DNA from: a virus
Taxonomy: Duplodnaviria; Caudoviricetes
Reading direction: 5' to 3' (one strand)
Length of the DNA: 24,025 nucleotides
Virus record (IMG/VR): IMGVR_UViG_3300020042_003772
Coordinates: 1-24,025 of that record
Shown: positions 1 through 24,025 of the stretch, in pieces
Layout: each line of letters begins with the position of its first letter
Numbering within the stretch: the stretch's first letter is position 1
Position numbers and translations under genes: made by a program
The notes under the pieces: generated by a model
What the model was told of the DNA's origin: nothing
Databases searched by the model: none
What the model saw: only the letters and a program-made list of their open reading frames with translations

Positions 1-167
1 TTGAAAAGCAATCGGATTGGTATAAACATTTAAATTTTTTAATAAACAATGAAAAAGCAAGACAAGATTACGGCCAAGCGCTCGGGGAATGGGGAAGAAA
101 AAAATACAACCTTTTCGACATCAATCCCAGACGTCGCGCCACATTTGAAAGTATTAGCAAAGCATAA
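1..167 (+). CDS. 3' end of a GT-B (GT4-like) glycosyltransferase, truncated by the window start
   Basis: Not in the ORF track. The frame from nt 3 reads EKQSDWYKHLNFLINNEKARQDYGQALGEWGRKKYNLFDINPRRRATFESISKA* (TAA 165-167). This resembles the C-terminal helices of GT-B enzymes, and the neighbours are glycan-modifying genes. Confidence 0.6.
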   Translation, partial: EKQSDWYKHLNFLINNEKARQDYGQALGEWGRKKYNLFDINPRRRATFESISKA

Positions 168-348
168 ACACATTTACGACTTTTATGTAAATACAGGCGA
201 ATTGGTTAATTTTAGCGCGGATATTCATAACGAAGTAATTGAGGCTTATCGGGTTGTTAATCCGCATTATCATTACAACCGCAGTTGCCCTGCGTGTGTA
301 TGCGATATGTTAAAAGACGTTTATAATTACTATAATAAAACAATATGA
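49..348 (+). CDS. small hypothetical protein with CxxCxC motif; the true start may be TTG at 145
   Basis: C-terminal SCPACVCDM motif; ATGA overlap with the next gene. The first 119 nt overlap the upstream GT frame. Confidence 0.6.
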   Translation: MKKQDKITAKRSGNGEEKNTTFSTSIPDVAPHLKVLAKHKHIYDFYVNTGELVNFSADIHNEVIEAYRVVNPHYHYNRSCPACVCDMLKDVYNYYNKTI

Positions 349-1013
349 TACACAAATTATTTTTAAACAACGGCGGTAATATTTGCAATAAATGGATTCA
401 CTATTTAGATATTTACGAAAAGCACTTTGCAAAGTTTGTAGGCAAAAAGTTTACAATGTTTGAAATCGGCGTTAGCAAAGGCGGCAGCGTAGAATTGTGG
501 CGCGATTACTTTGGCAAAGACGTTACGATAGTAGGAATTGATATTGACCAAAATTGCAAGCAGTACGAAGGTGAACAAATAAATATTGAAATCGGCGATC
601 AGGCAGATGTGCTTTTTTTAAATTCGCTTATTGACAAATACGGGATTCCCGATTTAGTTATTGACGACGGAAGCCACGTTATGCAGGATTTAATTAAGTC
701 CTTTAAATTTTTATATCCGCAGTTAAAATCGGGTAGCGTTTATTTAGCTGAAGATTTACACACGTGTTATATTTCCGAGCCTTACAACGGCAACAATCCT
801 AACACTTTTGTAAATATGGTTAAAAAGCATATTGACGAATTAAGCACAGGTAATTTAAAAATTCAAACCGCAAACAATAATGAATTATCTGAATTTTGGG
901 CAACGACTAATTCAATAACTTGTTACGATTCAATTATAGTTTATGAGAAAAGAAACCAGGGGCGTAGATTTGATTTAAATACAGGTAGCGAAAAACTTTT
1001 TAACCATGAATAA
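345..1013 (+). CDS. class I SAM-dependent methyltransferase (MycE/Methyltransf_24-like, probable sugar O-methyltransferase)
   Basis: Motifs FEIGVSKGGS, IVGIDID, GDQAD, LVIDDGSH, YLAEDLH. Confidence 0.85.
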   Translation: MIHKLFLNNGGNICNKWIHYLDIYEKHFAKFVGKKFTMFEIGVSKGGSVELWRDYFGKDVTIVGIDIDQNCKQYEGEQINIEIGDQADVLFLNSLIDKYGIPDLVIDDGSHVMQDLIKSFKFLYPQLKSGSVYLAEDLHTCYISEPYNGNNPNTFVNMVKKHIDELSTGNLKIQTANNNELSEFWATTNSITCYDSIIVYEKRNQGRRFDLNTGSEKLFNHE

Positions 1014-1635
1014 ATTAGTAGTAAACGTTCACGATCGTTTAGAAAACATTAAACTATGGATTAACGCTTGGGAACAATCCGAGCAACTCGATTACGAATT
1101 AGTGATAATTCAAAACCACCATGAGCCACAACCTGAATTTGAAGAGGTTTGCAAAGGCGTTAAATACATTAGACGTGTTGGAGTTGGTTACGATATCGGC
1201 AGTTTTCAAGATATTTGTAATGAGCGATTAGAGGGCTTTAGCAACGATTGGAATAAATTGTTATTCGTGTGCGATGATTGGCTACCGATGCGAAAAACAT
1301 TTTTAAAAGAGTTCGACGATAAGTATTCAAAAAATACGGTTGTATGCAATGAAATGAGCAACATCATTAAACCGCATATTAGAACGAGCGGGTTTTTAAT
1401 TGATAAGAATTTGAGTAAAAAGTTAAGGTTTGAAGTTGATCCGATTACAACAAAAGATGATTGCTGGAACTTTGAGCATAGAACGGCGCACTCATTTTTA
1501 GAACAATGCAAGCGTAATAATTACGAAGTAAAAACAGTATCACATATTTGGTGCGCTCCGATTTGGGATTCAGGACACCACCACCACACGAAAAGAATTT
1601 TGGAATATCAAACAAACTTTTATGAAGCTATCTAA
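1006..1635 (+). CDS. GT-A fold glycosyltransferase-like protein (GT2/RgpF-like)
   Basis: N-terminal beta strand LVVNVH, then ELVIIQN, GYDIGSF, LLFVCDD (DxD-like), PHIRTSGF, FEH. Confidence 0.6.
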   Translation: MNKLVVNVHDRLENIKLWINAWEQSEQLDYELVIIQNHHEPQPEFEEVCKGVKYIRRVGVGYDIGSFQDICNERLEGFSNDWNKLLFVCDDWLPMRKTFLKEFDDKYSKNTVVCNEMSNIIKPHIRTSGFLIDKNLSKKLRFEVDPITTKDDCWNFEHRTAHSFLEQCKRNNYEVKTVSHIWCAPIWDSGHHHHTKRILEYQTNFYEAI

Positions 1636-2215
1636 ATTAAAGGGCAACCCAAACAATCCCAGAATCATTAAAGACGATAAGTTTAAAAAACTTGTTAAAT
1701 CAATAAATGATTTTCCAAAAATGATGTCTTTACGTCCAATCGTAGTTGATGAGAATTTTATTGTGCAAGGTGGCAATATGCGATTAAAGGCATTGCAAGA
1801 AATCGGGTTTAAAGATATACCCGACGAGTGGGTTAAGCAAGTTAGCGACCTAAACGAAGATGAAAAGAAACAATTTATTATCAAAGATAACGTTGGCTTT
1901 GGCGAATGGGATTGGGACGATTTGGCGAATAATTGGGACGCGGAACAATTAACGGAGTGGGGTTTAGATATACCAAACTTTGTAAATAATAGCGATGAAT
2001 TTGGAACGGAGTTTAGTTTACCTGACGGCGACAAAGCACCATTTCAGCAAATGACTTTTACGCTTGCAGATGAACAAGCAACGCAAATAAAAAACGCTAT
2101 TGAAGAAATTAAGCGAAGTGAAGAATATAAATACGCCGAAACAATGGGCAACGAAAATTCAAATGGTAACGCACTTTATTTAATTATAATGCAATGGGCA
2201 GAGCAAAAGAAATAA
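1622..2215 (+). CDS. ParB/Srx-like N-terminal domain protein
   Basis: LKGNPNNPR, RPIVVDEN, GGNMRLKAL, IIKDNVGFGEWD: the ParB-like type usually found with phage DNA-modification enzymes next to the terminase. Confidence 0.85.
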   Translation: MKLSKLKGNPNNPRIIKDDKFKKLVKSINDFPKMMSLRPIVVDENFIVQGGNMRLKALQEIGFKDIPDEWVKQVSDLNEDEKKQFIIKDNVGFGEWDWDDLANNWDAEQLTEWGLDIPNFVNNSDEFGTEFSLPDGDKAPFQQMTFTLADEQATQIKNAIEEIKRSEEYKYAETMGNENSNGNALYLIIMQWAEQKK

Positions 2216-2979
2216 TCGTAAAAGTAATACCGTCAAAGGTTGCAAATGATTTTGTTAAAAAACATCATTATTCAGGCAAAGTTGTACCTAATTCAACTTT
2301 ACATTTTGGTTGCTTTTTAGATAATAATTTACACGGCGTTATGAGTTATGGAAATTCAATGGATAAATCTAAAGTTAAATTAGCCGTTGAAAATACAGGT
2401 TGGAACGAATTTATAGAATTAAATAGAATGGCATTTGACGAGTATTTACCTAAATATAGTGAAAGTCGTTGTATAGCAATCAGCATTAAATTAATAAAAA
2501 AAAATGCCCCACACATAAAATGGATTGTTTCTTTTGCAGACGGAAGTCAATGCGGAGACGGAACAATTTACAGGGCAAGCGGTTTTAAATTAATAGGTTT
2601 AAAAATAAATAATCAAATATTAAATTGGAACGGAAATATAATTGCTAAAAAAAGTTTAGATAATAAAAATTACCCTTCAATAAATGGTAAATATTTTTCA
2701 AGATATTTAATTGAAAAAGGAGAAGCAAAACCAATAGAGGGACATCAATTAAAATATATTTACTTAATAGATAAAACGTGTAAAATAACCGTTCCTATTT
2801 TACCATTTAGCAAAATAGATGAAATGGGCGCAGGAATGTATAAAGGCAAAAAAATAACCCTACAAGAGCGTAGGGTTACAAAGAGCGATGCAGTCGATTC
2901 GAACGCCACCCCTAATTTGGAAAACCAGTGTGCTACCATTACACCAACATCGCAAAACAAAAATAATAAAAGTAATTGA
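2194..2979 (+). CDS. mom: Mom-family (GNAT-fold) adenine hypermodification enzyme
   Basis: Motifs KHHYSGK, GVMSYG, IELNRM, SESR, IKWIVSFAD, GTIYRASGF, YIY, matching Mu Mom-like proteins as I recall the family. Confidence 0.8.
   Translation: MGRAKEIIVKVIPSKVANDFVKKHHYSGKVVPNSTLHFGCFLDNNLHGVMSYGNSMDKSKVKLAVENTGWNEFIELNRMAFDEYLPKYSESRCIAISIKLIKKNAPHIKWIVSFADGSQCGDGTIYRASGFKLIGLKINNQILNWNGNIIAKKSLDNKNYPSINGKYFSRYLIEKGEAKPIEGHQLKYIYLIDKTCKITVPILPFSKIDEMGAGMYKGKKITLQERRVTKSDAVDSNATPNLENQCATITPTSQNKNNKSN
2848..2878 (-). terminator. intrinsic terminator on the minus strand, directly downstream of the tRNA-like RNA
   Basis: Perfect 9-bp inverted repeat TAACCCTAC (2855-2863) / GTAGGGTTA (2870-2878) with a 6-nt loop, followed on the minus strand by T7 (A-run 2848-2854). 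Confidence 0.75.
2884..2953 (-). tRNA. tRNA-Gly(TCC)-like RNA with a non-canonical T-arm, antisense within the mom gene
   Basis: Reverse complement reads GCGATGT TG GTGT AATGGTA GCAC A CTGGT TTTCCAA ATTAG GGGT GGCG TTCGAAT CGAC T GCATCGC T. It has a 7-bp acceptor stem, a D-arm with GG, a 5-bp anticodon stem (2 GU pairs), TCC anticodon, TTCGAAT T-loop and U73. CCA is not encoded. Confidence 0.8.
2958..2965 (-). promoter_or_regulatory. Bacteroidota primary sigma -7 element driving the tRNA-like RNA
   Basis: Minus strand TATTTTTG matches TAnnTTTG and ends 4 nt before G1 of the tRNA-like element. The -33 position holds only a weak match (CGTG, 2988-2985). Confidence 0.55.
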
Positions 2980-3230
2980 AAAAGCACGTTAGAATATATT
3001 TAAATCATTTCGGCTTTGACCAAACAGATTTTACGCCGTGCGAAGTTTGTGAATCAAAGGCGGTTGATATCCACCACATACACGCACGCGGAATGGGTGG
3101 CACAAAGAAAGCGGATAACATCGAAAACTTAATGGCGCTTTGTAGAAACTGCCATATTGAATACGGCGATAAGAAACAACATATTGAATTTTTAAACGAA
3201 ATACATATTAAGAAAATAGCCAACAAATAG
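2976..3230 (+). CDS. HNH endonuclease (packaging-associated)
   Basis: CEVC, DIHHI, GG, NLMALCRNCH; TTG start overlaps the mom TGA stop; lies just upstream of the terminase genes. Confidence 0.9.
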   Translation: MKKHVRIYLNHFGFDQTDFTPCEVCESKAVDIHHIHARGMGGTKKADNIENLMALCRNCHIEYGDKKQHIEFLNEIHIKKIANK

Positions 3231-3237
3231 CGTAGAT

Positions 3238-3606
3238 ATGCCAAACCCACAAAACATAGAAAAGTATAAATTTAAAAAAGGCGAGGTTGCAAACCCGAAC
3301 GGACGACCGCGCAAATATGTTTCAATCTTAAAAGATAGCGGTTATAAGTTAAGCGAAATCAACGATACCATCCAAAACATGATGGCGATGGATTTAACCG
3401 AATTAGGCGAAGTATTTAAGAATCCCAAAGGCACGATATTAGAAAAGACGATTGCCAACGCTATGCGTAAATCACTTGAGAAGGGCTCATTATATTCGCT
3501 TGAAACATTATTGACGCGTGTGTATGGCAAGCCAAAAGAAACGAGCGCAGTAACTACAGATGGCAAAATAGAGTTTATTGTTACAAAAGGAAAAACAATT
3601 TTATAA
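3238..3606 (+). CDS. terS: terminase small subunit
   Basis: N-terminal FKKGEVANPNGRP motif, helical core, RVYGKP; positioned between HNH and TerL. Confidence 0.75.
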   Translation: MPNPQNIEKYKFKKGEVANPNGRPRKYVSILKDSGYKLSEINDTIQNMMAMDLTELGEVFKNPKGTILEKTIANAMRKSLEKGSLYSLETLLTRVYGKPKETSAVTTDGKIEFIVTKGKTIL

Positions 3607-3698
3607 TGTGGCGAGTATTTTTAATCGAGTTTATTGTAGTATTAATGATTTCGTTAATGTGGGTTAATATTATTGATAAGCATAAAAACGAAAAGTAA
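3606..3698 (+). CDS. 30-aa single-TM membrane peptide
   Basis: Not in the ORF track. MWRVFLIEFIVVLMISLMWVNIIDKHKNEK*; TAATG-coupled to terS and ends 4 nt before terL. Confidence 0.55.
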   Translation: MWRVFLIEFIVVLMISLMWVNIIDKHKNEK

Positions 3699-3702
3699 AT
3701 AA

Positions 3703-4857
3703 TTGCAAATACCGATCCCAGAACTTCACACTAATCAACAAAAGATATTTGACTGCGCTTCGCGGTTTAGGGTTGTTATGTGTGGGCGAAGGTTTGGTAA
3801 ATCGGAGCTTGCACAACTTGAAATAATCTTTGAGGCAATTAAAGGGAATAGCGTTGCATACATCACACCTACATATCAACTCGCTAAAACTTTTTTCAAT
3901 AAATTAATAAAAACTATTCCGTTTGAAAATAATAAATCGGACTTAACAATTAGCTTTCCGAACGACGGCAATGTAATGTTTTTTACAGGCGAACGATTAG
4001 ACAATTTGAGGGGGCGTAAATTTCATTTAGTAATTATAGACGAAGCTTCGTTTATTCCTAATCTCGAAGACGGTTGGTTAAATTCAATCCGTCCAACGCT
4101 TACCGATTATAAAGGGCGTGCGTTATTCGTATCAACGCCAAAAGGTAAAAATTATTTTTACTCACTATTTATGAAAGCCGATGGCAACGATTGGCAATCA
4201 TTTAAATTTACAACATACGATAACCCTTACATTGATCGTACGGAAATAGACGATGCAAAAACACAGTTACCGCCTGCAGTATTTGAACAGGAATACATGG
4301 CAAACGCAATGGAGAATGCATCTAATCCATTTGGCAATCAACACATAATCGACTGCGTGCGACCTTTGAGCGTTTTACCTGTGGCGTATTATGGAATAGA
4401 TTTAGCAAAGTCCTTTGATTATACCGTTATTATTGGGCTTGATGCAAACGGGCACGTCGCACATTTTCAACGATTTCAAAAAGATTGGGCGCAAACCAAA
4501 GAAACTATTTTAAGGATTGATAAGAGCAAGCCAGTTGTAATTGATAGTACAGGCGTTGGCGATGCAATCACCGAAGATTTACAACGCCATTTTAACGCGA
4601 TGCATGGATTTAAATATACTTCATCAAGCAAGCAACAATTAATGGAGGCTTTGGCTTCATCAATCCACAAACGCGAAATATTTTACCCCGATAACGAAAT
4701 CAAAAGCGAGTTGGAAATATTTGAATATCAATACACCGCAACGGGCGTTCGATACAATGCGCCAACAGGTTTTCACGACGATTGCGTTAATGCTTTAGCT
4801 TTAGCAAATAAATGCAAAAACAATTATAAACACGCTGGAGTTTACCGCTTCATCTAA
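3703..4857 (+). CDS. terL: terminase large subunit
   Basis: Walker A GRRFGKS, LRG, Walker B LVIIDE, STPKG coupling motif, RNase H-like nuclease motifs GIDLA, IDSTGVG, HDD. Confidence 0.95.
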   Translation: MQIPIPELHTNQQKIFDCASRFRVVMCGRRFGKSELAQLEIIFEAIKGNSVAYITPTYQLAKTFFNKLIKTIPFENNKSDLTISFPNDGNVMFFTGERLDNLRGRKFHLVIIDEASFIPNLEDGWLNSIRPTLTDYKGRALFVSTPKGKNYFYSLFMKADGNDWQSFKFTTYDNPYIDRTEIDDAKTQLPPAVFEQEYMANAMENASNPFGNQHIIDCVRPLSVLPVAYYGIDLAKSFDYTVIIGLDANGHVAHFQRFQKDWAQTKETILRIDKSKPVVIDSTGVGDAITEDLQRHFNAMHGFKYTSSSKQQLMEALASSIHKREIFYPDNEIKSELEIFEYQYTATGVRYNAPTGFHDDCVNALALANKCKNNYKHAGVYRFI

Positions 4858-4871
4858 TTTTTTCAAAAAAT

Positions 4872-4889
4872 TCTATATTATATTATGAA
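4872..4889 (+). promoter_or_regulatory. putative late promoter or translation-start motif, copy 1
   Basis: TCTATATTATATTATGAA is 17/18 identical to 13241-13258. Both copies include the ATG of the first gene of a structural module. Confidence 0.5.
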
Positions 4890-5520
4890 GGTTACAATTT
4901 CAAAGTTCCAAGAGTTATACAAAATTAGTTTAATGGAAATTAACGAGGCGGAAAAGTCGGCTTTGTTGGTCCAAGAGTTTACAGGCTTAAGCCAAGATCA
5001 AGTTAATAAGATGCCTTTAAAAAAGTTTAATTCGCTTTGCAAAAGTATCAATGAAAAGTTTGAAAAGTATGGCAAAGAATTAGACGAAAAGAAACCGCAA
5101 AAATATGTGGCTATTAAAGGGCGTTTGTATTTGTTGGAATACGATTTAGCAAAGCCACCTATGAACGCCGGGCGTTATGTTGAATTAGCGACTTATAGCG
5201 AGGATGTAATCGGCAACCTGCACAAAATTATGGCTACGATGTGCACGCCTTTGAAGTTTACTTTTAAAGGTTTAAAGCGCAAAGAAAAGAATCATAAACA
5301 AGTTGCCGACGATATGTTAGATATAGATTTCGAGGTTGCGTATCATTCCGCTGTTTTTTTTTACGCAGTTTTCAGCAAATCAATTCAGGCTTCGGCTACT
5401 TATTTCAAAACAATATCAACGGAAACGGCGAAGGTGGACGAAGTGATGAAGAATTTAGCCGAGTTTACGGATGGCTTTATAACTGCAAAATGGTATCGGA
5501 ATTTGAAAACATTAGTATAA
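4885..5520 (+). CDS. tail assembly chaperone (lambda gpG analogue), 0-frame product
   Basis: 211 aa, helical; contains the slippery GTT TTT TTT (T9, 5354-5362); first gene of the tail block. Confidence 0.65.
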   Translation: MKVTISKFQELYKISLMEINEAEKSALLVQEFTGLSQDQVNKMPLKKFNSLCKSINEKFEKYGKELDEKKPQKYVAIKGRLYLLEYDLAKPPMNAGRYVELATYSEDVIGNLHKIMATMCTPLKFTFKGLKRKEKNHKQVADDMLDIDFEVAYHSAVFFYAVFSKSIQASATYFKTISTETAKVDEVMKNLAEFTDGFITAKWYRNLKTLV

Positions 5521-5636
5521 ACGAGGCTTGGGATTTGCCTGTTTTTCAGTTCCTAAATGATTTGAGTTATTTAAAAATGAAACGCGAAATTGATAACGAA
5601 CAAGAAAAAAGACTATTAAAAAAACATGCCAATTAG
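5361..5636 (+). CDS. -1 frameshift extension of the tail assembly chaperone (gpGT analogue, about 250-aa fusion)
   Basis: The -1 frame is open for 91 codons from the T9 run (LRSFQQINSGFGYLF...VYGWLYNCKMVSEF...FQFLNDLSYLKMKRE...KHAN*) and fills the gap up to the next gene. Confidence 0.75.
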   Translation, partial: LRSFQQINSGFGYLFQNNINGNGEGGRSDEEFSRVYGWLYNCKMVSEFENISINEAWDLPVFQFLNDLSYLKMKREIDNEQEKRLLKKHAN

Positions 5637-6252
5637 TATTCAACAATCGCAAAAAATACAACTCAAAAACGGCTTTGTTGGCAGTTCAGGTAGCTTTGAT
5701 TTTACCGAAGTAACGGCAAACGAAATAAATGCGTTGTTGATTGAACGTGCGGAATTGTTTAAGGACGTTTGGTTAGACCAATTAAATAGTAAAAAGATTA
5801 TTGCATCTGGCAATATTGAGAATGTGGATTATGAAATAGTGCAAACAGGTAGCTCAGTAACTTTGAATATTAGTTTTGCTTATTACGCGAAGTTTCAGGA
5901 CGAGGGGGTTATGGGTTATATTAGTAAATCGCCGAAAAGTAGATTTAAGTTTAAGAATACTTACACAATGAGCCCTGAAGGTCGTAAGTCTATTGCGAAT
6001 TGGTTACGCTCAGGCAAAGCAAAAGTTAGAACAAAAGATGTAAAAAAGTATGGGGCTACAGGTATAGAGCGTAAATTTAAAAAGATTAGTGATTCAGATC
6101 AAAAGTTAAACGATGCAATTTATAATATAAAAGCATACGGTATTAAGCCACGTAATTTTATCGAGCCAACAATTAAAAAAAGTTTAGAAGGCTTTGAAAA
6201 AGAACTTGGCGAAAAGATAGGCAAAACAATAACAATTAATATTTTTAAATGA
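5626..6252 (+). CDS. tail completion/neck protein (HK97 gp10-like)
   Basis: IASGNI, YYAKFQDEGV and GIKPRNFIEP motifs; basic protein. Confidence 0.6.
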   Translation: MPISIQQSQKIQLKNGFVGSSGSFDFTEVTANEINALLIERAELFKDVWLDQLNSKKIIASGNIENVDYEIVQTGSSVTLNISFAYYAKFQDEGVMGYISKSPKSRFKFKNTYTMSPEGRKSIANWLRSGKAKVRTKDVKKYGATGIERKFKKISDSDQKLNDAIYNIKAYGIKPRNFIEPTIKKSLEGFEKELGEKIGKTITINIFK

Positions 6253-7430
6253 GTATAACATTAATAAACCCTTCAGGCTATCCATCCGCTCAGGATAATT
6301 TGTGGTCGATTGCTTATAGTAGCAATTCAGGGCAGGTAGATTTTAAATATGTTTTTGATGTGTACGTGGACGGCGTACAATTAGTTCGCACAAAGGTATT
6401 CCCAGAGCCGTCAAATGGTCGCGGTTACTTTGATGCTATGCCTGTGGTATCTAATGAGATAACTTACGGATGGTTTAATCCTGTTAATAATGTAACAGGT
6501 GTTCAATTAACTCAAAGCGATACGCTAAATGAAAAAATTTATCAATTAAGAGTTGGCGAAGATTACAGCGGAACGACTTATTTAAATTTAGTATCTGGCA
6601 ACGTAACTACTTATAATTACAGCGCACCATTATTTAAGCGCAGGCAAATAAACATAGGGCAAAAATTAAATAATTGGCTAACAAATAGACCGTTAAGAAT
6701 TAAGGCAAAAACTACCGATAAAATATTAATTCCATTATTTGCGCAAGGAGATAGCTTTATTCCTACTTATAAAAGTTACAATGCAAATAATCAATTAATT
6801 GGAACTGTAATTGATATTGCTTTTAGTTCAGATAAATACAATCAATTAGATATAGGATTCCAAGCAATAAAAAATAATTTTATTTATCACGGTTATAGCG
6901 CAATCTTAACAAGTCAAACGGCATATTATACAATTCAATTTGAACGTTCCAGTGAAGGTTGGTTATCGGATATTTTAAGAGTGGATATCGATTGCAACCC
7001 TTTATACACGCCTATAAATCTTTATTTTATTAATGCCTTTGGAATGTTCGATACGGCGCGTTTTGATTTAGCGTCGCGCCTTACAATGGACGTGGAGCGC
7101 AAAACATTTCAGCAAAGGGATTACACGTTAAATAATTCAAGCGTTGATTATTACAATGCTAATAACGTTTACAATGAAAGCAAAATAAACTACGGCAGTA
7201 AAGCAAATCATAGTTATAAATTAACAATGAATTACCCGAGCGATGCAGAATATATCTGGCTTGCTGAATTAATTGTATCACCGCAGATATACGCGGAAAT
7301 AGACGGCAATTTTTATCCGATTAGTATCAAAGCGAATAATTACGAATATTCTACTTATACCAACAACAGATTAAAGGCGCTTGAAATAGATATTGAATTA
7401 AACCAAACACGCTACAATTTCGCACGATGA
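6249..7430 (+). CDS. tail tip/baseplate structural protein
   Basis: Beta-rich, 393 aa, LYFINAFGMFD motif; translationally coupled within the tail block. Confidence 0.55.
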   Translation: MSITLINPSGYPSAQDNLWSIAYSSNSGQVDFKYVFDVYVDGVQLVRTKVFPEPSNGRGYFDAMPVVSNEITYGWFNPVNNVTGVQLTQSDTLNEKIYQLRVGEDYSGTTYLNLVSGNVTTYNYSAPLFKRRQINIGQKLNNWLTNRPLRIKAKTTDKILIPLFAQGDSFIPTYKSYNANNQLIGTVIDIAFSSDKYNQLDIGFQAIKNNFIYHGYSAILTSQTAYYTIQFERSSEGWLSDILRVDIDCNPLYTPINLYFINAFGMFDTARFDLASRLTMDVERKTFQQRDYTLNNSSVDYYNANNVYNESKINYGSKANHSYKLTMNYPSDAEYIWLAELIVSPQIYAEIDGNFYPISIKANNYEYSTYTNNRLKALEIDIELNQTRYNFAR

Positions 7431-9556
7431 CCAGAATATTTATCGAAGATAATGAGTTGGATATTAATGCGAATTTTTCGCAAATGATAAACTATTCAAT
7501 AGACGATCTAAATAATTTAGATAGTAAAACAACAAACTTTACTAAGACAATTATACTACCTGGCACGTCTAAAAATAATCGTTTACTCGGTAATATATTT
7601 GAGTTTGGGAATTCAAATTTTACAGTTGATAGTGCACCAAATTTTGGATATAATTTTAATGCGAGTAAATCAGCAAAGGCACGAATTGAGGTAAATGGTA
7701 TGCAAGTTATTAAGGGCGTTATGAGGTTAATGGAAATTATTGTTGATGGTCAAAATGTAGAGTATGAAGTTGCTTTGTTTGGGGAATTAGGTGGTTTCTT
7801 TTCTAAGTTAGGCGCAAGTAAATTAACGGATTTAGATTTCAGCGCATACAATCACACTTACAACGTTACTAACATTGTAAATAGTTGGGATAATGCAAAC
7901 GCTGGGAGTGGTTACTATTACCCTTTAATTGATTACGGGAATACTTCGCCTGCATTAGATTTAAACTTTTTTAAAAAATCATTTTACTTTACAGCGTTTC
8001 GACCTGCATTTTTTGTAAAGGAATACATCAATAAAATAATAACGCAAGCGGGTTATACTTGGGAATCAAATTTTTTCAATACTAATTTTTTTAAACGTTT
8101 AATTATACCTAACAATCAAGTAAGATTAAAGTATAATAGGGATTTGATTTTTGAAAGTACAATTAACCCCGCAAGTCCTACAATTAGCACTTCGCAAAAT
8201 TTAGTTCACATAAACATTGTAACTGATTTATTTACAAACGTTTCAAGTACAACGTTTACTTATACACCAGCTCAGCCATTTGTTGGGGAAATTGCATTTA
8301 CGTTTAGGGGTACTTATACCGTGCAAAATACAAGCCCAATAGATACACAATTTAGATATGCGTTTGCGACTGTAAGAGTTTATAAAAATGGCTCGGTATT
8401 TTATATTGATACAAATAGACGCTTCGGTGGTTATGCCACAACTACGGGCGGGATATTAACAGGGCCATCTTACAATTTTTCTTTAAGATACCCGCCAATA
8501 CCAATAACCTTTAATACAGGCGATACGTGGAAAATGGACGTGTTTATTTTTGATACAAACGGGGCGCTTTTAAATGTAACTTCAAATAGTAGTGGCGTTT
8601 CAATTTCAACGGCAAATCCGATTTTAGTTACCGCACAATACGGCGATGATTTATTGGTAAACGGCTCACTACCGCAGAACATTTTACAAAAAGATTTCTT
8701 TGCGTCTATTTTAAAAATGTTCAATTTAATGGTAACGGAAGATAAGTTTACCGATAAGAAATTAGTAATTGAGCCTTATGTTGATTTTTACGATACAGAC
8801 CGCACAACCTATCAAGACTGGAGCGACAAAGTAGATAGAAGTCAGGTTATAAAGATTAAACCAATGAGCGAAATCAATGCTCGATATTACGATATAAAAT
8901 TTAAACAGGATGCAGATTATTTTAATGAGCAATACAGGAAAAAATATGTTGAAGGGTACGGCGATTACAGATTTGATAACCAATTAGATTTTGCAAAAGA
9001 CACAAGCGCAACGGATGTAATTTTTAGCGCAGCGCCTTTGGTTGGTTATAGCGCAAACGATAAGATTTTTCCAGCTATTTATAAATTGAATAACGGAACA
9101 GAAGAAATGATTGAGCATAACATTAGGATCATGCAAGCCAAAAAAATAACAGGTCGCACAAGTTGGAAAATATACAATAAAGTTTTGGGCGTTGATACGG
9201 TATTAACAACAACAACGGCGTATGGTTATGCAGGGCATTTAGACGATCCATTTAACGCCGGTGCGGATTTAAATTTTGGAGTGCCTAAAGAAATCAATTT
9301 TACTTTGGCTTCGGGTTTATTATCAAATAATTTATTCAATACTTATTACTCGCCATACTTTGCGGAAATAACCGACAAGGATTCCAGATTAGTAACGTGC
9401 AAAATGAAGTTTACTGAGCGCGACATCAATACGCTCGATTTTACGCGGTTTATTTGGGTTGATGGGGTTTTGTATCGCCTTTATAAGATAGTCGATTATA
9501 GCGAAGGGGAACTATGCGAGGTGCAATTATTAAGAGTAATTTATACAACATACTAA
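7427..9556 (+). CDS. large tail tip/hub protein
   Basis: N-terminal ELDI...FTKTIILPGT, YYYPLIDYG, FRPAFFVK, central beta-sandwich insert, ILKMFNL, C-terminal OB-like end. Confidence 0.65.
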   Translation: MTRIFIEDNELDINANFSQMINYSIDDLNNLDSKTTNFTKTIILPGTSKNNRLLGNIFEFGNSNFTVDSAPNFGYNFNASKSAKARIEVNGMQVIKGVMRLMEIIVDGQNVEYEVALFGELGGFFSKLGASKLTDLDFSAYNHTYNVTNIVNSWDNANAGSGYYYPLIDYGNTSPALDLNFFKKSFYFTAFRPAFFVKEYINKIITQAGYTWESNFFNTNFFKRLIIPNNQVRLKYNRDLIFESTINPASPTISTSQNLVHINIVTDLFTNVSSTTFTYTPAQPFVGEIAFTFRGTYTVQNTSPIDTQFRYAFATVRVYKNGSVFYIDTNRRFGGYATTTGGILTGPSYNFSLRYPPIPITFNTGDTWKMDVFIFDTNGALLNVTSNSSGVSISTANPILVTAQYGDDLLVNGSLPQNILQKDFFASILKMFNLMVTEDKFTDKKLVIEPYVDFYDTDRTTYQDWSDKVDRSQVIKIKPMSEINARYYDIKFKQDADYFNEQYRKKYVEGYGDYRFDNQLDFAKDTSATDVIFSAAPLVGYSANDKIFPAIYKLNNGTEEMIEHNIRIMQAKKITGRTSWKIYNKVLGVDTVLTTTTAYGYAGHLDDPFNAGADLNFGVPKEINFTLASGLLSNNLFNTYYSPYFAEITDKDSRLVTCKMKFTERDINTLDFTRFIWVDGVLYRLYKIVDYSEGELCEVQLLRVIYTTY

Positions 9557-9557
9557 A

Positions 9558-9980
9558 ATGATTATAAAATATTTTGACGAATTTAATGGGCAATGGTTAG
9601 ATATAACAGGTACAACCGGGACGACGCTAACATACAACGACGCGAGCGGATGGGTTGGAGTTCCTAACAAAGTTATAAGATGCAATATTTCGCAAGTTGG
9701 AACAAGCGCACCGACGATTATAGAATTAGAAAATACAACAGGCGCAACGCTTTCTACATCAAGAAATAACATAGGTAATTATCGCATAGATGCGAGCGAA
9801 ACAATTTTTAAAGAAAATACAATGTTTATAATTATTGGCAATAACCAAATAAAAAACGGCGAATATACTTTTATAATGCAGTATAGCGATAGTAATACAA
9901 TGACATTATTTACATACGAGGGCAATACATTAACGGACGAATTATTAAGTAATACAAGTTTTGAAATAAAAATATATTAA
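9558..9980 (+). CDS. small tail structural protein
   Basis: Beta-rich, ISQVGTSAPTIIELENTTG, FEIKIY end; lies between the hub and tape measure genes. Confidence 0.5.
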   Translation: MIIKYFDEFNGQWLDITGTTGTTLTYNDASGWVGVPNKVIRCNISQVGTSAPTIIELENTTGATLSTSRNNIGNYRIDASETIFKENTMFIIIGNNQIKNGEYTFIMQYSDSNTMTLFTYEGNTLTDELLSNTSFEIKIY

Positions 9981-12004
9981 TGGCAACAAATACTGAAGTT
10001 GGAGTTAAAATAACGGTGGACGGTAGCGAAGCGACCAAATCGGTAGGCTCGATTAAATCTCAATTAAAAGACGCGACGGCTGAATTATTAGCGATGCGCG
10101 AAAAGTTTGGCGATACATCAAAAGAGGCGGTTGAAGCCGCGAAAAAAGTTGCTAAATTAAAAGATGCTATTGGCGATGCAAAAGCTATGGCGGACGCCTT
10201 TAACCCCGATGCAAAATTTAAAGCATTTGGGCAAGCGTTACAGGGCGTTGCCGGGGGTTTTAGTGCGGTACAGGGTGCAATGGGTTTAATAGGTAGCGAG
10301 AGCGAAGACGTTGAAAAAATGCTTTTAAAAGTTAATTCCGCAATGGCATTAAGTCAGGGCATTAACTCAGTATTGGAAGCAAAGGATGGATTTAAAAACT
10401 TAGGGGCTGTTTTAAAAAGTTTTAGCGTTGTTCAAAAAGTAGTAACCGCAGCGCAAAGAATTTTTAATTTAGTAATGGCGGCTAATCCTATTGGTGTTTT
10501 AATTGTTGCAATAACGGCTTTAATCGCTGGCATTGTTTTGCTTACCAAGTATTTTATGGATAATGCAAAGGCAGCTAAATTTAATGAGGCATCGGTTAAG
10601 GCAAATGCAAAGGCATTAGATCAACAAAAAATTGCAACTCAAAAAGCAGCCGATGAATTAAACAGGGCGCAAAATTATCAACTCGCAATGGCAAAAGCCA
10701 ATGGCGAAACAACCAAATCAATAAGGGCGCTCGAATTAAAATTAATAGATGAAAAGATAGCGACAGAAAGGGCATCGAGGGAAACGGCTATAAATACGTT
10801 TGAAAAAAATAAAAATGCTTTGGCTTCGCTTAAGCAAGCAGGCGCGAGCGATGAAGTAATAAAAAAGCAACAGGAAACAACATCGGAATCTTTAAAATAT
10901 GCAAACGAGCAAACTGCAAACCTTAATAAATCATTAATCGATAGGGTTGAATTACAACGTAAGCATAATGTAGAAATCGCACAGGAGCAAACGAATAAAA
11001 ATAAAGAACAAGACCAAAAAGATAAACAAGAGTATGAGAAAAGATTAGAGGCGCAGAAAAAAGCAAATGAAGATAGGAAAAAACAAGACGAAGAATTTGC
11101 AAAAGATTTACAAGCGTTAAAAGATAAAAATTTTATTGATAGCGTTAAAAATGAAAATCAAAAAGCCGAAGACATATTAAATTTGCAACTTACAAATGAT
11201 ATGCGGGCTTTAAATGCAAGTAAGTTAAGCGAAGAGCAAAAGTCAGCAATGCGTATTGAAATAGGCAAACAATACCAGATTCAATTAGATGCAATAAATG
11301 CTAAGCGCGATGAAGAGGAACAAAAAAAGTTAGACGAAGCACAGATTAAAGAACAGGAAAGAACTGCAAAAAATAATGAAATAAGAAAAGCGGAATATGA
11401 TAAAAAAATAGAAGCAGAAAAACAACAAACCGCAAAAGAAAAAGAAGAATCGGATAAAAGAATAGCTATCGCAAAAGCAGAGGAAGAAGCAAAAATTGCA
11501 GCGTTTGAAAGCATAGGTAGTTCGTTAAATATATTATCCGAATTAGTCGGTAAAAATACAGAGGCTGGAAAAGGTTTTGCGATAGCATCTTTAGTTGTTG
11601 AGCAAGCGTTAGCAATAGCCAAAATAGTTACAAATTTAAAAGTTGCCAATATGAAATCGGCTGCACTTTTCCCTACAACATTGGGACAGCCATACGTAAC
11701 TATAAATACAATATCCGCTGGCTTAGGAATAGCCCAATCTATTGCAGCGGTTGTAAAAGGTATTAGAACAATTAGAGGCGTTAATGCAAAAACAGGTGCA
11801 GGTGGGTCGGGCGGTGGCGCTCCATCTTTAGGCGGTGGGGCTGTTGCGCCACCATTACCGCCACAATTAGAAACGCAAACAATTAACGCCGGGCAAGTTA
11901 ATCAGTTAGCATCGGCAACGGCTCGCGCCTATGTTGTAGAATCCGATGTTAGCGGGAATCAAGAACGAATAAATAGATTAAATAGAGCATCACGTATAAA
12001 TTAA
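9980..12004 (+). CDS. tape measure protein
   Basis: 674 aa, Ala/Lys/Glu-rich coiled coil, ANPIG plus hydrophobic segment, Gly-rich linker, C-terminal RAYVVESDV. Confidence 0.9.
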   Translation: MATNTEVGVKITVDGSEATKSVGSIKSQLKDATAELLAMREKFGDTSKEAVEAAKKVAKLKDAIGDAKAMADAFNPDAKFKAFGQALQGVAGGFSAVQGAMGLIGSESEDVEKMLLKVNSAMALSQGINSVLEAKDGFKNLGAVLKSFSVVQKVVTAAQRIFNLVMAANPIGVLIVAITALIAGIVLLTKYFMDNAKAAKFNEASVKANAKALDQQKIATQKAADELNRAQNYQLAMAKANGETTKSIRALELKLIDEKIATERASRETAINTFEKNKNALASLKQAGASDEVIKKQQETTSESLKYANEQTANLNKSLIDRVELQRKHNVEIAQEQTNKNKEQDQKDKQEYEKRLEAQKKANEDRKKQDEEFAKDLQALKDKNFIDSVKNENQKAEDILNLQLTNDMRALNASKLSEEQKSAMRIEIGKQYQIQLDAINAKRDEEEQKKLDEAQIKEQERTAKNNEIRKAEYDKKIEAEKQQTAKEKEESDKRIAIAKAEEEAKIAAFESIGSSLNILSELVGKNTEAGKGFAIASLVVEQALAIAKIVTNLKVANMKSAALFPTTLGQPYVTINTISAGLGIAQSIAAVVKGIRTIRGVNAKTGAGGSGGGAPSLGGGAVAPPLPPQLETQTINAGQVNQLASATARAYVVESDVSGNQERINRLNRASRIN

Positions 12005-12009
12005 AAATT

Positions 12010-13239
12010 ATGACATTACCAATTTACGAATTAAAAATAAGTGAAAACTTACAAGATGAAGCACAGGTTGATTATATCGCATTAGTAGATGCGCCTGCAA
12101 TTAAAAAAGATTTCCTTGCGTTTAACGACCAATTAAGTATTTACGGCTTTAGTCCAAAGTATTTTTATTTATGTCCATTAGCTACTGAATTATTTGAGCA
12201 TTTAGTAGAAATGAATGTTGGAATAAATGAGCAGGGAATGTTACGAAGTGCCGGGCAAATAGCAGATAATATTTTAGAAACTGAATATTACGCAATCGAA
12301 AAAAACTTTGTTAGTGTTGAAGATTACAACGAGGCGGTTTTATTGCTCGATGATTTTATTGATTTAATGGCCGAGATAGACAAGTTGATAGGAATGCAAC
12401 ACGATGTAAGTTTTATGCAGAATCACATAAACAAGATTAAAGAATATTTGCCAAAAAATACATTTGCAGAATCTTACAATGACTATCCAGAACAAGCCAA
12501 AGAAAATGCAAAGATAGCTTTGAGATATGCAGAAGAAAACGGGTGGGGCGATTGTGGAACGCCTGTTGGGAAAATAAGAGCGAATCAATTAGCAAACGGC
12601 GAGCCGATTAGTAGAGATACTATTGCACGTATGGCATCGTTTGAAAGGCAAAGACAAAATTCTAATAAAGAATTAGGGGATGGTTGCGGACGTTTGATGT
12701 GGTTGGCTTGGGGTGGCGATGCTGGAGTAGAATGGGCAACTCGGAAACTTGCACAAATCGACAAAGAAAAATTATCGTTTGCAATTATCAGCGAAGAAAA
12801 AAGAATCATATCGGGGGCTTTAATGTTAGCAGATGAATTGATTTACCGCAATAACGAAAAGATGGGCGAGCACTATGTTAAGTTTTCAGCAGATACGATA
12901 AAAATGATTGCTATAAAATTTGCAAAAAAGAAATATCAAAACAATGTCAATTTAATGCACGATCCTGAGCAAAAAGTAAAAGGCGTTACGATGTTTGAAA
13001 GTTGGTTAGTAGATAAGGAGCGAGGCATTATGCCAATGAAAGGATTTGAAGGGGTTGCCGACGGCTCATGGTTTGGGAGTTTCTATGTAGAGAATGAAAA
13101 GGTATGGCAAAGCATAAAGAAAGGCGATTATAAAGGCTTTAGCGTCGAAGGGTTGTTTGACTATGTAGAGCCGATTAGTGCCGAAGAAAACGCCTTAAAA
13201 AAGATAGGCGAACTTTTAAACTCAATTATTGAAGAATAA
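12010..13239 (+). CDS. XkdF-like prohead serine protease with two inserted domains
   Basis: N-terminal IALVDAPAI; C-terminal KRIISGALM, NLMH, MFESW, GSWF, VWQSIKKGDYKGFSVEG; inserts at about aa 39-151 and 153-256. Confidence 0.8.
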   Translation: MTLPIYELKISENLQDEAQVDYIALVDAPAIKKDFLAFNDQLSIYGFSPKYFYLCPLATELFEHLVEMNVGINEQGMLRSAGQIADNILETEYYAIEKNFVSVEDYNEAVLLLDDFIDLMAEIDKLIGMQHDVSFMQNHINKIKEYLPKNTFAESYNDYPEQAKENAKIALRYAEENGWGDCGTPVGKIRANQLANGEPISRDTIARMASFERQRQNSNKELGDGCGRLMWLAWGGDAGVEWATRKLAQIDKEKLSFAIISEEKRIISGALMLADELIYRNNEKMGEHYVKFSADTIKMIAIKFAKKKYQNNVNLMHDPEQKVKGVTMFESWLVDKERGIMPMKGFEGVADGSWFGSFYVENEKVWQSIKKGDYKGFSVEGLFDYVEPISAEENALKKIGELLNSIIEE

Positions 13240-13240
13240 A

Positions 13241-13258
13241 TCTATAATATATTATGAA
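13241..13258 (+). promoter_or_regulatory. putative late promoter or translation-start motif, copy 2
   Basis: TCTATATAATATTATGAA, upstream of the scaffold/capsid genes. Confidence 0.5.
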
Positions 13259-13805
13259 AGCAACAGAAATTTTACAAAAATTAAAAGAACAGTTTGCAGA
13301 ATTGGTAAATCAACCAACGCAAACACCTGTTAAAATGATGCAAGCAACTTTAAAAGACGGAACGATTGTAGAAGTTACGGCGCTTGAAATTGGCGGAATA
13401 GTAACGATTGAAGGTGTGCCAGCTCCAGTAGGGCAACATGAATTAAGCGACGGAACGATTATTGTTTTAGGCGAAAACGGCGCTATTATGGAAATTATGC
13501 CGATAACTGAAGAAGTTGAAATCGAGGCTAAAATGCCAAAGGTTGAAGATATGGGCGCTAAATTTTCAAGTTTAGAAACTGCAACCAATGAAAAGTTTGC
13601 TACTTACGAAACAAAGTTTGCGAATTACGAAACAAAGTTTGCAGAATACGAAAGCAAATTAACTAAAGCTACTCAAATGATTGAGGGGTTAATTAACTTA
13701 ACTAAAACGCTTGCAGAAACGCCAACAGGCGCTCCAGATTTAGCGGTTAAAAATAACTTTACAGAAACAAAAAAGACAAAGGATTATTCAATATTATTTT
13801 CATAA
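13254..13805 (+). CDS. capsid scaffolding protein
   Basis: Acidic; duplicated L(K/S)DGTI motif; C-terminal coiled coil; lies between the protease and capsid genes. Confidence 0.75.
   Translation: MKATEILQKLKEQFAELVNQPTQTPVKMMQATLKDGTIVEVTALEIGGIVTIEGVPAPVGQHELSDGTIIVLGENGAIMEIMPITEEVEIEAKMPKVEDMGAKFSSLETATNEKFATYETKFANYETKFAEYESKLTKATQMIEGLINLTKTLAETPTGAPDLAVKNNFTETKKTKDYSILFS
13592..13654 (+). repeat. 3 x 21-bp in-frame tandem repeat (KFAxYE[T/S] heptads)
   Basis: AAAGTTTGCTACTTACGAAAC / AAAGTTTGCGAATTACGAAAC / AAAGTTTGCAGAATACGAAAG. Confidence 0.9.
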
Positions 13806-13824
13806 AAATTAAAATTTAAATAAA

Positions 13825-14793
13825 ATGGCATTATCATTAGGCACATTAAATTTATATACAAAGCAACTTGTTGAGCCATTATTAACAAGTGCGGTTATAG
13901 GTGCAAAAACTCAACAATTAATTATGGATGGCGGTATCGTTATCCCTAAAGTAAAATCAAGCGCTGCAATTCCTTTAATGGATACGGACGCTGTATTTCA
14001 AGCGGATGGTTGCGGATATTCTCCAAGCGGTACAACATCGTTTACACAAAGAACGGTAACCGTTGGAAAAATTCAAGTTAGTGAGACCATTTGCCCAAAG
14101 AACTTTGAGGCTTACTTTACACAAGAGGCTTTAAAAGCCGGTAGCACTTACGAAGATTTCGGAAATGCTCAATTTTTAGAGGCGTACTTAGCAAAGAAAA
14201 ACGCACGTATAGCCGCTCAAATCGAGACTGCAATTTGGCAGGGCGATGTAACAGGCTCGGGCGGTGCAAACTTAAATAAGTTTGACGGATTGATTAGATT
14301 GATTGACTTAGGTAGCCCAGTTGATGCAAACGTTTCAGGATTCACAGGAGTTAGTGGCTCGCCAATTTCAACTGTAACTGCAACTAACGTTGTAGCTGCA
14401 ACCGAAGGAATCTACAAAGCAATTCCTGCAGAAGTTATGGCGAAGGGCGATGTTAAGATTTTCTGCGGATATGATTGGTATAGATTGTTAATCTTAGCTT
14501 ACAGAGCATTAAACTTGTTTAGCTACAATCCACAGGACGTAAATGCTCAATCATTTATTTTACCGGGAACAAATATCGAGGTTGTGCCTGTAAATGGTTT
14601 GAACGGAACGGGCGATGCTTACGCAATAAGCCTTTCAAATATGGTTTTGGCGGTTGATTTAGAAAACGAAGAACAAAACTATCGCGTATTCTATTCAATG
14701 GATAACGATGAGATTAGAACAAAAGTTGCTTTTAAAGTTGGTGTAAACGTAGCGTTTACAAATGAGGTTGTGAAATTTAAAGCGGGAATCTAA
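13825..14793 (+). CDS. major capsid protein (HK97 fold)
   Basis: 322 aa; GTTSFTQRTVTV, ICP, IETAIWQGD, FDGL; follows the scaffold gene and is followed by a strong terminator. Confidence 0.9.
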   Translation: MALSLGTLNLYTKQLVEPLLTSAVIGAKTQQLIMDGGIVIPKVKSSAAIPLMDTDAVFQADGCGYSPSGTTSFTQRTVTVGKIQVSETICPKNFEAYFTQEALKAGSTYEDFGNAQFLEAYLAKKNARIAAQIETAIWQGDVTGSGGANLNKFDGLIRLIDLGSPVDANVSGFTGVSGSPISTVTATNVVAATEGIYKAIPAEVMAKGDVKIFCGYDWYRLLILAYRALNLFSYNPQDVNAQSFILPGTNIEVVPVNGLNGTGDAYAISLSNMVLAVDLENEEQNYRVFYSMDNDEIRTKVAFKVGVNVAFTNEVVKFKAGI

Positions 14794-14809
14794 TAACAAT
14801 ATTACTTAC

Positions 14810-14845
14810 AAAAATGGTGGTGCAAAATACACCACCATTTTTTTT
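14810..14845 (+). terminator. intrinsic terminator after the capsid gene
   Basis: AAAATGGTGGTG / CACCACCATTTT stem, 7-nt loop, T8 run. Confidence 0.85.
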
Positions 14846-14857
14846 AAAACTTAAAAT

Positions 14858-15397
14858 ATGCCTTGCGAAATTACATCAGGTTATGCGATAGATTGTCGCG
14901 ATAGTATCGGCGGAATAGATGCCATTTACTTAATTGAAAATTCAGCGCTTTATGATGCGTCTGGAGTTAGTCGTGTAACTTATGCTTCGGGTACGGTTAC
15001 CGCATTAACAAAAGATACAGGAAAAAAATTCTATAAGTTTGAAGTTCCAAGAGCTACGGCAATGGCTTCGAATAACATTACTGCATCTCAAGAAAACGGA
15101 ACTTTGTTTTTTACACACATGGTTTCATTTCCTATAAATTCACGTAGTGCAACTGTTAGAAATATAATTACAACTTTAGCCAAAAATCGTGTTACGTTCG
15201 TAACTAAAAATATGGACGGGACTTTCAACATGTTCGGGCAAGGATTTGGATTATTTTTAGATACGTCGGAAGGTGGAACGGGTACGGCTTTGGGAGATCG
15301 TTCAGGATTCCAATTATCTTTTAGCTCACAAGAGGCTGAAGATTATTTAATAGTTCCTTCAAACATTGCGGCTACTTTAGAAACACCAGGCGCTTAA
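14858..15397 (+). CDS. major tail tube protein
   Basis: MPCEITSG..CRDSIGGI, FYKFE, ENGTLFF, GTGTALGDRSG; bracketed by terminators like a highly expressed gene. Confidence 0.75.
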   Translation: MPCEITSGYAIDCRDSIGGIDAIYLIENSALYDASGVSRVTYASGTVTALTKDTGKKFYKFEVPRATAMASNNITASQENGTLFFTHMVSFPINSRSATVRNIITTLAKNRVTFVTKNMDGTFNMFGQGFGLFLDTSEGGTGTALGDRSGFQLSFSSQEAEDYLIVPSNIAATLETPGA

Positions 15398-15417
15398 TAA
15401 TATTTTTCTATGAAATC

Positions 15418-15453
15418 AGCCCACCGTTACCGAGCGTTTCGGTGGGTTTTTTT
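15418..15453 (+). terminator. intrinsic terminator after the tail tube gene
   Basis: AGCCCACCG / CGGTGGGTT stem followed by a T-run. Confidence 0.8.
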
Positions 15454-15485
15454 ATATCTCAAACGTAAGGTTTAACCTGACAAAA

Positions 15486-15857
15486 ATGATACATTTAACA
15501 AAAGGATTAACGCAGACGGTTTTTTTTAATGCTTCGCAAAATTGCGTTTTAACTAATCCTTATTTTTTATTTGTATTTACGAATAGAATTACTCAGGATG
15601 TTGTTAAATTTGTAGCAACTAATACATCATTAACTTTGCGATACAATAAGTTTTCTTTGGTAACAAATAGCCGTTTTAATAACGCAGAAGAAGGTTTCTG
15701 GACTTATAATGTATATGAGCAAGCGAGTAGTTCAAACACGAATATAAGCGGTTTAAATAACGTTGAGAATGGCTACATGTATTTGCACCCTACAACAGAA
15801 TTTGCACCAACAGAATATAACGATCAATCAAACACTTTTGTAACTTACAATGGATAA
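15486..15857 (+). CDS. virion structural protein (Ig-like, possible head-tail adaptor)
   Basis: Beta-rich, 123 aa, NPYFLFVF, GFWTYNVYEQ, VENG; coupled to the portal gene. Confidence 0.5.
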   Translation: MIHLTKGLTQTVFFNASQNCVLTNPYFLFVFTNRITQDVVKFVATNTSLTLRYNKFSLVTNSRFNNAEEGFWTYNVYEQASSSNTNISGLNNVENGYMYLHPTTEFAPTEYNDQSNTFVTYNG

Positions 15858-17841
15858 TAATTATAAAGTAATCGAGTTAAAATTTGACCGCGCTTTGCAA
15901 CCTGTTTTTACTGAAAAGAAAAACAAAGGGTATGTGGAGTTTGGCGAGCTAAATAATTATCCAGAGTATTTACTTTCATTGTATAACGAATCGCCAAAGC
16001 ATGGCGCGATTGTTAAAGGAAAATCAACATACATTTTCGGACGTGGTTTTGAGAATAAGGGCAAAGCAAATAGTAGGGGCGAAAGTTGGAACGATATTTT
16101 AAAAAAATGCGTTAAGGATGATGAACTTTTTAGAGGTTATTATTTGCAAATTATTTGGAATCGAGTAAAGCAAATAAGCGAGGTTTACCATATTGATTTT
16201 TCAAAAGTTAGGGTTGCAAAAGATTTAAGTAGTTTTTATATTAAAAATGATTGGTTAGATTGGAAGGAAAAACCACGCGAATATCCGCAGTTTAATGTTA
16301 ATGAGCCATACGGTAGCCAGATATATTACAAGCGTGAATACAATCCAACAAGTTCGATTTATCCTTTGCCGTCTTACTTTCAGGGACTTAATTATATTGA
16401 ATCGGATATTGAAGTTTCGCGCCATATTTTAGGAAATGCAAAACAGGGATTTGTTGGTAGCACGCTTATAAATCTTAACAATGGCGACCCGATTAACGAA
16501 GAGCACAAAGGCGAAGTTGAGAAGGGTTTATTAAACAAATTTACAGGCGATAGCGGGAAACGTGTTGTTATAATGTTTAACAAGTCCAAAGAGAATAGCG
16601 CGGATATTCAAAGTTTGGGTACTACGATGCTAACTAAAGAGGATTTTACAAACATCAACAATTTAATTCAACAAGAGATTTTCGCGAGCCATCAAATTAC
16701 ATCGCCACAACTTTTTGGCATTAAAACTGAAGGGCAATTAGGTGGACGTACTGAAATCCGCGACGCTTACGAAATATTTAATAATACTTACGTCGCCGAA
16801 AGACAAGACGAATTTAACCAAGTTTTTACGGATTTTAGAAACTTAAAAGGCGAGGTCGGGGAGTTTAATATTATTCCTTTAGAGCCGTTAAAGTTTGAGT
16901 TTACTGAAAATATTATGGTGGCGAATTTAACGCAAAATGAAATTCGTGAGTTGATGGGGCGCGAGCCTTTACAAAATGGCGCGGTTACATCGGACGGCGA
17001 GACGGCTATAAATGAGCAACCCGTTCAACTTGAGTTGCCAATTTCAAACGATGCAATTAAGAATTTAAGCGGTCGCCAATACCAAAACGTTATGCGTATT
17101 GTTAGGCAGTTCGGGAACGGCAAACTAACAAAAGAACAAGCCGGGTTGATGCTTAAAAATGGTTTTGGTTTTACCGATGCAGACGTAAATGTTTTTTTAG
17201 GATTAGACGATAACCCTTTGACCGATGACGAAGTGCAAAAATTTTCAATGAGCGAAGATGAACGAATGATTGAGCACTTTGCAAATTGTGGGGAATACGA
17301 TTATAATGAAATCAGTTTTGAAGAAGCGAGAATAAATTTTGCAGACGATTTAACGCAAACGCAAATAAATGTTTTAGACTTAATCACAAAAGATAAAAAT
17401 ATTACGCCTTTAGTAATTAGTCAAAATTTAAAAATAGATACGGCTTTAGTAAATGAAATTATAGACGATTTCATTAAAAAAAAAATAGTTAGTATAACGC
17501 AATCAAGCATTAATGCAACGCCTGTTTATGAGGTATTGCAACCTGTTAGTGAATTAACAAATAAAAAAGCAAAAACAACACGTTTATTTATACGATATAA
17601 ATACGATTGGCGCGCGGGATTTAGCGATAAGGATATGAAAACGAGCCGACCATTTTGTTTAAAGATGCGCGAAATGTCAAACGCTGGCAAATCGTGGAAC
17701 AGGTCGGATATAGAAAGTTTGTCGGTGGCTTTGGGTTATTCAGTTTGGGAGCGTCGCGGTGGTTGGTACACAATGAGCAACGGCGAACATCGTGAATCGT
17801 GCCGACATATTTGGTCATCAAAATTAATGGTAGCAAAATAA
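15850..17841 (+). CDS. portal protein with C-terminal wHTH-like and MuF-like (Cys/His) domains
   Basis: FGELNNYP, SPKHGAIV, YPLPSY, IFASHQITSPQLFGI, EIRELMG; C-terminal SRPFC...GGW...SCRHIW. Confidence 0.85.
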   Translation: MDNNYKVIELKFDRALQPVFTEKKNKGYVEFGELNNYPEYLLSLYNESPKHGAIVKGKSTYIFGRGFENKGKANSRGESWNDILKKCVKDDELFRGYYLQIIWNRVKQISEVYHIDFSKVRVAKDLSSFYIKNDWLDWKEKPREYPQFNVNEPYGSQIYYKREYNPTSSIYPLPSYFQGLNYIESDIEVSRHILGNAKQGFVGSTLINLNNGDPINEEHKGEVEKGLLNKFTGDSGKRVVIMFNKSKENSADIQSLGTTMLTKEDFTNINNLIQQEIFASHQITSPQLFGIKTEGQLGGRTEIRDAYEIFNNTYVAERQDEFNQVFTDFRNLKGEVGEFNIIPLEPLKFEFTENIMVANLTQNEIRELMGREPLQNGAVTSDGETAINEQPVQLELPISNDAIKNLSGRQYQNVMRIVRQFGNGKLTKEQAGLMLKNGFGFTDADVNVFLGLDDNPLTDDEVQKFSMSEDERMIEHFANCGEYDYNEISFEEARINFADDLTQTQINVLDLITKDKNITPLVISQNLKIDTALVNEIIDDFIKKKIVSITQSSINATPVYEVLQPVSELTNKKAKTTRLFIRYKYDWRAGFSDKDMKTSRPFCLKMREMSNAGKSWNRSDIESLSVALGYSVWERRGGWYTMSNGEHRESCRHIWSSKLMVAK

Positions 17842-18632
17842 TGAGCAAAAACATTCTATTTATTACTGAGCAATTATTTAAAGATCGCACAGGCGCGAGT
17901 AACAACATCGACGGTAAACAAATTTTTCCGATGGTTAAAGTTGCAGGGGATATGTATATCCAGCCTGCGCTCGGTAGTAAATTATATCAACGTTTACAGG
18001 ATGGGGTTGTAGCGGATAATTTAACAAACGATGAAAAGACTTTGTTGGATGTTTACGTAACAGATGCTTTGATTTGGTTTACTATGTCGTTGCTTCCAAT
18101 GATAATGGGCTTTCAATTATTTAGTAAAGGATTTTTGCAAAAGACTGCAGAAGAAAGTAACACGCCAAGCCGTGCTGATATGGAATTAATCGAGCAAAAG
18201 TATTTATCAATGGCGGAGTTTTATAAAACGAGATTAATAAAATATTTGCAGGAAAATTATACTTTGTATTATGAGTATTTAAATCATGGTAGCGGATTAG
18301 ACGTTATATTTCCAGAGGCAAAGGCTTATACTTCGCCAATCTATTTAGGGCGTGATTACGTGCCAAATACACCGCGTTGGGTTAATGGATCAAGTAGTTA
18401 TTCAATACCGCAGATTGCGTACTATACAGCCGTAGGCAATGAATCTACATTTAACGTTAATGATTTGTACGGTCGCATTGTTTTAGTGGCCACACGATCA
18501 GGATTAAGCAAAGTAATTGTAAACGGTCCAACGAGCGATTCGGGTAAAATACAAATCAATGGAAACGTAATTGTATTGCCCACTGGCGACGTTGCAATGG
18601 CAGGCGAATTATTTACATTTTTATACCGATAA
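17841..18632 (+). CDS. head-tail connector protein with a C-terminal beta extension
   Basis: True start is probably ATG 17841 (TAATG-coupled to the portal gene). Helical domain YIQPALGSKLY...RLIKYL, followed by a roughly 75-aa beta-rich domain. Confidence 0.65.
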   Translation: MSKNILFITEQLFKDRTGASNNIDGKQIFPMVKVAGDMYIQPALGSKLYQRLQDGVVADNLTNDEKTLLDVYVTDALIWFTMSLLPMIMGFQLFSKGFLQKTAEESNTPSRADMELIEQKYLSMAEFYKTRLIKYLQENYTLYYEYLNHGSGLDVIFPEAKAYTSPIYLGRDYVPNTPRWVNGSSSYSIPQIAYYTAVGNESTFNVNDLYGRIVLVATRSGLSKVIVNGPTSDSGKIQINGNVIVLPTGDVAMAGELFTFLYR

Positions 18633-18633
18633 T

Positions 18634-18789
18634 ATGAGCAAAGGCTATAAACTTGAATTTATAGAAAAAGTAAAAAAGAAAAATGACCTACAATCAAATA
18701 GTAACAAAAATACAGGCGTTATTGCAAAGCCATCCAATGATAAAGGAAACAAGATTTGCAAGCCCTACGGAGTGGCTCGGGTGGGTTAG
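18634..18789 (+). CDS. 51-aa basic ORF, possible translational coupler
   Basis: ATG 1 nt after the connector stop; covers the 50-nt gap and then overlaps the next gene out of frame. Confidence 0.3.
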   Translation: MSKGYKLEFIEKVKKKNDLQSNSNKNTGVIAKPSNDKGNKICKPYGVARVG

Positions 18790-19111
18790 TCAGCCGTTGT
18801 TACCTGTTGCATCGTACGTAATGGATACGGGAAATTTTAACGTAGGGCGCGAATTAATTTATCAAATACAATTTTGGTTTATTGATAAATCTGGAGTTGA
18901 AGGGGAATTTGAAACTGAGGTTGTAGGCAATATGCATAGTGTAGCGAATGATATTGTAATGGCGTTGCGACAGGATAGAACAATCAGTATTGATACGTCA
19001 ATAAGTTGGACGGCGATAAGTGAAAAATTTGAAGATTATTTAAGTGGCGTAACATTGACATTTAATTTAACAACGGTATCTGAATTTAATAACTGCGATT
19101 TCCCAATATGA
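18683..19111 (+). CDS. tail terminator-like protein
   Basis: 142 aa, acidic; HPMI, FWFID, EKFEDYLSGV; follows the connector gene. Confidence 0.6.
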   Translation: MTYNQIVTKIQALLQSHPMIKETRFASPTEWLGWVSQPLLPVASYVMDTGNFNVGRELIYQIQFWFIDKSGVEGEFETEVVGNMHSVANDIVMALRQDRTISIDTSISWTAISEKFEDYLSGVTLTFNLTTVSEFNNCDFPI

Positions 19112-20376
19112 GAAAATTAATTTTATTTTTATTAGTGTTTGTAAGCGCGAAAGTTAGCGCTCAGGTTTACCAAGAAATGCCACAATATGGCTATCGTGCT
19201 AATCGTATGGCGTTTGATTCTACTTTGCAGATTCCAACTGTTTGTGGTGTACCTACTTTAAAAAGTGTTGTAAAAGTAAATAAGAACGGCGCGATTGCTT
19301 ACGATAGTTGCAACGCAATTTTTTATACTTATAATCCAAAGACGCTAACATGGTCGGCGGTTACAGGTGGGGGCGGTGGCTCAACCGATACTACAAGTTT
19401 AAGCAATAGAATAAATTTAAAATTAAACATAAGCGATACGGCTACAATGCTTAATCCTTATTTAAGAAAAATTGACACTACTAATAAATTTGTAAATAGA
19501 ATTACGCGAATAGAGGGCAAAGATTCAATCATTTATTTTGTTGGTGGGAATAGGTTTGCAATTAAAGATAGTGTTGGTGGTGGCGATTTTTTGCCATTAA
19601 CAGGTGGCACATTAACAGGTAATCTTAATGGCACAACTGCAACTTTCTCAAGCAACGGAAGTTCAAACACTTTTAATATTAATCATACTTCGGGAAGTGG
19701 TCATGGGTTAGAAATTACAAAAGCTGGCAGCGGAGAAGGATTAGTAGTAAATAAAACTTCAGGTAGTGGAAATGCAGTAACAATAACTGGAACACTTAAC
19801 GCAACTACAATTATAAAGAATGGAGGCACTTCATCACAATTTTTAAAAGCTGATGGTAGTGTTGATGCTACAACGTATGTAAGTGATACAACAGCATTAC
19901 AACCTAAATCAATTCCATCATATTCTATTTTAGCAAACAACACAAGCGCAACGGCAAACGCAACGGCTCAATTTTTTAAAGATACATCAGGAACTTATAC
20001 AGGAACAATTACTTGGAATGGAGTTGCACCCACAAGTGGTAATTTTTCTTATAGATGGACACGTATAGGAAAAATGGTTACAATAAATATTGCGTTGGCT
20101 TATACGGTTGCAGGTTCAGCCAATTCAACTTTAATAGTTACTTTGCCAACAGATGCGCCAACACCAACAAAGCCAGCAGGATTAACAAGTGCTTTAAGTT
20201 TAATATACCCATGTTACGGTACAGTAAACGGTCCTGCAGCAACCACATTATCAACGAGTGCTTTTCGTGGTTCTTTAAGAAATAACACTGCAAATAATGG
20301 ATTTGAATTTTTTATTGGTTATACAAACACAACACCAATAAATGCAAACTTTACTTGTTCATATTTTACAGATTAA
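19108..20376 (+). CDS. tail-fibre-like protein with an N-terminal Sec signal peptide
   Basis: Signal MRKLILFLLVFVSAKVSA|Q; fibre motifs FLPLTGGTLTGNL and GGTSSQFLKADGSVD; C-terminal YRWTRIGKMVTINI beta-sandwich. Confidence 0.75.
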   Translation: MRKLILFLLVFVSAKVSAQVYQEMPQYGYRANRMAFDSTLQIPTVCGVPTLKSVVKVNKNGAIAYDSCNAIFYTYNPKTLTWSAVTGGGGGSTDTTSLSNRINLKLNISDTATMLNPYLRKIDTTNKFVNRITRIEGKDSIIYFVGGNRFAIKDSVGGGDFLPLTGGTLTGNLNGTTATFSSNGSSNTFNINHTSGSGHGLEITKAGSGEGLVVNKTSGSGNAVTITGTLNATTIIKNGGTSSQFLKADGSVDATTYVSDTTALQPKSIPSYSILANNTSATANATAQFFKDTSGTYTGTITWNGVAPTSGNFSYRWTRIGKMVTINIALAYTVAGSANSTLIVTLPTDAPTPTKPAGLTSALSLIYPCYGTVNGPAATTLSTSAFRGSLRNNTANNGFEFFIGYTNTTPINANFTCSYFTD

Positions 20377-20378
20377 TT

Positions 20379-20600
20379 ATGAAACACATAAGACAAATAA
20401 ACAGCGTTAATACTAATACATACACAATAGTATTATTAGACAATTATAATGGCATAATTGAAAATCATCCAATATTTAATGCGTTTCCTAATACATTTGA
20501 AATTTCTGAAAATGAGTTACCCGATTTTGTGCAATATGTAAGTTTTGAAATTGAGGAATTAAAAACAATTATAACTAACAAAAATAATGAATCAATATAA
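20379..20600 (+). CDS. 73-aa acidic protein, possible fibre assembly chaperone
   Basis: ATG 20379 lies 2 nt after the fibre stop; the position is typical of fibre chaperones. Confidence 0.5.
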   Translation: MKHIRQINSVNTNTYTIVLLDNYNGIIENHPIFNAFPNTFEISENELPDFVQYVSFEIEELKTIITNKNNESI

Positions 20601-20736
20601 CCCACCATTAACAGCAATAAGCGGATTTTGCGCGATTATATCTTTGTCAAATATTCAACCGATATTAACATTTATCGCGTCGCTAATTGCTATTATTAGT
20701 GGCATTTATTCTATTTATAAAAAATCAAAAAAATAA
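20587..20736 (+). CDS. 49-aa membrane protein, holin/antiholin-like
   Basis: Not in the ORF track. MNQYNPPLTAISGFCAIISLSNIQPILTFIASLIAIISGIYSIYKKSKK*: hydrophobic with a basic C-terminal tail. Confidence 0.65.
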   Translation: MNQYNPPLTAISGFCAIISLSNIQPILTFIASLIAIISGIYSIYKKSKK

Positions 20737-20740
20737 AATC

Positions 20741-20962
20741 ATGAGTACATTTTTAAATTTAAATTCGAGCGACTTTTTAAAAGGTTTAATTATGGCGGTT
20801 TTGTCGTCTGTTATTACCGTTGTTTATCAAACTGTTGAAGCAGGGAGTTTAGTATTTGATTGGAAAGCAATCGGAACAATCGCGCTTACTTCAGCGCTTG
20901 CGTACATTATGAAAAATTTGTTTACCAATTCAACAGGTAAATTATTTGCAAAAGAGAACTGA
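20741..20962 (+). CDS. holin (2 TM segments)
   Basis: ATG 20741 follows an A-rich leader; 73 aa with two hydrophobic helices separated by VFDWK. Confidence 0.7.
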   Translation: MSTFLNLNSSDFLKGLIMAVLSSVITVVYQTVEAGSLVFDWKAIGTIALTSALAYIMKNLFTNSTGKLFAKEN

Positions 20963-21944
20963 TATAGCTCGGGAGTATAGAAAAAAGTTTCCAGATATGC
21001 CGACGTTAAAATTGGCAAGGATAGTTTATGCAGATAATAAATTAAGTTTTAAAGACGTTGAAGATTGCAGACATGCATTAAGATATATTGAGGGTAAAGT
21101 AGGTAAAAGCCAAAGAAAATTTGTAAATAAAACAGAGTTTTTTATGAATGAAAATAGAGCAAAAAATCCCTACAATTTACCTGAATCTTATGAGGAAAAA
21201 CGCGAGCCGTTTATACTTCCAGAATACTGCAATAATATTCTTTTAATTTCAGATTTGCACATTCCTTACCATAATATCGACGCGATCACATTAGCATTAA
21301 ATTATGGCAAAGAGCAAAAAGTAAATACTATTTTTATCAATGGCGATTTAATCGATATGCATCAAGTATCGAAGTTTGAAAGCGACCCAAAGAAACGAAG
21401 TATAAAACAAGAGTTTGACGCAACCCGTGAATTTTTGACACAACTTCGCAAAGCATTTCCAAAAGCATTAATTTACTGGCTAAAGGGCAACCATTGTATT
21501 AGATGGGAAAAATTCTTATACTCTAAAGTCCGAGAAATTTGGGACGACGATTATTTTTTTTTAGAAGAAAGGTTGCAATTAAATTCAGTAGGCGTTAAGA
21601 TATTAGATGACAAAGTTTTGGTTAAGGCAGGGAAATTATCAATTACACATGGCCATCATATTTTTAAAGGGGCGTTCACACCTGTAAACCCTTCGCGTGG
21701 CGCATTCTTAAGGGCAAAGCAATCGTTAATTGTTGGTCATCTACATAGACCTTCACACCATCCAGAAACAGACTTAGACGGCAAAATAATAAGTTGCTGG
21801 AGTACAGGTTGCCTTTGTGAGTTACGAGCGGATTATTCGCCTTTAGTTGGTAACACTATGCATGGCTTCGCTCATTTACAAATTGCAAAGGACGGCGATT
21901 ATACAGTTAAAAATTATTCAATAATAAAAGGTAAATTATGCTAA
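20946..21944 (+). CDS. calcineurin-like metallophosphoesterase with an N-terminal helical domain
   Basis: SDLH, NGDLID, GNH, HGH and GHLH motifs. Confidence 0.9.
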   Translation: MQKRTDIAREYRKKFPDMPTLKLARIVYADNKLSFKDVEDCRHALRYIEGKVGKSQRKFVNKTEFFMNENRAKNPYNLPESYEEKREPFILPEYCNNILLISDLHIPYHNIDAITLALNYGKEQKVNTIFINGDLIDMHQVSKFESDPKKRSIKQEFDATREFLTQLRKAFPKALIYWLKGNHCIRWEKFLYSKVREIWDDDYFFLEERLQLNSVGVKILDDKVLVKAGKLSITHGHHIFKGAFTPVNPSRGAFLRAKQSLIVGHLHRPSHHPETDLDGKIISCWSTGCLCELRADYSPLVGNTMHGFAHLQIAKDGDYTVKNYSIIKGKLC

Positions 21945-22189
21945 AAGAAATTTTGGATAATGAAATTGAAATTGAATACGAAGATAGAAGTAGCGAATAC
22001 ATCGCATCGGCTTTTAATGCTCTGGGGGCGGTTGATATGCTTGACATAGGATTAATGAATGAAGATGAAAGGCAAACGATTAAAACAATACAATTTCAAG
22101 CGATAGCGATTATTAGCGAATCAATAAATAATATTTATAATGAAATATTTGATATTAGCCCTGACGACGATAATGATTTGGTCATGTAA
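21938..22189 (+). CDS. acidic hypothetical protein
   Basis: 83 aa, D/E-rich; overlaps both neighbouring genes. Confidence 0.6.
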   Translation: MLKEILDNEIEIEYEDRSSEYIASAFNALGAVDMLDIGLMNEDERQTIKTIQFQAIAIISESINNIYNEIFDISPDDDNDLVM

Positions 22190-22616
22190 TCCGAGCAAAA
22201 AACTTGACAAATTAAACGCAAAACACCCCGAACTCCTTGCCAAATTTTGTAGAGATACATTCCCCTGTGTAATATCAAAAGTTGATACAATTACAAGTTT
22301 TGATACTAATTACATAACTATTGAATGCCCAGGTTATAAGGCAAAAGATACGATACTAATTACAAATTATTTAAAAGGTAGTGCGGTTTTAAAATATTTA
22401 GATAAAACAAACACGATCATTAAGACAATAAAAGATAGCGCCGAAATAAGAGCATGCGAATTAGAGTTAAAGTCTGTTAATAAAAAATTGAATGAATCAA
22501 AGGAATTGAATACTAAATTGCAGAATAAAGTTACTGCAAAAAATCGTTGGATAATGTGGCTTATAATAGCACTTTTAGTAACGATAATGTGTAACATAAT
22601 ACAACTTAAAAAATGA
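22140..22616 (+). CDS. unimolecular spanin (u-spanin) candidate
   Basis: Lipoprotein signal MKYLILALTTIMIWS|C, coiled coil, C-terminal TM segment WIMWLIIALLVTIMCNII; directly upstream of the endolysin gene. Confidence 0.75.
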   Translation: MKYLILALTTIMIWSCNPSKKLDKLNAKHPELLAKFCRDTFPCVISKVDTITSFDTNYITIECPGYKAKDTILITNYLKGSAVLKYLDKTNTIIKTIKDSAEIRACELELKSVNKKLNESKELNTKLQNKVTAKNRWIMWLIIALLVTIMCNIIQLKK

Positions 22617-23062
22617 CAGCATCGCAAAATTGTATCAACTTAATTAAAATGTTTGAGGGTTATAAACCAAAGGCGTATTTATGCCCGGCAGGAGTGGTTA
22701 CAATCGGCTACGGCTCAACTATGTACTCAACAGGATTAAAGATTAAATTAGGCGATACAATCAACGAACAACAAGCGAATGAGTTATTAATGTGGGAGCT
22801 AAGAAATAAGGCTTTTTCTTTGCATGGATTACATTTAAACCAAAATCAATTTGACGCTTGTTTATCATTTGTGTTTAATTTGGGAATCGGTGCGTTTGCA
22901 AAATCAACGCTCAAAAAAAAGATAATTGCCAATAGCCAGGATGTAACTATTAAAGCGGAGTTTATGAAATGGAATAAAGCGCGAGTTGGTGGCCAGTTAA
23001 TTGAGTTAAAAGGATTATCACGCAGGCGAATCGCCGAAGCGGAATTATATTTTAAGATTTAG
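22613..23062 (+). CDS. endolysin, GH24 lysozyme
   Basis: E15-x8-C24-x5-T30 catalytic pattern (FEG..AYLCPAGVVTIGYG), NQNQFDA, FNLG, LKGLSRRR. Confidence 0.95.
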   Translation: MTASQNCINLIKMFEGYKPKAYLCPAGVVTIGYGSTMYSTGLKIKLGDTINEQQANELLMWELRNKAFSLHGLHLNQNQFDACLSFVFNLGIGAFAKSTLKKKIIANSQDVTIKAEFMKWNKARVGGQLIELKGLSRRRIAEAELYFKI

Positions 23063-23086
23063 TTTTGTTTGTTTAGTAAATAAATC

Positions 23087-23160
23087 GGCTAAGCGTTTCT
23101 ACGTTTTCGGCTTTTTTTAAAGGTTTTAACCCCTGATGTTTCTACATTGGGGGTTTTTTT
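23087..23160 (+). terminator. tandem intrinsic terminators ending the late operon
   Basis: Two hairpins, each with a GT-TTCT-AC apex and a T7 tail: 23087-23118 and 23128-23160 (12-bp stem). Confidence 0.8.
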
Positions 23161-23244
23161 ATAAATTTTTTTTCGCTTGTAATTCAATACAGCATTGACT
23201 TTTATCAAAACAACATAAAAAAATAAAAAAATATTTTATTTTTA

Positions 23245-23277
23245 TTTGGTAGAATCAAATAAAGTTTTATATCTTTG
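23245..23277 (+). promoter_or_regulatory. Bacteroidota primary sigma promoter (-33/-7), probable early promoter
   Basis: TTTG (23245-23248), a 21-nt spacer and TATCTTTG (23270-23277), with an AT-rich tract upstream. Confidence 0.8.
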
Positions 23278-23317
23278 ATTTATCAAAACAAAATAACTAA
23301 CAAAAAAACTAAACAAA

Positions 23318-23461
23318 ATGCTTTATTTAAGAACCCCACTATTTGGAAATGAATTTAAAGTTTGCGATGAAATTACAGACGAAATCGTTGCAATATTTTT
23401 TACTCAAAAAGATGCTATTGAGTACATCAATTTTAAAACAAATAAATCAACAAACTTTTAA
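23318..23461 (+). CDS. 47-aa hypothetical early protein
   Basis: Not in the ORF track. MLYLRTPLFGNEFKVCDEITDEIVAIFFTQKDAIEYINFKTNKSTNF*, preceded by the leader AAAACTAAACAAA. Confidence 0.65.
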   Translation: MLYLRTPLFGNEFKVCDEITDEIVAIFFTQKDAIEYINFKTNKSTNF

Positions 23462-23472
23462 AACTAAACAAA

Positions 23473-23718
23473 ATGACTACAAAAATTGATTACTTCGCAG
23501 AATTTACAGCTGATTTAGTTCTATTTGAGGACAGATTAAAATATATTGAAGAAGCTGGAATTGAAATTTTATCTAAAGAGATTTACGATTCTACATCGTT
23601 TCATAATAAAACAACTTACTTAGTAACTTTTAAAGTAAACAGTTTAACATTGTTACGATTATATTCAGCAGGATGCAGAAATGGCATTGAAAAATCATTT
23701 AAAAATTTTAAACCTTAA
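23473..23718 (+). CDS. 81-aa hypothetical early protein
   Basis: Has the same A-rich leader as the previous ORF. Confidence 0.7.
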   Translation: MTTKIDYFAEFTADLVLFEDRLKYIEEAGIEILSKEIYDSTSFHNKTTYLVTFKVNSLTLLRLYSAGCRNGIEKSFKNFKP

Positions 23719-23721
23719 TAA

Positions 23722-23808
23722 ATGAAACAATCAACTAAAGACGCAATCACAGTTACAATCATTATCATTCTCGCTTTACTCGGCGATTCAATTTTTAACC
23801 AACTATAA
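23722..23808 (+). CDS. 28-aa single-TM peptide
   Basis: Not in the ORF track. MKQSTKDAITVTIIIILALLGDSIFNQL*; packed 3-4 nt from its neighbours. Confidence 0.55.
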   Translation: MKQSTKDAITVTIIIILALLGDSIFNQL

Positions 23809-23812
23809 AACC

Positions 23813-23986
23813 ATGACACAAAAAAGAGGGCGCAAGCCAATTCCAGAAGAACAAAAAAAGAAACCTTTAATTGTTTACCTATCCGAAAATCAAATTAACG
23901 CGCTCGGTGGTAAATTAACCGCTTCAAAAATGTTACAAAATTATTCACTAAACAAACTAAAACAAAATGAAAAAAAGATTATTTGA
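23813..23986 (+). CDS. 57-aa putative DNA-binding protein (GRKP arm plus ribbon-helix-helix-like)
   Basis: Not in the ORF track. MTQKRGRKPIPEEQKKKPLIVYLSENQINALGGKLTASKMLQNYSL... Confidence 0.65.
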   Translation: MTQKRGRKPIPEEQKKKPLIVYLSENQINALGGKLTASKMLQNYSLNKLKQNEKKII

Positions 23987-24025
23987 AATTATTGACTATG
24001 TTTTAAAAGACGATAACATTATCGT
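23967..24025 (+). CDS. 5' end of a hypothetical protein, truncated by the window end
   Basis: Leader AAACTAAAACAAA followed by ATG; reads MKKRLFEIIDYVLKDDNII and stays open to the end. Confidence 0.5.
   Translation, partial: MKKRLFEIIDYVLKDDNII

What the first reader, a model, noticed from the sequence alone, without database searches (positions are those of the whole stretch)
2194..2979. Mom-family DNA hypermodification gene contains its own antisense tRNA-Gly-like transcription unit, a candidate dedicated glycyl donor
Seen in sequence: the last ~130 nt of the mom ORF hold, on the minus strand and in the correct order, a TAnnTTTG -7 box (2965-2958), a 70-nt cloverleaf with TCC anticodon starting 4 nt later (2953-2884), and a 9-bp hairpin plus T7 terminator (2878-2848). 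The bacterial GlyRS identity elements are all intact (G1-C72, C2-G71, G3-C70, C35, C36, U73). Established: Mu Mom is GNAT-fold and makes N6-carbamoylmethyladenine, a glycinamide-like group. Other GNAT-fold enzymes (FemXAB) use Gly-tRNA, and staphylococci keep non-proteinogenic tRNA-Gly for them. I recall recent work reporting Gly-tRNA-Gly as the Mom donor; this should be verified. Inference: the phage supplies a private Gly-carrying RNA for DNA modification, making a two-component enzyme-plus-RNA anti-restriction system in one locus.
Basis: partly seen in the sequence, partly recalled or inferred. Interest (0 to 1): 0.95.

Follow-up and report, generated by a model that had tools for sequence, protein, structure and literature searches.

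The report
Phage glycine-carrier RNA bolted onto Mom
This phage's DNA-disguising Mom gene overlaps an oddly built glycine-tRNA gene that sits at the same spot in nearly all close relatives and is absent from related phage regions lacking Mom, so it likely gives the enzyme a private glycine supply kept away from the ribosome (untested at the bench).

Summary
Observation confirmed. ORF 2194-2979 is a Mom-family GNAT (Pfam E 1e-52; fold Z 20 to Mu Mom). A tRNA-Gly(UCC)-like gene lies antisense at 2953-2884, with a Bacteroidota -7 box and a terminator.

It belongs to a family. It sits at the mom 3' end in 80/80 close homologues (53 antisense, 27 sense), 58/63 loci of a second Mom clade and 74/80 proteobacterial-type loci, but in 0/78 mom-less loci of related phages. 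RNA-first searches found mom beside 108/120 viral and 109/119 metagenomic hits.

The cloverleaf covaries (17/20 pairs) and keeps the GlyRS identity set. All 54 close variants carry a bulged A in the T-stem at the EF-Tu contact; many have lost U33, the 7-nt loop or the D-arm.

Best reading (0.75): a dedicated Gly donor for Mom that avoids EF-Tu. Expression, charging and use are untested.

Correction: full nesting here is incidental (9/80); the stop usually falls inside the RNA. Most Mu-like Moms lack it.

Not found in print in ten searches. The scan noted similar Mom/tRNA-Gly pairs on other DNA.

The parts
2194..2979 (+). Mom-family GNAT DNA adenine glycyl-transferase (261 aa). The conserved body ends near residue 228; residues ~229-261 are the read-through of the antisense RNA unit.
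   Evidence: Pfam PF25680 E 1.3e-52; 8bv8 E 6.5e-21; model pLDDT 90.4, best fold match 8bv8 Z 20.1, rmsd 2.7 over 179 residues, next Z 13.3. H25, Y26, R78, S91, D116, Y126 correspond to Mu H58, Y59, R111, S124, D149, Y159; Mu R151 is Q119.
2884..2953 (-). 70-nt tRNA-Gly(UCC)-like RNA gene, G1 to U73, no encoded CCA; 4-bp T-stem with an unpaired A on its 3' strand
   Evidence: ARAGORN, Rfam 36.4 bits. Family covariation: 99.7% of cells paired, 17/20 pairs with two-sided changes. Uninterrupted 5-bp T register 60% paired.
2958..2965 (-). Bacteroidota-type -7 promoter box TATTTTTG. With its G at -5 the predicted start falls exactly on G1 of the RNA.
   Evidence: Sequence; consensus and position from PMC6847099 passages; TAnnTTTG 2-25 nt upstream in 40/48 distinct antisense units against shuffle mean 2.25, max 8. 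Function inferred.
2848..2879 (-). Intrinsic-terminator-like hairpin plus T7, overprinted on mom codons 219-229 (KKITLQERRVT)
   Evidence: Terminator-like element in 28/48 antisense against 0/51 sense units, with varied but paired stems. Function inferred.
1622..2215 (+). ParB-N-like gene overlapping the mom start (context; companion of this Mom clade but not specific to it)
   Evidence: PHROG ParB-like hits; in 80/80 close mom loci but also in most mom-less control loci.
2976..4857 (+). Context: HNH endonuclease (2976-3230), DUF5681 terminase-small-subunit-like gene (3238-3606), terminase large subunit (3703-4857). Mom and its RNA sit at the head of the packaging module.
   Evidence: Pfam and PHROG. 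'Small subunit' is inferred from position.

Best explanation
The locus is a Mom DNA-modifying enzyme gene with a remodelled glycine-tRNA gene fixed at its 3' end, and that RNA likely serves as the enzyme's dedicated glycine donor. Steps: (1) Host RNA polymerase likely transcribes the 70-nt RNA from its own -7 box to its own terminator (inferred). (2) The 3' trailer is likely trimmed and CCA completed by host enzymes (inferred; C74 is encoded in 99/99 units, full CCA in 8/99). (3) Host GlyRS likely charges it (identity set shown, charging inferred). (4) The bulged T-stem likely weakens EF-Tu binding, so the Gly-RNA stays out of translation (bulge shown, effect inferred). (5) Mom likely moves the glycine to N6 of adenine in phage DNA before packaging, giving N6-carbamoylmethyladenine and restriction resistance (shown for Mu Mom in PMC13219725, inferred here).
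For: Linkage, Mom first: 80/80 close viral homologues (75/80 by a stricter descriptor; 39/80 by default ARAGORN); 58/63 loci of a second clade about 30% identical; 74/80 proteobacterial-type loci and 19/30 cellular-genome loci. Control: of 80 loci fetched by the neighbouring terS-like gene, 2 have mom and only those 2 have the RNA. Linkage, RNA first: mom within 150 nt in 108/120 viral hits, and 10 of the other 12 show a Mom C-terminal peptide on a cut flank; mom within 300 nt in 109/119 metagenome hits, 77/80 of those with full flanks. Structure is selected. GlyRS determinants G1-C72, C2-G71, C35, C36, U73 (PMC10464925) are kept while position 34 varies. Translation features decay: bulged A in 54/54 distinct close RNAs against uninterrupted 5-bp T-stems in 8/8 host tRNA-Gly; a 7-nt loop with U33 in only 15/54; 48/58 distinct proteobacterial-type RNAs are 64-67 nt, lack the D-arm and mostly have 5-nt loops. 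Pairs 49:65, 50:64 and 51:63 set EF-Tu affinity (PMC11231383). Mom accepts every E. coli tRNA-Gly isoacceptor (PMC13219725).
Against: No data on expression, charging, EF-Tu binding or DNA modification. Mu Mom works with host tRNA-Gly alone, and most Mu-like and other distant Mom loci show no such RNA nearby (8/80; 1/17), so it is not a chemical necessity. Within the window's own clade several Bacillota loci lack it at the mom end. Two metagenome hits with long upstream flanks have no mom (L569, L571). The window's copy is among the most tRNA-like (U33, 7-nt loop, D-loop GG, TTCGAAT) and might still translate. An engineered D-armless tRNA-Gly was barely charged by L. plantarum GlyRS, which weighs against the short forms. 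Mu's essential R151 is Q here, so activity of this clade is not assured. I found no measurement of a T-stem bulge's effect on EF-Tu. Loci are related and redundant, so counts overstate independent cases.
Confidence: 0.75

Rival explanations
1. It is an ordinary translating tRNA-Gly that tops up the general pool Mom drains, with no preference for Mom.
For: The window's copy keeps U33, a 7-nt loop, D-loop GG and TTCGAAT, and passes ARAGORN and Rfam. This reading also predicts linkage to mom. Mu Mom uses normal isoacceptors.
Against: The family has an invariant T-stem bulge (54/54 against 0/8 host), 8-nt loops in 21/54, non-U33 in 20/54, and D-armless forms with 5-nt loops at the same position. 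GGA is only 69 of 354 Gly codons in the 15 window ORFs counted.
Confidence: 0.1
2. The RNA mainly restrains mom expression: as an antisense transcript, or in sense copies as a processing site whose cleavage leaves a stop-less mom mRNA (the model proposed for selB-selC).
For: The RNA overlaps the ORF in 66/80 close homologues and lies wholly inside it in 62/74 proteobacterial-type loci. Mukai proposed this for selB-selC (PMC8124441). Compatible with the best explanation as a second role.
Against: Regulation alone does not need Gly identity, which is kept in both orientations. In 14/80 the stop precedes the RNA, and in L175 and L185 the RNA is about 1.3 kb upstream.
Confidence: 0.08
3. The RNA is a decoy or replacement against host tRNA-cutting or Gly-tRNA-acetylating defences, travelling with mom as part of a counter-defence module.
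For: Altered anticodon loops and T-stem could evade such enzymes. TacT acts on Gly-tRNA-Gly (PMC13219725).
Against: Does not explain placement within about 70 nt of the mom end in three Mom groups or absence from 78/78 mom-less control loci.
Confidence: 0.05
4. It is a chance cloverleaf, or a relic of a tRNA integration site.
For: The single-sequence fold is unremarkable. tRNA genes are common phage integration sites (recalled).
Against: 289 cells with two-sided changes against 75.6 in shuffles and at most 47 in slid controls; full length; unlike host tRNA-Gly; no strict-descriptor hit in 427 kb of control loci except beside mom.
Confidence: 0.01

Closest known systems
Phage Mu Mom (PF25680; PDB 8bv8; Silva et al. 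2026, PMC13219725)
   Same: GNAT fold (Z 20.1), six of seven active-site residues checked, expected Gly-tRNA-dependent N6-adenine chemistry.
   Different: Mu Mom is described as scavenging host tRNA-Gly; no phage-encoded donor appears in the passages and sections read. Here an RNA gene is attached, R151 is Q, W48 is K, and a ParB-like gene precedes.
Non-proteogenic tRNA-Gly NP1-NP3 of Staphylococcus aureus (donors for FmhB/FemA; PMC7826273)
   Same: tRNA-Gly keeping GlyRS identity, with a T-stem altered at the EF-Tu contact, serving a GNAT-fold transferase.
   Different: NP tRNAs use weak pairs A49-U65, U50-A64, A51-U63 in an intact stem and serve cell-wall synthesis. Here there is a bulged A, a viral gene fixed to the enzyme gene, DNA as the inferred acceptor, and D-armless variants.
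selC (tRNA-Sec) nested in or overlapping selB (Mukai 2021, PMC8124441)
   Same: A tRNA gene nested in, partly overlapping or reversed against the 3' end of its partner protein's gene, producing incidental C-terminal tails.
   Different: SelB-tRNA-Sec is a translation pair in bacteria; this is a phage enzyme with an inferred non-translational substrate RNA.
Canonical bacterial tRNA-Gly(UCC) (Rfam RF00005)
   Same: Acceptor identity, anticodon, cloverleaf; the window's copy passes the Rfam threshold.
   Different: 8/8 host tRNA-Gly have an uninterrupted 5-bp T-stem and a 7-nt loop with U33. Rfam found nothing in 11/11 divergent loci tested.

Membership tests
Mom family (PF25680) | Profile match above the curated cut-off | tested here: met
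   178.9 bits against 27.1, residues 7-207.
Mom family (PF25680) | GNAT fold closest to Mu Mom | tested here: met
   8bv8 Z 20.1, rmsd 2.7, 179 aligned, next 13.3.
Mom family (PF25680) | Residues needed in Mu Mom: H58, Y59, R111, S124, D149, Y159 | tested here: met
   H25, Y26, R78, S91, D116, Y126 (residue list).
Mom family (PF25680) | R151 and dimer residue W48 (found needed in Mu Mom; not known to define the family) | tested here: inconclusive
   Q119 and K15 here. Q in 218/246 RNA-bearing proteins, R in 56/76 RNA-less ones; confounded with clade, and a one-residue gap lies next to this column.
Mom family (PF25680) | Makes N6-carbamoylmethyl-dA from Gly-tRNA | not testable with these tools
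   Needs LC-MS.
Canonical translating tRNA-Gly | GlyRS identity set G1-C72, C2-G71, C35, C36, U73 | tested here: met
   Window copy and 54/54 distinct close RNAs. The acceptor ends were part of the extraction pattern, but no locus was dropped (80/80).
Canonical translating tRNA-Gly | Uninterrupted 5-bp T-stem | tested here: not met
   Pair 51-63 is unpaired in 54/54 and the canonical register is 60% paired; the bulged register is 100% paired; host 8/8 canonical.
Canonical translating tRNA-Gly | 7-nt anticodon loop with U33 | tested here: inconclusive
   Met in the window's copy; met in only 15/54 and 14/37 relatives.
Non-proteogenic tRNA-Gly of the staphylococcal NP type | T-stem pairs A49-U65, U50-A64, A51-U63 | tested here: not met
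   G-U, G-C, bulged A, C-G, G-C here. Not a member; may work alike.
Non-proteogenic tRNA-Gly of the staphylococcal NP type | Charged with Gly, weak EF-Tu binding, used by a GNAT transferase | not testable with these tools
   Bench assays needed.
tRNA gene nested in its partner's ORF (selB-selC type) | Overlap with the 3' end of the partner gene, in either orientation | tested here: met
   66/80 overlap; 53 antisense, 27 sense. Architecture only; no homology claimed.

The most novel reading that the evidence does not exclude
These Mom clades and their RNAs form an orthogonal enzyme-plus-carrier pair. The Mom (Q in place of R151, extra C-terminal segment) reads the bulged T-stem and prefers or needs its own RNA over host tRNA-Gly. 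That would be a virus-encoded aminoacyl-carrier RNA class, including D-armless 64-67-nt forms, that left translation to feed DNA modification and is swapped as a cassette between Mom clades and strands.
Probability: 0.3. Interest if true: 0.94.

Novelty: new variant of a known kind. Interest (0 to 1): 0.84.

Why it matters
Mom's use of Gly-tRNA was only recently established and is described as scavenging host tRNA. A large, widespread Mom lineage that brings its own remodelled tRNA would answer, for one case, why phages carry tRNAs: as a biosynthetic cofactor rather than a decoder. It would extend dedicated tRNAs from cell-wall synthesis to viral DNA protection and define an RNA family that standard finders largely miss. 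It would also give a natural EF-Tu-avoiding, GlyRS-chargeable scaffold. An isolated phage (Psychrobacter phage vB_PmaS_Y8A, OQ059336.1) carries two unannotated copies, so the idea can be tested now.

Tried and rejected
Sequencing runs: no RNA holder was listed, so no reads were laid; this is no evidence either way. Single-sequence folding gave no cloverleaf and z -1.2; uninformative for a tRNA. The sigma-70 scan found no consensus promoter next to the RNA; two 9/12 minus-strand sites end at 3028 and 2993, and that scan does not cover Bacteroidota promoters. Rejected: that nesting is a conserved feature or the protein tail functional (stop position varies); that antisense orientation defines the system (27/80 sense); that all Moms have the RNA; an uninterrupted 5-bp T-stem; a GGA-codon supplement. 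A relaxed descriptor had 3.5-10% background (34/973 and 78/780 windows), so strict counts are quoted. Sense copies mostly lack their own -7 box (11/51), so an own promoter is supported only for antisense units. The careful tree did not finish; the quick one is used. NCBIfam has no model for this protein. No Foldseek search against solved structures was obtained; the fold comparison rests on VIA-align. I could not check whether the active Mom homologues A and B of PMC13219725 belong to the RNA-bearing clades: the main supplement and source-data file were not readable.

Full report
1. The observation. The window is a 24-kb virus record with terminase, portal and lysozyme-like genes. ORF 2194-2979 is a Mom-family protein: Pfam PF25680 E 1.3e-52, PHROG 1384, Mu Mom 8bv8 E 6.5e-21. 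An AlphaFold model of residues 1-229 (pLDDT 90.4) matches 8bv8 best among 48,161 chains (Z 20.1, rmsd 2.7 over 179 residues; next 13.3). Mu residues H58, Y59, R111, S124, D149 and Y159 are kept; R151 is Q and W48 is K. On the minus strand ARAGORN and Rfam each call one tRNA in the whole window, Gly(TCC) at 2953-2884. TATTTTTG lies at 2965-2958, and a hairpin plus T7 at 2879-2848. In Flavobacterium the box's G is position -5 (PMC6847099, passages), which would put the start exactly on G1. Singly these signals are weak: the box occurs 20 times on that strand, and the RNA's minimum-energy fold is not a cloverleaf.

2. It is a family tied to Mom. Among the 80 best viral loci of close homologues (63-94% identity, of 574 confirmed), default ARAGORN called a tRNA in 39, always at the mom 3' end: 35 Gly and 4 unnamed with a TC-containing loop. 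An acceptor-stem pattern found the element in 80/80, 53 antisense and 27 sense; a stricter, independent descriptor found 75/80 with no hit elsewhere in 415 kb. Across 54 distinct RNAs the cloverleaf is paired in 99.7% of cells, 17/20 pairs show two-sided changes, and slid controls reach 37-54%. As a control I fetched 80 loci by the neighbouring terS-like gene: 2 carry a mom, only about 30% identical to the window's, and exactly those 2 carry the RNA. This control covers about 3 kb around terS, not whole genomes. That second Mom clade has the RNA in 58/63 loci; two of the five misses are cut short. A proteobacterial-type set has it in 74/80, and the six misses show it by eye. Cellular genomes have it at the mom end in 19/30 loci, in Bacteroidota, Bacillota, Pseudomonadota and a Patescibacteria bin. 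Starting from the RNA instead, mom lay within 150 nt in 108/120 viral hits; 10 of the other 12 show a Mom C-terminal peptide on a cut flank, and 2 are undetermined. In metagenomes mom lay within 300 nt in 109/119 hits, 77/80 with full flanks; two with long flanks had none. All counts are loci, many redundant or related.

3. Limits. Mu-like Moms mostly lack it: 8/80 loci (63 with enough downstream DNA), in a different short form, mostly with an unbroken T-stem. Of 17 GenBank phage loci sampled from 163 matching records, only Psychrobacter phage Y8A has it: two tandem, unannotated, D-armless copies with encoded CCA right after mom. Several Bacillota loci inside the window's clade lack it at the mom end.

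4. Anatomy. Kept: G1-C72, C2-G71, U73 and the anticodon CC, the bacterial GlyRS determinants (PMC10464925, passages), while position 34 varies. The acceptor ends were part of my pattern, but no locus was lost to it. Changed: every close RNA has an unpaired A on the 3' side of the T-stem, two pairs from the acceptor junction (54/54; also 37/37 in the second clade, though those were picked by a model containing the bulge). 8/8 tRNA-Gly from five host genomes have an unbroken stem. Pairs 49:65, 50:64 and 51:63 set EF-Tu affinity (PMC11231383, passages), and staphylococcal non-proteogenic tRNA-Gly differ there (PMC7826273, two passages). Only 15/54 have a 7-nt loop with U33; 21/54 have 8-nt loops. 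In the proteobacterial-type set 48/58 distinct RNAs are 64-67 nt with no D-arm, mostly 5-nt loops, and 52/58 encode CCA; Rfam missed 11/11 divergent loci. These forms look unable to decode (inference). Against: an engineered D-armless tRNA-Gly was barely charged by one GlyRS, and the window's own copy is among the most canonical.

5. Gene architecture. The conserved protein ends near residue 228. The stop is inside the RNA in 57/80, before it in 14/80 and beyond it in 9/80, so the window's tail is incidental. Antisense units have the -7 box in 40/48 (shuffle mean 2.25) and a terminator in 28/48, overprinted on the last conserved mom codons; sense units have 11/51 and 0/51 and are probably cut from the mom transcript. 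On a quick IQ-TREE of 149 proteins the antisense label needs 14 changes, at least 11 forced by well-supported branches, with opposite-strand sisters such as the window and L002. I collapsed near-copies only within a label, which inflates the mixing. One identical RNA occurs with both Mom clades. The RNA unit is thus likely exchanged or inverted at the mom 3' end while staying attached.

6. Mechanism. Mu Mom transfers glycine from Gly-tRNA-Gly to N6 of adenine in double-stranded DNA and accepts all three E. coli isoacceptors (PMC13219725: abstract and sections 9, 10, 13, 14, 38 read). I infer that the phage RNA is charged by host GlyRS, escapes EF-Tu and supplies Mom late in infection (0.75). 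Shown here: the protein family, the RNA's structure, its identity set, the bulge and the linkage. Inferred: transcription, CCA addition, charging, EF-Tu avoidance, use by Mom and DNA modification. Rivals: general pool top-up (0.10), regulation of mom (0.08; may coexist), decoy (0.05), chance or integration relic (0.01). A Bacteroidota host is inferred from the promoter type and from Saprospiraceae and Chitinophagaceae hits.

7. Novelty. Ten full-text searches (five aimed at a phage tRNA beside mom: 9, 68, 96, 104, 120) found no paper describing this pairing. Term searches of the Mom paper's main text, its one readable supplementary file and the preprint found no mention. The main supplement was unreadable, and subscription journals are mostly outside the library. 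PMC5389517 passages show no tRNA-Gly class; PMC7261163 was seen only in listings. Each ingredient has a precedent: Mom, staphylococcal non-proteogenic tRNA-Gly, and selC nested or reversed in selB (PMC8124441, abstract and Results). I therefore file it as a new variant of a known kind. Earlier notes of this scan report Mom with tRNA-Gly-like RNAs on other genomes; they are not counted as support. One of them found its RNA family mostly without Mom, which prompted the RNA-first tests above; that does not hold for this family.

Noticed in passing
L191:2162-2229 and 2234-2302 (Psychrobacter phage vB_PmaS_Y8A, OQ059336.1): Two tandem, unannotated D-armless Gly-like RNAs with encoded CCA between mom and terS in an isolated phage; the best test system.
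   Followed up: partly
L015, L027, L069, L080 RNAs (alignment A1): 4/54 RNAs have G3-U70, recalled as the AlaRS determinant, with U73 and a TCC anticodon; they could be mischarged or serve another amino acid.
   Followed up: no
L180:1725-1794: Mom-adjacent RNA with Gly acceptor identity, T-stem bulge and CCA but a collapsed TTT loop without CC.
   Followed up: no
L178, L179, L181, L182, L183, L189: Clostridial loci with two tandem mom genes followed by one or two tRNA-like RNAs, some with unbroken T-stems and odd loops.
   Followed up: no
L175:315-385; L185:1695-1766: The RNA sits about 1.3 kb upstream of mom, in L175 ahead of two ParB-like genes.
   Followed up: partly
L569:1426-1529; L571: The same RNA type without mom: in L569 after a 435-aa ORF that looks glycosyltransferase-like by eye (not tested), in L571 after a ParB-like ORF.
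   Followed up: partly
L514, L526, L533, L554, L558, L559, L562, L564: A distinct 66-70-nt Gly-like RNA with encoded CCA and mostly unbroken T-stem at the end of some Mu-related Moms.
   Followed up: no
L308:2808-3615; L017/L018: L308 has the RNA closest to the window's (63/70 identical) but its mom is frameshifted before the last segment; L017/L018 have an in-frame stop in the GAGMYKG motif.
   Followed up: no
window 1622-2215: A ParB-N-like gene overlaps the mom start; present in 80/80 close mom loci but also in most mom-less control loci.
   Followed up: partly
window 345-1635: A methyltransferase-like ORF (PHROG 21658) and an unassigned 209-aa ORF precede the ParB-like gene; possibly more modification genes.
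   Followed up: no

What the first reader, a model, noticed from the sequence alone, without database searches (positions are those of the whole stretch)
2884..2953. The tRNA-like RNA departs from the canonical fold mainly in the T-stem, the EF-Tu contact region
Seen: the acceptor stem, D-arm (U8, A14, G18G19), an A15-U48 Levitt pair, the anticodon loop and the TTCGAAT T-loop are canonical. The T-stem is GGCG/CGAC, only 4 positions with a G-A mismatch, plus an extra U before the acceptor 3' strand. The anticodon stem has two GU pairs. Established: pairs 49-65, 50-64 and 51-63 set EF-Tu affinity, and non-proteinogenic tRNA-Gly species differ there. Inference: this focused deviation looks like selection to avoid EF-Tu and the ribosome rather than random pseudogene decay.
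Basis: partly seen in the sequence, partly recalled or inferred. Interest (0 to 1): 0.8.

Follow-up and report, generated by a model that had tools for sequence, protein, structure and literature searches.

The report
Bulged glycine tRNA partnered with Mom
This phage carries, overlapping the end of its gene for the DNA-disguising enzyme Mom, a glycine-tRNA look-alike with a fixed one-base bulge; the same RNA sits beside Mom genes in hundreds of phage sequences and likely serves as the enzyme's own glycine carrier rather than working in protein synthesis.

Summary
The RNA is real (minus strand, 2884-2953), but the T-stem was misread. Covariation in 53 distinct relatives shows a 4-bp stem (G49·U65, G50-C64, C51-G63, G53-C61) with a bulged A, not a G·A mismatch plus an extra U: 100% versus 61% of cells paired. 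The gene overlaps the 3' end of a Mom-family gene; Mu Mom takes glycine from Gly-tRNA-Gly to modify DNA adenines (PMC13219725).

80 of 80 close mom relatives carry the RNA. Starting from RNA patterns, 79 of 80 and 73 of 80 hits lie beside mom, against 0 of 80 ordinary tRNA-Gly genes. It lies after, antisense to, or before mom. Glycine identity bases and the bulged A are kept, while D-arm, T-loop and anticodon loop decay.

Best reading (0.72): a dedicated, host-charged glycyl donor for Mom. EF-Tu avoidance is plausible but untested. The stem's pairs are not weak binders by the published additive rule, so only the bulge could repel EF-Tu, and its fixed identity suggests positive recognition too. 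Not found in my paper searches; this scan noted Mom-tRNA pairs before on other DNA.

The parts
2884..2953 (-). tRNA-Gly(UCC)-like RNA gene, 70 nt, G1 to U73; the genome encodes only C74 of the CCA end
   Evidence: model R1 score 66.9 bits (the window is in the training set)
2892..2907 (-). T-arm: 4-bp stem G49·U65, G50-C64, C51-G63, G53-C61; TTCGAAT loop at 2903-2897
   Evidence: covariation
2894..2894 (-). Bulged A in the 3' T-strand, two pairs from the acceptor junction (between positions 63 and 64); family hallmark
   Evidence: 53/53; 41 of 42 and 43 of 43 new sequences by script, the remaining one by eye
2919..2921 (-). Anticodon UCC (C35, C36 are GlyRS identity bases)
   Evidence: NCC in 52/52 parsed relatives; identity set from PMC9976931 passages
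2958..2965 (-). Predicted Bacteroidota sigma-A -7 box (TAnnTTTG); at the published -12..-5 spacing the start site would fall on G1 (2953)
   Evidence: sequence; motif and spacing from PMC9723704 passages; upstream of the RNA in 38 of 53, on the other flank in 1 of 53, background 1.6% of 30-nt windows
2847..2879 (-). Predicted intrinsic terminator (11-bp hairpin 2879-2854 plus U-run) just after the RNA, inside the mom coding sequence
   Evidence: 16 of 24 antisense versus 0 of 29 sense relatives
2194..2979 (+). Mom-family DNA adenine hypermodifier; its last ~32 codons are the antisense of the RNA and are not conserved
   Evidence: Pfam PF25680 E 1.3e-52; PHROG 1384; PDB 8bv8 E 4.9e-21; tails
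1622..2215 (+). ParB-like gene overlapping the mom start; constant cassette partner
   Evidence: relative present in 80 of 80 loci

Best explanation
This is a phage gene for a glycine-tRNA look-alike with a 4-bp T-stem and an invariant bulged A, lying over the 3' end of a Mom gene; it is likely transcribed on its own, likely charged with glycine by the host GlyRS, and likely used as a dedicated glycyl donor by Mom to hypermodify adenines in phage DNA. Shown: structure, conservation, linkage to mom, kept glycine identity bases. From print: Mu Mom uses Gly-tRNA-Gly (PMC13219725), and EF-Tu sequesters ordinary Gly-tRNA from a non-ribosomal transferase (PMC7826273). Inferred: transcription from the -7 box starting at G1, termination in the mom tail, CCA completion by the host, glycylation, activity of this Mom, and the role of the bulge. 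The bulge lies between positions 63 and 64 of the EF-Tu contact strand; it would lower EF-Tu capture and may also be read by Mom.
For: Linkage gene-to-RNA: 80/80 close loci; 79/80 loci around a second query; around a third, 52/80 by model plus 27 of the other 28 by pattern; 20/30 genome loci. Linkage RNA-to-gene: 79/80 (4-bp pattern) and 73/80 (5-bp pattern) versus 0/80 for an ordinary tRNA-Gly pattern. Three layouts, after-sense, after-antisense and before mom (45 after and 28 before among the 73; 8 of 10 spot-checked frames are Pfam Mom), point to a trans-acting partner. G1-C72, C2-G71 and U73 are kept in 53/53 + 42/42 + 43/43; NCC in 52/52. Translation features are lost: 8-nt anticodon loop 19/52, U33 absent 15/52, D-loop GG absent 21/52, D-arm reduced or absent in about half of the distant set (24 of 43 sequences are 63-68 nt). 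Promoter and terminator follow the RNA's orientation. Mom residues matching Mu H58, Y59, R111, S124, D149 and Y159 are kept (numbering read by me). Host tRNA-Gly genes printed from four of five searched genomes have plain 5-bp T-stems.
Against: No RNA-level or biochemical data. Mu Mom works with all three ordinary E. coli tRNA-Gly, so a special donor is not required. 0 of 10 distant cultured-phage mom genes (34% identity or less) have the RNA adjacent, and 8 of 30 genome loci gave no hit. The bulge is not universal: in Clostridia-type loci it is U (L102), shifted (L101, L103) or absent (L098, L099, L109, which have shrunken anticodon loops instead); L100 has lost C35/C36. This copy is among the 7 of 52 that look canonical outside the T-stem. 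The residue matching Mu R151, essential there, is not kept. The -7 box is found in only 14 of 42 new sequences of the second set and 1 of 43 of the third. An 11-bp acceptor-T helix might hamper CCA addition. Related sequences are not independent events.
Confidence: 0.72

Rival explanations
1. The RNA binds Mom as a regulator or decoy (an uncharged or poorly transferring mimic that restrains Mom on host DNA or times it), not as the glycine source.
For: Same linkage data; an invariant bulged A fits a protein-binding mark; it has its own predicted promoter.
Against: The full GlyRS identity set, including C35/C36 and U73, is kept in nearly all copies, and CCA is encoded in 36 of 43 distant copies; this fits selection for charging.
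Confidence: 0.12
2. It is a working translational tRNA-Gly that tops up the Gly-tRNA pool that Mom drains, or replaces host tRNA cut by defence nucleases; the bulge is tolerated.
For: This copy has a canonical anticodon loop, G18G19 and TTCGA; its stem pairs are not weak EF-Tu binders by the additive rule; some odd tRNAs do translate in E. coli (PMC5389517 passages).
Against: 45 of 52 relatives depart elsewhere too and many lack a D-arm; ordinary phage tRNA-Gly genes are beside mom in 0 of 80; GGA is only 88 of 411 glycine codons in 19 window genes.
Confidence: 0.09
3. It is a cis element: an RNA-processing site or antisense control on the mom message, or a relic integration (att) site of a ParB-mom cassette.
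For: It always abuts or overlaps mom; the gene after it varies.
Against: Side and strand vary; all four stems covary; host tRNA-Gly lack the bulge and differ in the 3' half, unlike an att copy.
Confidence: 0.05
4. It is a decaying pseudogene.
For: Low Rfam score (36.4 bits); the isolated strand does not fold better than shuffles (z -1.2).
Against: 99% of cells paired, 305 cells with changes on both sides; invariant identity bases and bulge.
Confidence: 0.02

Closest known systems
Non-proteogenic tRNA-Gly(UCC) NP1-NP3 of Staphylococcus, donors for FmhB/FemA/FemB (PMC7826273, PMC3239215)
   Same: UCC anticodon, intact GlyRS identity set, altered T-arm, likely donor to a GNAT-fold transferase outside the ribosome.
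   Different: Those keep a 5-bp stem with weak pairs A49-U65, U50-A64, A51-U63 and are chromosomal cell-wall donors of staphylococci. This one has a bulged A and a 4- or 5-bp G-C-rich stem, is phage-encoded and fused to a DNA-modifying gene.
Phage Mu Mom with host Gly-tRNA-Gly (PMC13219725; PDB 8bv8; PF25680)
   Same: Same enzyme family; six of seven proposed active-site residues kept.
   Different: Mu Mom is described as scavenging host tRNA; term searches of the main text and two supplement files found no phage-coded tRNA partner. This clade has a ParB-like partner and its own RNA; the R151 equivalent is not kept.
8/4 tRNA-Sec and selC* tRNA-Cys with bulge 51a, allo-tRNAs (PMC5389517)
   Same: 4-bp T-stem with one bulged base; odd tRNAs also occur in phages.
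   Different: Those have an 8-bp acceptor stem (12-bp branch) and the bulge is at 51a on the 5' strand; here the acceptor is 7 bp, the bulge is on the 3' strand and the identity is glycine.
Ordinary bacterial tRNA-Gly (Rfam RF00005)
   Same: Cloverleaf, identity bases; passes the Rfam gathering score.
   Different: T-stem geometry; many relatives lose U33, G18G19, the T-loop consensus or the D-arm.

Membership tests
tRNA (RF00005), canonical elongator | Cloverleaf above Rfam gathering score | tested here: met
   36.4 vs 29 bits
tRNA (RF00005), canonical elongator | 7/5 acceptor-T branch with unbroken 5-bp T-stem | tested here: not met
   7/4 with bulged A
tRNA (RF00005), canonical elongator | Binds EF-Tu-GTP and decodes on the ribosome | not testable with these tools
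   needs bench assay
Bacterial GlyRS substrate | G1-C72, C2-G71, U73, C35, C36 | tested here: met
   sequence; set from PMC9976931 and PMC7826273 passages
Bacterial GlyRS substrate | Mature CCA end and actual glycylation | not testable with these tools
   only C74 is encoded here; CCA encoded in 36 of 43 distant copies
Staphylococcal non-proteogenic tRNA-Gly | Weak T-stem pairs A49-U65, U50-A64, A51-U63 | tested here: not met
   G49·U65, G50-C64, C51-G63
Staphylococcal non-proteogenic tRNA-Gly | Staphylococcal lineage, partner is a Fem transferase | tested here: not met
   phage contig; partner is Mom
Staphylococcal non-proteogenic tRNA-Gly | Weak EF-Tu binding, preferred by the transferase | not testable with these tools
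   works-like claim remains open
8/4 bulged tRNAs (Mukai 2017) | 8-bp acceptor stem, bulge at 51a | tested here: not met
   7-bp acceptor, bulge on the 3' strand
Mom family (neighbour gene) | PF25680 above cut-off; likeness to 8bv8 | tested here: met
   178.9 vs 27.1 bits; E 4.9e-21 over residues 4-136
Mom family (neighbour gene) | Active-site residues H58, Y59, R111, S124, D149, R151, Y159 | tested here: inconclusive
   six kept (H25, Y26, R78, S91, D116, Y126); R151 position holds S/Q
Mom family (neighbour gene) | Forms 6-NcmdA from Gly-tRNA | not testable with these tools
   needs LC-MS of modified DNA

The most novel reading that the evidence does not exclude
A widespread phage RNA family, from full cloverleafs down to 64-68-nt D-armless forms, is a purpose-built glycyl carrier for DNA hypermodification. 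Its bulged A both hides it from EF-Tu and is read by the cognate Mom, making a two-part protein-plus-RNA DNA-armouring system and a natural ribosome-orthogonal tRNA scaffold.
Probability: 0.45. Interest if true: 0.9.

Novelty: new variant of a known kind. Interest (0 to 1): 0.78.

Why it matters
The 2026 Mom paper leaves open how the enzyme gets Gly-tRNA when EF-Tu binds nearly all of it, and treats the donor as host tRNA. A phage-coded donor would answer that for a large Mom clade and extend dedicated non-ribosomal tRNAs from staphylococcal cell walls to DNA modification. The bulge would be a new kind of EF-Tu antideterminant or enzyme determinant. The family is easy to miss: ARAGORN called 38 of 80 close copies at default threshold, and the copy in cultured Psychrobacter phage vB_PmaS_Y8A is unannotated. 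That phage makes the idea directly testable.

Tried and rejected
G·A mismatch plus extra U, and the Rfam-type 5-position register: rejected. One search used a structure string one column off in the D and anticodon arms; superseded. The first element finder picked the wrong strand for some loci because the acceptor stem is palindromic; redone, with L049 set by hand. The first T-arm parser mis-registered five rows; redone choosing by inner pairs and loop only. The script stopped before printing L261-L263. Single-strand folding does not give the cloverleaf, as is common for unmodified tRNA; not used. The sigma-70 promoter scan gave nothing at the right place. Sequencing-run search: no RNA holder listed; no evidence either way. 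Rfam has no family beyond tRNA here. Staphylococcal-type weak pairs, GGA supplementation, att relic and pseudogene were considered and ranked low. Paper searches for a printed Mom-tRNA gene pair: searches returned 0 papers; some searches returned only the Mom papers and general reviews.

Full report
Setting. The window is a whole 24-kb phage contig with terminase, portal and lysozyme genes. The host is probably Bacteroidota (inference): four of the closer named relatives of the neighbour gene (63-68% identity) lie in Saprospiraceae and Chitinophagaceae bins, and a Bacteroidota-type promoter box precedes the RNA. ARAGORN and Rfam each find one tRNA, tRNA-Gly(TCC), on the minus strand at 2884-2953. 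It overlaps the last codons of ORF 2194-2979, a Mom-family gene (PF25680, E 1.3e-52; PDB 8bv8) preceded by a ParB-like gene. I read the abstract, Discussion, three Results sections and one Methods section of PMC13219725: Mom transfers glycine from Gly-tRNA-Gly to N6 of adenine in dsDNA, accepts all three E. coli isoacceptors, and rejects Gly-tRNA-Ala.

Observation. The T-stem parse is wrong. I fetched the 80 closest mom loci of 489 found; all 80 carry a related cloverleaf right after mom, giving 53 distinct sequences with the window. With the A at 2894 bulged out, all four stem positions pair in 53/53 and each shows two-sided changes; for example the outer pair is G-C 48, A-U 3, G·U 2 and the next is G-C 50, A-U 3. 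In the unbulged register the G-A column never pairs and the outermost pairs 5/53. Counting from the acceptor junction, the window has G49·U65, G50-C64, a bulged A, C51-G63 and G53-C61. The whole cloverleaf is 99% paired with 305 two-sided changes, above all 500 shuffles and far above slid controls. That is selection on structure, not decay, though relatives are not independent events.

What is kept and what is lost. G1-C72, C2-G71 and U73 are invariant in 53/53, and the anticodon is NCC in 52/52 parsed (UCC 49, ACC 2, CCC 1). These are the bacterial GlyRS identity elements (passages of PMC9976931 and PMC7826273). Translation features erode: 19/52 have 8-nt anticodon loops, 15/52 lack U33, 21/52 lack the D-loop GG, and only 7/52, the window among them, are canonical outside the T-stem. 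A model built from these hits 79/80 loci found with a second query (10 of the 52 distinct hits were training sequences). It hits 52/80 found with a third, more distant query, and 27 of the remaining 28 match an acceptor-plus-bulge pattern. Among 85 new distinct sequences the bulged A is found by script in 84 and by eye in the last. The distant set has a 5-bp stem with the bulge at the same distance from the junction; 24 of 43 are only 63-68 nt with the D-arm reduced or gone, and 36 of 43 encode CCA. Model and pattern both favour the bulge, but few loci were missed, so the bias is small.

Linkage. Starting from RNA patterns alone in viral contigs, 79/80 (4-bp type) and 73/80 (5-bp type) fully flanked hits have mom within 1.5 kb, against 0/80 for an ordinary tRNA-Gly(UCC) pattern (only the first 80 of 119, 90 and 120 loci had full flanks). 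Five of the eight misses are cut by contig ends, one more is Pfam Mom (L582), one has a GNAT frame (L520), and one has neither (L526). The RNA lies after mom in sense (45 of 81) or antisense (36 of 81) orientation, and before more distant mom genes in 28 of 73 (7 of 7 such frames checked are Pfam Mom). Orientation changes at least 8 times on the Mom tree. A cis role would not survive such moves; a trans partner would. Limits: 20/30 genome loci have it downstream, 2 have an unbulged tRNA-Gly about 1.2 kb upstream, and 8 gave no hit. 0 of 10 distant cultured-phage mom loci (of 163 records matched) have it adjacent. In several Clostridia-type loci the bulge is U, shifted or absent, the last with shrunken anticodon loops. 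Host tRNA-Gly genes printed from four of the five genomes searched have plain 5-bp T-stems.

Expression signals (predicted). A TAnnTTTG box lies within 30 nt upstream of the RNA in 38/53 (20/24 antisense, 18/29 sense, there often inside mom codons), against 1/53 on the other flank and 1.6% of background windows. In the window it is at 2965-2958; at the -12..-5 position given in PMC9723704 (passages) transcription would start at G1. A terminator-like hairpin follows at 2879-2854 inside mom, present in 16/24 antisense and 0/29 sense copies. The box is rarer in the other sets (14/42 and 1/43), as expected if hosts differ.

EF-Tu. Pairs 49-65, 50-64 and 51-63 set EF-Tu affinity (PMC11231383 passages; PMC3239215 sections 10 and 12). 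From Table 2 there, the window's pairs sum to -0.4 kcal/mol and the family consensus to +0.1, against +0.6 for the staphylococcal non-proteogenic set (my arithmetic). The staphylococcal signature is therefore absent, and the rule does not cover bulges (no occurrence of the word). The bulge interrupts the 63-65 strand, so weaker binding is a fair inference, not a result. If avoidance were the only demand, any bulged base should do; a nearly fixed A in a G-C frame suggests that something also reads it, most simply Mom. FmhB likewise reads D/T-arm features of its preferred tRNAs, and EF-Tu sequesters ordinary Gly-tRNA from it (PMC7826273 passages).

Mechanism, committed (0.72). The phage makes this RNA as a small transcript; host enzymes finish the CCA end and charge it with glycine; the bulged T-stem keeps it largely off EF-Tu; Mom takes the glycine to modify phage DNA against restriction. 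Structure, identity set and linkage are shown; every activity is inferred. Against: Mu Mom needs no special tRNA, distant moms lack the RNA, the Mu R151 equivalent is not kept, and this copy could still decode. Rivals: Mom regulator or decoy (0.12), translational top-up (0.09), cis element or att relic (0.05), pseudogene (0.02).

Novelty. It works like the staphylococcal non-proteogenic tRNA-Gly but fails membership, as it does for 8/4 bulged tRNAs (PMC5389517 passages). Term searches of PMC13219725, two of its three supplement files (the third is a PDF without text and may bear on this), the 2023 preprint (its supplements were not examined) and PMC7824862 show no phage-coded tRNA partner. Library searches found none; subscription papers are not covered. 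This scan's earlier notes describe Mom-linked odd tRNA-Gly on other genomes, and also odd families not linked to Mom. These are unchecked leads; the counts above are my own. Verdict: new variant of a known kind, interest 0.78.

Noticed in passing
L001-L080, 3' end of mom: RNA orientation is scattered over the Mom tree (14 changes, at least 8 forced by well-supported branches). Relatives at 93-94% identity differ in strand, which suggests repeated swapping of the mom tail module or repeated inversion.
   Followed up: partly
window 2854-2879 and matching codons in relatives: The same mom codons (K-K-I/V-T-L) carry a minus-strand terminator in antisense loci and a plus-strand -7 box in many sense loci.
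   Followed up: partly
L111 2162-2226 (Psychrobacter phage vB_PmaS_Y8A): Unannotated D-armless copy with the bulged A, 8 nt after the mom stop (E 0.011); a cultured test system.
   Followed up: partly
L098 2260-2429, L099 and L109 2310-2500: Tandem pairs of tRNA-like genes after mom with unbulged 5-bp T-stems but shrunken anticodon loops: possibly a second way to leave translation.
   Followed up: no
L514-L593 (28 loci): The RNA overlaps or abuts the start of distant mom genes; the mom reading frame often runs through the T-arm.
   Followed up: partly
window 1622-2215: ParB-like gene accompanies mom in 80 of 80 loci; role unknown.
   Followed up: partly
L033, L038, L064, L070 and others: In sense loci the mom stop codon often lies inside or beyond the RNA, so cutting the RNA out would leave a mom message without a stop codon.
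   Followed up: no
L086/L087 749-823: A tRNA-Gln(TTG) call upstream of mom in loci that lack the glycine RNA.
   Followed up: no
L520: Bulged RNA beside a GNAT frame that is not Pfam Mom.
   Followed up: no
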